Positions 1 to 64,000 of a stretch of 64,000 nucleotides of DNA are shown here, one piece after another; position 1 is the first letter of the stretch; each line of letters starts with the position of its first letter. The stretch is taken from contig JBGAHS010000001.1 in NCBI GenBank assembly GCA_044226015.1, positions 1,024,001 to 1,088,000 on the forward strand, read 5' to 3'. Source of the stretch: Candidatus Obscuribacteraceae bacterium (lineage in GTDB: Bacteria > Cyanobacteriota > Vampirovibrionia > Obscuribacterales > Obscuribacteraceae). The notes beneath the pieces were generated by a model. That model searched no databases, had not been told where the DNA came from, and worked only from the letters and a program-made list of their open reading frames with translations. The translations under genes were made by a program, and so were the position numbers.

Positions 1-565
1 GTAAAACCGTTCTGCCGTTTTCTAGCATGATGCAACCTATGAAACCACCAAACTTCTCACCGTTGCGGTCGTCAGCTGAGCCTAAAACGTATTCGAGTTT
101 TTCGCCTGCAATATCGAACGAGCCTTTTCCTTCAATGTGCATTTCATTGGAGAGCGCAGGAATGCCTTGGTCAGCCATCTTATCGGCTAAGGTTCTTGCT
201 GTCTCGTCTCTTCTATCTCCCGGAGGCAGAGAGCTTATGAGGAAGGAAGTTTGGTCTGGCTGATACAAGAGATTGACCATATGAACATTGAACATTGAAC
301 CTGCGAGTTGGTATTTAAAACCCGGCGGCAAGGTACTGTCGATCTCAGCTATTCTCTCCACGACCTTTGCTATGTAGTTTGGCTGCGAAGCTTGTCGTGC
401 GACATTCACCGTGTTTGCCACTGTGGAGGTCACCATATACGCTGCCACTGCCCACAAGAGAACCACTAGACCAATAATAAAAGAAGCCCACCAGGGATAC
501 GATCGAGGTCGTTGCTGATTGCTACGCCCAGTATTTGCACCTTTCATATCTGGCTTATTTGCCAT
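1..565 (-). CDS. Hypothetical protein with N-terminal transmembrane helix; 3' end runs off the window
   Basis: Manual translation from ATG at 565 (MANKPDMKGANTGRSNQQRPRSYPWWASFIIGLVVLLWAVAAYMV...) is open to position 1; directly downstream of folD; absent from the ORF track. Confidence 0.75.
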   Translation of the reverse strand, partial: MANKPDMKGANTGRSNQQRPRSYPWWASFIIGLVVLLWAVAAYMVTSTVANTVNVARQASQPNYIAKVVERIAEIDSTLPPGFKYQLAGSMFNVHMVNLLYQPDQTSFLISSLPPGDRRDETARTLADKMADQGIPALSNEMHIEGKGSFDIAGEKLEYVLGSADDRNGEKFGGFIGCIMLENGRTVL

Positions 566-586
566 ATTTGGCGGATCACATCCGTG

Positions 587-1507
587 TTAGCTAATTTTGC
601 TTTTGTATGCCTGAACCGTATTCGATAGCAGCATCGCTACTGTCATCGGACCCACACCGCCAGGTACCGGAGTGATGTGGGATGCGAGGTGTTTTGCCTC
701 TTCGAAATAGACATCACCACAGAGTCTTGATTCGCCTTCTTGCATTTCAACTTTGTGGATGCCTACATCGATAACGACAGCACCTTCTTTTATCCAGCTG
801 CCTTTGACCATTTCCTGTCTGCCAGCGGCCACAACGAGGATGTCGGCTTCTTTGGCAAGTTTTTCCAGCTCAGGACTTTTACTGTGGCATATTTTCACAG
901 TTGCATTTTTCTCTAGCAACATGATTGCAATAGGTTTTCCAACCAGATTCGAGCGACCAATCACAACTGCGTTTTTTCCTTCAACTGGAATCTGATAGCG
1001 CTTAAGTATTTCGATAATGCCTTGGGGAGTGCATGGTCTCAAACCTTTCTTCCCAGAAAATAATAATCCCATATTCTCTGTATGCAATCCGTCTACATCC
1101 TTTTCCGGAGAGACAGCTTCTAGTATTTGGTCTGTGGGAAGTCCCGCTGGAAGCGGCAATTGAACCAGTATGCCGTCGACATCAGAGCGTCCGTTGAGTT
1201 CTTCAATCAATTTGAAAACGTCATTGCTCGCTACATTTGCTGGCAGCTGAAACAGATGGCTTTCAATGCCTGTTTTCTTGCATGCCAAAACTTTGTTCTT
1301 TACGTAAACATGACTTGCAGGGTTGTCACCAATTAGTACAACAGCCAGGCCAGGTCTGCGTTCTCCTTTGTTGACGAATGACTCGACTTCACGCGCCAAT
1401 TCTTCGCGAATGTCTTTTGCTGTTTTGGTTCCGTCTAAGATAGCCGCTGTTTTGGACTTGTCCTGCACTTGTGACACTGTTGATGTCTCCCTCGGTGAAC
1501 TCATCAA
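587..1507 (-). CDS. folD: Bifunctional methylenetetrahydrofolate dehydrogenase/cyclohydrolase
   Basis: Motifs YVKNK, GILVQLPLP, KDVDG, PCTPQG, GRSNLVGKP, TPVPGGVGPMTVAML. Confidence 0.97.
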   Translation of the reverse strand: MMSSPRETSTVSQVQDKSKTAAILDGTKTAKDIREELAREVESFVNKGERRPGLAVVLIGDNPASHVYVKNKVLACKKTGIESHLFQLPANVASNDVFKLIEELNGRSDVDGILVQLPLPAGLPTDQILEAVSPEKDVDGLHTENMGLLFSGKKGLRPCTPQGIIEILKRYQIPVEGKNAVVIGRSNLVGKPIAIMLLEKNATVKICHSKSPELEKLAKEADILVVAAGRQEMVKGSWIKEGAVVIDVGIHKVEMQEGESRLCGDVYFEEAKHLASHITPVPGGVGPMTVAMLLSNTVQAYKSKIS

Positions 1508-1601
1508 GAGCCTATTAACGCAGCTGCTTCAGTAAAAGTACAAGGCTGTTTCTATCAGCTGCAAGAAATATCAATATTAATCTTAGAGACAGGCGTGGCC
1601 A

Positions 1602-3194
1602 CTATTTCGAAGAATGTGCCGCTTTCCCCGTGCCGGCTGCTTTTCGAATAGCGGCTGCCTGCGCCTCGAAAGTTTTTGCCTCTGAATTGCTATTGGCTTG
1701 TCTGGCAATATATGCAAGGTTTTGATAGGTTGCTGCCAATAGTTCATTGTCACGCCCAGGTTTTACATATTTCAGCACTGCCTGAAAATGCTTTTGAGCC
1801 TTCAATAATTGTTCAGATTTTATTTCTTGAATGCCTGCTTTGAAATATGCTTTTCCTGCATTTATCGCGTAATTCGGATTTCCCGGCATAATGGCTGTTG
1901 CTTTCTCAAAAAGCGCTGCAGCCTCTAAATATAACCCTGCACCAAATTTGATTGACGCTTCATTGTTCGCCCTGTCTGCAGATTTTTGTGTTTCACTGGT
2001 GGTCTCGAACATTGGGCGATTGCTGCTGCGAGAAGCGTATCGCTCCATTTCGTCACTGGAAAGCGAGTAGAGCATTAAGATCGTGCGCTTGTCTCTTTCG
2101 GAGAGCGCAGCTGGTTTGTCGGCGCTCTTGGTGAACATAAACATGATGTCGCTCGGGTCGCTGCTGTGTCCGCTGAGTCCAAGTGCGTGACCAATTTCAT
2201 GCAAGCTAACACTCTTCATGTTTTTGCTTGAATTGCCTGTACTGTCTACCGTCAGCAGCAGAATCTTTGCGCTCATCAATCGTCCCGTGCTGGCGGTGAA
2301 AAGAGTTTCGCCTTCTTCAAGCTGGCTGGACATGTCTGCTTTATTTGCGGTCCACAAAACGGTAATCAGAGCCTTCTGTGCTGAGTCAACAAATTTGAAC
2401 GAGAAGCGCTGATTAGCTGCACTTGACCAGTTTTGAAATGCATCTATGACATACTGTCTAAATTCTGGCTGATAGCCCCTTGCAGATGATCCATCGGAAA
2501 TGAAAATAGGCACTGGCATTTGTGCTAACCTCCATCTACAGACGCTGACGGAAAGTGTTTCCTCAAGATAGTTGTCTTTTCCTTTGCTATCGGCAAAAAT
2601 ATTTTTGCGCTGATTCTCTTCTTTGAGTGAGTCGATAATTACTTTCACCTGTGCAGCGGTTTTCCTGTCTGGATATAGCCACAAGTATCGCTCGTACTGC
2701 CTAATCGCGTGATCGCGATCTCCATTCATTTGATAAGCATTTCCGAGATTCCAGAGTACGTCTGGGTCATCCGGCAGAGTTCTTGCTGCACCTTCCAGCT
2801 CCCAGATCGCATCCGAAATCTGTCCCATTTCCTTCAGGCAAATCGCATAGTTTATTTTTGCCGGAACAAAATTAGGTAATGCTCGTGATACTTCTTTGTA
2901 GTTTTCCGAAGCCTCGGCATATCTCTTCTGTTGAATCAGGTCTATTCCGGAATTGAACAAATAGCGATACTTTTCAGGAGTTTCCGCTGCCATTATTTTT
3001 CGACTATCATTGGCGGACGTCTGGCACTCACTCAGTGAAGCGGTGAGCGCTACAGTAAATACTGCGATGAGGAAGGCTGTTGCCAGCGTTTTCAATGATG
3101 CGAGTCCTGCCAGTACTTTAAAAACATACCAAGAACCATTGAACATAAAGCTCGGTTCTTTGCCTAATCGCAGAAAAGGGTATTGATTTAACAA
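1602..3194 (-). CDS. TPR-repeat protein with central matrixin-like zinc metalloprotease domain
   Basis: Hydrophobic N-terminus; TPR-like helices on both sides of HEIGHALGLSGH plus Met-turn DIM; exact start uncertain. Confidence 0.8.
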   Translation of the reverse strand: MLNQYPFLRLGKEPSFMFNGSWYVFKVLAGLASLKTLATAFLIAVFTVALTASLSECQTSANDSRKIMAAETPEKYRYLFNSGIDLIQQKRYAEASENYKEVSRALPNFVPAKINYAICLKEMGQISDAIWELEGAARTLPDDPDVLWNLGNAYQMNGDRDHAIRQYERYLWLYPDRKTAAQVKVIIDSLKEENQRKNIFADSKGKDNYLEETLSVSVCRWRLAQMPVPIFISDGSSARGYQPEFRQYVIDAFQNWSSAANQRFSFKFVDSAQKALITVLWTANKADMSSQLEEGETLFTASTGRLMSAKILLLTVDSTGNSSKNMKSVSLHEIGHALGLSGHSSDPSDIMFMFTKSADKPAALSERDKRTILMLYSLSSDEMERYASRSSNRPMFETTSETQKSADRANNEASIKFGAGLYLEAAALFEKATAIMPGNPNYAINAGKAYFKAGIQEIKSEQLLKAQKHFQAVLKYVKPGRDNELLAATYQNLAYIARQANSNSEAKTFEAQAAAIRKAAGTGKAAHSSK

Positions 3195-3299
3195 TGTCGA
3201 TCAATCATTCTGACCCAAGGCACTACTGCTAGACTTAATTATTTGCAGGTATTAGTCGAAATGGCGTGGACAACTTCGACCTATTAAGGAGTCTTTGGA

Positions 3300-4025
3300 A
3301 TGACTACCCATATGAATGACTACAGGGGCAAGCGATTTCTTGCGACTGTGAGAAATGGAGACTATGCGCACGCTGGCGAAGAAGAGTCTATACAACTTGC
3401 TTTTGCAGGACTCGACGAAGACCCTACACGTCTAATTCTCGATATGGGCTGTGGCAGAGGTGGAACCGCTTTCTATATCCAATCTCGAGCTTTTGGAAAA
3501 GTCACCGGCATCGACATAGAAGAAGCTTCGATATTGGAAGCGAAATTAAGTTACCCGTCAGTGGAATTTTTGGTTAGCGATGTCGCGGAAATTGGTAAAA
3601 AATTTCCTGCTCACTTTGATCTCGTATATTTGTTCAATGTTTTTTATGCATTTCCTGACACAAATCTTGGAATGGCTAACTTGAGACAAGTCGCGAAGGA
3701 CGGCGCGAAGCTTCTTTTGTTTGACTACCTTGCCTATAAGCCCGAGCTTTATCCAGCTGAGATGCTTGCATTCAGCCCTCCCACCGATGAGCAATTCTCA
3801 GATCTATTCAAAAAAAATAGCTGGCGCGTGGACGAAGCAGTAAATCTTGATAGAAAATATGTCGATTGGTATGCTCGTTTCCTTGAGAGATTTGACAGAC
3901 CTGAAGTTCGCGAGAATTTCGATGCGGAATATATAGAAAGCGCGAGACAGAAATATCTCGCGCTCTACAAGGTTCATGAATCGGGCATCTTTGGTGGGCG
4001 GCTATTCAAATGCACCGCTGTTTAA
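3300..4025 (+). CDS. Class I SAM-dependent methyltransferase
   Basis: Motif I ILDMGCGRGG, VTGIDIE, FDLVY; AAGGAG upstream. Confidence 0.85.
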   Translation: MTTHMNDYRGKRFLATVRNGDYAHAGEEESIQLAFAGLDEDPTRLILDMGCGRGGTAFYIQSRAFGKVTGIDIEEASILEAKLSYPSVEFLVSDVAEIGKKFPAHFDLVYLFNVFYAFPDTNLGMANLRQVAKDGAKLLLFDYLAYKPELYPAEMLAFSPPTDEQFSDLFKKNSWRVDEAVNLDRKYVDWYARFLERFDRPEVRENFDAEYIESARQKYLALYKVHESGIFGGRLFKCTAV

Positions 4026-4063
4026 TTGGATCGCTTAGCAATTTTGCTTTCAATTATCAGCAT

Positions 4064-5383
4064 TCATTGGCTGAAAGCTAATGCTTTTTTAGCGGCTTCA
4101 ACAATGATTCTTGCGGCTGTCGTTCCACTTGCCAGGGAAGCATCTGCAAGGATGTCTTTTTCGCCAACCCAATCGCCACAAAACAGTATGTTTTTTAGAT
4201 CGCTGTTGTGTGCTTCAGGTGCTGAAATACCATTGCTGCCATTTAGAGCAGCAGTTGATATTGTCGAGCTTGCTACCATGTTTGGCAAAAATCTCTTGTA
4301 CACCAGTTCGCTTCTCCATCCGTCTTGCAATTGATCCATGAGAGAGAGCATGGCGTCTTCGTGCTTTTCATTGCCCTGCTCATCTGAATTCAGATAGTAC
4401 CCAAGGCATACCAGGGCGGCTCCTTTCGGTGCTAAATCGGCCGCTGCGGAGTGCACTGAATAATAGAGAGGCGTTTCAAAGCCTAGTGAAAAAGTGATGT
4501 GTTCATTCGGCAATTTCTTCAAGCAGAGGTCAAGGCATGCAATTTTTGCTGGCATGAGCTTTCTCTTTGTCGTGTCATCCACAAGATTTGGCACTAGCTT
4601 TTCAGCAGCTTTGTATGGCAAAGCAAACACTACTCTGTCGAACTCATATTCACTGGTGGCGGTGCCGAGTATTACTGTTCCACTTTCGCCTTGCTTCACT
4701 CTTTTCACTTCCTCGTGAAGGAAGCTAGTTTTTGGACTTAACGCTTTTTCTCGCAACGCTTCTACTATTTGTTGCCAACCACCATGTAGATACAAAACGC
4801 CTTCAGTGATTGAAATCTTCATCTGGCGAATGCTAACTCCGGCCGACAGGTTGTTCGTGTCGTTTGCATAGGAGCCTAGTCTGGCAAGGGCGTGCAAGAA
4901 CTCACTTACTCTCACACTGCTGGTTTTGGACTTGACCCAGTCACCATATTTGGTGCCCATGAAGCTGGATGGGTCAGATGTTGTTATTTCACCCATAATT
5001 ATGCCCAGCTCCATTTTTTCGCTTATGGAGAACAGCTCGGTTCGAGCCATAGCTGGCAGGCTGCGAGGTAGCTCATATTTCTTGCCATCGAGGATGGTCA
5101 CGGCAGAGTCACTCTTGGGCGGATTTCCTTTTGCTTCAATGCTCATTTCATTGAGAAGCCTGAAGCCGGCGGCTCCTTTGTACAACGCGTGAGCACCCTG
5201 GTTAAGCTGATATCCATCCTTCTCTGCAGTAGAAGCTCTGCCCCCAAGCTGTGAAGCCTTCTCGAAAATGCTTATTTCCAGCTCAATGCCATCATTTTTC
5301 ACAGAACGTACAAGCTCTACTGCTGCGGCCAGTCCGGCAAATCCGCCACCAACAATACCTACTCTAAGTGCTTGGGACTTCAT
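4064..5383 (-). CDS. FAD/NAD(P)-dependent oxidoreductase (phytoene dehydrogenase/amine oxidase-like)
   Basis: Rossmann IVGGGFAGLAAA, EKASQLGGRA, NQGAHALY, C-terminal CGDWVG. Confidence 0.85.
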   Translation of the reverse strand: MKSQALRVGIVGGGFAGLAAAVELVRSVKNDGIELEISIFEKASQLGGRASTAEKDGYQLNQGAHALYKGAAGFRLLNEMSIEAKGNPPKSDSAVTILDGKKYELPRSLPAMARTELFSISEKMELGIIMGEITTSDPSSFMGTKYGDWVKSKTSSVRVSEFLHALARLGSYANDTNNLSAGVSIRQMKISITEGVLYLHGGWQQIVEALREKALSPKTSFLHEEVKRVKQGESGTVILGTATSEYEFDRVVFALPYKAAEKLVPNLVDDTTKRKLMPAKIACLDLCLKKLPNEHITFSLGFETPLYYSVHSAAADLAPKGAALVCLGYYLNSDEQGNEKHEDAMLSLMDQLQDGWRSELVYKRFLPNMVASSTISTAALNGSNGISAPEAHNSDLKNILFCGDWVGEKDILADASLASGTTAARIIVEAAKKALAFSQ

Positions 5384-5423
5384 GGCTCATTCTCCTGGTT
5401 GATTCTGATGATGGTTTGATCTA

Positions 5424-5487
5424 ATCATGGATATTTAGTATCCACAATAGCCAAATGGATGAATTTTAGATAAAATGTATCCATAAT
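5424..5487. promoter_or_regulatory. Two 25-bp imperfect inverted-repeat operators, probable Rrf2/RsrR boxes
   Basis: ATCATGGATA-TTTAG-TATCCACAAT (5424-5448) and ATTTTAGATA-AAATG-TATCCATAAT (5463-5487) between divergent genes; the second overlaps the regulator start codon. Confidence 0.7.
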
Positions 5488-5977
5488 GAAAATGGGTCAG
5501 GGAGTCGAGTGGTCTATACATTGCTGTGCTCTGCTGGGAGTTCTGCCCCCGGGGCGCAGTCTCAGGCTTGAAAAAATTGCAGAATACTATGACCTTCCTG
5601 TTCCGTACCTGCGAAAACAGTTTCAAGCTCTCTCTCGTTCAGGCATAGTTCAAACCAATACAGGTCCACAGGGCGGCTACAGGCTTGCCCGTCCAAATGA
5701 CGAAATCTCATTGCTCGATATCTATCTGGCTTTGGAAGGGGATGACCCCTGTTTTCGCTGTACTGAGATTCGTCAGCAAGGACCGGCGGCTAAAGGTGAC
5801 TGCAACTATGTATCACCTTGTAGTATTGCAAGTTCAATGTGGAAGGCTGAGGCGGCCTGGCGGAACGAACTGAAAAAGGTGTCCATTACTCAAGTAATAA
5901 ACGATGCTCGTCCGCACATAGACGATGCGCGAATGGCTCGCTCTCAGAAATGGCTTGAAGAAGCTCTTCGCGAATAG
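5486..5977 (+). CDS. Rrf2-family transcriptional regulator, RsrR-like [2Fe-2S] redox sensor
   Basis: GVEWSIHCC N-terminus (E8, W9, H12), wHTH GPQGGYRLAR, EISLLDI, FRCTEIRQQGP, PCSIA. Confidence 0.88.
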   Translation: MKMGQGVEWSIHCCALLGVLPPGRSLRLEKIAEYYDLPVPYLRKQFQALSRSGIVQTNTGPQGGYRLARPNDEISLLDIYLALEGDDPCFRCTEIRQQGPAAKGDCNYVSPCSIASSMWKAEAAWRNELKKVSITQVINDARPHIDDARMARSQKWLEEALRE

Positions 5978-6049
5978 GAAAGGGTCAGGCTAGCTTCGCT
6001 GAAAAAGGAGGGGGAGTTCTTTTGACGTAAAGACCGGAGGAGGCTCTGT

Positions 6050-6943
6050 CTAACCATAAAGAAGTTCCTGTGTTAAAACGAAAGACTTTCCCTTTGCCGC
6101 CGCTTGCAATTTCAGTCCAATCATTTGTTCCAGGTTAGCGCCACCATCCAAGACGAGAAAAATGTCTCGGAGATCGATGCCTAATAAATTTGAAATGGAA
6201 TTCTTGGCAAAAAATTCGCGTGTGTCTTCATCAAAAGATGGCAAGCAAATGATGATACAGAGCTCTTCTTGTGCGGACTCAAGAATTTCGCGAATTTTGT
6301 TTCGATCACAGTCTGCTTGCCACAGTGCATGCAGTGCGGCAGCTTCTTTTCCAAATTTGAATTTGCCAGTCACCTCCGTTTGTTGTAGGCGGAACGGTGC
6401 GATTTGTCTCAAGTCAGAGTTGGCAAAAAGCTTGTTGAGAAAAAGTTCGAGCGCATAGTTTCGTTCTGACTCAGCCATTAGCGTTAAGTCGATTAGCTCT
6501 TTTCGCATTCTAGAATGCAAATCTGCCATGGGAAGCTTTTGTAAGGCTTCGGTTGGTCTAGCCGCAGATTCTCCTCGAGGCAACGAGTTGAAGTAGTCTT
6601 GCGATTCTAGTTTTTCCACAGCCAGATTTAGTTTGCGCAGGCATGCTCGAATCTGCTCAAGTTCCATCTGAGAAAAGCTATGGCGCTGTGAGCGTAGCGA
6701 ACTGGAGTGCTCAACTATTTTTTCAATTAGCAAAGGGAATTTTTCGGGACACTCTTTCATTGTGCCTTCCAGCAATGATTTGATCGAGTGTTCCTTCATG
6801 TGTCCGCGCCAGTGCTTTTGAAGGTCTAGTTCTCTGGCAATGCCCTGAAAACTCGCGGGACTTATTGGATAACCTGGACCGGGACCAGGTAGGTAGTCCA
6901 GAAACAAGGTTGCCAGTTCATCCATCGCGCTCATTTCTTGCAT
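6050..6943 (-). CDS. Hypothetical protein with degenerate restriction-endonuclease-like (PD-(D/E)xK) C-terminal domain
   Basis: ORF track gives 6050-7111; ATG 6943 has a GGAG SD. The C-terminus follows the RGY.FE.FL..LF/PFR...EQIDG/LEAKW pattern with substitutions. Confidence 0.55.
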   Translation of the reverse strand: MQEMSAMDELATLFLDYLPGPGPGYPISPASFQGIARELDLQKHWRGHMKEHSIKSLLEGTMKECPEKFPLLIEKIVEHSSSLRSQRHSFSQMELEQIRACLRKLNLAVEKLESQDYFNSLPRGESAARPTEALQKLPMADLHSRMRKELIDLTLMAESERNYALELFLNKLFANSDLRQIAPFRLQQTEVTGKFKFGKEAAALHALWQADCDRNKIREILESAQEELCIIICLPSFDEDTREFFAKNSISNLLGIDLRDIFLVLDGGANLEQMIGLKLQAAAKGKSFVLTQELLYG

Positions 6944-7033
6944 GCTTTCTCCGTCTGGCTTAGTCGAATTGCTGCCATAATTTTCTTTCCCGTTTTTGCC
7001 GAAAAGTTTCATTCGCTCTGTGCTGGAAGTGGT

Positions 7034-7190
7034 GCCGGATCCACACGCCGGGTCCTGAGCGAGCGCACCTGGTCCTGCCGGGTCCACCACGCCGGGTTCT
7101 GCCGGATCCATGCGCCGGATCCTGTCGGGTTCACACGCCAGGTCCTGATCGAGCCACGCGAAGGACCAAGAAGCCCGGTCCTGCCGTGGA
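7034..7190. repeat. GC-rich degenerate array of a GCCGGRTCCW-like 10-mer
   Basis: Units gccggatcca, gccgggtcct, acctggtcct, gccgggtcca, gccgggttct, gccggatcca, gccggatcct, gtcgggttca, gccaggtcct, gcccggtcct. Confidence 0.75.
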
Positions 7191-7430
7191 GCCGACCCGT
7201 TGCTTCCACTCGTGCCTCACACCTGTTGCCTGGCTCCCCAGCGCACGTTCCACCGACGCAGCAAAGCATCCACATCAGCTCGACGCTCAGCGCCTCGGAT
7301 GCTACGTCGTAGCGACATCACGCTAGAGTCACAAGAATTCCACAAACCTAAATTACTATTCATTCATTCGGGTGGATTCGTTTTGTCGCATAGTCTGGCT
7401 GGTGGCTGTGATGCCGTGTAGGTCTCGCCG

Positions 7431-10400
7431 ATGCCACTTCCCGCAGAAAAAGATGACCACGAGCCGCGTGGTCAGAATGACTTTTTAAAACCTGATCCGC
7501 AAATCTTCCTTGCTGATTCCATGCCTAAGTGGAAAGCCCTGGAGATTCTTGATCAGAAGAATTCAGACAAGTCAACTGAAAGGAAGACTGTCACAAGAAC
7601 TGCTGCCGAGGCGCTTTCGGCTGAATATACCAATGAGCAGTTTGGACATTTGCGCCGCTCTCCTTTTCTTTCCAAAAACCGTTCAGCTGAAGGTCAGAAA
7701 GACGCTAAGGCTGAGTCTCCTAAAAAGCAGGCGGGTGACAATCCCGCCGTCGCCGTGAAGCCCGAGCAAGTTACAAAGCCGGCCGATCCTGAAAAGCCTG
7801 TGGGTCCTGATAAACGTGCCGAGGAGAAGCCATCTGCTATTGAAAAAATGCCCGTGAATGAAAAGCCTTCAGTAGCAGACAAGCCGGCTGAAGCGACTGC
7901 GTCCGAAAAAGTTGCTGACAAAAAGCCTAAAGACAAAGATGTTATTCGCGCAAGCTCAACTACTCCTGAGCCGGATTCCTCCGCGAAGAAATCTTTGCCC
8001 GAGCTCGTAATAGAAGACAAAGCTTCAAAATCTGCCGGCAACCTCGACTTCACATCGATGCTGCCGGTCATCAAGGACGCAGGAAGCAGGGCTGCTAGAG
8101 AACTTGGCAGTTGGGTCGATCAGCTTTCTGCAAAAGCAAATGAACTCAGTGAGTCGCTCAAGAAAATTCCGCAATCGATAACGGCTCCAGATGGTGGAGC
8201 GTGGAAGAGTTCTGACGGAAACTGGTCTTACGTTGACAAATCTGGCAAGACAGTTGAAAAATACGATGCGAAAGTCGACGGAGTCACTCGGCATGAGAAT
8301 GGTGGCACTACTGTAAATCTTGCTGATGGAAGAAGCATCAAGGAAAACTCCGATGGTTCGACATTTGAATACAATGCAAATCAGAAACTGAGTTCGATAA
8401 AGTATAAAGATGGCTCTACCCGCTCATTCGAATGGAGTGGCGATGACCTGGTTAAAATGACTTCCAAACTCGGCGAATGGACAAGAGTAAAAGACGACAA
8501 AGGTTCAGTTAAAGACCAATGGTTGCCGAAAGGAACGAGCACCCCCTGGTCAGGCGAAATCAATATTGACCAAAAGTCTGGTGAGCTTAAAATCGCTGGA
8601 AATACATATCGATCCGATTCCTCCATTGAGAAAACAAATGCTGATGGGACTCGGGAGATCAAATATGCAAACTCAGACACTGTCAAATTTGACAAGGAAG
8701 GACGCTTAAGCGAAATCCAGACGCAAGACGCGAAGAGAATTTTCTCATGGACCACGAACCCTTCAGCGACAGGCGAAAATGACAAGCAAGCTCTCTCCGC
8801 AATTCAGGTAATTAAAGACGGCAAAAACTATTTCCACACAAGGCAGAGTGATGGAAGTTGGAATGTCCAGACCTATGAAAATAACGCGTGGTCAGCATCT
8901 CAGTCAGAGAAAATTTCCTTTGCGGCAAATAATAAGACTGGTGAATATTCCTATGAAGAAGATGGAGCCAAGCACGTTCTTTCCCCCGGAAAGGGCGAAA
9001 AGGAAACCAAGCCTGACGGAACTGTACTTGAATATCAGGGCTCTCAGATTGTAAAAGCAACACAAGGTACGAATGTTCGTGAATTTGAATGGAAAGACAA
9101 GCAAATCGTTTCAGTCAAAGACTCAGCCAAGAACACAAGCTGGAGTTCTATCGACGGGAAATGGCAGTCGGACAAGGGAGATAAACTTCCCGGCAAGGCA
9201 TCCATTGATGACAATGGCAGTCTCATCGTTAAAGATGGAAACAAGAGTTCTGTTATCAAATTGGATGGAACTCAATATCAGCGAATTGAAAACGCGGCCG
9301 AAAAATCAACTGTAGACATCTCGAAGGACAAGGTTCAAGTCAAAGCCGGAGATGGTTCTACTCGCGAGTTCAAGCTCGACGAAAAAGGCGAAGTGGTGCA
9401 AGAAACCGTCCTCCGTAATTCGACAAGAGAGTCGTGGACCCGCGGAGAAAAGAAAACTGACGGAAGCTATGTTTGGACCAACGACCAGGATGCGGCTAAA
9501 ACCGAAATTCGCAGTTCTGTGACACAAAACGATGGGCAGTTGAAGATTTCATATCCAGATGGAAAGCAATATCAGGCGGACACCAATGGTGAAGAAGCTC
9601 TCGAAAACAAAAAGCAAGATTGGTCGATTAAGTGCAAGAATGGGCAACCTTCTGAATCGAAGTTTCCCGATGGAACTGTTCGAAAATATACTTTTGACAA
9701 ACCTGGTGAATCGCCAAAAACGGTCGAAGTCACAAACAAAGATGGTTCAGTAGTTAACATCTCTCGTGAGTCAGAGGGCGTTTACAACTACAAAACAAAG
9801 ACATCAGAGATGAAGTGGAATGTCAATTTCACAGTCAGCCGAGATGGAACATACAAATTCGTTGACAAAGACGAAAAGAACAAAGTGACCACGCGCACAA
9901 TTGATGGAAGCAAAACTGTTGAAGATCCAGCAAATAAATCTGTAGTTGAAAGCTACCGAGACTCGGTGCGCAGAGTGGTCAAAGACGGGAAATCCGTAGA
10001 GTTGGTGAAGGATGAGAAGAACCAGCTGAACGAATTGCGTGATAGTGCGAACAATGCTTCTTACAAGAGAAATCAAAGTGGAGAATGGGTCGCTTCTGCT
10101 ATCGATTCCAGCAAACCATTCAAGGATGATGGACTTGCACGTAAGGGTGAAATTTCGATTTCTGAAAAAGGCGCAGTCAGCTTTTCTGATTCTGATGGAC
10201 GCCTCGTTCGACAGGAACTTGGCGAAAAAGGAAAATTGATTAGCAGCAAAGAAAGCACTGTCGAAGCAACTCATCAAAACACAGCGATGAGTGATGCCGA
10301 CAAGGCAGCGCTCGAACAAACAATTCTCAACTACGCTAAAGACGCCAGTGTTTCAAGCATCGCAAAATCTGTGTTCCAGGAAAGCTTAAGCAATTTTGCT

Positions 10401-11387
10401 AAGAGAACAGACATATCAGAAAAGGAGAAGGCTGCAACCTACAAAGAAATTTCTCGTTTGCTCGACAGCAAGAACGAGGTTATTTTCTCTGCCGCAGACA
10501 AATCGTTGCTTGCTGCTCAGCTATCGTGGCACATCGGAAACTGTGTGAAGAATGCTCAGGGTGAAAATCCGACATGCCAGGTAACATCTCTTCGTGGACA
10601 ACTTCTATATGAGAGCCCATCAAATTTTGCAAGGATGATGACCGATGTTTTGACCACGGGTCAATTCAAAACAAATGATGGTTCTATCATCAAACCTCCG
10701 GCTAATTCTATGAAGCGTACTGAGGGTAGCGAAGAATCACGTTTTCCTCCAGAAGATGGTGTGCGCACCTGGCTTGGAAAAATTTCAGACATCACAGTAG
10801 CTAACATTCACTGGCAACGACAGACTGTTGCTCCTAGTGGTGAAGTCGTGCCCAAGGGCCAGCTAGTATACAGACAAGAGCCACCAACAGGGCGCAAAGA
10901 TGGCGGTCACCGCTTGTATAAAGAACCAAATAATGGCTACATTTATCCTCAAAATAATTCTGATGGCAAGCTCATTGAACAGCCAACAATGTACGCTAAA
11001 GACATTGCTGCCACCTACAATCAAATCGTTCCGTCGAACAAGAGCAACCCAGTAGTTGTGGTTGAGAGAGCCGACATCAAGGGCGGCGCTGGTGTCAGTT
11101 CGGTACAAACAGAAGACCAACTTCATGAGCTTTTGAGCAAAGAGCCAGGCACTCACATTACACAAATCTGGACCGGCGCTGATTGGTGCTGGAGGGAGCC
11201 CGCTCGCAAGTATAACTTCAAGCCCAAAGACGAGTCCGATGGCGAACATGCATTGATAATCAAAGATTACGATCCTAAAACGAAGACTGTGGCCGTGGAC
11301 AATTCCTGGTCTTCACTTTATGACAGAGTGGACGGATCTCGACGAATAAGCCTGCATGAGCTATATCTTGCAATGGCAAAGAAATAA
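7431..11387 (+). CDS. Large repetitive protein (beta-hairpin/YD-like repeats) with C-terminal papain-like cysteine protease domain
   Basis: Disordered K/P/E-rich N-terminus; many xxDG(S/T)xRxF/Y hairpins; QGENPTC (Q1043, C1049), EHALII (H1273), DNSW (N1291). Confidence 0.75.
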   Translation: MPLPAEKDDHEPRGQNDFLKPDPQIFLADSMPKWKALEILDQKNSDKSTERKTVTRTAAEALSAEYTNEQFGHLRRSPFLSKNRSAEGQKDAKAESPKKQAGDNPAVAVKPEQVTKPADPEKPVGPDKRAEEKPSAIEKMPVNEKPSVADKPAEATASEKVADKKPKDKDVIRASSTTPEPDSSAKKSLPELVIEDKASKSAGNLDFTSMLPVIKDAGSRAARELGSWVDQLSAKANELSESLKKIPQSITAPDGGAWKSSDGNWSYVDKSGKTVEKYDAKVDGVTRHENGGTTVNLADGRSIKENSDGSTFEYNANQKLSSIKYKDGSTRSFEWSGDDLVKMTSKLGEWTRVKDDKGSVKDQWLPKGTSTPWSGEINIDQKSGELKIAGNTYRSDSSIEKTNADGTREIKYANSDTVKFDKEGRLSEIQTQDAKRIFSWTTNPSATGENDKQALSAIQVIKDGKNYFHTRQSDGSWNVQTYENNAWSASQSEKISFAANNKTGEYSYEEDGAKHVLSPGKGEKETKPDGTVLEYQGSQIVKATQGTNVREFEWKDKQIVSVKDSAKNTSWSSIDGKWQSDKGDKLPGKASIDDNGSLIVKDGNKSSVIKLDGTQYQRIENAAEKSTVDISKDKVQVKAGDGSTREFKLDEKGEVVQETVLRNSTRESWTRGEKKTDGSYVWTNDQDAAKTEIRSSVTQNDGQLKISYPDGKQYQADTNGEEALENKKQDWSIKCKNGQPSESKFPDGTVRKYTFDKPGESPKTVEVTNKDGSVVNISRESEGVYNYKTKTSEMKWNVNFTVSRDGTYKFVDKDEKNKVTTRTIDGSKTVEDPANKSVVESYRDSVRRVVKDGKSVELVKDEKNQLNELRDSANNASYKRNQSGEWVASAIDSSKPFKDDGLARKGEISISEKGAVSFSDSDGRLVRQELGEKGKLISSKESTVEATHQNTAMSDADKAALEQTILNYAKDASVSSIAKSVFQESLSNFAKRTDISEKEKAATYKEISRLLDSKNEVIFSAADKSLLAAQLSWHIGNCVKNAQGENPTCQVTSLRGQLLYESPSNFARMMTDVLTTGQFKTNDGSIIKPPANSMKRTEGSEESRFPPEDGVRTWLGKISDITVANIHWQRQTVAPSGEVVPKGQLVYRQEPPTGRKDGGHRLYKEPNNGYIYPQNNSDGKLIEQPTMYAKDIAATYNQIVPSNKSNPVVVVERADIKGGAGVSSVQTEDQLHELLSKEPGTHITQIWTGADWCWREPARKYNFKPKDESDGEHALIIKDYDPKTKTVAVDNSWSSLYDRVDGSRRISLHELYLAMAKK

Positions 11388-11402
11388 GCGAGGACAATCG
11401 AA

Positions 11403-11921
11403 TTGATAATCAAAAACGTTGGGGCAATCTCGGAGCTTCGACTGCCAGCTCACTGGAAAGAATTAGGAGTTGTGCCCCAGTCTGAAGGCGAGTACGAGCT
11501 GCCGGCGGTTTCACGTGATTTCTCGCCTGGGGACCCCAAGGTTACTCTGTCGTTGTTCTACAGAGGAACTCCAATTTCTGAGAATTCAGCAGGTGCTTTG
11601 AAAACTATTGTTTCACAGCCAGACCATGAGTTGAGTAAAGCCGAATGGAACTCCATACATCAGGTCTTGAGCAAAATGGCGGACGAAGAAGCGTTTCAAA
11701 AACGTAAATGCTTTACACTTAACATTAAAGGACGTCGGGTCTTAGTCATTGACGGGGAATGGAGTAAAAGTCAGAATCAATTCTATGGGCTGATGTTGGG
11801 TATCGATGGGTCGGGGCGAGTAATACAAGAAGTTTTCCTGGAAGGTTCGGAAGGTTCTTTTAGCACCTATCTGGAAGAAGTGACTTCAGCAATGCGCTCG
11901 ATTGAATGGAAGGGGCAGTAG
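11403..11921 (+). CDS. Hypothetical protein coupled to the large repeat protein
   Basis: 172-aa ORF, TTG start with GAGGA SD, 15 bp after the upstream stop. Confidence 0.75.
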   Translation: MIIKNVGAISELRLPAHWKELGVVPQSEGEYELPAVSRDFSPGDPKVTLSLFYRGTPISENSAGALKTIVSQPDHELSKAEWNSIHQVLSKMADEEAFQKRKCFTLNIKGRRVLVIDGEWSKSQNQFYGLMLGIDGSGRVIQEVFLEGSEGSFSTYLEEVTSAMRSIEWKGQ

Positions 11922-11922
11922 C

Positions 11923-13020
11923 GTGCGTTCTAAATACAAAGTCTCTTTATTGCTGAGTTCAGTTTCAATACTTGTTTCTCAGATGCCGGTTTTTGCTTAC
12001 ATCGACTGGAACTGGCCGATGAATCAGATTCCCAGTAACCCTAAGGAAATTGAACGAGCCATGACCGCCTACAACAGTGGCGAGATCGATACAGCGATTT
12101 CTGCATTGACTAACGTGAAAGGAATGTCGCCTGAAGATTGTCGTGTACGACACATTTTAGCCGAGTTGTATCGCGAGCAAAAGCGCTTTACCGAGGCTCG
12201 CAATGAGTACCAGGAACTCATTAACTTCGAAACGAAATATATGTCGAACAACTCCTCCAAGCCCGGCTGGATGGACCCAACGCAGCTGAAAATGGAGATC
12301 GCAGACTCATACTTTGAGCAAGGAAGCATCTCGGAAGCACAGCAAATGTACAGAGACCTGGCACAACAAAGACCCACTTGGCTCGAACCTCGCAAAATGC
12401 TTGGTCGTTGCTTAGAAATGCAGGGTGATTATGAAGGTGCCCGGCAGCATTACAAAACACTGCTAGACTCAGGAGCTGCCGCCAGTGCGGGTGACAAGAA
12501 TTATTTGATGTCCATGGTCACAAACTTGGATAAAGCGATTGAGGCTAAGAGTCAGTCGGCGCAGGGTCAACAGGTAGCCACTCAACCTGGTGGTCCTGCC
12601 GGAGTGCCAGCTAATGGTATGCCGGCCAATATGCATCAACCGATGGGCAACAACTCGTTTGGTAGTCGCAGTTTCTCTGCAGCTCCTGGGCATGCTATGC
12701 CTTCCTCTCCCTACGGTACGCCTGGTGGCATCGGCAGTGCCTCGCCATCTCACACTGTTGTTGCAACAGGACCTCTGGCTGAAGCAACTGCAGACATAAC
12801 TGGAAAGAAGTACGATGCTGCTATAGCTAAGCTGAAACCAATAGTTCAAAAATCTGCGGGTAACGCGCAGGCACATTACCTCATGGCTATAGCTTCGGTG
12901 GGAAAAGGCGATTATAAAACGGCTAAAGAAGAGTATGAGTTGACGCTCAAGTACGCTCAAGATTTGAAGTTGCAGAAGCTTGCTTCAAGTGGGTTGCTGA
13001 AAATTCAGAACAAGAATTGA
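11923..13020 (+). CDS. Secreted TPR-repeat protein with Pro/Gly-rich linker
   Basis: GTG at 11923 gives a signal peptide ending VFA; TPR-like helices at both ends (ORF track start 11902). Confidence 0.75.
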   Translation: MRSKYKVSLLLSSVSILVSQMPVFAYIDWNWPMNQIPSNPKEIERAMTAYNSGEIDTAISALTNVKGMSPEDCRVRHILAELYREQKRFTEARNEYQELINFETKYMSNNSSKPGWMDPTQLKMEIADSYFEQGSISEAQQMYRDLAQQRPTWLEPRKMLGRCLEMQGDYEGARQHYKTLLDSGAAASAGDKNYLMSMVTNLDKAIEAKSQSAQGQQVATQPGGPAGVPANGMPANMHQPMGNNSFGSRSFSAAPGHAMPSSPYGTPGGIGSASPSHTVVATGPLAEATADITGKKYDAAIAKLKPIVQKSAGNAQAHYLMAIASVGKGDYKTAKEEYELTLKYAQDLKLQKLASSGLLKIQNKN

Positions 13021-13048
13021 GTGCCACTGTCCATGGTGTGCATTGTGC

Positions 13049-13987
13049 TTAGCTCCAGTGTTGAAAGATGCGTTCTCTCGTTATAGCTTCTTCCGAACCA
13101 TCTGTGTGAAGCATTTTTACTCCGCTTCCTTCAAGCACAGTACCTATATATACGAATCCGCTATCTTCGCAGTCTGCAACGGCGGAGGGTGGAACGCAAG
13201 CCACCAACTCATAGTCTTCGCCCCCATATAATGCAAGTCCCAAGGGGATTTTTCCGGAAAGTTCAGCGGCTGAGACTGTTTCCTGGTGCACTGGAATTTT
13301 GCTAGCGTCAATCTTAATTGCAACTCCGCTCAGTTCTGAGATTTGAAGCAATGCATCGGCCAAACCATCGCTGGCATCCATCAATGCTGCTTCGCCTGCG
13401 CATGCGTTATACAGTGCCTTAGCTTCAAACAAGCGAGGTTTAGGACGCAAATGTTTCATCATCATATGTGACGCAGACGAATCGGCCACCTGTTCCAAAA
13501 GAATAAGTTGCAGTCCCATAGCGCTTGCGCCAAAGTCACCACTTACCATTACCTTATAGCCGGCTTTAGCTGCAGAACGAAGCATTGGCTTTTGCGGGCT
13601 TTTAGCAAAAACGGTAATAGAGATTACAAGCGCGTCGCTGCCAGTCAGGTCACCCCCTACGATACGGCAGTTGTAGGTTCGAGCGCAATCGATAATGCCT
13701 CTGTACAAAAGCTCGAACTCTTCATCGCTCATGCTCGTGGGAAAAGCAATGTTTACCACCGCGAACTCACTTTGGGCACCCATGGCTGCGATGTCTGAGA
13801 GATTCACCGCTAACGCTTTCCAACCGAGGTCGTTCAGATTCATTTGCGGCAAGAGAAAATGCTTTCCCTGAACCAGCATGTCAGAGCTGACAAGCATTCC
13901 AGATGGAAGCACGGCACAATCATCGCCTATTAACTCTTCTCCCGTAAGGGATTTGATGAGCTTGATAAGTTTGTCTTCTCTACCCAA
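13049..13987 (-). CDS. thiL: Thiamine-monophosphate kinase
   Basis: IGDDCA, SSDMLVQGKHF, AVNLSDIAAMG, IVGGD, DASDGL, GGEDYEL. Confidence 0.95.
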   Translation of the reverse strand: MGREDKLIKLIKSLTGEELIGDDCAVLPSGMLVSSDMLVQGKHFLLPQMNLNDLGWKALAVNLSDIAAMGAQSEFAVVNIAFPTSMSDEEFELLYRGIIDCARTYNCRIVGGDLTGSDALVISITVFAKSPQKPMLRSAAKAGYKVMVSGDFGASAMGLQLILLEQVADSSASHMMMKHLRPKPRLFEAKALYNACAGEAALMDASDGLADALLQISELSGVAIKIDASKIPVHQETVSAAELSGKIPLGLALYGGEDYELVACVPPSAVADCEDSGFVYIGTVLEGSGVKMLHTDGSEEAITRERIFQHWS

Positions 13988-14082
13988 GCTTTTTTGATCT
14001 CGCCATCAGTATTTTTACCGTCGACACTCGAATCGATAATGTTACAATCTTGGAATATAGGAAGTCGAGAGGCGATTGTAAT

Positions 14083-14334
14083 ATGGGACAACCGGGAGCC
14101 ATTCTATCCACCGTAATTGAGGGATACACGTTTGTCATCATTCTCTGGTGCCTTCTAAGCTGGTTTCCAAACATCAGATGGTATGACCAACCTTTCAAGA
14201 CTCTAAACATGCTTGTCGATCCAGTGCTGTCGCCTTTCCGCAAGCTTATTCCGCCACTTGGCGGCATTGATATATCCCCCATGGTAGCTATTCTCATACT
14301 ACAATTCATAGCGAAACAGGTTGGGAATTTTTAG
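14083..14334 (+). CDS. yggT: YggT family membrane protein
   Basis: LLSWFPNI, DPVLSPFRKLIPPLGGIDISP. Confidence 0.92.
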   Translation: MGQPGAILSTVIEGYTFVIILWCLLSWFPNIRWYDQPFKTLNMLVDPVLSPFRKLIPPLGGIDISPMVAILILQFIAKQVGNF

Positions 14335-14337
14335 TTT

Positions 14338-16314
14338 GTGATTTCAAGACGAGCTCTTCTCGCAACTTGGCTGGGTGCATATGCCTTAGCTCAAGTCCCG
14401 TCGTTTGCTCTGGGTCGAAAGCCTAAGGTTCAAGCAGCCCCTGTGCTTGGCGGACCGAGAACGCTTGCCCGGCAAGAATGGCCACCGGCAATAACCCCTG
14501 AATATGTTGGAATCGTGGACAAGGGTTACGCTTGCTTTGCCGATGACATGGGAAGGCTGGCTATAGTCGATTTGAAGAGGGAAGACAACCCACAAGTCAT
14601 GGGTGAACTCTTTGGCATAGGCCGGAAGGTTGTTGCCCTTGCGATAACTCAGCATCGGGCGATTGCCGTTGTTCAAGTTGACTCGGGCACAGATGTGCAA
14701 TTCCAAATGGTCATTGCCAGCCTGACCCCGGCTAACGACATATCGATAATGTCGAAGACTGTTCTTTCTAACTTCTCTGAGCCTTGCTCAGTTGCTTCGT
14801 TCGGCGATGTTATCGCTGTTGGTGGAACTGGTTTGAACAACGAAAACCAGCTAGTGTTCTACTCCATAGGAAAGAAGAAAGCCGTTGAGCCGGTGCAGAT
14901 ATCCGCCTTGACGCTTGAACACAATCCGTTCAAGCTCGATTTTCAAGACAGGCAGCTACTCGCTTTGTGTGGTGCCGATAGCACCGAGCTGCTTGCTGTG
15001 AATCTAGCGAACCCGCGAGCCCCTGAGCTAATTGGTAGCGTTCGTCTCGACGGAAGCTTCCAGTGTGTGGCGCGCAACCGAGATCAGATTTTGGTGGCTG
15101 GCTATGGCTTCGATCGCAAATGCCAGGTCAAGCTTATTACCATGAAACCTAGTATGTCCGTGGCAACGACGGTGGCTCTATCTGCGGTGACTGAAATTCT
15201 TGATCTTGCCGCACAGAGAACGCAGTTTCTACTGCTGGTAAATCAAACCGAGCGTCAAGCCGTTGTACCTGTTATTGTTGGGCGCAAGAATGCACTCTCT
15301 GCAGGGGCGACTGTGCCACTACCTGTAGGGGCACGTGGCTCTTCGCCTCGAGCGCATATCGCTGTTAAAGAAAAGGACGCTTATATTGCAACTGATTGGG
15401 GCGGCGTGCAAGTTCTGAACATCGCTAAAACCGGTTGGCAGCTCAGTTACGCTAATACGATTCCACGCCTTCCAGCCTCTGCTCTGGTTCTCAGCGGCAC
15501 AAACGCCGTTATCGCATGTGCAGAATTGAAGCTTTACGATCTCAAAGACCCGCACCATCCAGAGCTGAAGAGCTCGACTGATATTTCCAGTACTGTCAGA
15601 TCAATGCTCTCCCTTGGCAGAACCTTTCTTTGTTTGACAAAGGATTCTCTGACCATAAGGTCAGCAGATAAGCCATCGGAGATTATCGCAACTGCCAAAA
15701 GTAGTGGGAATTCGCTGGCATACGATGAATCGAAAAATACTGCGTACGTGCTCAAGCCGAATGATAAAGGCTGCCAGCTCAATGTTTTCAAAGCAACGGA
15801 AGACAGCCTGAAGTTCCTCGTGAGCCGAGACATTCCATCGCCTGGGCGAAAAGCCATTGCGCAGCAAGGCATGATTTTGCTTGCCGGGCTAAACGAGCTA
15901 AACCTGTACAAGACTGATGACACTGGCACAGCGCTGCTTGCCTCACGCAAGTTGCCCAATTTCGCTATTCGTGATTTTGTTATGGTTGGAAATACCATAT
16001 ACGTTTCATGTGTTGACGAAAACTTGAAAGGTTCGTTGCTGGCGCTGTCTGCCGACAAAGAGGACCTTGCGATTGCTGGCGCCTGCGAGCTACCTGTCGA
16101 TGCCAGCGCTTTGGCAGTGTCTGCGGGCAAGGCTGTGGTTTTGGGCAGAGCGAAGAACGGAAAAGATTCAGTTGCTCTGGTCTCAGTGGCGAATGCTGCT
16201 CAAATGCGTGTGCTTGAGTCGTTTGCGACAATCGAGGCAGCTTCTGCTGTTGTAATACAAAACAGCACAGCTATTGTTGCCGGTAGGGGATTGGAGCTTC
16301 TGAATATCTCCTGA
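14338..16314 (+). CDS. Exported beta-propeller protein (LVIVD-like repeats) with twin-arginine-like signal
   Basis: SRRALL signal; repeats LAIVDLK, LLAVNLANPRAP, AYIATDWGGVQVLNI, LKLYDLKDPHHP. Confidence 0.7.
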   Translation: MISRRALLATWLGAYALAQVPSFALGRKPKVQAAPVLGGPRTLARQEWPPAITPEYVGIVDKGYACFADDMGRLAIVDLKREDNPQVMGELFGIGRKVVALAITQHRAIAVVQVDSGTDVQFQMVIASLTPANDISIMSKTVLSNFSEPCSVASFGDVIAVGGTGLNNENQLVFYSIGKKKAVEPVQISALTLEHNPFKLDFQDRQLLALCGADSTELLAVNLANPRAPELIGSVRLDGSFQCVARNRDQILVAGYGFDRKCQVKLITMKPSMSVATTVALSAVTEILDLAAQRTQFLLLVNQTERQAVVPVIVGRKNALSAGATVPLPVGARGSSPRAHIAVKEKDAYIATDWGGVQVLNIAKTGWQLSYANTIPRLPASALVLSGTNAVIACAELKLYDLKDPHHPELKSSTDISSTVRSMLSLGRTFLCLTKDSLTIRSADKPSEIIATAKSSGNSLAYDESKNTAYVLKPNDKGCQLNVFKATEDSLKFLVSRDIPSPGRKAIAQQGMILLAGLNELNLYKTDDTGTALLASRKLPNFAIRDFVMVGNTIYVSCVDENLKGSLLALSADKEDLAIAGACELPVDASALAVSAGKAVVLGRAKNGKDSVALVSVANAAQMRVLESFATIEAASAVVIQNSTAIVAGRGLELLNIS

Positions 16315-16448
16315 CTTCTGAATTAATCTTGTGGAGTCCTGACTGAGGTCACCTTTTTTACTTTACGGGCTCTCTTCCTAAGCAATGTTTTTCCAAATCG
16401 GGTAGAAAGGAAGATAGATCCTTCTGCATTTACCATACTGGAGATGAA

Positions 16449-17390
16449 ATGAGCTCAGTCGAAACCACGAGACGCCGATTTCCTCGTATTAGTTCAAATG
16501 CGTTCGAGCATCCCCTCGATCGCGCCGCTCTGGAAGCCCTGCGTAAGGTACCGGTCTTAGACACAGTGCTGAAAAAGTTCATGGAGCTTGGCGTGGAGCG
16601 AATGTTCCGAATCATGCTCATGGGCAATGCAATTCATGTGACGACAAAACAGTGCCACAAAATTCACAGAGTGTTCAAAGAAGCTTGCGACATTCTTGAT
16701 ATGCATGAGCCAGATTTGTTTTTAATGAACAACTTTCAGGTCAACGCCTGGACATTCGGCGTAGAGAGACCATTTATTGTCATGAACTCTGCACTAGTCG
16801 ACCTTCTGACGGAAGAAGAGTTGATGGCTGTTCTAGGTCACGAATTGGGTCACGTAAAAGCTGGACACGTCCTTTATAGAAGCCTTGCCTACTTCCTTCT
16901 GCAGCTCTTGCAGAGTTTCATCGGTATCGCAAGACCTGTTATGGAACTCGTTTTGATTGCCCTATCTGATTGGGCAAGAAAGTCGGAATTGACAGCAGAC
17001 CGTGCGGAGCTTCTTGTAGTTCAGAATGTTGAGACCTGCATCACTCTGCATATGAAACTAGCTGGTGGATCAAAGACAGTTTTCGACCAAACTGACATCA
17101 AAGAATTCTTGCGTCAGGGTGGTTCATATGAAGACTTCGATTACAGCACTCTGAACAAGTTCTACAAGCTCATGTACGAAATGCGCCTGTCGCATCCACT
17201 TCCAATTTACCGAGCTAAGGAAATTAAGCAATGGTCTGAAACCGGACAGTACAAAGAGATTCTGGCTGGGCGATATCCAACCGAGGATAGAGCCGATGAC
17301 CATGGTATTCGCGATTGCCAGCATTGCGGGGCCAAGCTAAGTCCATCGTTCTTCTTCTGTCCAGATTGTGGAAAGAGCGCTCGCGTCTAA
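16449..17390 (+). CDS. M48 family zinc metallopeptidase with C-terminal zinc ribbon
   Basis: FEHPLD, HELGH, ELTADR, SHP, CQHC...CPDC. Confidence 0.9.
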   Translation: MSSVETTRRRFPRISSNAFEHPLDRAALEALRKVPVLDTVLKKFMELGVERMFRIMLMGNAIHVTTKQCHKIHRVFKEACDILDMHEPDLFLMNNFQVNAWTFGVERPFIVMNSALVDLLTEEELMAVLGHELGHVKAGHVLYRSLAYFLLQLLQSFIGIARPVMELVLIALSDWARKSELTADRAELLVVQNVETCITLHMKLAGGSKTVFDQTDIKEFLRQGGSYEDFDYSTLNKFYKLMYEMRLSHPLPIYRAKEIKQWSETGQYKEILAGRYPTEDRADDHGIRDCQHCGAKLSPSFFFCPDCGKSARV

Positions 17391-17510
17391 GCTTCCTGCT
17401 GGATAGCATAGATCTTGTGGGTCCATCTTATCGCTTCGGTAAATCACCAAATGTGATACCAGTGTCGGCTCATTTCCTAACGAAGCGGCTACTAGCAGAG
17501 CATAAATTTG

Positions 17511-17538
17511 AAAGGTCCACCAGAAGGTGGACCTTTTC
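17511..17538. terminator. Bidirectional intrinsic terminator
   Basis: AAAGGTCCACC-AGAA-GGTGGACCTTT perfect stem between convergent genes. Confidence 0.75.
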
Positions 17539-17552
17539 ATTCTGAACTCAAG

Positions 17553-18308
17553 TCAAAGAAGTGAATCGTCGGTCTTCATCCTGCCTGGCTGAAAGGAATG
17601 AGGATTGCTGGCAAGAATGGTGAACAATGGTTCGTTCTTTTTCATTTCCCAGAGGAGGTATCCACCGACAAAAGCAAGCTTATTGTCTCCTCTTTCGACC
17701 TTCTTTGGCAGATGCTTCAAATGCCGACTGTTGCCACCACCCATGATGAGATAATCGGCAAGAAATGCCTCTCGAAGTGCTACTGCCAGTCGCTTAGCTC
17801 TGCGGTTCCATTCTTTTTTTCCTACCTTTCTTAATTTTTCTTTGCTGAGAACATCACCTGCCAGGTCGGTATTTCCATAATGGAGCGCCCCTAGCTCGAG
17901 GTTAATCACCATGTGATCTATTATCAATGCTGAGCCCACACCAGTTCCAAATCCCAAATAAAGCATGCGCCCACCACGATAGCTTCCTATGGCTTGGAGA
18001 ACAGCGTCATTCACAACTTTTACCGGCTTATCGAGAGCCTTTTCGAAGTCGAATTTTACCCATCCTTTTCCTAAGTTGAGTGGTTCTTCGAATATTCTAT
18101 TTTCTCGATTGACTCGTCCTGGAAAGCCGATTGAGACGCAGTCATAGTGCCAATCTTCAGGAAGCTCTTCGATTGCTTTTAAGAGGTCTTTCGGAGCAAA
18201 GCTTTTGCCCGTCTCGACTCTTAGCGCCTTTAGCTTTCCGCTAAGCAAAAATTTGCATGTACCGCCTCCAATGTCCACTGAAAGTATTTTCTTTTTCTTT
18301 GATGCCAT
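17553..18308 (-). CDS. ROK-family sugar kinase (polyphosphate glucokinase-like)
   Basis: SVDIGG, SIGFPG, VVNDA, GFGTGVGSA, NLELG, GGGN. Confidence 0.85.
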   Translation of the reverse strand: MASKKKKILSVDIGGGTCKFLLSGKLKALRVETGKSFAPKDLLKAIEELPEDWHYDCVSIGFPGRVNRENRIFEEPLNLGKGWVKFDFEKALDKPVKVVNDAVLQAIGSYRGGRMLYLGFGTGVGSALIIDHMVINLELGALHYGNTDLAGDVLSKEKLRKVGKKEWNRRAKRLAVALREAFLADYLIMGGGNSRHLKHLPKKVERGDNKLAFVGGYLLWEMKKNEPLFTILASNPHSFQPGRMKTDDSLL

Positions 18309-18590
18309 GTTGTTTACTCAAGATGATGTCTGCTATTGGCGTGCTCTGAATACTAAAAGTTCCGTGTCTGAAAATGCCTTTTCTGCTTGGTTTAAGCTTT
18401 GGCATTTGCTAAAAGTGGTTTGGTATTTTTCAGATCAAAGCTTTCTTCAATCTTTCATGAATCAGTAAATTCTTTTCTTTTGCTTGTATGTGATACTACT
18501 GGTGGTGGCGTTGGCGTCGTTGATGCCAGCCGGGCTTCAGCAACCACGATTTGGAAGTTTCGGATAAATACTCATTTCATTTTGCAAGCA

Positions 18591-18628
18591 AAACAGAAGA
18601 GGGAGCATTTCTGCTCCCTCTTCTGTTT
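18591..18628. terminator. Intrinsic terminator with a 17-bp perfect stem
   Basis: AAACAGAAGAGGGAGCA-TTTC-TGCTCCCTCTTCTGTTT just past the stop of the minus-strand gene ending at 18646. Confidence 0.8.
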
Positions 18629-18645
18629 CAATATTCATTGCGTTG

Positions 18646-19146
18646 TTAGTCGCGAGCTTCGCTATCACCATTGTCGCTGGGCTTGCTTGACTTTTCTGAT
18701 TTCAATTCGCCACCACAAAAAGCGCAAAATAGCTTTTCTTGATTGGCAGGCTCATGGCAGTGAGGGCATTCAAATCCAGGTGTTCTTGCATATCCAGCTT
18801 TGCTTTCGCTCTTAGTTCTTCTAGCGGCGTCGGGATCGTGGGCTTCCTCATAAGCTTTCACTTCAGCTCTTACAAGCTCCATCTCTTTTTCAATTTCAGC
18901 GATTTCGGTGGTTTTACGCTTAATCACGTCTTCGCCAACTTCATCGCCTCTTTCGTATTTGTCATAAATCAATTTGCCAAGATTTTCCAGGGCAACAGCT
19001 TTCTTCGCTTCTAAAGATGTGAGGCGGCTTTGCTGGGATGCGTTTTGCATCATCTCTTGAGACTTCTCTTGGACCTTATTAATGGTGTCACCGACCTGCT
19101 TGATTCCGGTATTTACACCCTTAACTACCTCGTCTATAAAACCCAT
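18646..19146 (-). CDS. Coiled-coil protein with C-terminal zinc ribbon
   Basis: Heptad-rich N-terminus; CPHC...CAFC. Confidence 0.8.
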   Translation of the reverse strand: MGFIDEVVKGVNTGIKQVGDTINKVQEKSQEMMQNASQQSRLTSLEAKKAVALENLGKLIYDKYERGDEVGEDVIKRKTTEIAEIEKEMELVRAEVKAYEEAHDPDAARRTKSESKAGYARTPGFECPHCHEPANQEKLFCAFCGGELKSEKSSKPSDNGDSEARD

Positions 19147-19196
19147 TTCGTTATTACTCCTGTCTTGGATTTAGCTGGAACCAGTGCCACCACGCT

Positions 19197-20783
19197 CTAC
19201 GGACCTCCGAGAGTCATATCGTAAACGTAAACCTGATCTCTGCCTTTCTCTTTTGCTTTGTAGAGAGCTTCATCCGCTCTCTTGAACAAGTCGTCGGGGT
19301 CGCTTGCATGCAGAGGAAAGTTTGCAACTCCAATTGACGCTGATATTGTTTTCCCCGTGCTATCGAGAATTGTCTCACTAATCAACTTCCGCACGCGCTC
19401 AGCAATGAGGACTGATTCCTCGAGCAGAGTATTCGGAAGAAGCAGGCAGAACTCTTCACCTCCATAGCGAGCTACGACGTCAATGGATCGGGAAGACCGG
19501 GACAAAACACTCGCTACTGCTTTTATAGCATCATCTCCAGCGGTGTGCCCGAACGTGTCGTTTATTTTCTTCAGGTAGTCCAGGTCAACAACCGCAAGGG
19601 TCATGGGCTCTGCATAACGCCTTGCCCTCTCAAATTCTTTGTAGAAACATTCATTAAAATTACGACGATTGGACACGCCGGTTAAACCGTCTGTCACTGC
19701 CTGAAGTTTCTTTTCTTCATGGAGGTCTGCGTTTTCTACTGCTACGGAAAGATGGTCGGCAAGTGCTCCGAAGAATGTTAGGTCATCGATGCTCCATGGG
19801 CGCGGCATCTTGCAATCTTGCAAGAATATTGCACCGATAGTTCTGTCGCGCATAATTAAGGGAATGATGAGCCCCGAAAGAAAACCAAAGCTGTTCAAAA
19901 ATTCTTTGTCGAAGCCTTGCGATGGTCCGAACTCGCCATCGCCCAATTCGCAGGGAGCAGTCTTGCTCATTATGCTACTAACGAAGGCCTGACCCTGTTC
20001 AGAAAAAAACTTTGATTGAGCTGGTTCGATGCTTGCATTGTTGAACTCATAAACTTGTAAACTTGCTGCCGGTCTCAGTATTAGACATCGGCTCAGGTCA
20101 AACTTCTGTCCGAGGCTATTAACCGAATTTTGCAGAACCTTTTGAATCTCTACCGAGCTGCGCATTGCGCTGGAAATTTCGTAGAGAAGCTTATCGCGCT
20201 CTATAGTGCGGAAGCGCAAAGCGTCTTTAACAGTCAAGTCCTGGATAAGCTTTCTAGTCTGATCTTCGAGATTTGCGTTCTGATCTTCCAGGTCATCGTA
20301 GCGGCTGCGGAGTCTTTCGTTTTCTCTTTTGACTTCTCTGATTTCCCATGCGTTTGATAACGCAGTGTGGAGTGGTAGCTCGTCCAACTTAGCCTTCACT
20401 GCTTCGATGTCAAAGCTCTTACCAGCAAGTAGTAACGCTGCACAGAGCTTTCCATCTTCCTGAATTCTGACATAGACAAGTTCCGTGTCGTCTGGCAGGT
20501 CTTCATCTGTGTCGTACTCTCCGACGGTTTTCTCATCGAATTCGCGGCTCTGTTCGAGTTCTTCGGCGAATTCGTTGCTTATCGATGTAAGAAGTTGCCT
20601 GTTTTGTCCGTAAAAATATTTGTCACTTACCGTCTCAACGTCATTGTCCCAGATAAGTACTGCTAGAGATTCTGGTTTGAAAGCAGATAGGAATTCGTCC
20701 GCAACTGACTCAAGCACCTCATTAAATTCCAGGGTGCCGAGCAATCGGAGATATTTGTTTGTCTGGGTTTTGGTGGATTTCAT
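19197..20783 (-). CDS. GAF-domain diguanylate cyclase
   Basis: Coiled coil, GAF, TDGLTG.SNRR, DLDYLKKIND.FGH, RSID I-site, GGEEF. Confidence 0.93.
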   Translation of the reverse strand: MKSTKTQTNKYLRLLGTLEFNEVLESVADEFLSAFKPESLAVLIWDNDVETVSDKYFYGQNRQLLTSISNEFAEELEQSREFDEKTVGEYDTDEDLPDDTELVYVRIQEDGKLCAALLLAGKSFDIEAVKAKLDELPLHTALSNAWEIREVKRENERLRSRYDDLEDQNANLEDQTRKLIQDLTVKDALRFRTIERDKLLYEISSAMRSSVEIQKVLQNSVNSLGQKFDLSRCLILRPAASLQVYEFNNASIEPAQSKFFSEQGQAFVSSIMSKTAPCELGDGEFGPSQGFDKEFLNSFGFLSGLIIPLIMRDRTIGAIFLQDCKMPRPWSIDDLTFFGALADHLSVAVENADLHEEKKLQAVTDGLTGVSNRRNFNECFYKEFERARRYAEPMTLAVVDLDYLKKINDTFGHTAGDDAIKAVASVLSRSSRSIDVVARYGGEEFCLLLPNTLLEESVLIAERVRKLISETILDSTGKTISASIGVANFPLHASDPDDLFKRADEALYKAKEKGRDQVYVYDMTLGGP

Positions 20784-21250
20784 ATCAGATGTATTCTTCC
20801 CCGTCAGTTATTGCTTATAAACCTCCTGACAACGCCGCTTTGGCTAATTTGTGCGTTTGTTTGCCTCTGTAAATGGGCTTTCTGATGACTTAATGAATCG
20901 AGACGAGTCCAATTCGCTTTCTCTGAAATGATTTTGGGGAATTGGCGAGAGTTTATCTATTTGCGCGGACAGACAGAGCTAAAACCTCCTCGGATTCGTT
21001 TGAGTGAGTGAGCATCCTCTACTCCCGAATCTCCCATAAACTTTGGCCGTAACAAGAGGGTCAGATTCAAAATTGAGGTGTGTTTGGAACAAATTCGGGC
21101 AATTCAATTCAAATTCGATTTGCGTACAAGCCAAAGCTGGAGCCCGGAAGCTGTGGGGCAGCTCCCGGGCGCGGTTCATGCGGTGAAAAAGTCGTAGTGA
21201 GCCGTTCAGCTCTTTGTAATTTCTGAGCTATGACGTGGCGCGGAAAAGGT

Positions 21251-21550
21251 TTATTCGAACTCTTTCATTAGTTTCAGCATCGTATGTCGGCGTTGCTCTC
21301 GAGATAAGTCCGGGGTGTAATGCACAGCGGCCAGCAATTTGCTTGAACTCATTTCTTGCCAGAATTGCTTATTGCTTGTGTATTCTTCATTGTCGAGACA
21401 GTCTTTTACGCAAATTGTTTCGTCTAACTCAATCAGTTCAAACTCGCCTTTTCTTTCAGTGAAGAGCGCATAAATTCCTGCCGCGTCCCTTAAGTCTTCC
21501 GCGTCTGCAAACGGTCCTTCAAATTCCAATGGTCCAATAAAAATTCCCAT
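21251..21550 (-). CDS. Small hypothetical protein, possibly degenerate GIY-YIG fold
   Basis: 99 aa with AGGAG SD; FEGP...AGIYAL; lacks YIG. Confidence 0.6.
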   Translation of the reverse strand: MGIFIGPLEFEGPFADAEDLRDAAGIYALFTERKGEFELIELDETICVKDCLDNEEYTSNKQFWQEMSSSKLLAAVHYTPDLSREQRRHTMLKLMKEFE

Positions 21551-21954
21551 GGGGTACTCCTGCCGTTACGTCTTTAGAGTGCAATTTCGTTGGAAGCTTC
21601 TTCGTTTCGATGCGAATATCTTGCCAGCGAAATACTAAGGAGAGGTTAAAGTAATCTCCTGACTTTTCGTTTTACTAAGATTTTGTTCGCACCGTATGTG
21701 GTGCTTGCCGTTTGGCAGTTCTTGTTTCCATTTTTTGCTCAGCAATCAGTTGTCTTAAGACTGTTCACTGTGCTGTCGGTTACCGAGAGGGGCGCTTCTG
21801 TGAGCCGGTGTTAAACCGAATCTTTACTTTACATATGCATTTCGAAATCAATCTTTACCAGCGGCAGGCCTTATCATCTAATGGCGACCGTAAGTGATGA
21901 AGTTGGGTTCAATTTCATCTATCTCGAAAGTAGTGATCAGAAGGAGCGGGCAGC

Positions 21955-23214
21955 GTGTCTGCAAACAGTGAGACCGAAACTGCCAGCTCAAACCCCTTCT
22001 TCGTTTTGCGGGATGCCAACTCCCAGAAGGTTTTCTGGGGGCAATTGATTTCGCAATCATGCGATAAGCTTCTCTCGGTTGGAATGATTTGGGTTTTAAG
22101 CACCAGATTTAGTCCTAAATGGGTGCCCTGGTTCATCGCGCTTGGAGCTCTGCCACACTTCGTTTTGGCTTTGAAGTCGGGAGATCTTATTGGGCGATGG
22201 GGCACTCTGCGCACTGTTATCTGGACCGATATTCTTCGAGGAATTTTGTTTGTTGGAATTGCAGCATCGATGCCGCTGCTCTCTGATGACAAAGTGCTTT
22301 TGGCGATTTTGATGGCTGCCGCGTTTGTTTCTAATATTGCTGGTGCTCTCTTCAACCCTGCAATTTTGACCCTGCCATTGGAACTAATGCCTGAAGGCGA
22401 GAATCGTGACAAATTGACCGCTTTGATTGATTCTTGTTTTTCCTGGGGTAACGTTTTGGGCCCACTGGTATCAGCGCTCAGTTATGCTTGGGTAGGTCTT
22501 GGGGGAATGCTTGCGTTAAATGGTTTAAGTTACTTCATCTCTGCGGCGTTGGCGCTGACGATTAAACTTCCCAAACTGATTAAGAGCGAGGAAGCAAAGA
22601 AGCAGGAACCTACAGCGAGCGAAGCACCCAAAACGAAGACCACGAAAGAGATTCTGAAAAGTCAACCAGTTATTTCTGGAATGCTTTTCACTTTTTTATT
22701 TATGAACTTCTTTTTGGCGCCTCTCATGATATTCATGCCCTGGTATGCGAAAAATGTGTATAGCGAAGGAATCGCAGCATTAGCAAAACTCGAATTCTCG
22801 CTGGGAATGGGAACTGTTGCAGGTGGTCTTTTGCTTTCTCTCGTCAAACTACCAGGAGCTACTTGGAAGCGTGTGAGCTTATCACTGCTTCTGATGGCAG
22901 TCTCCTATCTTGCATTCACGTTCTCGAAGAACATTTGGATAGCCTGTTCTGCAGTTCTCATGCTTGGGTTCTTTCTTTCGCTTGCAAATGTTGTTTGTTT
23001 GACATTTTTTCAAAGCACGCCTGAAGCCGAAGATGTGCCCAAGGTGATGGGACTTGTAAATTTGATCAGTGTTGCTTCCCTGCCTATCTCCATGGGTGTT
23101 GTGGGAGCGATCATCGAGAGAGTTCTTGTTCCTGATTTCGCCGCTATCTGTGCTGGGCTTGTAATTGGAATCGCACTGTTGATTCCGTTCATTCCTGGAA
23201 TCAGGAGGGTCTAA
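21955..23214 (+). CDS. MFS transporter (drug/macrolide efflux-like), first gene of the biosynthetic operon
   Basis: About 12 hydrophobic segments; FWGQLISQ, GDLIGRWG motif-A variant, LFNPA; AAGGAG SD. Confidence 0.88.
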   Translation: MSANSETETASSNPFFVLRDANSQKVFWGQLISQSCDKLLSVGMIWVLSTRFSPKWVPWFIALGALPHFVLALKSGDLIGRWGTLRTVIWTDILRGILFVGIAASMPLLSDDKVLLAILMAAAFVSNIAGALFNPAILTLPLELMPEGENRDKLTALIDSCFSWGNVLGPLVSALSYAWVGLGGMLALNGLSYFISAALALTIKLPKLIKSEEAKKQEPTASEAPKTKTTKEILKSQPVISGMLFTFLFMNFFLAPLMIFMPWYAKNVYSEGIAALAKLEFSLGMGTVAGGLLLSLVKLPGATWKRVSLSLLLMAVSYLAFTFSKNIWIACSAVLMLGFFLSLANVVCLTFFQSTPEAEDVPKVMGLVNLISVASLPISMGVVGAIIERVLVPDFAAICAGLVIGIALLIPFIPGIRRV

Positions 23215-23215
23215 C

Positions 23216-24370
23216 ATGCGTATTGTTATCGAAAAACCAGCCCTTGAGGATATCGATGAACTGTTGAAGTTATACTTCATGGTTTACGGACAAAACTATC
23301 CTATTGCGTTAGGTAATAACTCAGAAGCTGCTGCTCAAGCCGTTCTATCTGATGATTATGTTTGGTTGATTGCGCGAGACAGATCTCGCTCGCGTATGAT
23401 AGTCGGTTCTATGGTGTATGAATTAGATCGACTCGACAAAGTGGCAAAAGCGCTAGCTCTGGTCGTTCACCCCGACTACCGTAAAGTCGGAATCGCCTCT
23501 CGCTTGTGTGCCTGGGGCGACAAACTAATCGAAAAAGGTGGACCTTTCAATTCGATTTATACGACGACGCGAACGCAAGGAATTGGTCCGCAGCTAATCT
23601 TTTTGAAGGAAAATTATCTTCCGCTGGGAATTTTTCCGAACGCGCATAAAATAAAGCGGCATGAGACTACAACGCTGTTTGCCAAGTTTCAAGAGGGCGT
23701 GTTAGAAAGACGAGTCGCTACTGAAAAAATCCCTACGCGCTTGGTTCCGCTCTACCAAATAGTTCAGCGGTATTATCCCGGTTTGCAAATTCCTCCAAGT
23801 GAAAATCTGTCAGACAGATCGATCAAAATGCACTCCCCATGGGATACAAGCTTTGAGGCAATCTTTGCACCTCACTATGTGCTTCGAAGGTTTAAGGCTC
23901 AAATTACCGATACCAACGCGCAGTTCTATCCATTCCATTTGCCAAACTTGCTGATAGCTGATGACTCAGGTAAGGTCGAGATTTTTGCTTATTACAACCA
24001 GTTAGACGGTTATTGCACGCTAATTTCATGCAATCAACCGATGTACGCCTTGCACGAAACTTTTCCTTCATTGTTGGAGAAACTTCGTTCGCTCGGAATA
24101 ACTTATGTGGAAGTCTTGATTGGAGCAAACAGATTCGAGTCGCTGGAAGTCTTGATGCGAGCTCAATTCTTGCCCTCGGCTCTTTACCCTGGCATGCGAG
24201 AAATCAATGGCGCCACTTACGACTACGTGATCATGACTCGCACAATGGAACCGCTCGATTTCCGCGGCATGCAGGTCGAGCAAGCTTTCAAACCGTATGT
24301 TGACCAGTATGTTGCTCTCTGGAAGAAAATGCACCTCGATGCCCTGGAGGTCTTTGATGACTACCGCTAG
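23216..24370 (+). CDS. GNAT-family N-acyltransferase (LeupD-like)
   Basis: Acyl-CoA motif VVHPDYRKVGIA; starts 1 bp after the MFS stop. Confidence 0.82.
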   Translation: MRIVIEKPALEDIDELLKLYFMVYGQNYPIALGNNSEAAAQAVLSDDYVWLIARDRSRSRMIVGSMVYELDRLDKVAKALALVVHPDYRKVGIASRLCAWGDKLIEKGGPFNSIYTTTRTQGIGPQLIFLKENYLPLGIFPNAHKIKRHETTTLFAKFQEGVLERRVATEKIPTRLVPLYQIVQRYYPGLQIPPSENLSDRSIKMHSPWDTSFEAIFAPHYVLRRFKAQITDTNAQFYPFHLPNLLIADDSGKVEIFAYYNQLDGYCTLISCNQPMYALHETFPSLLEKLRSLGITYVEVLIGANRFESLEVLMRAQFLPSALYPGMREINGATYDYVIMTRTMEPLDFRGMQVEQAFKPYVDQYVALWKKMHLDALEVFDDYR

Positions 24371-25529
24371 TGTTTTGGTTCCTGATTCAAGTTCACTCCG
24401 AAAAGTGCAGCAGCTCTGCGATATCAGTGAACCATATCTGGTATCAAACGAAGCGGACGCCCTTTTCGTAGAAGCCATGCAAGAAATTGTTGCCTGGCAT
24501 TCTGAAAAAAATGAGTTCTACAGGAAACTACTTGAGCTGAAGCGCTTTGACCCGCACTCATTGAAAAAGGTTGAGGATTGCGCTTCAATTCCTTTCGTGC
24601 TTGCTAATTTCTTCAAGGCACACGAGCAAAAGTCAGTCAGTGAAGACAAAATTTCTGTTCATCTAACTTCGTCCGGCACCACCGGGCAGAAATCTCAGAT
24701 GTTTTTTGACGATTGGACCTTGGGTTCGGCGCAGCGGATGATTGATTTCATATTCGACTTTAATGGTTGGACCAGTGAAAACCCATGCAATTATCTCTTG
24801 TACTCATACGAGACCGAAGCTGATTCAAAGTTAGGTACTGCGTATACTGATAATTTCCTTTGCAAGTACGCGCCCATTAACCGAGTTTTCACCTCGCTTC
24901 GGCTCACGGGCAGTGGAACTCACGAATTTGATATTTTTGGTTGCATTGATAGATTGCGCGAGTTTGAAAAGGATGGTCGTCCTGTCAGAATATTTGGATT
25001 CCCAGCGTTTCTGCATTTTACGCTTGAGAGAATGCGGGCTTTGAAAGTGCCACCACTTAAGTTGTCTGAAGACTCGCTTGTATTCTTAGGTGGCGGCTGG
25101 AAGGGAAATGCGGACAAGGCTATCGATAAATTAGATTTATACCGTCATTGCAACGAGCTTTTGGGAATTCCAGATAAGCGCCTTCGCGATGGTTTTGGCT
25201 CAGTAGAGCATTGTATTCCATACATCGAATGTGAGAACCATCAGTTTCATGTTCCTGTATGGTCGCGAGTTTTTGTTCGCGATTTGAAGACTCTCGAGGC
25301 ACTTCCCTATGGTGAAAAAGGTTTCTTGCATTTTGTGTCCCCCTACATAACATCAGTTCCGGCAGCAAGTGTTTTGATGGGAGATCTTGCCTCTGTGCAT
25401 GAGGCGAAGACCTGCGGCTGTTCCCTAGAAACTCCATATTTCGTGGTTCATGGTCGTGCTGGTTTGTCCCGCAACAAGAGCTGCGCAGTCGCTGCTGCAG
25501 AGCTAATGGGTAAAGGGGGCAAGGTATGA
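24357..25529 (+). CDS. LuxE-like acyl-protein synthetase/adenylating ligase (LeupC-like)
   Basis: LTSSGTTGQKS, FGFPAF, GGGWKG, DGFGSVEH, C-terminal GRAG...KSCA; ATG 24357 with GGAGG SD overlaps the GNAT end. Confidence 0.88.
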   Translation: MTTASVLVPDSSSLRKVQQLCDISEPYLVSNEADALFVEAMQEIVAWHSEKNEFYRKLLELKRFDPHSLKKVEDCASIPFVLANFFKAHEQKSVSEDKISVHLTSSGTTGQKSQMFFDDWTLGSAQRMIDFIFDFNGWTSENPCNYLLYSYETEADSKLGTAYTDNFLCKYAPINRVFTSLRLTGSGTHEFDIFGCIDRLREFEKDGRPVRIFGFPAFLHFTLERMRALKVPPLKLSEDSLVFLGGGWKGNADKAIDKLDLYRHCNELLGIPDKRLRDGFGSVEHCIPYIECENHQFHVPVWSRVFVRDLKTLEALPYGEKGFLHFVSPYITSVPAASVLMGDLASVHEAKTCGCSLETPYFVVHGRAGLSRNKSCAVAAAELMGKGGKV

Positions 25530-28054
25530 GCACTTTAGCAACTCCGCACCTCTGGCAAGGGCACTGGCTCAGCGATGAAGAACTGGAAAATCGCCTGCCA
25601 AATCTAGCAGGTGATGTGCGTGTAGCACTTGCGTCTCCTTTTGAGGTTCGACACTTGCTTGATGCATGCGAACGTTTGAGCAAGCGCTTGCGCAAGAAAG
25701 ATGATGAGGTATATCTGGCTCTCGAGAAGCTGCTTTCCACCGGTTTTCGAATGGAAGAGGCTGAGCGCAGGAAGGAGTTAAAAGAGTTAGCTGACTTCTT
25801 GCGGCGAGCAGATCTCGAAGAAAAATTGGCTTGTGAGTTGGGCAAAGGTGACCCTTTCAATTTTGTTCGAGCTGATCAACGCGAGGACAATTTTGAACGC
25901 TGGAGCCCTCTAGGGTTCCTTGTTCATATTGCCCCAACAAATGCTTACAGTGCTGGTGCCTGGAGTATTCTGGAAGGTTTGTTGAGCGGAAACGTCAACT
26001 TTCTCAAGACTGGTGGCAGCGATGAAATATTTGCACAGTTGTTTTTGAAATATTTGACCGATGAAGACTTGTCTAACACGATTGCGCCTCGTATTTTTGC
26101 TTGCAGAATTTCTTCCCGTAACCAGAAAATGCTGACAGAGGTGCTTTCGCTCGCAGATGGCGTTGTCGTCTGGGGAGATGAAGGTGCAATTTCTGGTATC
26201 AAAGCTATTTCGCCGCCACATGCCCGGTTTATTGATTGGGGTCCCAAAATTTCGTTTGCTTATTTTGCAGAAGATTGCTTAGAAGATGAGGAGTCGATTG
26301 AAGGGCTGGCGTTCGAGTGTTGCCGCATGGAGCAGCAAGCGTGTTCGAGCCCTCAATGTGTTTATGTGGAAACAGAAGACCGCGCTATTCTTGCGAAGTT
26401 TGCGCAACGATTGGCATCTAGTTTGCAGCAACATTCGTTGCAAGTTCCAGTAAAATCACCTTCTGGGCAAGAGCAGGCTGAAATCACTTCGGTGGTTGAG
26501 CTATGCAGGCTGGAATCATGCCTTGGACTAACGGACTTAATAGAAGACCCAAATGGTGACTGGCGCATTTTAATTGATTATTCAAGCGTGATGAAGGCAT
26601 CTCCGCTCTATAGAACCATCTGGGTTAAACCAATGCTGCGTGGAAAAATCGTCGAGACGCTCAGTCCCTTCAGATTTTTTCTACAGACTGCTGGTCTTGC
26701 TGCAAAATTGAACTCGATTTCTGAGTTGAGTGAGTCGCTGATTCAAGCAGGTGTTTTGAGAATCACAAAATGCGGTGAGATGCTGGAAAGCTACAGTGGT
26801 GAACCGCATGATGGTGTATATGCGCTGCAGCGCTACTCAAAGAAAATAAGCATGCAGCGAGGTGCAGACCTGGCAGGAATTTCGACATTTGCAGATTTGA
26901 AATTGTCTCAATTCTCTCCGCCTTCCGCCCCAATTCTTAGTAAGGAAGGCTTTCAGGCTCATAAAGTTGAAGAAGAATACTCCCATCTGTTTTTCAAGAG
27001 TGGTGGAAGCACTGGAGAGCCAAAGCTGTCGATATTTAGTTATGATGATTACCATCACCAAATGCGAGCTGCTGCTTATGGACTTGTTGCTGCCGGGCTC
27101 GACGTGAAAGTCGATCGTTGTATGAATCTCTTCTTTGCTGGAGGTTTGTACGGCGGTTTTGTGAGCTTCTTCACGATTTTGGAAGAACTCGAAGCCATTC
27201 AGTATCCTATGGCTGGAATTAACGACCTTGAATTAGTTGCTAGAACAATCGTTTCCCAGAAATGCAATGTGCTTCTGGGCATGCCTTCTTACATCATTCA
27301 GCTGTTTACCAATAATGCTGAGCTGTTTCGTAAGAATCAAGTGGTGGAAAAGATTCTCTATGGTGGCGAGCACTTCAATGAAAGCCAACGAAGACATTTT
27401 CAGAGAGAGTTCGGAATAAAGACTATAAGATCTTCCGGCTATGGAAGTGTAGATGCTGGTCCGATTGGCTACCAGTGCACACACTGCACGGGCGCTGTTC
27501 ATCACCTTCACAGTCGGCTGCATATTATGGAACTGCTGGAACTTGATCGCGATGTGGCGGTCGAAGATAAAGAGCCCGGCAGGGTGGTTCTCACTTCACT
27601 CGCTCGCGCAGGGCAGAAAATCGAGCGATATGATATTGGTGATCTGGCAAGACGGCTAAGCGGAGATTGTGAATGTGGTCGTCGCTCACCCAGGTTTGAG
27701 TTGCTGGGAAGGCACGGTGATGTTTTCCGGATAGGCTCTGCGTTTTTCAATTATGGAAAGTTTGTACAGATAGCTGGCGAAGTGTTCGATTTTGCAGGCG
27801 AGCTGCAGATTGTGCTGCGACCTTCAAGTGGTAGCCGACAGGAAGAACTCGCACTTTATCTGTCCAATCACAGGGCTCATTCGACAGAGGAAATTAAAGC
27901 CGCCTTTCTTGATAATTATGCGGATTTGCATGAAATCGTAGTTCGAGAGAATCTTTTAGATTTGACAATTACTCATGTCGATACCGACTCTTTGAAGAGA
28001 ACCACAGGTAGTGGCAAGCTTCGAAGAATAATTGATGAGAGAGCAGGAGTTTGA
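25526..28054 (+). CDS. Fusion of LuxC-like acyl reductase and PaaK-like adenylating ligase (LeupB-like)
   Basis: PLGFLVHIAPTN, WGPKIS, EQQACSSPQ (C273); C-half KSGGSTGEPK, LYGGE, GYGSVDAG, RYDIGD; ATGA overlap with the upstream stop. Confidence 0.88.
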   Translation: MSTLATPHLWQGHWLSDEELENRLPNLAGDVRVALASPFEVRHLLDACERLSKRLRKKDDEVYLALEKLLSTGFRMEEAERRKELKELADFLRRADLEEKLACELGKGDPFNFVRADQREDNFERWSPLGFLVHIAPTNAYSAGAWSILEGLLSGNVNFLKTGGSDEIFAQLFLKYLTDEDLSNTIAPRIFACRISSRNQKMLTEVLSLADGVVVWGDEGAISGIKAISPPHARFIDWGPKISFAYFAEDCLEDEESIEGLAFECCRMEQQACSSPQCVYVETEDRAILAKFAQRLASSLQQHSLQVPVKSPSGQEQAEITSVVELCRLESCLGLTDLIEDPNGDWRILIDYSSVMKASPLYRTIWVKPMLRGKIVETLSPFRFFLQTAGLAAKLNSISELSESLIQAGVLRITKCGEMLESYSGEPHDGVYALQRYSKKISMQRGADLAGISTFADLKLSQFSPPSAPILSKEGFQAHKVEEEYSHLFFKSGGSTGEPKLSIFSYDDYHHQMRAAAYGLVAAGLDVKVDRCMNLFFAGGLYGGFVSFFTILEELEAIQYPMAGINDLELVARTIVSQKCNVLLGMPSYIIQLFTNNAELFRKNQVVEKILYGGEHFNESQRRHFQREFGIKTIRSSGYGSVDAGPIGYQCTHCTGAVHHLHSRLHIMELLELDRDVAVEDKEPGRVVLTSLARAGQKIERYDIGDLARRLSGDCECGRRSPRFELLGRHGDVFRIGSAFFNYGKFVQIAGEVFDFAGELQIVLRPSSGSRQEELALYLSNHRAHSTEEIKAAFLDNYADLHEIVVRENLLDLTITHVDTDSLKRTTGSGKLRRIIDERAGV

Positions 28055-28069
28055 TGGGACTAAAATCAG

Positions 28070-29344
28070 ATGAAGATATTTGATTGGAAAGAACTTGCTA
28101 AATTCGCTAAGCAGAATTCAGTTTATTATGGAAAGCTCTACTCGGGCATCAGTCATTTCGAGAAATTGAGCGATTTGCCAGTGGTTGATCAAGCCGAGTT
28201 TTGGGCTGCAAACACGAGTAAAAACAATCAAGTATTCACCTCGAAGCAGACGGATGGAATTGTCTTCAAGAGTGGAGGAACAACCGGCAATCCAAAGTTC
28301 TCCGTTTTCTCCAAAGAAGAGTGGGACCTATTTACGAGATTTTTTGGGGAAGGTATGAACAAGGGCGGTATGGTCGCAAGTGACCGCATTGCTAACCTAT
28401 TTTATGCTGGAGAATTATATGCTTCGTTCATTTTTATAATGAAGTGCATCGAATCGGCGCCGACACCGGCATTGCAATTTCCTATCAGTGGAAGCACCAA
28501 GCCGGAAATTATTTTGCAGACCGTAAGAGAATTTGATATCAATGTTCTTGCCGGACTGCCCACCACAATAATGAATGTAGCTGAATTCTATGCACATAAC
28601 CGGGAAGCCTTCCCCGAAGTTAAAGTGAGCAAGATTCTTTTTGGCGGTGAATCTATGTATCCCGACCAGCGCAGGCGACTGCAAGAATTGTTTCCCGGTG
28701 TTTCCATTCGCTCAATCGGATATGCCAGTGTTGATGCTGGTCTGCTTGGTTATTTTGATGATAGCTGTGAGGCGGATGAACACAGATGTTTTGGAACTGC
28801 CACAGTGCTTGAGATTGTGGATGACGATACCAACGAACCTATAACAGAGCCCAATAAGCCGGGCAAGGTCCTGTTGACGAGTCTGATCCGAGGATATATG
28901 CCGATAATTCGCTACCCTGTAGGCGATAGAGCAATATGGACGGAGGAAGCTTCGGAGTCAAATCTTGATCGCAAGTTTCTAATTCTTGGACGTTCTGAGG
29001 AAGCCGCAAGAGTGGGACCTGTTTCGGTTTACTATGAGGACATGCGTTCATTTTTGGATGGCTTAGAGCTGGATTTTCAAGTGACCGGATTTCAATTGCT
29101 GATTTCGCATTCCGAGTTGAAAGACAAGCTGACGGTGAGAATAGCATGTCCCGAGAAACCAGCTGACACCAAAATAATTGATCAATTCATCGCTGACTCG
29201 TTCGGTCGAGAGCGAAAAATGTTTGCTGAAGCCTCAGCAGATAACAAGATTCATCCGCTGCATATCGACTGGGTTGAGCCGTCTGCATTTGAAATCAATC
29301 CTAGAACAGGCAAGCTTCGCAGAGTAATAGACAATCGAAATTGA
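28070..29344 (+). CDS. PaaK/F390-synthetase-like adenylating ligase (LeupA-like)
   Basis: KSGGTTGNPK, LFGGE, GYASVDAG, IIRYPVGD, RTGKLRRVID. Confidence 0.88.
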   Translation: MKIFDWKELAKFAKQNSVYYGKLYSGISHFEKLSDLPVVDQAEFWAANTSKNNQVFTSKQTDGIVFKSGGTTGNPKFSVFSKEEWDLFTRFFGEGMNKGGMVASDRIANLFYAGELYASFIFIMKCIESAPTPALQFPISGSTKPEIILQTVREFDINVLAGLPTTIMNVAEFYAHNREAFPEVKVSKILFGGESMYPDQRRRLQELFPGVSIRSIGYASVDAGLLGYFDDSCEADEHRCFGTATVLEIVDDDTNEPITEPNKPGKVLLTSLIRGYMPIIRYPVGDRAIWTEEASESNLDRKFLILGRSEEAARVGPVSVYYEDMRSFLDGLELDFQVTGFQLLISHSELKDKLTVRIACPEKPADTKIIDQFIADSFGRERKMFAEASADNKIHPLHIDWVEPSAFEINPRTGKLRRVIDNRN

Positions 29345-29435
29345 GTCTAGCTTTCATAGCTATTGATCGCTTTATGACTTTTGAGCTTGCTGATTGGGAT
29401 TACCGATTTGTTCAATACCGGAGCCGACCTCTGGT

Positions 29436-30473
29436 TCAATCAAGAATTTTTTTCAGCCATAGCTTAAGCGTATCAACAGAGTCGAAGTCCAGTATGGATT
29501 CAACTAGCAATTCAAGTTTCGAAATCGAAAGTTGTTGTATTTGTGCCTCAACAACACTGTCAATTTTTCCGAATCGCTTGCTCAGGAGGCGCAAAAGCGT
29601 TTTTGCTGTGAGCTCACGGGCTTTCTCTAGTCCTTCCTGTCGACCTTCCTCGCGACCTTCCTCGCGACCTTCCTCGCGACCTTCCTCGCGACCTTCCTCG
29701 CGACCTTCCTCGCGACCTTCCTGTATAGCTTTCTCTCGTGCTATGCGCAAATCTTCCTGGTATGAAACGAGGCGACTAATTTCATCCCTTTGAACACGAA
29801 CTCGAGCTTTGTATCGCTCTCTTTCTAAATCGTCTTGACTCAGCATAACTAACTCTTCAAGTGCCTTCTTTATATGAGTATTGCATAGAGACTTTGGCAG
29901 ATGGCTGCTGTCTAAGTGGTCAGCATGGCGAAAAAAGTAGAGCCATGCGTCCAAACCATTGCTTATTTTCTCGGGCATTAGATTGAACTTGGGCAATTCC
30001 AACACCACTATTAATATATCAGAACTGAAAACAAAGCCGTTTTTTCGATTCCGAAGCTCAAAGGGCAGGCAATAATCTTCGGTTTCGGGAAAGAGAACAA
30101 AATCACAAAAGCATATGGAAATAGTTGGTCTTAGTTCATTGTATGGGTCTCCTGCGCGCAGCTGTTGCTGGTGCAATTCTGCCCAGTAGAAGAGTAGTCG
30201 TTCTTTTATTGGCCGCTCAAAAAGCAGCTGCATCTCCACATCAAATTGTCGCCCACTGCAATCACGAGCTTTCACATCGACAATTGAAAGCTTGTCGTCA
30301 ATGCTATCCTGTTCACTGAAAGGGTTCAGCAATTCAAGTGAAATTATCTCTTCCACCGCAAGAAGTGGTTTTAAAACAGCATTGAGCAAATCTATGAGTA
30401 AGGCTATATTTTGCTCTCTTCCGAAAAGCCATTTGAATGCCAGATCAATTTTGGGATCGATTCCAGGTTTCAT
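29436..30473 (-). CDS. Rpn-family (PD-(D/E)xK, YhgA-like) nuclease with DUF4351-like C-terminus
   Basis: DPKIDLAFKWLFG, SIVDVKA, DVEMQ, ELPKF, EEGR repeats; ATG 30473 with GGAGG SD (ORF track start 30620). Confidence 0.88.
   Translation of the reverse strand: MKPGIDPKIDLAFKWLFGREQNIALLIDLLNAVLKPLLAVEEIISLELLNPFSEQDSIDDKLSIVDVKARDCSGRQFDVEMQLLFERPIKERLLFYWAELHQQQLRAGDPYNELRPTISICFCDFVLFPETEDYCLPFELRNRKNGFVFSSDILIVVLELPKFNLMPEKISNGLDAWLYFFRHADHLDSSHLPKSLCNTHIKKALEELVMLSQDDLERERYKARVRVQRDEISRLVSYQEDLRIAREKAIQEGREEGREEGREEGREEGREEGREEGRQEGLEKARELTAKTLLRLLSKRFGKIDSVVEAQIQQLSISKLELLVESILDFDSVDTLKLWLKKILD
29641..29724. repeat. 12-bp coding tandem repeat CGACCTTCCTCG x6 plus one variant (EEGR)
   Basis: Six identical units at 29641-29712, then CGACCTTCCTGT. 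Confidence 0.95.
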
Positions 30474-30912
30474 GGTTAATCCTCCAGAATTGTAAGAAAC
30501 TGCTGAGCTTGAGATCTTCTGCCAATTCTGAACTGATGTCCAATGAGGCATGGCACTGTATATGGTGCCAGTTCTCCCGGTACCTATCAAAATTGATAGA
30601 GCGCCAATAACTATTGGCAAATGAGATTTCGCAGGAGGTGAAAAACCGCTTCAACTCCGGCAAAGCATGTGCACGTATATACGTATGGTATCCGTGCGCG
30701 TGTTCAATTGCAATTCTTTTCAACCCAAATCTTTTAGCAATTTCTTTTGCGAAAGGTCTATCTTTTGACCTAGAGAAAAGAGCTGTTTCTATCTCTAAGT
30801 GAATCGGGTTTACTTCACTTTGAGATTAGATTTTTCCCTGATCGTCTGATAATGGCAAGCTGTTCGATGTACGTAATGTATATTCGATTGGTGGTACCAG
30901 TTATGGTGACTT

Positions 30913-32274
30913 GTGAAGCGTTCTTCCAGTAGCAAGAGAAACACAAATGCTGCGTCACACACTGTGCGAAAGAATCGGAGTGCTAATTCTGATTGCGCCA
31001 AAGCTACTGAACAGATTCAATACTTAAGTCCCAATGTCAGCAGTACCAATATATGTGTACCATTCTCTATAAATAGCTCTGACCTGAAACAAGGAGATTT
31101 TTCCATTGCTCTTGGAGGCTCAAGCAATTCTGGAATTGCGTTACCTCATACCGCTAGCCTCAATACTGACGCTACCATTCAGCAATCGCATTCACAGCAA
31201 TCTTTAGCTCAGTCGTTAGACAGGAAGACTTCGGAGGAAAATCAAAAGCCTCCCGCAAAAAGAGTTTCCGAAATTGAATTGGCCAGGCAAAAGTACATCC
31301 GTTTTTTGCAAAAGGAACGCGGTCTTTCGCTGAATACAAGTAATGCTTACAACAACGATATTTCTGCTTTTATTGCCTGGCTTGATTCCTCAAAAGTTGA
31401 AGTCAATCGCAATAGTTTGACCAAGTACTTGCAGTACTTGAAGGCGGAAGGAATGCAAGCTAGCACTCTTGCACGAAAGTTAGCCACCTTGCGAGGTTGG
31501 TTTGATTGGCAGAAGAGTAACCAACTGATTTCGAGTGACCCTAGCGATGGAATCATGAACCCTAAACTTGCGCGAAGGCTGCCGCAGGTTCTCAGCAATA
31601 ATGAAGTCACAAATATGATCGGCGCGGCTTCTACCCCACGCGAAAAGGTTATTGTTGAATTGCTTTATGGTGCCGGTCTTCGGGTTTCTGAATTGATTAC
31701 TCTGAGTTTGAATGATGTGAATTTATCTCACGGGTATGTTCGATGTTTAGGTAAAGGCAGCAAAGAAAGAATTGTGCCAATAGGTCGTGCAGCGATCGGG
31801 GCGATTAAAGAGTATCTTGACTCTGACGAGCGACTGAATCCAAAGGATGCGCCGCCGAGCACGAAAAAGAAGCGGGGGCGTCCTAAGAAAACTGTGAAAG
31901 ATATTGCCACTACTTCTGGTGGCAAGCGCAAAAAATTAGAGTACTCTGTCCCTTTGCTTGCTGACCGGCAGGGAAAAAATTTGAATCGACTTGTTGTCTG
32001 GCAGACCGTGAAACGTCTAGCCCAGACAGCAAAAATAAAGAAAGAAATGTCTCCGCATACTCTCCGGCATAGCTTTGCGACTCATTTGCTTGAAAACGGA
32101 GCAGATTTGCGGGTGGTTCAAGAATTGCTAGGACATTCCAGTGTTGTGACAACCCAACTCTACACACACATAAGTCGCAAACATCTCAAGAAGGCCTACA
32201 TGAGTGCTCAGCTGAAGTTAGACGACCTTGCTTTTGCCCGAGAAGTCGAAAAACAGGCAAGTCTGGGTGATTGA
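30913..32274 (+). CDS. xerD: Tyrosine recombinase, XerD-like, with N-terminal extension and basic insertion
   Basis: ERGLSLNT..AY..D, LYGAGLRVSEL, GKGSKERIVP, SPHTLRHSFATHLL, VQELLGH, TTQLYTH; start uncertain. Confidence 0.85.
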   Translation: MKRSSSSKRNTNAASHTVRKNRSANSDCAKATEQIQYLSPNVSSTNICVPFSINSSDLKQGDFSIALGGSSNSGIALPHTASLNTDATIQQSHSQQSLAQSLDRKTSEENQKPPAKRVSEIELARQKYIRFLQKERGLSLNTSNAYNNDISAFIAWLDSSKVEVNRNSLTKYLQYLKAEGMQASTLARKLATLRGWFDWQKSNQLISSDPSDGIMNPKLARRLPQVLSNNEVTNMIGAASTPREKVIVELLYGAGLRVSELITLSLNDVNLSHGYVRCLGKGSKERIVPIGRAAIGAIKEYLDSDERLNPKDAPPSTKKKRGRPKKTVKDIATTSGGKRKKLEYSVPLLADRQGKNLNRLVVWQTVKRLAQTAKIKKEMSPHTLRHSFATHLLENGADLRVVQELLGHSSVVTTQLYTHISRKHLKKAYMSAQLKLDDLAFAREVEKQASLGD

Positions 32275-32495
32275 GATGAGTAGTCAATTAGCTGATTTGT
32301 TTCTTCTAATTGATAATTAATCTTGAAAGAATACATGGTCTTGACTGTAATAGGGTACCTTTAGTGCAGGTTGCTTTGTCTTAGAGCGACCTGGGTCATC
32401 AGGAAACGCGTTCTTCGAAAGCCGGGTTTGAGCAGCAGCTCCCCTGCAACGAATCCCTAGACCCGAAGTCACGGTCAACCACAGCGAGTACTTTA

Positions 32496-33620
32496 ATGCG
32501 TAAAAAAACAGGTGAGGGCACCAAAATCGCCCAGGCAGCCAAAGAACTTGGCGTCACTTCAGTTACGATTCGGCGATACATTACTGAGTTCAACATTGAA
32601 ACAACCTCCGACGAGAACGGCATCAAAGTTCTTCCGGCTCAAGCGATGGACGAGTTGGGAGAAATTAGAAAGCTAAAGGAAGAGGGTCTGACGAATCCGA
32701 AAGTTCTAGAAATTTTGGAAGAGTCGAGAAACAAAGTCTCGGAAAAACCAAAGTCCAAAAAGGACAAGGAAGAGAAAGAAAAGGAAAAAGAGAAGGAAAA
32801 GGAGAAAGAAGCTCCTGTTGCCAGGCGCGTTGCTAGAAAAGTGCAGGAAGCTCCTCCTGCTGCATCTCGTCGCAAAGCGAAAGAAGTCGTTGTAGAGCAG
32901 GAAGAAGAGGAAGAAGAAGAAGACTCTGAAGATGAGTCTGAAGAAGTTTCAGAATCCAAATCGGCAGCATCTGATGAAGATGATGAGTCCGGCGATGATA
33001 AAGAGCCATCAGAAGCTCCTGTCCAGATCATCAGCGCAGATGGCAAATCGAAATACTCACTAACTTGTCAGACTTGCAATAAAACTTTCGAGCACATGAA
33101 TCCACGTTTGCGTGATTGTCTTGATTGTTATCGCATCAAGCGAAAAGAAAGACGCCGCGGTGGCGACAAGCACAAGAATGTTATTCAAAATCCGCTTGCG
33201 CAGCAGGTCGTTAGCAAAAATCAACAGCTCGCACAGCAACAGCAGCAAGGTGAGATGGAGCCAGCGGCACCAGCAGCAGCTCCTGCAGCTCTAGTTGCTC
33301 CTCGCGAACGTGTGGAACCAAGAAAAGTTTCCGTACGTGAACAGTTGAATTTTGCTCCAGTAGGAACAACTCCTACTGTATACCAGCAGCGCTCGCAAGT
33401 CCGCAGCTACAGAAAGGCGATTGAAGAGACAAGACAAATTACTTCGAATTTGAAACGTCGACTTGAGCGCCCTGACCTACCAGAAGCTGAACGTCGTTTT
33501 CTTGAGCAGATTTACGCTTACCAGCTAATCTTGCATCAGGGGTGGAAGCATTTGTCAGAGTACAAACAAGGTGATGGCGGCGGCGGTGGAAGCCGCGGCG
33601 AAAACCGCGCCGAAAACTAA
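32496..33620 (+). CDS. MerR-like HTH protein with charged linker and CxxC...CxxC zinc finger
   Basis: IAQAAKELGVTSVTIRRY; EK and poly-E tracts; CQTC...CLDC. Confidence 0.75.
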   Translation: MRKKTGEGTKIAQAAKELGVTSVTIRRYITEFNIETTSDENGIKVLPAQAMDELGEIRKLKEEGLTNPKVLEILEESRNKVSEKPKSKKDKEEKEKEKEKEKEKEAPVARRVARKVQEAPPAASRRKAKEVVVEQEEEEEEEDSEDESEEVSESKSAASDEDDESGDDKEPSEAPVQIISADGKSKYSLTCQTCNKTFEHMNPRLRDCLDCYRIKRKERRRGGDKHKNVIQNPLAQQVVSKNQQLAQQQQQGEMEPAAPAAAPAALVAPRERVEPRKVSVREQLNFAPVGTTPTVYQQRSQVRSYRKAIEETRQITSNLKRRLERPDLPEAERRFLEQIYAYQLILHQGWKHLSEYKQGDGGGGGSRGENRAEN

Positions 33621-33722
33621 CACTCATTAGCTGGGCAAATAAAATTCCGCAATTTACTGCTCAGTTCACGTCCGATTCACGGACAGACATCAATAATAGG
33701 CATAGTCAACTTCATTGAGGCT

Positions 33723-33926
33723 ATGCCTATTTTGTCATCAAATACTTCTCGCACTGAGTATCTGGATGAACGGGTTCTTGAGCTACTTCTCAAAGGCAAG
33801 AGTTGTCGCGAGCTTTCGGACGAGCTTGCCGTGTCTAGTTCAGAAATTCTCGATTCGATAAGAAGATTGATGAAAGCCTCTCCTGAAACTCAACGGAGTA
33901 AGACTTTTGATCAAGAAGTGAATTAG
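33723..33926 (+). CDS. Small HTH-like hypothetical protein
   Basis: 67 aa with GAGG SD; VLELLLKGKSCRELSDELAVS resembles a LuxR/sigma-4 HTH. Confidence 0.55.
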   Translation: MPILSSNTSRTEYLDERVLELLLKGKSCRELSDELAVSSSEILDSIRRLMKASPETQRSKTFDQEVN

Positions 33927-34020
33927 TTTCGCTCCAGGTTTAATTGAGTCGTGGACTCACTTTGTTGAATGTAATATCAAAAATTGATGCCTATTACGCA
34001 ATAGCTGATCCGCCGCTAAT

Positions 34021-35058
34021 TTAAAACGGTTCTGGCATGTCTTTGAGTGGCTGCGTATTAGCTGCAGGGTTGACTGGTGTCGCGAACGGGTCGGTTTCTC
34101 CTCCAACCAAACCAGGTACTGGCTGTGGCGGAGTTGGTGGACGATATTGTCCGACCGTGTCCGAACCTGTTAGTCCGGGCACTGCCCCTGGTGCTATCGG
34201 TGGAAGTGTATTGCTCATTCCTCGTGCATCAGGTGTTAATCCGTTGAGTCCAGGTGCTTCCGGTGCTGCGCCTACCGGTTTCACATATTCTTCAGGAATA
34301 ATCATTGTTTTGTTCAGCCGCACAGGGACTAATTCGTCTTCGTCCATGTAAAAGTCTTTGCCGCGGTATTTTTTTGCATACATGAAGCCCACACCGTTTG
34401 TGAATGAGCCCATCATTCCAGCAATGTGGTGACCGGTGTCTCTCACATCAAAACCGGCATTACGTTTCTTAGGTTTATCAAATTCGTGATTTGGATTTAC
34501 CGCAATGAACCCCGCAAAAGGCAGATGCCGTCCATCTGGCAGCACGAGCGATTGAAGACTGACCTGCAGCGAACCTGGTTGTCCCGCTACTTTTTGCGAC
34601 TTCGCAGGCACCACATGTGTAATCGCACCTACGATTTTGCTTCCGCGTGGTATCACTTGCAAATTGTTTTCTACGTAACCTTCATCCAGTGATAACGCAA
34701 AAATATCGCCTATCTTATTGCTTCCAGAAGAAATTTCATCCTCGAGCCTTCCAGTCAGTACAACACCTGGTTGAATTCTGTTAGCGAAGCCTGACATCTG
34801 ACCGCTTTGCCAGAAGTTTGGAGGTAGTTTACCCGGCATAACTTTTGACTGATTGAATGCTGGCGGTACTCCGGTGTGCAGAGTTCCTGGCAACTGTCCG
34901 ACCTGGTAATTCGTCGGCGGTTGCTGAGCAGGCAGCGTTGGATGTTGCATGTCCCACGGCGATCGAGCGTCAGCCGATTGCAGACCATTAATGGACCCTG
35001 TCAAGCTGAAAGCAAGAGCTGAGATCAAACTTAAAAGTCGTGAAGTGCGCGAGAACAT
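34021..35058 (-). CDS. Secreted hypothetical protein with TrbI/VirB10-like beta domain and Pro-rich tails
   Basis: Signal peptide; LEDEISSG..KIGD, VIPRGSKIVG.ITHV, GSLQVSLQSLVLPDG. Confidence 0.65.
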   Translation of the reverse strand: MFSRTSRLLSLISALAFSLTGSINGLQSADARSPWDMQHPTLPAQQPPTNYQVGQLPGTLHTGVPPAFNQSKVMPGKLPPNFWQSGQMSGFANRIQPGVVLTGRLEDEISSGSNKIGDIFALSLDEGYVENNLQVIPRGSKIVGAITHVVPAKSQKVAGQPGSLQVSLQSLVLPDGRHLPFAGFIAVNPNHEFDKPKKRNAGFDVRDTGHHIAGMMGSFTNGVGFMYAKKYRGKDFYMDEDELVPVRLNKTMIIPEEYVKPVGAAPEAPGLNGLTPDARGMSNTLPPIAPGAVPGLTGSDTVGQYRPPTPPQPVPGLVGGETDPFATPVNPAANTQPLKDMPEPF

Positions 35059-35194
35059 TCTTTTACAGGCTCCGATATATCGATCCGGAGTCTATCCAAG
35101 AATAGAAACGATCGCTATGTGAGGAATACGAAGCATGGTAAGATTCAAGGCTTGTGGTCTGCCTTACTGGCAGATAAACAAGATATATACATCA

Positions 35195-35240
35195 CACCCT
35201 TGCCTGCTCGAAAAGCAGGCCGTTTAGCCCAGAAGGGAGC
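35195..35240 (+). promoter_or_regulatory. S6:S18-binding ribosomal protein leader
   Basis: Inner hairpin GCCTGCT/AGCAGGC, unpaired CCC (35228-35230), outer CCCT pairing with the AGGGAG SD of rpsF. Confidence 0.65.
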
Positions 35241-35245
35241 TTAAA

Positions 35246-35566
35246 ATGTCAGAAGATTTGAGAAAATATGAAACCGTGTTCATCGTTCGCCCAACATTGG
35301 ACGATGAATCCGTCGACCGCTGTGTAAACACAGTCGAAGAATTCATTAAAGGACAAGGCGGCAAAATCATTTCCACAGATAAGAAGGGTCGCAAGAGACT
35401 CTCTTATGAAGTGAAGAAATTGCGTGATGGTTTCTTCGTAACACTGCGCTACGAAGCTAAGCCAGAGACAATCACTGCTTTCAGAAGAATGATTCAGTTG
35501 AACGAAGATATTATCCGTTCAATCACCGTAACCCTTGAAGAAGCAGCACTACAGCTCAATATCTAA
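35246..35566 (+). CDS. rpsF: 30S ribosomal protein S6
   Basis: RKYETVFIVRP, GRKRLSYEVKK, LNEDIIR. Confidence 0.97.
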   Translation: MSEDLRKYETVFIVRPTLDDESVDRCVNTVEEFIKGQGGKIISTDKKGRKRLSYEVKKLRDGFFVTLRYEAKPETITAFRRMIQLNEDIIRSITVTLEEAALQLNI

Positions 35567-35601
35567 TCGTTCGAATTGCTACACACTAAGGGAGAAACTC
35601 T

Positions 35602-36060
35602 ATGAGCAGCCTCAGTAAAATCGTCATTTCAGGACGTGTGATTCGTCCGCCAGAAAAGCGTTTTACGCCAAACAACAATATAGCTGTCACTGAGTTTGCC
35701 ATTGCTGTAGATAGCAAGCCACGCCAGGATGGAACTGTTGAATCTCACCCGGTCAAAGTCATTGCCTGGAGAGACCTCGCAGAGCGCCTCGCAAATGAAC
35801 TCAAGAAAGGCGATCTCGTAGCTGTTGATGGACGTATTCAGTTCAATAACTACACAAACTCTGAAGGTCAACGCCGCAGAGACGTAGAAGTTGATGCTAT
35901 CGACGTTGAAAACCTCAGTCAGGTTGCGGCTGGTGGCGGAAGCGCTCCTGCTGTTGTTCCTTCGAGATCACCAGTGAAAGCCGCGTCTAAAACTAAAGGC
36001 GAAGCTGCGCCTGATGACCTCGACGCGATTTTCGCTAGCGAAGACGAAATTCCGTTCTAA
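35602..36060 (+). CDS. ssb: Single-stranded DNA-binding protein
   Basis: OB fold, LKKGDLVAVDGRI, C-terminal EDEIPF; rpsF-ssb-rpsR synteny. Confidence 0.96.
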   Translation: MSSLSKIVISGRVIRPPEKRFTPNNNIAVTEFAIAVDSKPRQDGTVESHPVKVIAWRDLAERLANELKKGDLVAVDGRIQFNNYTNSEGQRRRDVEVDAIDVENLSQVAAGGGSAPAVVPSRSPVKAASKTKGEAAPDDLDAIFASEDEIPF

Positions 36061-36140
36061 ACCTAACTTGCGAACTATTTAGATTAACCAGGCAAGCGCG
36101 GTCTCCGCGCTTGTGCGGTTTTTGCTGATCGGGAGGAAAC

Positions 36141-36362
36141 ATGAACGTGGTCAAAGAAGCCCGTCCAGTGGTCGCGAAAACTTGCCGTTTATGCGCAAAC
36201 AAGACGGTCGTCGATTACAAGGACTCTGAGCTGCTCAAGAAATTCCTGAATGAACAGGGCAAAATTCTGTCCAGGACGGTCACAGGCTGTTGTGCCGAAC
36301 ACCAGAAGGAAATAACTCTGGCTGTGAAGAGAAGTCGCGAGATCGGACTCATTTCGCGTTGA
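36141..36362 (+). CDS. rpsR: 30S ribosomal protein S18 (zinc-binding form)
   Basis: CRLC, VDYKD, GKILSR..TGCCAEHQ. Confidence 0.95.
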   Translation: MNVVKEARPVVAKTCRLCANKTVVDYKDSELLKKFLNEQGKILSRTVTGCCAEHQKEITLAVKRSREIGLISR

Positions 36363-36595
36363 CAACCATAGCCGCTAAGCTTGAGCGTATTGATGCCATG
36401 AGCTCGTCACGATTCTTCAAATTCTCGAGGAATCTAAACCGATTTCAGAGGCATTTAGCAAAGCTCTTGCCAGGTAGTGGACCTTGCTTTAGTCCCTGTT
36501 GTAAGATTACTAAATTGCCATGGAAGTTTTGAACTGAGTCTAGTGCTTAGTCGTAACTTCGAAGGTTTGACTACTGTCAACCTTGATTAAGCCCC

Positions 36596-36678
36596 GCCGA
36601 AGTGGTGAAATGGCAAACACGCTACGTTCAGGGCGTAGTGAGCATTAGCTCTTGTGGGTTCAAGTCCCACCTTCGGCA
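36596..36678 (+). tRNA. tRNA-Leu (anticodon CAG), CCA not encoded
   Basis: Acceptor GCCGAAG/CTTCGGC, anticodon arm CTACG-TTCAGGG-CGTAG, long variable arm, T arm GTGGG-TTCAAGT-CCCAC. Confidence 0.95.
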
Positions 36679-36712
36679 AATTTTTAGCGATATGGAGTGA
36701 GAACGAAAAGGC

Positions 36713-37303
36713 TTGACACATTCAGGACCACCAGGACAAGGCGGACCCGGCGCACCCGGGCAAAGACCAGATGGCAGAAGAGAAATGCCACTGCTCAACG
36801 AGAGAATTCGTGATCGCGAAGTGCGATTGATCGATGAGGAAGGCACTCAGATGGGTATTATGCTCACTCGTGAGGCACTGTCAGTAGCTCGTGAACGAGG
36901 CTTGGACCTATTCTTGGTGCAACCGGATGCAAGTCCTCCCGTCGCTCGTATCATGGATTACGGTCGCTACAAATTCGAACAAGAAAAGCGCAACCGTGAA
37001 GCCAAAAAGAAGCATCACAATGTTGATGTCAAAGAAATCAAAATGCGCTACAAAATCGAAGATCACGATTATCAAGTGAAGCTTCGGGCAGCTCAGAAAT
37101 TCCTACAAGACGGCGATAAGATCAAGGTTTTGATCATGCTTCGCGGTCGTGAAGTTCAGCACAAAGGGCTTGCAATCGAACTGATGAACAGATTCTTGAA
37201 AGAGCTTGATGATCTTGCGATTGTTGATCGCGAAGCTAAGCTTGAGGGCAAGAGTGTCATTATGATTCTTTCCCCTAATCCGCAGAGAGCCCGTCAGAGC
37301 TAA
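36713..37303 (+). CDS. infC: Translation initiation factor IF-3
   Basis: NERIRDREVRLID, PPVARIMDYGRYKFE, VKEIK, RGRE; non-ATG start. Confidence 0.97.
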   Translation: MTHSGPPGQGGPGAPGQRPDGRREMPLLNERIRDREVRLIDEEGTQMGIMLTREALSVARERGLDLFLVQPDASPPVARIMDYGRYKFEQEKRNREAKKKHHNVDVKEIKMRYKIEDHDYQVKLRAAQKFLQDGDKIKVLIMLRGREVQHKGLAIELMNRFLKELDDLAIVDREAKLEGKSVIMILSPNPQRARQS

Positions 37304-37528
37304 TAGAGTCGAATCCTGTCAGTGTCTCTCTGCAAATTGTTTGTAGTGCTCACAGGGCTGTAAAGTCCCGCTTTGTTCATGTCAAGCAATAAATGCACTT
37401 AGGCGCAAATATGATTCCAGTGCAGATTTTGTGCAGCACGTTAAGGGCTAGATTTTCAGAATTCCCCTAGAGTTGGCACATCCCTTGGCAGTCTGCGATA
37501 CAATTCCAGCAATGTCGAGTGCTTAACT

Positions 37529-38203
37529 ATGTCGCGAATTCTAATAGTTGAGGATGAAGAAGGTCTTTCCGGAGCCATTCGTGAATGGTTGGAAGACGAC
37601 TACTATGTCGTTTCCGTTGCTACAGACGGCAGCAGTGCACTCAGCCGACTCTTAAACGAGAAATTCGAGCTTGTACTCTTGGACCTGATGCTTCCTTGCC
37701 TGAGTGGAATTGATGTTTGCAAGAAATATCGGGAAGCCGGAGGGCTTGCCCAGATACTTATGCTCACCGCGAAAAGCACCCTTGCCGCGAAGGAAGCAGG
37801 TCTTGATAGCGGCGCTGATGACTATCTGACCAAACCATTTGATATGCGCGAATTGTCTGCTCGGGTACGTGCTCTTCTTCGTCGTCCGCAGACGCAACCG
37901 CGCATCGTTCTTCAAGCTGGTGACATTAAGCTCGACCGTAACTCCCGCTCTGTGACGAAAGCTGGTCGTCCCCTGAAGCTTTTACCCAAAGAGTTCTTGC
38001 TTCTAGAAGTCTTGCTGGAATACTATGCACAGGTTCTCAGCACCGATGAATTAATCGATCATGTGTGGGGCGTGGATGCTGAAATAGCACCAGATACGGT
38101 GCGGTCTCATTTGAAGACACTGAGGAAGAAAATCGATGATCCTTCACGGTCATCCCTTATAAAAACTGTCCATGGTATGGGATACAAAATTGAGGCGGAC
38201 TGA
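37529..38203 (+). CDS. OmpR-family response regulator
   Basis: ILIVEDE, LLDLMLP, GADDYLTKPF, wHTH IKTVHGMGY. Confidence 0.95.
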   Translation: MSRILIVEDEEGLSGAIREWLEDDYYVVSVATDGSSALSRLLNEKFELVLLDLMLPCLSGIDVCKKYREAGGLAQILMLTAKSTLAAKEAGLDSGADDYLTKPFDMRELSARVRALLRRPQTQPRIVLQAGDIKLDRNSRSVTKAGRPLKLLPKEFLLLEVLLEYYAQVLSTDELIDHVWGVDAEIAPDTVRSHLKTLRKKIDDPSRSSLIKTVHGMGYKIEAD

Positions 38204-39453
38204 TGTTTCGTAGTTTTCGCTGGCAAATCGCTCTCTGGTTTGTCGGACTTTCTTCGGTTGTCTATCTAGCATTAACAATAGTTGGAGCCTTTTGTTTTTA
38301 CAGCAGTTTGTCCCGCTCAATGGATGAGGAACTCAGAGTGGTGGCATCACAAATAGGCCATGCGATTGATGTGAGCGGAAATCAACCAACTTTTCGTGAT
38401 TGGCTTCGTGTTGTTGAAACTGAACCTGCACGCTCTATGATGAGTATGCAGCTCTTTGATTCAAACGGTCGTATCTTAGAGCATTACGGACCGCCTGGTA
38501 TTCCGCGCTTACTTGAAGGATTAAGTGAGTATTCTGAAAATGAACAGACCGTCAGAATTCTGCAAAGCAAGCTAACTCACAAAGGACGCCTTGTGGGCTA
38601 TTTGCAGCTACAGCTTCCTACTGGAAAACGAAACGACCTTACGAAAGAGTTTTTCGAAACAATGGCGTTGATGGCACCTTTAGTACTGGTGGGTTTTGGT
38701 ATCTGCAGTTATATTGTTTCGGGAATTGCCTCGAAACCAATCGAGCGACTGGTTCTTACTCTACAGCGCTTTGTCGCTGACGCCGGTCATGAGCTAAATA
38801 CGCCCGCTAGCATAATCCAAGCCAGGTCTCAATCTCTGGAGCGAAAGCTCTCCAAAAGGGAGATAATTGTTGACGATTTGCCGATAATTACGGCTGCAAG
38901 TCAACGCATGGGGCAGATTGTTAGGAACCTCATGTTGTTGGCCGAGCTTGATTGCGGAAATCAGAACCCTGTAATTAGACAAGTGCAGTTGAACGAAATC
39001 GTAAGCCGTATAGTGCAAGTATTTCAGCCTCGCGCTCAGGAAAAATACATTGAACTTCAGGTGTTCTTAGAGGTGACTGTTGTCCTTGCCGAGCTTGATG
39101 CTCTGGAATGTATTTTGACTAACTTGTTGGAAAATGCCCTTAAATATACTGAGTCGGGCGGAGTCATAACGCTTCGCTGCGCTGAAGTAGGAGGCGAAGT
39201 CTGTATTTCGATCCAAGACACTGGCATTGGGATTTCCGAAGAAAGTTTGCCTTTAATTTTTGATCGCTTTTATAGGGTTGATAAGTCGCGCAGTCGCGCA
39301 TCGGGTGGAAGCGGGCTAGGACTGGCAATTGTGAAAACTGTAGCCGAGAGGCTATATGGAAGAGTTGAGGTTGAAAGTCAACCAGGAATAGGTTCCTGCT
39401 TCTTTGTCTACCTGCCGCAGCCAAAAGGCGTTACACAAAAATTGCACACATAG
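38203..39453 (+). CDS. Membrane sensor histidine kinase
   Basis: Two TM helices, DAGHELNTP, NLLENALKY, DTGIG, FDRFYR, GSGLGL. Confidence 0.95.
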   Translation: MFRSFRWQIALWFVGLSSVVYLALTIVGAFCFYSSLSRSMDEELRVVASQIGHAIDVSGNQPTFRDWLRVVETEPARSMMSMQLFDSNGRILEHYGPPGIPRLLEGLSEYSENEQTVRILQSKLTHKGRLVGYLQLQLPTGKRNDLTKEFFETMALMAPLVLVGFGICSYIVSGIASKPIERLVLTLQRFVADAGHELNTPASIIQARSQSLERKLSKREIIVDDLPIITAASQRMGQIVRNLMLLAELDCGNQNPVIRQVQLNEIVSRIVQVFQPRAQEKYIELQVFLEVTVVLAELDALECILTNLLENALKYTESGGVITLRCAEVGGEVCISIQDTGIGISEESLPLIFDRFYRVDKSRSRASGGSGLGLAIVKTVAERLYGRVEVESQPGIGSCFFVYLPQPKGVTQKLHT

Positions 39454-39474
39454 ATTTAATCTCTATTCTACACT
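39431..39474 (+). promoter_or_regulatory. Candidate OmpR-type direct-repeat box and -10 element for the efflux operon
   Basis: TTACAC-AAAAA-TTGCAC, 21-bp gap, TACACT; a similar box lies on the minus strand at 37420-37436. Confidence 0.5.
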
Positions 39475-39518
39475 GATCGGCACTATTTACTACTCTGCCA
39501 TGTGGAATAGGAGCGGCT

Positions 39519-41045
39519 TTGAAAACCATTGAAGTGCTTGTATCATTGCGGTTTTCTGGTGCTTTCTTTCCACGAGTGAGACGAAAATTCAAGCTGCGAA
39601 AGCTTTTCACTTTTCTGTCCATTGTGATGGTCCATTTTATTTCCTTTGCTGCTTCAGCACAGGAAAAACCGATAGAACTGCGTCCATTGGTTCCTTTCAA
39701 ACGTGCTCCGATTACTTTAGTTGGTGCAGTTGCCTTAGCTGAAAGAAATTACCCCAGGCTTCTCCAAGCGCAAGCCGAAGTTAGAGCTGCACAGCGACAA
39801 GTCACCGTTCAGAAAATTAAAGAATACAATCCGGACTCTATGCTCTCTTATCAAGACGTTGCCGGCTCGCACAATCGCCTTACACAAACACTTTTTTCCA
39901 GTCCTGTAATGCCGGCCACCCCTGGACCAGGACCCGAACAGGTGGAAATGCGCGGGCGTGCCTATAGTGGCGCTGGATTTATTGTTGACTGGGCTCCGCT
40001 CGATTTTGGCTTGCACAAAGCCCGAATAAATTTAGCCAGGGCAGAGTATGGGCTCACAAAGGCACGGTATGACTCTACCCTGCTTGATGTAAGCGTAGAG
40101 GCAGCAACTCGATATCTGGATGCGCTCGTTATGCAAGAGCAGGTCAAAGTTGCCCAGGCGAACGTTGATCGATTCGCCGACTTTAGCAAGGTTGTTCATG
40201 CTCAGGTAGATGCCGGTCTTAAAGCAGGTGCGGACGCATCTTTAGCTGATTCTCAGCTTGCAAACGCACAAAACGATTTGATTCGAGCCGAGTTGAACGA
40301 TGAACTATCTAAGGCCGCTTTGGCTTATATCGTAGGACTTGGCGGTGAGTTTTTGGAGATTGATTCTACTGGCATAGTTTTGGTAACAGAGCCTGCAGAT
40401 ACCCAAAAAACTCCACCGGTTTTCCAGCATCATCCGCTGGCGCTGGAAGGAAGAGCCGCTATCTATACGCATCTTGCTTCCAAGCGCATTCTCGACAAGG
40501 AGTACTATCCAGTTTTTCGTTGGCTTGGAGGAATCAATCTGCGAGGCACCACTTTCGGTAACAATCGAGGAGATGTCCCGAGCCCTGCTGTTAGCGGCAT
40601 TTTTCCGGTCGTGCCCAACTGGAATGTTGGACTAATGATTGACCTCCCGTTTTTCGACATCATTCGTATTCGCGCTGAGAAAAAAGTTGTTGATGAACGC
40701 ATATTGGCGGCAGAGCATGCATATGACCTTATCATTCAAGGCTTGAAAACAGAGGACGCTCAAGCTGTGGCAAGATTGCGTGCTTCGATCAAGCTCGCTG
40801 CGAATATGCCTGTTCAGGTGAAAGCTGCTCAGATGGCAGCACAACAAGCGCAGGCGCGCTACGAAGCTGGTTTGGCGACTGTTGCGCAGGTTGCAGAGTC
40901 CAATCAAATACTTGCCGATTCTCGTGTAAAGCTGGCAGTCTCTAATGTCGGTGTCTGGAAAGCTTTATTGGCGGTGGCATCAGTTCATGGAAATCTACGA
41001 AACTTCCTGCTTGAGGCTCAACGAGTAAACGGGGGGGCGCACTAA
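39519..41045 (+). CDS. TolC-family outer membrane efflux protein
   Basis: Signal region, ALAERNYP, ARYEAGLAT, helical repeats; operon with RND pump. Confidence 0.9.
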   Translation: MKTIEVLVSLRFSGAFFPRVRRKFKLRKLFTFLSIVMVHFISFAASAQEKPIELRPLVPFKRAPITLVGAVALAERNYPRLLQAQAEVRAAQRQVTVQKIKEYNPDSMLSYQDVAGSHNRLTQTLFSSPVMPATPGPGPEQVEMRGRAYSGAGFIVDWAPLDFGLHKARINLARAEYGLTKARYDSTLLDVSVEAATRYLDALVMQEQVKVAQANVDRFADFSKVVHAQVDAGLKAGADASLADSQLANAQNDLIRAELNDELSKAALAYIVGLGGEFLEIDSTGIVLVTEPADTQKTPPVFQHHPLALEGRAAIYTHLASKRILDKEYYPVFRWLGGINLRGTTFGNNRGDVPSPAVSGIFPVVPNWNVGLMIDLPFFDIIRIRAEKKVVDERILAAEHAYDLIIQGLKTEDAQAVARLRASIKLAANMPVQVKAAQMAAQQAQARYEAGLATVAQVAESNQILADSRVKLAVSNVGVWKALLAVASVHGNLRNFLLEAQRVNGGAH

Positions 41046-44000
41046 TGTGGTTGATTCGCCTTGCCATGAATCGTCCGGTAACCATGATGGTCGCAATTGT
41101 CACAATTCTCCTTGCGGCAGTTTTATCGATCGCGCGCATGAAAGTCGATATTTTTCCCAATTTGAATCTTCCGATCATATATGTCGTTCAACCTTATGGC
41201 GGAATGGATCCAGCTCAAATGGAGGCATTTTTAGTTTCGCACTATGAGAATCACTTTCTTTACATAACTGGAGTCGACCACATCGAATCAAAGTCAATCC
41301 AAAACGTCTCAGTAATGAAAGTGGTGTTTCAGCCTGATGCGGATATGGCAGAAGCTATGTCACAGGTGGTTGCGCAGGTACAGCGCTCAAGAGCCAAGAT
41401 GCCACCGGGAACGGTGACACCATTTATTTTGCGATTTGATGCCGGAAATGTTCCAATTGGATACCTGGTTCTTTCCAGTGAAACAAGCGATATTGCAGAG
41501 ATTGAAGACCTGGCCGATGAACGCATTCGTCCCATCGTTTCGACTATTCCTGGTGCTACCACGCCGCATCCTTTTGGCGGAAATGTTAGAACAATAGTAG
41601 TTACAGTGAATCCAGATCGATTGCGCTCATATCACCTTTCTACTGACGATATTGTTAATGCCGTTACGACAGGGAATATGATCGCTCCATCTGGACTGGT
41701 GCGCACGGGCGGGTTACAGCGGATAGCAAATATCAATTCTACTGTAAGCGGAATAAAAGAGCTTTCCGATTTGCCGCTCAAAACTGGAGAGGGAGTGACA
41801 GTCTGGCTTCATGATGTGGCGTCAGTTGAAGATTCCATGGATATACCCACGGGCTGGGCGCTTGTTAATGGGCGGCGAACAGTATTTATCGCTGTGTCGA
41901 AACTTGCCGACGCTTCGACCGTAGAAGTAGTGAAACGTGTAAAAGATGCTTTGCCGAAAATGCAGGCACAGCTTCCCGATGACATCCATATTGATTTCGA
42001 TTTCGATCAGTCAATCTATGTTACTGAAGCGGTGACTGGAGTGCTTTCCGAGAGTGTTCTTGGCGCCTTTCTGACTGGTCTTATGGTCTTGCTTTTTCTG
42101 CAGGATTTTAAAAGTGCTGTCATTGTTGTTGTCACAATTCCAGTAGCCCTTTTGACTGCTGCTGTCGGACTATGGCTAAGTGGTCAAACCGTAAACATAA
42201 TGACTTTGAGTGGTCTATCACTGGCGGTAGGAGTGCTTGTTGATGAAGCAACGGTTGCGATTGAAAACATCCATACTCACCTGGGAAGGGGGGCACCGCT
42301 TTTTCAAGGGATATTCAATGCCTGCTGCGAGGTTGTTACTCCACAGCTGCTAGCGATGCTTTCTGTTGTCTTTGTATTTCTCCCCTCTTTCCTGATGATT
42401 GGTACTACAAAAGCTCTGTTCGTTCCGTTGTCACTGTCAGTTGGATTCGCCATGGTGGCATCGTATGTTTTATCAAACACTTTGGTACCGGTGCTCGCGG
42501 GATGGATGCTGGGTACGCAAAAGAAATCTGAGCACCATAAGGGAGAAACTAAGAATGGTTTGATGGAACGCATCAAAAACTTTTATGCATCTATTCTTAC
42601 AATCTTGCTTAAGTTCCGGCTGCTGGTGCTCGCTGGATATACATTGATAGTGGTGATGATCTTAGCCGGTACCGTGCCTTTTTTGAAAACAGAAATTTTT
42701 CCCACAGGAAATCCCAGAAGCTTTCAAATGCGACTGAAGGCTGAGCCTGGTACGCGAATTGAACTAACCGAAGAATACACGCGAAAAGTTCTCGAATTGA
42801 TCAATAAAGAAGCTGGTTCTGGAAATGTTGAGGTTTCTATTTGTTATGTTGGCACGCAGCCTCCAAATTTTGGTGTAAGCAATGTCTACATCTGGACAAG
42901 TGGACCACAAGAGGCGGTCTTGTTGGTCGCACTGAATCACAAAGCCAAAATCCAGATGGACGAATTTAAGGAGAGGCTACGTGCAAAACTTAAAGAGGTA
43001 CTGCCTTCTGTTAGTTTTACCTTCGAAGCTGGCGACATAGTTACTCAGATAATGAACTTAGGTGCGCCTACTGCTATACAGGTCGATGTTAGCGGATCTA
43101 ACTTGAGCAAAGATTTTGCCTTTTCGCAAAAGCTGCTTGTTCAGCTAAAAAAGCTTCCCAATCTGCGTGACGTAAGCATTGTTCAGCCCCTGGAGTATCC
43201 GACCGTCAATATTCAGGTTGACCGAGCCAGAGCTGCCCAGATGGGAGTTACAACGGCCGACATCAGCAGAGCTCTTGTACCAGCAATTTATTCCAGTCGA
43301 TTTATAAAGCAAATCTGGTGGCGAGTGCCAGGAAAAGGGCTTTCCTATCAAGTTCAAGTGCAGTACCCATTGCAGAACATGGAATCACTTCAGGATGTAG
43401 AATCAGTTCCTGTCCACGCAGAGGGCGCATCGCCTTTTGTGCGAGATGTCGCTAAAGTAAACTACGGAACGATGATAGGTGAGTATGATCGATACAACTT
43501 ACAGCGCATGCTCAGTATTACCGCTAATGTTTCGGGGGGCGATTTAGGCCGAGCCGCAAGAGATGTCCGCCGGGCAATTGCCAGTCTGGGTGCGCCTCCG
43601 AAAGGTCTGTCTGTAGCTGTCCGCGGACAGGTGCCAACTATGGATAGTACTTTCGCTGGGCTCGCTAGCGGACTGTTATTGGCAGTGGGAGCTATATTTC
43701 TAATGCTTGTGGGCTATTTTCAGCGCATGCGTTTGGCACTTGCGGTACTGTCTGTGATACCAGCGATTCTCTCGGGGGTAGCCTCAATTATTCAAATGAC
43801 TGGCATAAGTCTCAATGTTCAGTCGTTTATGGGAGCAATCATGGCAATTGGAATTGGTGTTGCTAACGCGATTCTAATCATTTCCTTTTCCGAGACAAGG
43901 CGTATTGCCGGCGAATCAGCCGAGCTGGCTGCCAGAGAAGGCGCTGTAAGCCGTTTGAGACCTGTGCTAATGACGAGTATAGCAATGATAGCAGGCATGA

Positions 44001-44209
44001 TTCCAATGGCGCTCGGCTTAGCTGAAGGTGGAGACCGCACAGCTCCGCTTGGAATTGCTGTAATTGGTGGTCTTCTCTTTTCCACTTTTGTTGTCTTGTT
44101 CGTTTTGCCGATGGCTTACGCAACTCTGCAGAAGAAGGCCTCCACTGTATCGCCTGCGATGATAGCTGCTGACGCTATCGTCACTTCAGATTTTCCGATT
44201 GAAACTTAG
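41045..44209 (+). CDS. RND efflux permease (AcrB/CusA superfamily)
   Basis: DIFPNLNLP, VGVLVDEATVAIENI, GIGVANAIL, RLRPVLMT, APLGIAVIGGL. Confidence 0.95.
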   Translation: MWLIRLAMNRPVTMMVAIVTILLAAVLSIARMKVDIFPNLNLPIIYVVQPYGGMDPAQMEAFLVSHYENHFLYITGVDHIESKSIQNVSVMKVVFQPDADMAEAMSQVVAQVQRSRAKMPPGTVTPFILRFDAGNVPIGYLVLSSETSDIAEIEDLADERIRPIVSTIPGATTPHPFGGNVRTIVVTVNPDRLRSYHLSTDDIVNAVTTGNMIAPSGLVRTGGLQRIANINSTVSGIKELSDLPLKTGEGVTVWLHDVASVEDSMDIPTGWALVNGRRTVFIAVSKLADASTVEVVKRVKDALPKMQAQLPDDIHIDFDFDQSIYVTEAVTGVLSESVLGAFLTGLMVLLFLQDFKSAVIVVVTIPVALLTAAVGLWLSGQTVNIMTLSGLSLAVGVLVDEATVAIENIHTHLGRGAPLFQGIFNACCEVVTPQLLAMLSVVFVFLPSFLMIGTTKALFVPLSLSVGFAMVASYVLSNTLVPVLAGWMLGTQKKSEHHKGETKNGLMERIKNFYASILTILLKFRLLVLAGYTLIVVMILAGTVPFLKTEIFPTGNPRSFQMRLKAEPGTRIELTEEYTRKVLELINKEAGSGNVEVSICYVGTQPPNFGVSNVYIWTSGPQEAVLLVALNHKAKIQMDEFKERLRAKLKEVLPSVSFTFEAGDIVTQIMNLGAPTAIQVDVSGSNLSKDFAFSQKLLVQLKKLPNLRDVSIVQPLEYPTVNIQVDRARAAQMGVTTADISRALVPAIYSSRFIKQIWWRVPGKGLSYQVQVQYPLQNMESLQDVESVPVHAEGASPFVRDVAKVNYGTMIGEYDRYNLQRMLSITANVSGGDLGRAARDVRRAIASLGAPPKGLSVAVRGQVPTMDSTFAGLASGLLLAVGAIFLMLVGYFQRMRLALAVLSVIPAILSGVASIIQMTGISLNVQSFMGAIMAIGIGVANAILIISFSETRRIAGESAELAAREGAVSRLRPVLMTSIAMIAGMIPMALGLAEGGDRTAPLGIAVIGGLLFSTFVVLFVLPMAYATLQKKASTVSPAMIAADAIVTSDFPIET

Positions 44210-44222
44210 GAGCAAGATTTCA

Positions 44223-45488
44223 ATGAAGTCAATTTTGAGGACGATTATTTTGAGCATGCTAGCTAGCCCGTTGCTTGCAGGATGCCAGTCTGCGCCACCT
44301 GATATCGAAGTCGGAAAACATAAAACGAGCGATGGTCTAAGTGTTGCAAGTGTAGCGGTTCAGTCGAAAAATCTTCAGAAACAGATTCGTATTCCGGCAG
44401 AACTGATTCCCTATAGAGATGTTTCTATTTACTCAAAAGTGCAGGGTTTCGTAAAACGAATAACCGTCGATAGGGGGTCCGCTGTATCGAAAGGGCAGTT
44501 GCTTATCGAGCTGGATGCCCCTGAGCTTATTGCGCAATACTTGGAAGCAGAAGAGAGGGTGGAAGCTGTAAAATCGGCATCGTTAGAAATGCAATCAAAA
44601 ATACAAAGGTCTGAAGCTGACCAAAAAGAAGCTGAAGCAAGGCTTGCCAGTGAAGAAGCTGTTCAGAAGCGAATATTGCACGCAGCTAAGACACCAGGAG
44701 CCATAGCAGAAACTGATATTGATGAAGCTCAACAAAAGGTGGCCGCTGGAATTGCCAGGGTTCAGGCTCTTGCTCAGTCAGTTGAAGTTGCACGATCCCA
44801 ATTTAAGACAGAGCAAGCAAAGGTAAAAGTTGCACAACAAGCCCTTTCGTCTGCTAAACAAATGAAAGAGTATTTGATTATCAGTGCTCCGTTTGACGGA
44901 GTCATAACTGAGCGCAATGTGCATGAAGGTTCGCTTGTCAGTTCTTCGTCCATGTCAGTCAAGCCAATGTTGCGAATTCAGCAGACCTCGATGTTGCGTT
45001 TGTTAGTGCCGATTCCAGAATCTGCAGTGTCTGGGATGGCGTTAGGCGTCCCTGTTAGTTTCACTGTTCCTGCCTTTACCGGCAGGGTATTCAGGGCCAG
45101 CATAAGCAGAATTGGTCATGCATTAGATACTAAAACGAGAGCGATGATTGTTGAAGCCGATGTTAAAAATCCTGATGGAGAGCTTGAACCAGGCATGTAC
45201 CCTGAAGTTCAGTGGCAACTAGAGCGACCTTATGCGACTCTATTTGTTCCGACTTCGGCTGTGTCAAGCAATGCTGATCAAACCTTCGTAATCCGCATAA
45301 AAAATGGAGTCACACATCGGGTTCAGGTGAAAGTTGGACAGACCATGGGTGACCTCGTTGAAGTCGTTAGTGATGATCTCGGGTCTGGCGATGAGGTGGT
45401 TTTGAGAGCTAGCGATGAGTTAAAGGATGGAACCAGCATTGTGAGTCGTAAAACTCTCGGAGCTGCGCAATCAGAACACGAAGAGTAA
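44223..45488 (+). CDS. RND periplasmic adaptor (membrane fusion lipoprotein)
   Basis: Lipobox LAGC, VDRGSAVSKGQLL, ISAPFDGVI, LEPGMY; AGGAG SD before ATG 44223. Confidence 0.92.
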   Translation: MKSILRTIILSMLASPLLAGCQSAPPDIEVGKHKTSDGLSVASVAVQSKNLQKQIRIPAELIPYRDVSIYSKVQGFVKRITVDRGSAVSKGQLLIELDAPELIAQYLEAEERVEAVKSASLEMQSKIQRSEADQKEAEARLASEEAVQKRILHAAKTPGAIAETDIDEAQQKVAAGIARVQALAQSVEVARSQFKTEQAKVKVAQQALSSAKQMKEYLIISAPFDGVITERNVHEGSLVSSSSMSVKPMLRIQQTSMLRLLVPIPESAVSGMALGVPVSFTVPAFTGRVFRASISRIGHALDTKTRAMIVEADVKNPDGELEPGMYPEVQWQLERPYATLFVPTSAVSSNADQTFVIRIKNGVTHRVQVKVGQTMGDLVEVVSDDLGSGDEVVLRASDELKDGTSIVSRKTLGAAQSEHEE

Positions 45489-45856
45489 GTCATCGCTAGA
45501 GTGACCTTGTAGTTTTCTAGGGTCAAACATTTCAATACATGTCGGATACTTTACAAACTGGATAAACTTGAACTCAGCTTCCGATCATAGTTATGACACA
45601 CATTTTCTGCTGTAAAGAAGAGTCTTTTCTTTGACTACAAAGCTTTGCGACCGCTTGTCGGGCTTCAATCTTGAGCTCTGCTTGAGAAGCAGCCCGAGGA
45701 AGGTCCTCAGATGTAGCATTCCGTGACAGAGCGCTTATATTTCCGAATGGAGATGCTATCATAGGTCATCCTGCTATACCCATGAGAGTACGCAGGCTCT
45801 GGTTGACCAACAAGTCAGTGTGGTCGACGGATACGTTTCTCTGTGGAGCGCGCATA

Positions 45857-46066
45857 ATGCCTAAAATGAAAACGAACAAGGCAGCTGCACGCCGCTTCAA
45901 GATCACCGCTACCGGTAAGGTCTTGCACAAGCAGGCTGGCAGACGCCACTTGAACGAATGGAAATCCGCCGATGTTAAGCGCAATTTGCGCGGCTGGGCG
46001 GCTGTTTCGCCAGCAATGGAAAAAGCAGTGCTGGAAATGTTCCCATACAAAAAGTATCTTCGCTAA
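45857..46066 (+). CDS. rpmI: 50S ribosomal protein L35
   Basis: MPKMKTNKAAARRFKITATGK. Confidence 0.96.
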   Translation: MPKMKTNKAAARRFKITATGKVLHKQAGRRHLNEWKSADVKRNLRGWAAVSPAMEKAVLEMFPYKKYLR

Positions 46067-46219
46067 ACCAGCGGTTTTGATATCAGCTGCATTGGTGCAA
46101 GTCTAAGGGAATCTCCTCCCCGATGGCGATTAGCGGTGATGCTGTTGGTAGAAAGAGCGGTTGGGTCTGGGATCTGTGACCCGACGCTGATACGAAAAAG
46201 ATCAAAGAAGGAGAGAGCA

Positions 46220-46588
46220 ATGGCTCGTGTAAAACGTGGAAATGTTCTAAAGAACCGCCACCGCAAAATCCTGAAATTCGCAAAGGGTTTCCGTGGCTCG
46301 AAATCAACTCTGTTCATAGCCGCTAACCAGGCTGTAATTCAGTCATGGCGCAATGCGTATCGTGATCGTCGTAAAAGAAAACGCGACTTCCGCAGCTTGT
46401 GGATTACCCGCATCAATGCTGCTTGCAGAGCGAATGATATTACCTACAGCTCGTTCATGAATGGCCTTAAGAAAGCTGAAATCACCTTGAATCGCAAGGC
46501 ACTTTCTGAAATGGCAATCAATGACCCTGCGGCTTTCGAAAGCTTGTTGAAAGTAGCAAAAGACAAACTCGCTGTAGCCAGCAAGTAA
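46220..46588 (+). CDS. rplT: 50S ribosomal protein L20
   Basis: [30 protein letters not shown]. Confidence 0.98.
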
Positions 46589-46610
46589 GTCGTTGAGTTA
46601 GACCTTTATG

Positions 46611-46646
46611 AAAGGGGCGGTGCTGATGCTTCGCCCCTTTTAGTTT
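46611..46646 (+). terminator. Intrinsic terminator after rplT
   Basis: AAAGGGGCG...CGCCCCTTT followed by a T-rich tract. Confidence 0.75.
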
Positions 46647-46650
46647 CCAG

Positions 46651-47457
46651 ATGAAAATCAAATCGATAGTAAGCGATTCTAATAGCACACTCAAAACCAT
46701 TCGCGGTTTGCATAAGAGACAAACGCGAGAGAAGGAACGCCTGTTCCTCCTGGAGGGTGAGCACTGCTTGCTGGAGGCTGTAAGCAAAAGCCTCGAGCTA
46801 AGATTTATCGTTGCCAGCGAAAGTTATTTGAATGAGCATTTGGACTTGCTCAACTCGCTTGGGCTTGAGGAAATTTCAGTTGTCGAAGACAAGGCTTTTG
46901 CAGACCTTATTACGACTACTACAAGCTGCGGTGTCGTCTCCGTTGCGAAAATGCCATCAGCGAGATTCTCTGATGTAGAGCACTGGCAGCCGCGTGTTTT
47001 GGTTGTTGCAGATGGCATTCAAGACCCAGGCAATCTTGGCACCATTATTAGAACCGCTTATGCAGCCCAAGTTGGTGGATTGATCATTCTCAAAGGTTCA
47101 GTCGATCATTTCAACCCTAAGGTTGTGCGCGCCTCCGTCGGTGCCTTGTTTGATTTGCCAATCATTGCTGATATTGAAGCAGAGCAATTGATGGAACTGC
47201 TGAAGCAGTTGAAAATCAGGCTCTTGTTATGTGAGGCAAGTGGAAGCAGAGCTTATTTTGATGCCAATTTGTCTAACAATGTTGCCATTGTTCTAGGCAA
47301 CGAAGGACAGGGGGTAAATCCAATGCTGCAAGATGGCGCAGATGAAACCATTTCAATTCCCATGAATCCGAAGAGCGAATCGTTAAATGTTGCCATAAGT
47401 GGCGGTATCATTTTATTCGAATCGCTGCGACAACGTCTGGCAGTTTCCAGCAGGTAG
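46651..47457 (+). CDS. TrmH/SpoU-family RNA methyltransferase
   Basis: QDPGNLGTIIRTA, LGNEGQG, IPM...ESLNVA. Confidence 0.93.
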   Translation: MKIKSIVSDSNSTLKTIRGLHKRQTREKERLFLLEGEHCLLEAVSKSLELRFIVASESYLNEHLDLLNSLGLEEISVVEDKAFADLITTTTSCGVVSVAKMPSARFSDVEHWQPRVLVVADGIQDPGNLGTIIRTAYAAQVGGLIILKGSVDHFNPKVVRASVGALFDLPIIADIEAEQLMELLKQLKIRLLLCEASGSRAYFDANLSNNVAIVLGNEGQGVNPMLQDGADETISIPMNPKSESLNVAISGGIILFESLRQRLAVSSR

Positions 47458-47466
47458 CAAAATAAA

Positions 47467-48435
47467 ATGCAGGGTCCTGATACTGAAAAGACAGAAGGTG
47501 CTGGAGCAAATGAGCCAGCACCTTCAGCCATGTCTCCTGAATCACCGAGCACCTTTTCGAACGCAGCCGATTCTCTCACGCAAACTGTTGACGCAGAACC
47601 AGCAATTAGTTCGCCAATTGGAATTAGCGAAGAGGCTGATCTTTCGCAGCTTCCCGAAACTGTGCCAAGTAAGTTTCCTGACTCAGCTATCGAATCTGCA
47701 CCTCCTGAAGAGGAAGCCGAAGAAACGGAAGATGGACACGGGAAGATAATGTCTGTTGTCGATCATCTCGACGAGCTGCGAACCAGGCTGATTCGAACTC
47801 TCATTGTCTTCGGTATTGCGATGTCGATCTCATTCTTCTATGGAAGGGAAATCATCGGATTTCTTGAGTTGCCTGCAAAGGGAATGCACTTTCAGGCACT
47901 TTCTATCGAAGAACCTGTGCTTGTATATTTCAAAGTTTCATTTTACGCTGCTGTCATGATGGCAGCACCCTGGGTGCTCTGGGAAATTTCTGCATTCATA
48001 GCACCAGGGCTAAAACGCAGTGAGCGAAAGGTTCTTGCACCAATTGTGTTTGGTGGTCCTCTGCTATTTGTTGCAGGCGCATACTTTTGCTACTCATGCG
48101 CTCTTCCGCCTATGCTGAGTTTTTTCAATTCTTTTAGCGGACCTATCGCACCTGTTCAACAGCGTCTCGATTACTATATTTCGCTCGTTACCACGATGAT
48201 ATTCTACATGGGTTTGTGTTTCCAGCTGCCCATCGTGTTGTTTGCGCTGTCTCTTGCTGGTATCGTGCGCTCCAATCATCTAATCGCTTTCTGGCGATAT
48301 GCCTTCGTTGGTTGTTCTGTTGTTGCAGCTGTCATTACACCCGACCCAACGGTGATATCCATGCTCATCGTTATGGCTGCGCTTCTGGCTCTATATTTCA
48401 TGACGATTATTCTTTTGAAACTGTTTGGGCGTTAG
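47467..48435 (+). CDS. tatC: Twin-arginine translocase subunit TatC with acidic N-terminal extension
   Basis: DHLDELRTRL, FIAPGL..SE, FQLP, AVITPDP. Confidence 0.95.
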   Translation: MQGPDTEKTEGAGANEPAPSAMSPESPSTFSNAADSLTQTVDAEPAISSPIGISEEADLSQLPETVPSKFPDSAIESAPPEEEAEETEDGHGKIMSVVDHLDELRTRLIRTLIVFGIAMSISFFYGREIIGFLELPAKGMHFQALSIEEPVLVYFKVSFYAAVMMAAPWVLWEISAFIAPGLKRSERKVLAPIVFGGPLLFVAGAYFCYSCALPPMLSFFNSFSGPIAPVQQRLDYYISLVTTMIFYMGLCFQLPIVLFALSLAGIVRSNHLIAFWRYAFVGCSVVAAVITPDPTVISMLIVMAALLALYFMTIILLKLFGR

Positions 48436-48504
48436 AAACTCGCTTCTTATAATCGGAATGGCACAAACAAGTTGATATTTGTACGCGCAAGCGCTGCTGA
48501 TTTT

Positions 48505-48562
48505 CGCTCAAAGATTCACTACTCATTCGAGAAGAAGTCGCTGAGTAGTGAATCTTTGAGCG
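48505..48562. repeat. Perfect 21-bp inverted repeat with 16-nt spacer
   Basis: CGCTCAAAGATTCACTACTCA (48505-48525) / TGAGTAGTGAATCTTTGAGCG (48542-48562). Confidence 0.9.
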
Positions 48563-48647
48563 GGCTCATACATTCTGGTTGTGAACTACCGTACAATTTA
48601 AAGAGAAGCCAGAATATATGCTTCGAATACGATGGTGGATATGGGTG

Positions 48648-49994
48648 ATGACAGGTGAGAGCGGCAGCGTGAGCGCGGAAATCAGTAACTCAAATCTAAA
48701 CACTGGAGCAAAACTCGATACCTCTCAGTGCACAGTTGCTTCTAACAATGTGATTGATCCAAAATTGCTTGAAGCCTGCATCCATTGCGGGTTGTGCTTG
48801 CCTGCTTGTCCCACATATCTTGCAACTGGGCGTGAAAGTGAGTCTCCGAGAGGACGAATTCACCTGCTGAAACTCTGGCAAGAAGGTGAGCTGCCGCTGG
48901 ATTCGAGAATCGCTGAACACATCGATAGTTGTCTTGGATGCATGGGCTGCCAGACTGCTTGCCCTTCTGGTGTGCAATACGAGAAGATGCTAAATCAAGC
49001 GAAGCCACAATTGCTTCCCTTCCGCAACAAAAAAGTGCGTCGGCTCATGGCGCTTGCTTTTTCTTCAATCTTGCCAGACTACCCTCGGCTGCGAATTTTG
49101 GGGAAACTATTGCGCCTGTATCAACAAACGAAGTTGAACAAATTCTTGCCTGCTTTGCCAATTCCATCCAAGCTCAAAAAGCGACTTGCTGAATGGGAGA
49201 GTTTTCTTCCAAAGGTTCCTAAGTATGCGCCTTTGCCGAAACAGTCATGGGCACCTGGTCCCAAGAAGGGTGGGGTGCAACTCTTCTATGGCTGTGTTAT
49301 GGATGTTTTCTACAATCACGTCAATCATGCATCAATTCGCCTTTTGACAAAACAGGGAAAAGTTGTATCTACCCCCGAGCAAACTTGCTGTGGTGCCCTT
49401 GCACAGCATGCTGGTGAAGTCGAGATTGCACGAGATCTCGCCAAGAAAAATATCGAGTATTTTGAGAATGTTCAGGGGGACATCGTTGTTACTTCCGCTG
49501 GTTGCGGAGCCATGTTGAAGGAATATGGCGAAATTCTTGGGGATGATCCGTCCTGGTCAAAACGTGCGCATGAATTTTCTGCAAGAGTAAAAGATATTTG
49601 TGAATATCTAGGTGCAAACGAATTCAATTCGCCTCCAGGTCCTCTGAAAATGAGCGTTGCCTATCATGCAGCATGCCATTTGTTCAACGTTCAGAAAGTG
49701 AAGGATGCCCCCACTGATTTGTTGAAACTGATACCACAACTGCAAATGATTCCTTTAATTGATTTTGAACAGTGCTGTGGCAGCGCAGGAATATACAATC
49801 TTTTGCACACCGACTTGAGCCTGAAGGTTCTAGACAAGAAAATGCAGAACATAAAGGCAACCGGTGCTGATGCTGTGGTGACCACTAACCCCGGATGTTT
49901 GCTTCAGTTAGAGGCAGGCATTGCAGCTGAGAATTTGCCTATGAAGGTTTACCACCTCGTAGAATTGCTCGATGAAGCATATCAACAGAAATGA
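48648..49994 (+). CDS. glcF: Glycolate oxidase iron-sulfur subunit GlcF-like
   Basis: CIHCGLCLPACP, SPRGR, CLGCMGCQTACPSGV, two CCG domains; start could be 48618. Confidence 0.85.
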   Translation: MTGESGSVSAEISNSNLNTGAKLDTSQCTVASNNVIDPKLLEACIHCGLCLPACPTYLATGRESESPRGRIHLLKLWQEGELPLDSRIAEHIDSCLGCMGCQTACPSGVQYEKMLNQAKPQLLPFRNKKVRRLMALAFSSILPDYPRLRILGKLLRLYQQTKLNKFLPALPIPSKLKKRLAEWESFLPKVPKYAPLPKQSWAPGPKKGGVQLFYGCVMDVFYNHVNHASIRLLTKQGKVVSTPEQTCCGALAQHAGEVEIARDLAKKNIEYFENVQGDIVVTSAGCGAMLKEYGEILGDDPSWSKRAHEFSARVKDICEYLGANEFNSPPGPLKMSVAYHAACHLFNVQKVKDAPTDLLKLIPQLQMIPLIDFEQCCGSAGIYNLLHTDLSLKVLDKKMQNIKATGADAVVTTNPGCLLQLEAGIAAENLPMKVYHLVELLDEAYQQK

Positions 49995-50006
49995 TTGTGA
50001 ATCGTT

Positions 50007-51215
50007 TTACTTAACCTGATTGCGCAACCACATCAAAGCTTGTCGCTGTTCGATGTCTTGATTTTTTGAATCAGTGCTGAAGAAAGAATCTGAATCAAAT
50101 AAGGATTTTGCGGAGAATGTGCTCTTGCTCCAATTGATGCCCCCAGCTTTGCCCGCGGTTTTATCTTGAAGCGCTTTATCGATTTCGGATAGAGTGCGAT
50201 CAGTGACTACGAGATCTTCATCAGCAGTCAACTCCAACTCTTCTTTGGTTTCTGCTTTGAGTTTAACTTTGACGGAGTTTTCTCCAGTTTTAGCCATTAC
50301 TCGGACGCGGGTAGAGCCTGGATTGACAATCTCTACATATGCTGTTGAACCGGGCTCTACGCTTACTCGTGCAGACGGCGTATCAATCGAGATTGTCTGT
50401 CCAAAGCTCGAAGCAAGAATATGTCCTTTGTCTATGCTGAAATTTCTTCCGCTGACTGCTTTTAGTCCTTGCGGTGACATCATGACGAAAGAACTTTCTT
50501 GAAAGTTCTTCCCTAAGCCAATTTGTGGCGATGGCAGCGCTTGCGGAACTGTCCAGAAGTGGAACTCAGAATTTTGCAGGCGAGCGGGTTCCTGAACATT
50601 TAGTGTTATCGGATGAGAAAGTGCAATCTCACCGACGTTTTCACTTACTTCGGGTCTCTCATTCTTCTTTTTGTTGGAATCGATCGAGAATTTGCTTGAG
50701 TTGAAGATGAGCGAAGGACGCTCTGAATCAGTTGAGTTGTCCTTTTTTTCTTTTTCAGATTTGCTATTGTTGGCACCAGGCATGGTGCCGTCCGAATCAG
50801 GAATAGAGGTCACTGAAAGTGATGGAAAACCATCTTGCTTAGATTGCTTTTGTGGTACGAAAAAACGCACCGGCGATTTTAAAATGCCTGTTTCGTACAA
50901 AAGAATAGTTCTTAAATCTATTCCGTGTGCACGGCCGCCCTCGGAACTCAGGAAGAAACTTGCAGGAAAGCCATTTCTGGCAAGAGACTTTGCAATGTCC
51001 GACAGGAATGGATAAGAGAAGGGGTTGCTAGGGTCGCCTTCGGCGGTGACAGTGCGTATCGCAGCTACAGCTGCTCCAGTACCAGGATAGGGCGCAGCTA
51101 GAGCCGGAAGCGTGGCGCCAAGCGAAGACATCAGCAAGGTAGCACTGATTAGCTGGCGGTTGTTCCAGAGGACACGTTTCAAATGCTTTTGCGACAAGCC
51201 CTTCAGTTCACGCAT
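50007..51215 (-). CDS. Secreted hypothetical protein with beta-rich (possibly FecR-like) C-terminus
   Basis: Signal-like segment ending ALA; 402-aa ORF. Confidence 0.65.
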   Translation of the reverse strand: MRELKGLSQKHLKRVLWNNRQLISATLLMSSLGATLPALAAPYPGTGAAVAAIRTVTAEGDPSNPFSYPFLSDIAKSLARNGFPASFFLSSEGGRAHGIDLRTILLYETGILKSPVRFFVPQKQSKQDGFPSLSVTSIPDSDGTMPGANNSKSEKEKKDNSTDSERPSLIFNSSKFSIDSNKKKNERPEVSENVGEIALSHPITLNVQEPARLQNSEFHFWTVPQALPSPQIGLGKNFQESSFVMMSPQGLKAVSGRNFSIDKGHILASSFGQTISIDTPSARVSVEPGSTAYVEIVNPGSTRVRVMAKTGENSVKVKLKAETKEELELTADEDLVVTDRTLSEIDKALQDKTAGKAGGINWSKSTFSAKSLFDSDSFFSTDSKNQDIEQRQALMWLRNQVK

Positions 51216-51425
51216 AGCTACCTCTTATTCCTCATGCTGACAAGCGTCTATGTGACTGCTCTAATCTTAAATCATATACGTTATTGGTTGAAAAATGAAA
51301 CTGCTCGACAACACAGGAAAATTAAGCGGGACGTTGCTTAACAGATGAGGGCAAGAGAGTGATCAATCGCCCAGGGAAGCATATAATTTGCTCTGCAACA
51401 GGCTTCTTTAGCTGGGAGGACGACT

Positions 51426-52061
51426 TTGAAAGCTGAGCCGATAACCCGCCATAAACCGGAACTTTTTGAGGATGACATCCCAGACCATCGGCTGAAGCAG
51501 TATCTAGCGAAGTCTCTCATCGCAATTGACACTGAAACTCGCGGGTTGATCATTCCTCGCGACCGCCTCTGTCTTGTGCAACTCTGTGATGACGAAGGTG
51601 TCGTCAGTTTCGTTCGTTATCACGGCAAAGACGCTCCTAATCTGAGAAAGCTATTGCTAGCTGAGAATGTCACAAAGCTATTTCATTACGGAAGATTCGA
51701 TATCGCCGTCATGAAGCACTATATTGGTGTTTGGACTACACCTATCTGGTGTACCAAGATCGCTTCAAAGCTGGTCAGAACCTACACTGACAAGCACAGT
51801 CTGAAAGAGCTCTGTCGCGAACAGCTGGGCATGGAGATGGATAAGTCCGACCAGACAAGCGATTGGGCTCGCGATGACCTTAGCGAATCACAGCTTGAGT
51901 ACGCCGCCAATGATGTGCGAGTGCTGCCGCCGCTTTATCTGAAAATGAAAGCACTGCTAGAGCGTGAAGGCAGGCTAGAGCTGGCAGAGAAATTATTCAA
52001 ATTTTTACCGACTCAATGTGAGTTAGACCTCATGGGGTTTAACAACACTCTGGAACACTAA
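51426..52061 (+). CDS. rnd: Ribonuclease D-like 3'-5' exonuclease
   Basis: AIDTET, RLCLVQL, KLFH..RFD, QTSDW, QLEYAANDV; GGGAGGA SD. Confidence 0.92.
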   Translation: MKAEPITRHKPELFEDDIPDHRLKQYLAKSLIAIDTETRGLIIPRDRLCLVQLCDDEGVVSFVRYHGKDAPNLRKLLLAENVTKLFHYGRFDIAVMKHYIGVWTTPIWCTKIASKLVRTYTDKHSLKELCREQLGMEMDKSDQTSDWARDDLSESQLEYAANDVRVLPPLYLKMKALLEREGRLELAEKLFKFLPTQCELDLMGFNNTLEH

Positions 52062-52089
52062 AGCAATCTACGAGGTTAGAGGTTGATAA

Positions 52090-53544
52090 ATGAGTAAGCT
52101 GATTTACGAAAAGTCCACGCCTGGGCGCCGCGCTGAGATATTGCCTCAACCCGGAGTGCCGCGCAAAGAGTTAAGTGAACTCATTCCAGCGAAGTTTATT
52201 CGGAAGCAAAAACCAGCGCTTCCCGAAGTGAGCGAACTCGATGCAGTCAGGCATTTTGTTACTCTATCAACCAAGAATCATTCCATTGATACTGGTTTCT
52301 ATCCACTCGGCTCTTGCACGATGAAATACAACCCAAAAGTGAACGACGCAATGGCAGCCCTTGATGGTTTCCGTGAGTTGCATCCGTTGCAACCTGAAGA
52401 GCAAACTCAAGGTGCACTTGAGTTGTTGGATACACTGCAAGGTAAGATTGCTGAAATTGTAGGATTGCCGTCTGTGACTTTGCAGGCAGCCGCTGGCGCA
52501 CAGGGTGAGCTTCTGGGTTTGATGTTGATCAAAGCCTACTTCCAGCATAAGGGTGACCACAAGCGCACCAAAGTGATTGTGCCTGACACCGCCCACGGTA
52601 CTAACCCTGCCTCCGCTGCGATGGCTGGATATGACGTAGTTGAAATTGGTTCCAACGACCGTGGATTGGTTGACCTTGAAGCCCTCAAGAAGGTTTTGGG
52701 TCCTGATGTTGCAGCTATCATGTTGACGAATCCAAGCACGCTCGGCTTGTTTGAAGAAGACATTATGCAAGTGCAAAAGCTCGTGCATGAATGCGGTGGA
52801 TTACTTTATTACGATGGAGCCAATCTGAACGCCATTATGGGGCTGGTTCGTCCTGGTGATATGGGTTTTGACGTTTGCCATTTGAACTTGCACAAATCAT
52901 TCTCGACACCGCATGGTGGTGGCGGCCCTGGTGCCTGCGCTGTAGCATGTCGTGATTTCCTCGCTCCATTTTTCCCGGTACCCGTTGTCGCTAAGAAAGC
53001 TGACAAGTTTGTTTTGGATTGGGATCGTCCTCACACTGTAGGCAAAGTCAAAGGCTTTTACGGAAACTTCGGTATTTTGGTTCGCGCATTGACGTATATC
53101 GCTGCTCACGGTAAAGAGGGGCTCACCCAGGTTGCCCGCGATGCGATTTTGAGTGCAAACTATCTCAAAGAGAATTTAAAGCGTTCATTCAAATTGCCTT
53201 ACACACAGCCTTGTATGCACGAATTCGTATTGTCTGGCGTATGGCAAAAAGATCGTGGTTGTAGCACAACGCAAATTGCAAAACGTATGCTCGATTACGG
53301 TGTACACGCGCCAACGGTCTACTTCCCGCTTGTTGTTCCTGAGGCGATGATGATTGAGCCAACTGAAACTGAATCAAAGCAAACACTGGATGAATTCATC
53401 GAGATAATGCTTCAAATCGACAAAGAAACCAAAGAGCAACCAGATTTGGTGACCACTGCTCCGACGCGCACCCCAGTTGGAAGATTGGATGAAGCTCTGG
53501 CAGCGAGAAAACCAAATTTGCGTTGGACTCCACCACAAGAGTAA
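52090..53544 (+). CDS. gcvPB: Glycine dehydrogenase (decarboxylating) subunit 2
   Basis: [47 protein letters not shown]. Confidence 0.97.
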
Positions 53545-53561
53545 TCCGCTTCCGATTCGTA

Positions 53562-53741
53562 TTAGAGTCCAACGATTTGAAGGTCGCCGAGCAGTTCGGA
53601 CATGCCGTCATCGCCGCCCTCTTTTAAATAGTCCATGTAGTACTGATAGCCTTCGGCGATTACTTGCATACCTTGCAGGTGCTGAGGAGCTTCTTTGGTT
53701 TCGTTTCTTTTGGATTCTTCGTTGGTGGTTCTTGCGTCCAT
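53562..53741 (-). CDS. 59-aa acidic microprotein, copy 1
   Basis: MDARTTNEESKRNETKEAPQHLQGMQVIAEGYQYYMDYLKEGGDDGMSELLGDLQIVGL; GAGG SD; divergence from copy 2 is mostly synonymous. Confidence 0.85.
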   Translation of the reverse strand: MDARTTNEESKRNETKEAPQHLQGMQVIAEGYQYYMDYLKEGGDDGMSELLGDLQIVGL

Positions 53742-53842
53742 TGCTCTCTTCCTCGCGACCCCTGATGCTTTTTAGATTACGCAGCCTTTAGGGCTGACCC
53801 TGGTCTTGTTCGGGTCAGTTTTGGGTCAACAGTTAAAACAGT

Positions 53843-53870
53843 GGCGACCACGCAGAATTGCGTGGTTGTC
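53843..53870 (-). terminator. Hairpin, probable terminator of microprotein copy 2
   Basis: ACCACGCA-GAAT-TGCGTGGT core stem; TGTTTT follows on the minus strand. Confidence 0.55.
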
Positions 53871-53886
53871 TCTGTTGTGTTGGGGA

Positions 53887-54002
53887 GCGGGCAGGGTTGG
53901 GCGCGGACAGGGTTGGGCGCGGGCAGGGTTGGGCGCGGACAGGGTTGGGCGCGGGCAGGGTTGTGAGCGGACGGGGTTGGGAGCGGACAGGTTGGGAGCG
54001 GA
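53887..54002. repeat. 16-bp G-rich tandem repeat GCGGRCAGGGTTGGGC, about 7 copies
   Basis: Units start at 53887, 53903, 53919, 53935, 53951, 53967 and 53983; the last three are degenerate. Confidence 0.92.
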
Positions 54003-54182
54003 TTAAAGTCCAACGATTTGCAGGTCACCCAAAAGCTCGGACATGCCATCATCGCCGCCCTCTTTCAAATAGTCCATGTAGTACTGATAGCCTTCAGCAA
54101 TTACTTGCATACCTTGCAGGTGCTGAGGAGCTTCTTTTGCTTCGTTTCTTTTGGATTCTTCGTTGGTGTTTCTTGCGTCCAT
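54003..54182 (-). CDS. 59-aa acidic microprotein, copy 2
   Basis: MDARNTNEESKRNEAKEAPQHLQGMQVIAEGYQYYMDYLKEGGDDGMSELLGDLQIVGL; GAGGG SD. Confidence 0.85.
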   Translation of the reverse strand: MDARNTNEESKRNEAKEAPQHLQGMQVIAEGYQYYMDYLKEGGDDGMSELLGDLQIVGL

Positions 54183-54485
54183 TGTTTTGTCCCTCGCCCG
54201 TCCCTTATGTTTAGAGAATATCGAGGGACTGGGTCAGCCCTCGGTCTGGTTTGGGGCAATTTTGGGTCAGTAGATAAAAACGCATGGGTCATCTAAAACA
54301 AAAGCTGGCAGATGCTCTTAACCTTCAAAAAACGGAAGCGGCAGGGGGGGGATAGATATTCGTCTGAGACACGCGTGCAGAAATTTGAAGTTGTTTTCCA
54401 AACCCAAAGAGAAAAGAAGCAGACCTTCGATGCCTGCTTCTCTTTTCTTTCATCTGGGGGAGTTAAACTTACGAAAACATGGCTA

Positions 54486-54713
54486 TCAGCGCCAAATGTC
54501 CTGCTCTTCTCGGAGCATGTAGGTCTCGATGCTGAAGAAGACGCAGCCAGCACCTACAAACAGCAAAATCGTTCCTGGAATAAAGTATGCCGCAGGGTCC
54601 GTGCTGACGCCGGTCATATAGAGCATCCAGCATCCAGTGCCAATGACCAAGAGCCCGAACAATGCAAAGAATAGATAGAATGTTTGCTTGACGCTTTCGT
54701 AACTATATCTCAT
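54486..54713 (-). CDS. Small two-TM membrane protein
   Basis: 75 aa, two hydrophobic helices, GGAG upstream. Confidence 0.7.
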   Translation of the reverse strand: MRYSYESVKQTFYLFFALFGLLVIGTGCWMLYMTGVSTDPAAYFIPGTILLFVGAGCVFFSIETYMLREEQDIWR

Positions 54714-54913
54714 GGCTCACTTCTCCATCTTTTTCGCAATAATAGCTCCATGAATGTTGTGAGACCTCGTCCCTGTGGATGATGTGCTGTAAATGTTTGT
54801 GATCGCAAAACGGCAGCAGTCTCTTTACCAAAGCGTTTGAAAAGATAGTTTGGCGATGATTTCGGATGCCGAGTTAGAATAGCGATTACTTGCCTGAATC
54901 ATATATTTGCTTA

Positions 54914-55666
54914 ATGAATAGTCTTTTTGCAAAAAATAAGTTGCTACTCTCGATTCTCCTGATTGGACTACTGCTCATATGTTCTGTGTTTCTTCTGAAA
55001 GCGGTGCGTCGATGCTCAATGGCTCGGCAGTTTCGTGGACAACAAACCATTGAGTTGGTGCTGCAGAAATACGGTGACCAGGCGCGTATTCGTCTAAAGG
55101 CAAAATTCGAAAGAGCCGGTGCCATATATCCCCCTGCCGGACTCATCTTTCTTGGACTAAAGGCGGAAGAAGAGCTGCAGATTTATTCGCTTGATGAGCA
55201 TAGCAATTCGCCTCGATTCATCTGCTCCTTTCCGATTCTCGGAACAAGCGGAGTACTTGGGCCAAAGCTAAAGGAAGGTGATAAACAAATGCCAGAAGGG
55301 TTTTACAGAATCTCTGAACTTGAACCAAATACACCTTATCATGTGGCTATGAGAGTCGATTATCCAAACGAGTTTGACAAGGAAATGGGTAAGCAAGACG
55401 GACGTGCCACTCTCGGCGGTGACATCATGATTCACGGTGCTAACTGTTCTATAGGTTGCCTGGCTATGGGCGACCCTGCCTCAGAAGAGCTATTCGTCCT
55501 TGTGCACGATGTTGGTATAGACAATACAGAACTGTTGATGAGTCCATTTGATTTTCGCCATCCACCAGATGGCATTGTGCTTCCTGTTGAACCAGAGTGG
55601 ATCGGCGCTGTTTATTCTCAGCTAAATGCGAAGCTGAAGTCTCTTCCAAGCCCTGTTGAGAGATAA
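54914..55666 (+). CDS. L,D-transpeptidase family (YkuD; YafK/DpaA-like) protein
   Basis: N-terminal TM, GPKLKEGDKQMPEGFY, DYPNEFD, IMIHG..CSIGC. Confidence 0.88.
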   Translation: MNSLFAKNKLLLSILLIGLLLICSVFLLKAVRRCSMARQFRGQQTIELVLQKYGDQARIRLKAKFERAGAIYPPAGLIFLGLKAEEELQIYSLDEHSNSPRFICSFPILGTSGVLGPKLKEGDKQMPEGFYRISELEPNTPYHVAMRVDYPNEFDKEMGKQDGRATLGGDIMIHGANCSIGCLAMGDPASEELFVLVHDVGIDNTELLMSPFDFRHPPDGIVLPVEPEWIGAVYSQLNAKLKSLPSPVER

Positions 55667-55898
55667 GTCGCTTCATGCCTGAGAATGATAGTTTCTGTTC
55701 TGCACCTTGCTGGAGGAATCGACTGTTTCATCGGTCTTTTTTGACCTGGTAGCAGGTCAACCTGAATCGATTGTCGTGCATGAAAATTGAGTGAAATCCG
55801 ACCTGTCAAATTGTGCAGAATTCATGCGTGCTTATCCCTGTGAGGAATTAAGTGGGGCGATTACGATGTTTCCTGTAGGACATCTAGAGGGCGGGCAA

Positions 55899-56405
55899 AT
55901 GGGCGAACGTAATAACCAACCAGAAAACAGCGATTGTCATGAAAAAGGCACTTCTGCCGGCGAAAAATCAAATCTTTGCTTACTAGACATTGTGAATGGT
56001 GGAAAAGCTGGCGCATCAAAAAATGATGAAATCGTTGGTGTTGCGAAGAGTAGTCTCGGAGACGAACTCTGGCGTAAGACCGAGGGCGTTACTGGTTCTA
56101 TGGGGGCGGCTGCAGCGGTCAGCGAAGTGTTGTTGAAGGCTGGTCTTATGGACCACAGCGTTGGAACTGTTAAAGATGTGGCTAAAATTCTGAAAGAAAA
56201 GCACTGGGAGCCACGTAAAATGGATGAGCGTCAACCAGGTGACGTGATGCTTCGGACCAATGATGGTTTCAGTAACATTGGTATTGTTGGGCCAGACAAC
56301 ACAGTTTTCGTGAACCGTCGCAATGGAGTCTTTTCACAGATGTCTATAGGCAACTCAAGCTTACGTGAGAATGCGCTAGTCTTTCATCCACCCGAAAAGA
56401 AGTAA
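55899..56405 (+). CDS. Hypothetical protein, NlpC/P60-like fold apparently lacking catalytic Cys/His
   Basis: MGAAAAVSEVLLKAG, RQPGDVM, SNIGIVG; GAGGG SD before ATG 55899. Confidence 0.55.
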   Translation: MGERNNQPENSDCHEKGTSAGEKSNLCLLDIVNGGKAGASKNDEIVGVAKSSLGDELWRKTEGVTGSMGAAAAVSEVLLKAGLMDHSVGTVKDVAKILKEKHWEPRKMDERQPGDVMLRTNDGFSNIGIVGPDNTVFVNRRNGVFSQMSIGNSSLRENALVFHPPEKK

Positions 56406-56434
56406 ATTTCGATCGATTCCAATTAATGTGATAA

Positions 56435-56466
56435 CAGGTCTGATCGTCGGACCTGGTATTTTATTT
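56435..56466 (+). terminator. Intrinsic terminator
   Basis: CAGGTCTGA-TCG-TCGGACCTG followed by a T-rich tract. Confidence 0.6.
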
Positions 56467-56567
56467 CACAGTAAATACGACTTACTAATGCAAAAGCGAT
56501 ATATATTCACCCAGAGTTCAAAATGATTGGGGAAATTAGAGTGTGCCGATTGGATCATTTAATCCGG

Positions 56568-58871
<2,304 letters not shown>

Positions 58872-58901
58872 CGCTTTCCAAAAAACCAGATGACTTCATT
58901 T

Positions 58902-58936
58902 TAAGGCGGTTCCGTCAAGAGTCGCCTTATTTCTTT
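58902..58936. terminator. Probable bidirectional terminator
   Basis: TAAGGCGG...TCGCCTTA plus T tract between convergent genes. Confidence 0.6.
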
Positions 58937-58950
58937 GAGGACAGACGAGT

Positions 58951-60303
58951 TCAAACAGCCAAGGTTTGACTGGCGCGTTTTAGCGCCTCGTACAGTTCGT
59001 CCATGCTTTGATATCTATTCTCGGGAGCTTTCTCAAGGCTTTTATGAATGATCGCTTCAAGCACTTGTGGTAGGTCGCCTTTGTCTCTTGCAGCACTCAA
59101 CTGAATGGGTTTGTCATTAATCTGTTTTTGTAGCGTGTCTAGTACGTTGTCGCCGACGAATGGTGGATGACCCGCCAGCACCTCGTACATGATGCATCCA
59201 AACGCATAGACGTCACTTCTCTGGTCTAATAGCTGCCCCTGACAGTGTTCAGGACTCATGTATGTCGTTGTTCCAAAAACCTTGCCTTCTTTTGTGAGCT
59301 GTTCACTCGCTTTGCTTTCGGCTTCAATCTTCTTCGCTACACCAAAGTCCACTATGGTTACGTGTTCCTTGCCATTGAGTTGACCAAGAATAATATTGGC
59401 TGGTTTCAGATCGCGGTGCACCAAACCAGCCTTATGTGCATGTCCTATACCAATGCATGATTGCTGAAAAATATCGATGCACCTGGCTAGAGGGAAAGCT
59501 TCGAAGCGATTTAGAGCTCGGTACAGCGAGATGCCTTCGACAAAGTCCATAACGATATAAGGATGCTTTGATTCGCTTAAGCCGTAGTCGTGTATTGCTA
59601 CAACGTGAGGGTTAGCCATTTTGCTCAGGGCTTGAGCCTCTAGCTGAAAACGCTTTAGGTACTCAAGGTCTTTTGTACGGGAGAAATCCATGAACTTAAT
59701 GGCAAAGTCTTTTTGTAAAACGCGGTGGCGCGCTTTGTAGACAACGCTCATTCCGCCACGTCCGAGAACGCCTGTTATTTCAAACTTCTCGTCGAACTGT
59801 TGTCCACCGAGAAATTCAACTTCGTCTGCAGTTAGATTGACATAGCAATCAGCGCAAAATTTCACGTCGGCATCATATATGGTGCCGCACATTTGACACG
59901 CCATTACTTTGAATACGTTTCGTTTCGTCTCTTTTGGCTGTACTCGCTTCAAGAGCGCTTTTACCTTTGCGCTCAATTCCTTCAGATGGAAGGGTTTCAC
60001 CATGTAATCGTCGACGCCCGCGTCGAAGCCCACTTCTTTGTCGGCTAGCTCCACCCTGCCCGTAAGCAATATTACGATTGCATCGCCGCCTGCAGCTCGA
60101 TATTCCCGAACTATTTCAGGACCGGAAGGACCCGGCGGCATTTCCCAATCGAGTATCAGAACGTCAAACTTTTCAAGCTTTAAGATTTGCTGTGCTAGCT
60201 CGCCACAGGGTACAACAGAGACATCTTCACCGAAATGGGCAAACCATTCGAGTAGTGAGTCTCTGACTTGTTCGTCATCTTCTGCGACAAGTATTTTTGC
60301 CAT
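58951..60303 (-). CDS. Receiver domain - zinc ribbon - Hanks-type Ser/Thr kinase fusion
   Basis: ILVAEDD, ILDWEMP, KPF; CQMC...CADC; GRGGMS, AIK, HRDLKPAN, DFG, YMSPE. Confidence 0.92.
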   Translation of the reverse strand: MAKILVAEDDEQVRDSLLEWFAHFGEDVSVVPCGELAQQILKLEKFDVLILDWEMPPGPSGPEIVREYRAAGGDAIVILLTGRVELADKEVGFDAGVDDYMVKPFHLKELSAKVKALLKRVQPKETKRNVFKVMACQMCGTIYDADVKFCADCYVNLTADEVEFLGGQQFDEKFEITGVLGRGGMSVVYKARHRVLQKDFAIKFMDFSRTKDLEYLKRFQLEAQALSKMANPHVVAIHDYGLSESKHPYIVMDFVEGISLYRALNRFEAFPLARCIDIFQQSCIGIGHAHKAGLVHRDLKPANIILGQLNGKEHVTIVDFGVAKKIEAESKASEQLTKEGKVFGTTTYMSPEHCQGQLLDQRSDVYAFGCIMYEVLAGHPPFVGDNVLDTLQKQINDKPIQLSAARDKGDLPQVLEAIIHKSLEKAPENRYQSMDELYEALKRASQTLAV

Positions 60304-60646
60304 ATACCCCTGCCATGGGCACGCCTGTCCTCATTATGCCACAAGACGCTTGCTTTAAGCAGTCCGTGGCAAGATTTGATAAATTCCGGAAGCCTTTAGG
60401 AACCCAAAATGCTTCCAGCAGCTCAATTTATAGCAGGGGCCTTACTGAATTCCGGATTTGTCTAGCTCCTTCGGCTCAGCCAGGTCTTCGGGACATTCGG
60501 TTCTGGGCAATGAACTGTTGTTCTGCCAGGCGGCGATGCAATTATTTTGATTTTTCAATTCAACACGAATTGGCAAGTAGGGCTCTCAGAACTTTTTCAG
60601 ATTTGCCCTCTAATATTTGCATTGTGAGTGTTTGGGAGAGAGAGAA

Positions 60647-61144
60647 ATGAGTGACACTGTAATCGGACCAGTAGAGCAACAAACTAAAGCCTCTGTAGCT
60701 GAAGGTAAGGAACTGGCGAAGATTCTCGAAAGCGACCGCAACGGTGGGGAACAAAAGGTTCGCACCCGATTGCTAAATGATGCTTTTGATTCGGCTCATG
60801 GAAAATTCAACATGGAAACAATTAAGAAATCTATGATTGAAGATTTGAATGCTCAACATTTGCCCGGATTGGAACTAAAGGAAGACAAGCTTGGCAATGT
60901 ATACAAAAAGGGATTGTCGATTCCTGGCACGAACATAGAATTGAACAATGTCTCCGTGTTCGATCGTTCGCAAGCAGATGCATACGTTGCTCACATGGAT
61001 GAAATCAACGGGCAACGACCACAAGAGCAAAGCAAGAAATCCGACGCAATTGACACCAGACGCGTAGACATCTTCGGTGCTGTCAATAATCTGGAAAAAC
61101 TTTTTGGACAGATTTATGAAGCAGGCAAGGAAAAGAAGAAATAG
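60647..61144 (+). CDS. Hypothetical protein
   Basis: 165-aa ORF from ATG 60647 with GGGAGAG SD. Confidence 0.7.
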   Translation: MSDTVIGPVEQQTKASVAEGKELAKILESDRNGGEQKVRTRLLNDAFDSAHGKFNMETIKKSMIEDLNAQHLPGLELKEDKLGNVYKKGLSIPGTNIELNNVSVFDRSQADAYVAHMDEINGQRPQEQSKKSDAIDTRRVDIFGAVNNLEKLFGQIYEAGKEKKK

Positions 61145-61149
61145 TCCGA

Positions 61150-61890
61150 TTATGCGAAAGCTCGCGCTTTGAGTTTTTCAATGTGCGATGGTTTTAGTCC
61201 AGCTTTCATGATGCGCTCAACGTGCGAGGCATTTTGTGACTCTTCTAGGACTATTTTGTAAACGTCCGTGCCTTTCTCTGCCAGATAATTATCGACCTTT
61301 ATTTGCCCAGCTTTCTCTAGCTCGTTTCCGTATTTTAAGCGGCGCGCTCGGCTTATGCAGTAATCATTCGCAATTTGCTCTGGTACTATATCCAGTATCA
61401 TCAATAGAAGCATGCTGATGATTCCGGTTCTATCTCTTCCTGCAATACAGTGAAACAAGACCCCAGCCGAGTCTGCCTCGGCAATCGCAATCAACACCCG
61501 CGCAGTTCGTTCTGGCATCGCTGCTAGATGCTTTCTATAATAAAGTGGCGTGCTACCAAGTCTTGCGCCTTCATCCCAAGACTCGCTGTTCCATTCTCCC
61601 CAAAAGAGTTTGTTCTCCAGTCCATCATGCGGCAGAAACACAAACGATAGGGCATCTCCTATTTCGTACGCTGGAATTGCTTCGACTCGTTCTGATTCGT
61701 TTCGCAGGTCGACTATTGTTTTGATGCCGTAGCTTTTAAGGCTTTGCCATCCAGACTTAGTAAGATTATGGGGTGAATCCGAACGCACAAACAGCCCGCG
61801 TCGAATCACATCGCCTTTCTCGGTTTCCAGACCACCGAGGTCTCTGGTGTTGTGACAACCTTCCCAATTTAAATTGCGATCAATCTTCAT
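61150..61890 (-). CDS. Tyrosine-protein phosphatase (PtpB/IphP-like)
   Basis: NTRDLGG, IVDLR, HCIAGRDRTG. Confidence 0.92.
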   Translation of the reverse strand: MKIDRNLNWEGCHNTRDLGGLETEKGDVIRRGLFVRSDSPHNLTKSGWQSLKSYGIKTIVDLRNESERVEAIPAYEIGDALSFVFLPHDGLENKLFWGEWNSESWDEGARLGSTPLYYRKHLAAMPERTARVLIAIAEADSAGVLFHCIAGRDRTGIISMLLLMILDIVPEQIANDYCISRARRLKYGNELEKAGQIKVDNYLAEKGTDVYKIVLEESQNASHVERIMKAGLKPSHIEKLKARAFA

Positions 61891-61948
61891 GCCAAAACGC
61901 TATCAGGACCACTGGGACCAATTGCAATTGCCTGTTATTTGTCTAGCT

Positions 61949-62506
61949 TTATGCCTTGAAATTCAAATGACCATAGTCCAGTTTGAACTTCGCATGGCTC
62001 AGTCTTTCCTTGAGCCTGGCTATTTCACTTCTGGTTCCTTTTATTGGAATAATGACGAGAAGTGCAAGTGAGTTGATGAACAAAAATGGTGTGGATGCAA
62101 TCATGATCTTGGACATTTCATCACCGATGAAGTCGTAATAGCACTTCAATGCTATCCAGCATCCGAAAAGATTAATCGCAAGAAATGTGAGCAGATGCGC
62201 GTATAGGAAAATTCGTTCTCTTGCCAGCAAAACCATCGTCTTCGATACTTCGGAATTGATCTCGCCCGCATTTTGAGTCTCTTGTTTGACTCGAGCAAAC
62301 GTTGGCATGCTGTCTGGAACCTTGATGCGCTCTTCTCCTTCGCCGATGCGCGCCGCGTGTTCTGGATATTCGTTTATATTGAACGAATTGGGAGCTACGA
62401 TAAATCCGCAGCCCCCACAAAATTTTGCCAGAGATTCAAGATGGTCGCCGCAATTGCTGCAGCTTTGCCCATACTCTACTGTACTCGCGGTGGCGTAGGT
62501 CATCAT
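61949..62506 (-). CDS. Zinc-ribbon plus 2TM-like membrane protein
   Basis: CSNC...CGGC; two C-terminal hydrophobic helices. Confidence 0.75.
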   Translation of the reverse strand: MMTYATASTVEYGQSCSNCGDHLESLAKFCGGCGFIVAPNSFNINEYPEHAARIGEGEERIKVPDSMPTFARVKQETQNAGEINSEVSKTMVLLARERIFLYAHLLTFLAINLFGCWIALKCYYDFIGDEMSKIMIASTPFLFINSLALLVIIPIKGTRSEIARLKERLSHAKFKLDYGHLNFKA

Positions 62507-62833
62507 TTACGTCCCCTATAAATTCTTTGCTTTGGCTCTATCAGTAATATCTGATCGGTTGCCCTACTTGTCCATGGGAGTGTTCCCCATGCAACTGAAA
62601 GCTAAAGAAAACCTATATGACGATCCCAAAGTTACAGGACTCAGTATGGGAAATCAAGATATTTTTCTTTATCATTAAGAAGCTTTTGCATTTTTTCTGA
62701 CCTTGGCTTGAGCCGCATGGAATGCGGCTGTTAAGCATTTCGACATTGCAACATTTGTCCAGGTTTCCATGTGATATTGGAGCAATGATTTGCAAATTCT
62801 CAAGTGCATTTATTAGTTGCGCGTAAGCTTCAA

Positions 62834-64000
62834 CTAATTGCGTGTGAGCTTGTAAGCTGTCTTCACTAAGTTGAATGCAGCTGATGCGCTGAACTTTCCT
62901 TCCTGGAAAACTTCTTTGATGATGGCCTGGCGAATGCTCGCACCGCCCTCTTTCCAGATGAGCTTTTGCGCAAAAGGAAACGCCGCATCAACGAAGTTGA
63001 ACTCAGGGTTGATTGTGATTGCGACTCCTTCCAGAGTCAGTAGCGCTCGCATAATGTATGTGAAATCAGATGGCAATTTGAATGGATATCGGTAAACCAC
63101 ATCTGAGAAATCGAAAAGAACTTTGCGGAATCGCACGCGGGTAATTCCCTCGTTAAATCGCGCCTCCAGAATCGGCGTCAGCTCCTCACACAGTGCGTCA
63201 CGATCGGCAGCTGGGTCCAGGAAACCCATCTCGACGAAATCGTCAACTATGTGCCTGTATTCGCGTTTGACGACGTGCATGAATGCATTAGCCATTGCTT
63301 GCTTCAAATGAGGTTGGACACGTCCAACCATGCCGAAGTCGAATATGCCTACGCGTCCATCAGGCATGATGCGCATGTTGCCCGGGTGCGGGTCGGCATG
63401 GAAGAAACCATCTTCAAGCAGCTGCTTCAAGTAGAAGTTGACCCCAACCGCGGTAAGTTCGGTGCGATCGATGCTCAATTCTTCCAACGCATTTACGTCA
63501 GTGATTCTGGCACCAGGTACATACTCAATGGTGAGCACACGTCGACCGGTCATCTTCCAGATAATGCGTGGAATGTAAATGCGTTCATTGCCACGGAAAT
63601 TATTTCTGAATCTATCAGCGTTTCTACCTTCTCTGATGTAATCAATTTCTTCAAAGGTCGTTTTGGCAAATTCTTCGATAAGGCTTGGCCAATCGGTATG
63701 TCTGCACATGCTCGGATAACGCATGACCTCATCAGCTACGGCGCCAAGAGTTTCAACATCACGGGAAATAAGCTGAGTCAGGTTTGGTCGTTGAACTTTC
63801 AAAACAACTTCGCGACCATCATGCAATCTCGCTTTATACGCCTGGCTCAAACTTGCCGCAGCTATAGGTTTTGAATCGAATTCAGCAAATAACTCTTCAG
63901 GAGCTTTACCCAGATCTCGAATGATGGTGGCACGAGCGACATCATAAGGAGTTGCTTGTACTTCTTCTTGTAAGCTGGTCAGCTCAAGCATCGTGGGCAA
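62834..64000 (-). CDS. ABC1/AarF/UbiB-family atypical kinase, 5' end outside the window
   Basis: PIAAASLSQAY, LKVQRP, DYIREG.N, FFHADPHPGN, DFGM. Confidence 0.93.
   Translation of the reverse strand: MPTMLELTSLQEEVQATPYDVARATIIRDLGKAPEELFAEFDSKPIAAASLSQAYKARLHDGREVVLKVQRPNLTQLISRDVETLGAVADEVMRYPSMCRHTDWPSLIEEFAKTTFEEIDYIREGRNADRFRNNFRGNERIYIPRIIWKMTGRRVLTIEYVPGARITDVNALEELSIDRTELTAVGVNFYLKQLLEDGFFHADPHPGNMRIMPDGRVGIFDFGMVGRVQPHLKQAMANAFMHVVKREYRHIVDDFVEMGFLDPAADRDALCEELTPILEARFNEGITRVRFRKVLFDFSDVVYRYPFKLPSDFTYIMRALLTLEGVAITINPEFNFVDAAFPFAQKLIWKEGGASIRQAIIKEVFQEGKFSASAAFNLVKTAYKLTRN

Follow-up and report, generated by a model that had tools for sequence, protein, structure and literature searches.

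A leupABCD-like operon in a Candidatus Obscuribacteraceae bacterium, predicted to direct carrier-free synthesis of a peptide aldehyde

The leupeptin operon leupABCD, with an adjacent MFS transporter gene, was reportedly described by Li et al. in 2020 in Klebsiella michiganensis/oxytoca, Photorhabdus and Xenorhabdus, in a study that may already include distant homologues like the proteins considered here. According to two accounts, leupeptin is formed as an acid and then reduced using ATP and NADH (PMC7714073), and X. bovienii makes it with separate AMP-dependent ligases and a reductase (PMC11212599). Two other enzyme groups offer points of comparison: the LuxC-LuxE pair of luminous bacteria (PDB 7XC6), which combines adenylation, a Cys-to-Cys thioester relay and NADPH reduction and whose LuxE relay residues are given as K238, R355 and C364 in PMC9157457, and the PaaK-family ligases (PaaK1/2, NatL2, AjiA1), among which NatL2 couples two building blocks without CoA (PMC7204872) and thus provides a precedent for CoA-free, carrier-free condensation. 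Peptide aldehydes, the product class predicted below, are also made by NRPSs, as described for antipain/MAPI, the Streptomyces roseus leupeptin cluster and livipeptin.

Here we compare with these systems a cassette of five genes (7.4 kb) in a 64,000-nucleotide stretch of a Candidatus Obscuribacteraceae genome (contig JBGAHS010000001.1; the whole stretch is called the window, and positions refer to it). The cassette is a variant of the known leupeptin pathway and not a new kind of system. We put at about 60% the probability that it is leupABCD-like in function too, making and exporting, by a carrier-free route, an N-acyl tripeptide aldehyde of the leupeptin class that ends in a basic residue (Arg/Lys).

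Organisation and setting of the operon

The five co-oriented genes on the plus strand, their four junctions (from the MFS gene to the PaaK-like ligase, a 1-bp gap, a 14-bp overlap, an ATGA overlap and a 15-bp gap) and the motifs named in the first-pass annotation were all confirmed from the sequence. The operon is also intact in an independent assembly, where a single contig from a 2016 activated-sludge run (X2) spans positions 19000-29679 and differs from the window by 12 letters and one gap, the latter outside the operon; intactness rests on X2, as runs X5 and X7 span pieces of the stretch only. No RNA data set was among the sequencing runs listed for the stretch. On the minus strand, a 99-aa ORF without Pfam match and a GAF-GGDEF gene lie upstream, and a PD-(D/E)XK (Rpn-type) gene lies downstream. 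The absence of luxA, luxB, luxD and carrier genes, noted at first pass, holds for the operon and its surroundings: a Pfam scan found no lux or carrier-protein gene among the three neighbours and detected neither NRPS condensation nor carrier domains across the five operon genes plus these neighbours, which sets the cassette apart from the NRPS clusters as an unrelated route, and the LuxD family PF02273 has no match in the genome, which is 92% complete.

Recent transfer of the cassette was rejected: in composition it resembles its genome, its tetranucleotide distance ranking at the 52nd percentile among 374 genome windows. A promoter and terminator scan was uninformative, with 5 and 8 sites against shuffle means of 9.2 and 9.0, that is, at or below chance. 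No recurring partner gene (peptidase, oxidoreductase or regulator) was found among 54 flanking or accessory ORFs from 11 loci, selected from 124 plus additions from L009 and L040 and excluding the operon genes themselves; since the flanks vary between loci, a conserved accessory partner was dismissed.

Kinship with Leup, Lux and PaaK-type enzymes

Klebsiella leupABCD was located through the published primers leupA_f and leupB_r, which give a 1,235-bp product (PMC8283571); both fitted 8/8 loci retrieved with leupA_f, and they lie 1,235 bp apart in locus L033, whose fusion protein is labelled K. michiganensis. Queried with Klebsiella LeupA, LeupB and LeupC, the genome returned P0003, P0004 and P0005 respectively as top matches, which bears out the link to leupABCD proposed at first pass, and the same three proteins share 49-52%, 37-39% and 32-37% identity with those of the Photorhabdus and Xenorhabdus operons. 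At the level of sequence, P0003, P0004 and P0005 are thus one-to-one counterparts of LeupA, LeupB and LeupC with their catalytic residues intact. Both operons have a LuxE-like A, a reductase-ligase B and a ligase C, tightly coupled and in A-B-C order; both include a GNAT and an MFS gene, have no carrier protein, and agree in catalytic cysteines and pocket motifs.

P0003, the LeupA-type LuxE-like acyl-protein synthetase (390 aa, 24357-25529, plus strand; Pfam LuxE), has GGAGG upstream of its ATG at 24357, the longest ORF beginning at 24297. It is 50% identical to K. michiganensis LeupA versus 22% to LuxE, falls in the LeupA clade with a support of 96, and carries TSSGTTG at residue 104. In the alignment its Lys249, Arg367 and Cys376 correspond to LuxE Lys238, Arg355 and Cys364; Cys376 (codon 25482-25484, plus strand), the predicted swinging thioester cysteine, is Cys in 51/52 aligned rows. 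LuxE Arg354, at the LuxC interface, is replaced by Gly366. The acidic pocket motif Glu152/Asp165, common to the leupeptin producers, is intact, and Asp165 is found in 15/16 operon LeupA-type rows and 5/5 Photorhabdus/Xenorhabdus rows, in contrast to Met in LuxE. Asp165 also occurs in 12/31 more distant LuxE-like representatives, so that it cannot serve as a signature specific to Arg. In segments chosen as pocket-lining, which take in general ATP-binding motifs, P0003 is identical to LeupA at 29/37 positions versus 12/37 for LuxE.

P0004, the LeupB-type fusion (842 aa, 25526-28054, plus strand; Pfam LuxC 1.7e-85, AMP-binding below cut-off), joins a LuxC-like thioester reductase (residues ~39-438) to a PaaK-like ligase (~447-842), a fusion that distinguishes it from LuxC. 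Over 843 columns it is 37% identical to LeupB, versus 23% to LuxC. It shares with LeupB the motif QACSSPQ (at 271), whose Cys273 (codon 26342-26344, plus strand) aligns with the catalytic Cys of LuxC and is the predicted catalytic cysteine of the reductase, and in both proteins the cleft-entry Phe that follows this Cys in LuxC has become Ser. The ligase part has KSGGSTG at 491 and the stand-alone LeupC-type PaaK-like ligase P0005 (424 aa, 28070-29344, plus strand; Pfam AMP-binding) has KSGGTTG at 67; the latter is 37-38% identical to LeupC. Both ligases share fold family, P-loop and A5 and A10 motifs with the PaaK family, the motif lysines being Lys831 in P0004 and Lys415 in P0005.

In the trees, P0003, P0004 and P0005 group with Leup enzymes, away from LuxC/LuxE and from the PaaK proteins that the relatives themselves encode; the reductase tree was a quick tree that its long outgroup branches do not root reliably. 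The B ligases make up one clade and the C ligases another, with a support of 99 each and both containing window and Klebsiella proteins; the C clade (17 rows) stands apart from the B ligases and from true PaaK-type proteins, to which, in the relatives, the window ligases are only ~18-21% identical. The comparison with Klebsiella, Photorhabdus and Xenorhabdus genes that the first-pass annotation had called for therefore yielded no sequence-level ground for rejecting the Leup reading. A role as a Lux-type fatty-acid reductase for long-chain aldehydes, or as a phenylacetate catabolic unit, is hardly credible: Pfam LuxE and LuxC are above cut-off and one luciferase-like monooxygenase is encoded elsewhere in the genome, on the separate contig C4, but scores fall far below the NCBIfam cut-offs for LuxE (82 bits vs 550), LuxC (89 vs 750) and the PaaK models TIGR02155/NF041878 (53-76 vs 646-700; TIGR02155 54 vs 646), and to the low Lux identities, the Phe-to-Ser change and the missing LuxD and adjoining luxAB is added a PaaK-type gene of the genome's own at C11:883883, with the window ligases outside the PaaK-type outgroup clade.

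The MFS transporter P0001 (419 aa, 21955-23214, plus strand; Pfam MFS_1 5e-27), a predicted exporter, resembles Mef(A)/EntS/H+ antiporter families below their cut-offs (TIGR00900 at 1.5e-33, also below) and has no match at E<=1e-4 to the MFS protein adjoining Klebsiella leupA. P0002 (384 aa, 23216-24370, plus strand; Acetyltransf_7 below Pfam cut-off) is the predicted N-capping enzyme. Its AlphaFold2 model (pLDDT 91) finds the tandem GNAT 2wpw as best Foldseek match, and its C-terminal half, folded alone, is a second GNAT fold resembling amino-acid N-acetyltransferases. The database searches gave no BLAST match to LeupD at E<=1e-3; hhalign assigned 95% over 181 columns between the N-terminal domain and a LeupD profile. 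By these profile comparisons the N-half is a distant homologue of LeupD, and P0002 is not a full-length LeupD orthologue: it has 384 aa versus 305, shares the N-terminal half only, and its gene precedes A, whereas the leup GNAT gene follows C.

Predicted pathway and alternative products

The presence of counterparts of three leupeptin-making enzymes makes it likely that the cassette builds and exports a small protease-blocking peptide aldehyde, probably an N-acyl tripeptide aldehyde ending in argininal or lysinal. The three adenylating domains are the number such a product requires, two for amide bonds and one for the reduction. In the route that we envisage, with our own assignment of steps to enzymes, the tandem GNAT would first use an acyl-CoA donor to N-acylate a free hydrophobic amino acid, and each PaaK-like ligase would then adenylate the acyl-peptide acid as it grows and couple it with a further free amino acid. 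The LuxE-like enzyme would adenylate the acyl-tripeptide acid and pass it through Cys376 to Cys273 of the reductase, NAD(P)H would drive release of the aldehyde, and the MFS protein would export it; outside, the aldehyde would inhibit serine or cysteine proteases. If this is right, the NRPS-independent leupeptin route is not confined to Gammaproteobacteria associated with animals but occurs also in a relative of cyanobacteria that lives in sludge and does not photosynthesise.

The same assembly logic could serve other chemistry. A tyropeptin- or strepin-like N-acyl peptide aldehyde whose end is not basic, whose inner residues are aromatic or whose acyl cap is longer or branched, directed at chymotrypsin-like, cysteine or proteasome-type proteases, is a serious if rather unlikely alternative. 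It draws on the separate clade of the window operon, on the second GNAT domain absent from LeupD (a long-chain histidine acyltransferase is among the fold matches) and on an Azorhizobium relative with Lys instead of Asp165, which indicates that the pocket can change inside the family. It draws also on the B ligase, where the window has G638 and F545 and leup proteins have L/I/V and L/M. Residue 638, before YG[ST]xD, is L/I/M/V in 63/63 Leup-clade proteins and G/A/S/T in 33/34 of the closest and 71/85 of the further window-side proteins, which as kin are not independent. Yet the producers' LeupC has Gly at the equivalent position, so that Gly is compatible with leupeptin residues, and the LeupA-type pocket motifs are nearly as in Photorhabdus and Xenorhabdus. 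Over the chosen ligase segments, which likewise take in general ATP-binding motifs and for which the PaaK pocket numbering is provisional, the two paralogous window ligases are already identical to each other at 24/42 positions versus 29-30/42 to their Klebsiella counterparts.

A signalling role, with the aldehyde a mere intermediate and a pyrazinone or reduced alcohol as the working product, appears improbable. PMC11480411 reports that the Klebsiella and Photorhabdus leup operon also gives Leu-Arg pyrazinones after proteolytic cleavage, but the flanks (54 ORFs, 11 loci) hold no conserved peptidase, oxidoreductase or regulator. Still harder to sustain is a NatL2/AjiA1-like condensation of aryl or other non-proteinogenic acids to an amide or ester, with reduction to an aryl aldehyde. 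PaaK, NatL2-type enzymes and AjiA1 are the closest solved structures of the ligases, but with E values of 1e-6 to 1e-18 they are matched far more weakly than LeupB (E 1e-152) and LeupC (E 1e-78), and the window neighbours and the same 54 ORFs include no linked aryl-acid biosynthesis genes.

A wider carrier-free family

In a concatenated A+B+C tree of 21 operons, a quick tree with midpoint root and without AU test, nine enterobacterial rows lie on one side of a long branch (support 100), and the window operon is outside the characterised Klebsiella/Photorhabdus/Xenorhabdus clade. No product is known to us from any operon that falls on the same side of the tree as the window's. None of the literature matches listed deals with Obscuribacterales/Melainabacteria as a source of such an operon or its product, or with the tandem-GNAT branch, which leaves absence unproven.

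It is possible, if less likely than not, that the leupeptin operon represents a single tip of a far wider, uncharacterised family of carrier-free peptide-aldehyde pathways, whose tandem-GNAT branch (Obscuribacterales, Bdellovibrionota, Elusimicrobiota, Streptomycetaceae) might make new protease inhibitors differing in acyl cap and inner residues, as determined at a small number of positions in the ligase pockets. Were this so, this Obscuribacterales genus would gain its first natural product, the family would provide interchangeable enzymes for making peptide aldehydes, and comparing products between branches would reveal the pocket positions that select each residue. LeupA-like genes occur in 6/401 genomes of the class, all of one genus. 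The cassette type is not special to this lineage: the same family is found in Streptomyces, Bdellovibrionota and Elusimicrobiota. Cassettes of the same type, such as that on pSCAT (NC_016113), are also carried on plasmids of culturable actinomycetes.

Operon structure and kinship with leupABCD

Re-reading of the window sequence reproduced the first-pass annotation of the operon (21955-29344, + strand) in all five open reading frames, their coordinates, the four junctions (a 1-bp gap, a 14-bp overlap, an ATGA overlap and a 15-bp gap) and the named motifs (TSSGTTG in the LuxE-like P0003, QACSSPQ with Cys273 and KSGGSTG in the LuxC-ligase fusion P0004, KSGGTTG in the PaaK-like ligase P0005). A purine-rich stretch resembling a ribosome-binding site precedes four of the five starts and is weak for the last gene, P0005. 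The genes flanking the operon on either side are in the opposite orientation to it: upstream lie a 99-aa ORF on the opposite strand and a GAF-GGDEF diguanylate cyclase gene (19197-20783, - strand), and directly downstream an Rpn-type PD-(D/E)XK gene with EEGR repeats (29436-30470, - strand). A XerD-like recombinase, identified by reading the sequence, is encoded at 30913-32274 (+ strand). A single contig from an independent activated-sludge sequencing run spans 19000-29679 with 12 differences from the window, which rules out misassembly as the source of the arrangement. LuxD had no match in the whole genome (92% complete), and the one luciferase-like monooxygenase of the genome is on a different contig from the operon.

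The leupeptin operon leupABCD can be recognized by the primers leupA_f and leupB_r, for which a product of 1,235 bp is reported (PMC8283571). The first primer matched eight metagenome loci, all of which also contain the second; in L033 the two span 1,235 bp, equal to the published product, the gene content is MFS, LeupA, LeupB, LeupC and LeupD, and LeupB is K. michiganensis by name in the protein collection. The kinship with leupABCD suggested in the first-pass annotation is upheld by comparison with the Klebsiella, Photorhabdus and Xenorhabdus operons: P0003, P0004 and P0005 are 50%, 37% and 37-38% identical to Klebsiella LeupA, LeupB and LeupC, of which they are the best matches in the entire genome, and 49-52%, 37-39% and 32-37% identical to the proteins of two Photorhabdus and three Xenorhabdus operons. 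These five operons were reached by a family search that matched 13 of 401 genomes, and an exact look-up supplied their names. For true LuxE and LuxC, taken from a plasmid with a lux reporter, identity to the window proteins is 22% and 23%. Complete leupABCD is also carried by a conjugative IncF plasmid of Salmonella enterica (CP054717, L028:5668-11426; 73/66/68/52% to Klebsiella) and by a second Salmonella plasmid.

Grouping with LuxC/LuxE or true PaaK would have spoken against this kinship; instead, P0003 clusters with LeupA-type proteins and the ligases with LeupB and LeupC. In a FastTree phylogeny of 52 LuxE-like proteins, all 16 LeupA-type operon proteins, those of the window and Klebsiella among them, fall far from LuxE in one clade (support 96), whose seventeenth row is the Streptomyces plasmid locus L040. 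The LeupB and LeupC clades of the ligase-domain tree (30 and 17 rows, support 99 each) both contain window and Klebsiella members, and four PaaK-type proteins from related genomes fall apart from them. In a quick reductase tree, 17 Leup-side proteins and Salmonella form a long branch (support 100). A concatenated tree of 21 operons, its root unfixed, opposes nine enterobacterial rows to Obscuribacterales, Elusimicrobiota, actinomycetes and Azorhizobium, the rows being drawn from the best matches of each side, a choice that favours such a split. With the characterised producers thus separate, the operon of the window lies within the wider Leup family and, in these trees, outside the narrow leupeptin clade.

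Proposed pathway and product

The analysis shows which genes the operon holds, their homology and that the catalytic residues are intact; the main product of the operon would be, with a probability of about 0.84, an N-acyl peptide aldehyde. The pathway type is already published. Leupeptin of X. bovienii is attributed to discrete AMP-dependent ligases and a reductase (PMC11212599), leupeptin is described as formed first as an acid, whose reduction uses ATP and NADH (PMC7714073, citing Suzukake 1981), K. oxytoca is credited with leupeptin in Arg and Lys forms and with derived pyrazinones (PMC11480411), and NatL2 offers a PaaK-family precedent for CoA-free condensation of two substrates (PMC7204872). 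In the window, the GNAT P0002 would add the cap and the ligases would make two amide bonds; the finished acid would be activated by P0003, relayed from its Cys376 to Cys273 of P0004 and reduced, and the product would be exported by the MFS protein P0001.

The working residues of LuxE, which hands over Cys-to-Cys to LuxC, are reported as Lys238, Arg355 and Cys364 (PMC9157457), and align with Lys249, Arg367 and Cys376 of P0003. The P0004 reductase retains Cys273 and the His428/Asp429 pair; the catalytic cysteine is followed by Phe in LuxC, whereas the window reductase and LeupB have Ser there. Over pocket-lining segments of our choosing, P0003 is identical to LeupA at 29 of 37 positions and to LuxE at 12 of 37. 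Glu152 and Asp165 lie in these segments. Asp165 occurs in 15 of the 16 operon rows and in 5 of 5 from Photorhabdus/Xenorhabdus, yet 12 of 31 representatives further away also have it; such a pocket fits a basic last residue, short of proof. On balance we expect a product of the leupeptin class that ends in a basic residue; the same assembly logic with other residues or another cap is less likely.

Over chosen ligase pocket segments, the window proteins match their Klebsiella counterparts at 30/42 and 29/42 positions, each other at 24/42 and PaaK-type proteins at 12-13/41; since the paralogues are already 24/42 identical, much of this identity is general ATP-site conservation. The LeupB-ligase residue preceding YG[ST]xD, which aligns with PaaK1 Ile236, is large throughout the Leup clade (63 of 63 proteins). 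On the window's side it is small in 33 of the 34 closest proteins and in 71 of 85 further ones, and there it goes with Phe545 (Leu or Met in the Leup clade). As LeupC of the producers likewise has Gly at that position, this swap may be compensatory or may alter an incorporated residue.

P0002 is predicted with high confidence to fold as a tandem GNAT (pLDDT 91). Foldseek ranks the clavulanic-acid tandem GNAT 2wpw and a histidine acyltransferase highest, all TM-scores being low (0.33-0.38); in a VIA search mostly residues 1-166 match single GNATs (Z up to 14.8), and the C-terminal half folded by itself is again a GNAT, nearest to phosphinothricin-type amino-acid acetyltransferases. Named relatives come from Obscuribacterales and Bdellovibrionota, and actinomycete and Elusimicrobiota cassettes have P0002-type GNATs at 25-33%. 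P0002 is related to LeupD over its first 100-190 residues only, and the acyl cap may therefore be other than acetyl or propionyl.

Distribution and related cassettes

The nearest named records are Candidatus Obscuribacterales/Obscuribacteraceae genomes (fusion protein 63-71% identical). Of 104 genomes of the host family, 6 have a LeupA-like gene, and the count stays at 6 across 401 genomes of the host class. All six are members of the window's genus, namely the genome of the window itself and five of seven others; the remaining two are 91% and 70% complete. Five-gene cassettes of the same order are found at L002, L003, L007, L010 and L046, and at L001, where a contig end truncates the MFS gene; their neighbour genes vary between loci. 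In composition the operon is ordinary, ranking at the 52nd percentile among 374 windows of its genome. The simplest reading is a self-contained cassette acquired long ago by the genus. The Leup family is wide: with the fusion protein as query, 1,071 of 7,999 candidates matched at E<=0.001, distant matches included, and nine plasmid records matched over at least 80% of the query. Among the papers listed in literature searches, supplements and Li et al. 2020 excluded, none dealt with the branch of the window or reported a product of this kind from Obscuribacterales.

A different genus of the host family (G022, L045:7977-10373) has a lone fusion of the Obscuribacterales branch whose reductase half lacks the QACSSPQ cysteine, lost there, and whose ligase half is intact, with LeupA, LeupC and GNAT partners absent within 19 kb. 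An Elusimicrobia locus (L006:1-16479) combines a fusion, a LeupC-type ligase and a GNAT, with no LeupA-like match over 8 kb of upstream sequence. A large tier is made up of LuxE-like proteins with 30-40% identity (L041:6007-8408; P0371-P0421); the one at L041 has a stand-alone LuxC-like reductase as its partner and no ligases. In Azorhizobium doebereinerae (L009:2836-14584) Lys replaces Asp165 of the LeupA-type enzyme, a LeupD-like GNAT is fused to an anti-sigma-like HATPase domain, and upstream lies an Orn/Lys/Arg decarboxylase; this cassette variant may load a different last residue.

The Streptomyces europaeiscabiei plasmid NZ_CP109155 (L040:5301-9749) carries a LeupA-like gene, 46% identical to P0003 and placed within the operon clade, beside a stand-alone LeupB-type reductase without ligases, with a DUF692/MbnB-type enzyme, an MBL hydrolase, a YcaO protein and an MFS protein as neighbours. 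The next small ORF, P0518 (9588-9749), contains four FPFR repeats. Speculatively, it may encode a ribosomally made precursor with an Arg-ended core that undergoes reduction to a peptide aldehyde; the locus would then be a RiPP route to argininals. Plasmids of the culturable actinomycetes Streptomyces, Streptantibioticus cattleyicolor (pSCAT) and Kitasatospora (L029, L030 and L044) bear a window-type cassette with a tandem GNAT in the order ligase-MFS-GNAT-A-B; these cassettes are candidates for known actinomycete acyl-tripeptide aldehydes to which, to our knowledge, no genes have been assigned.
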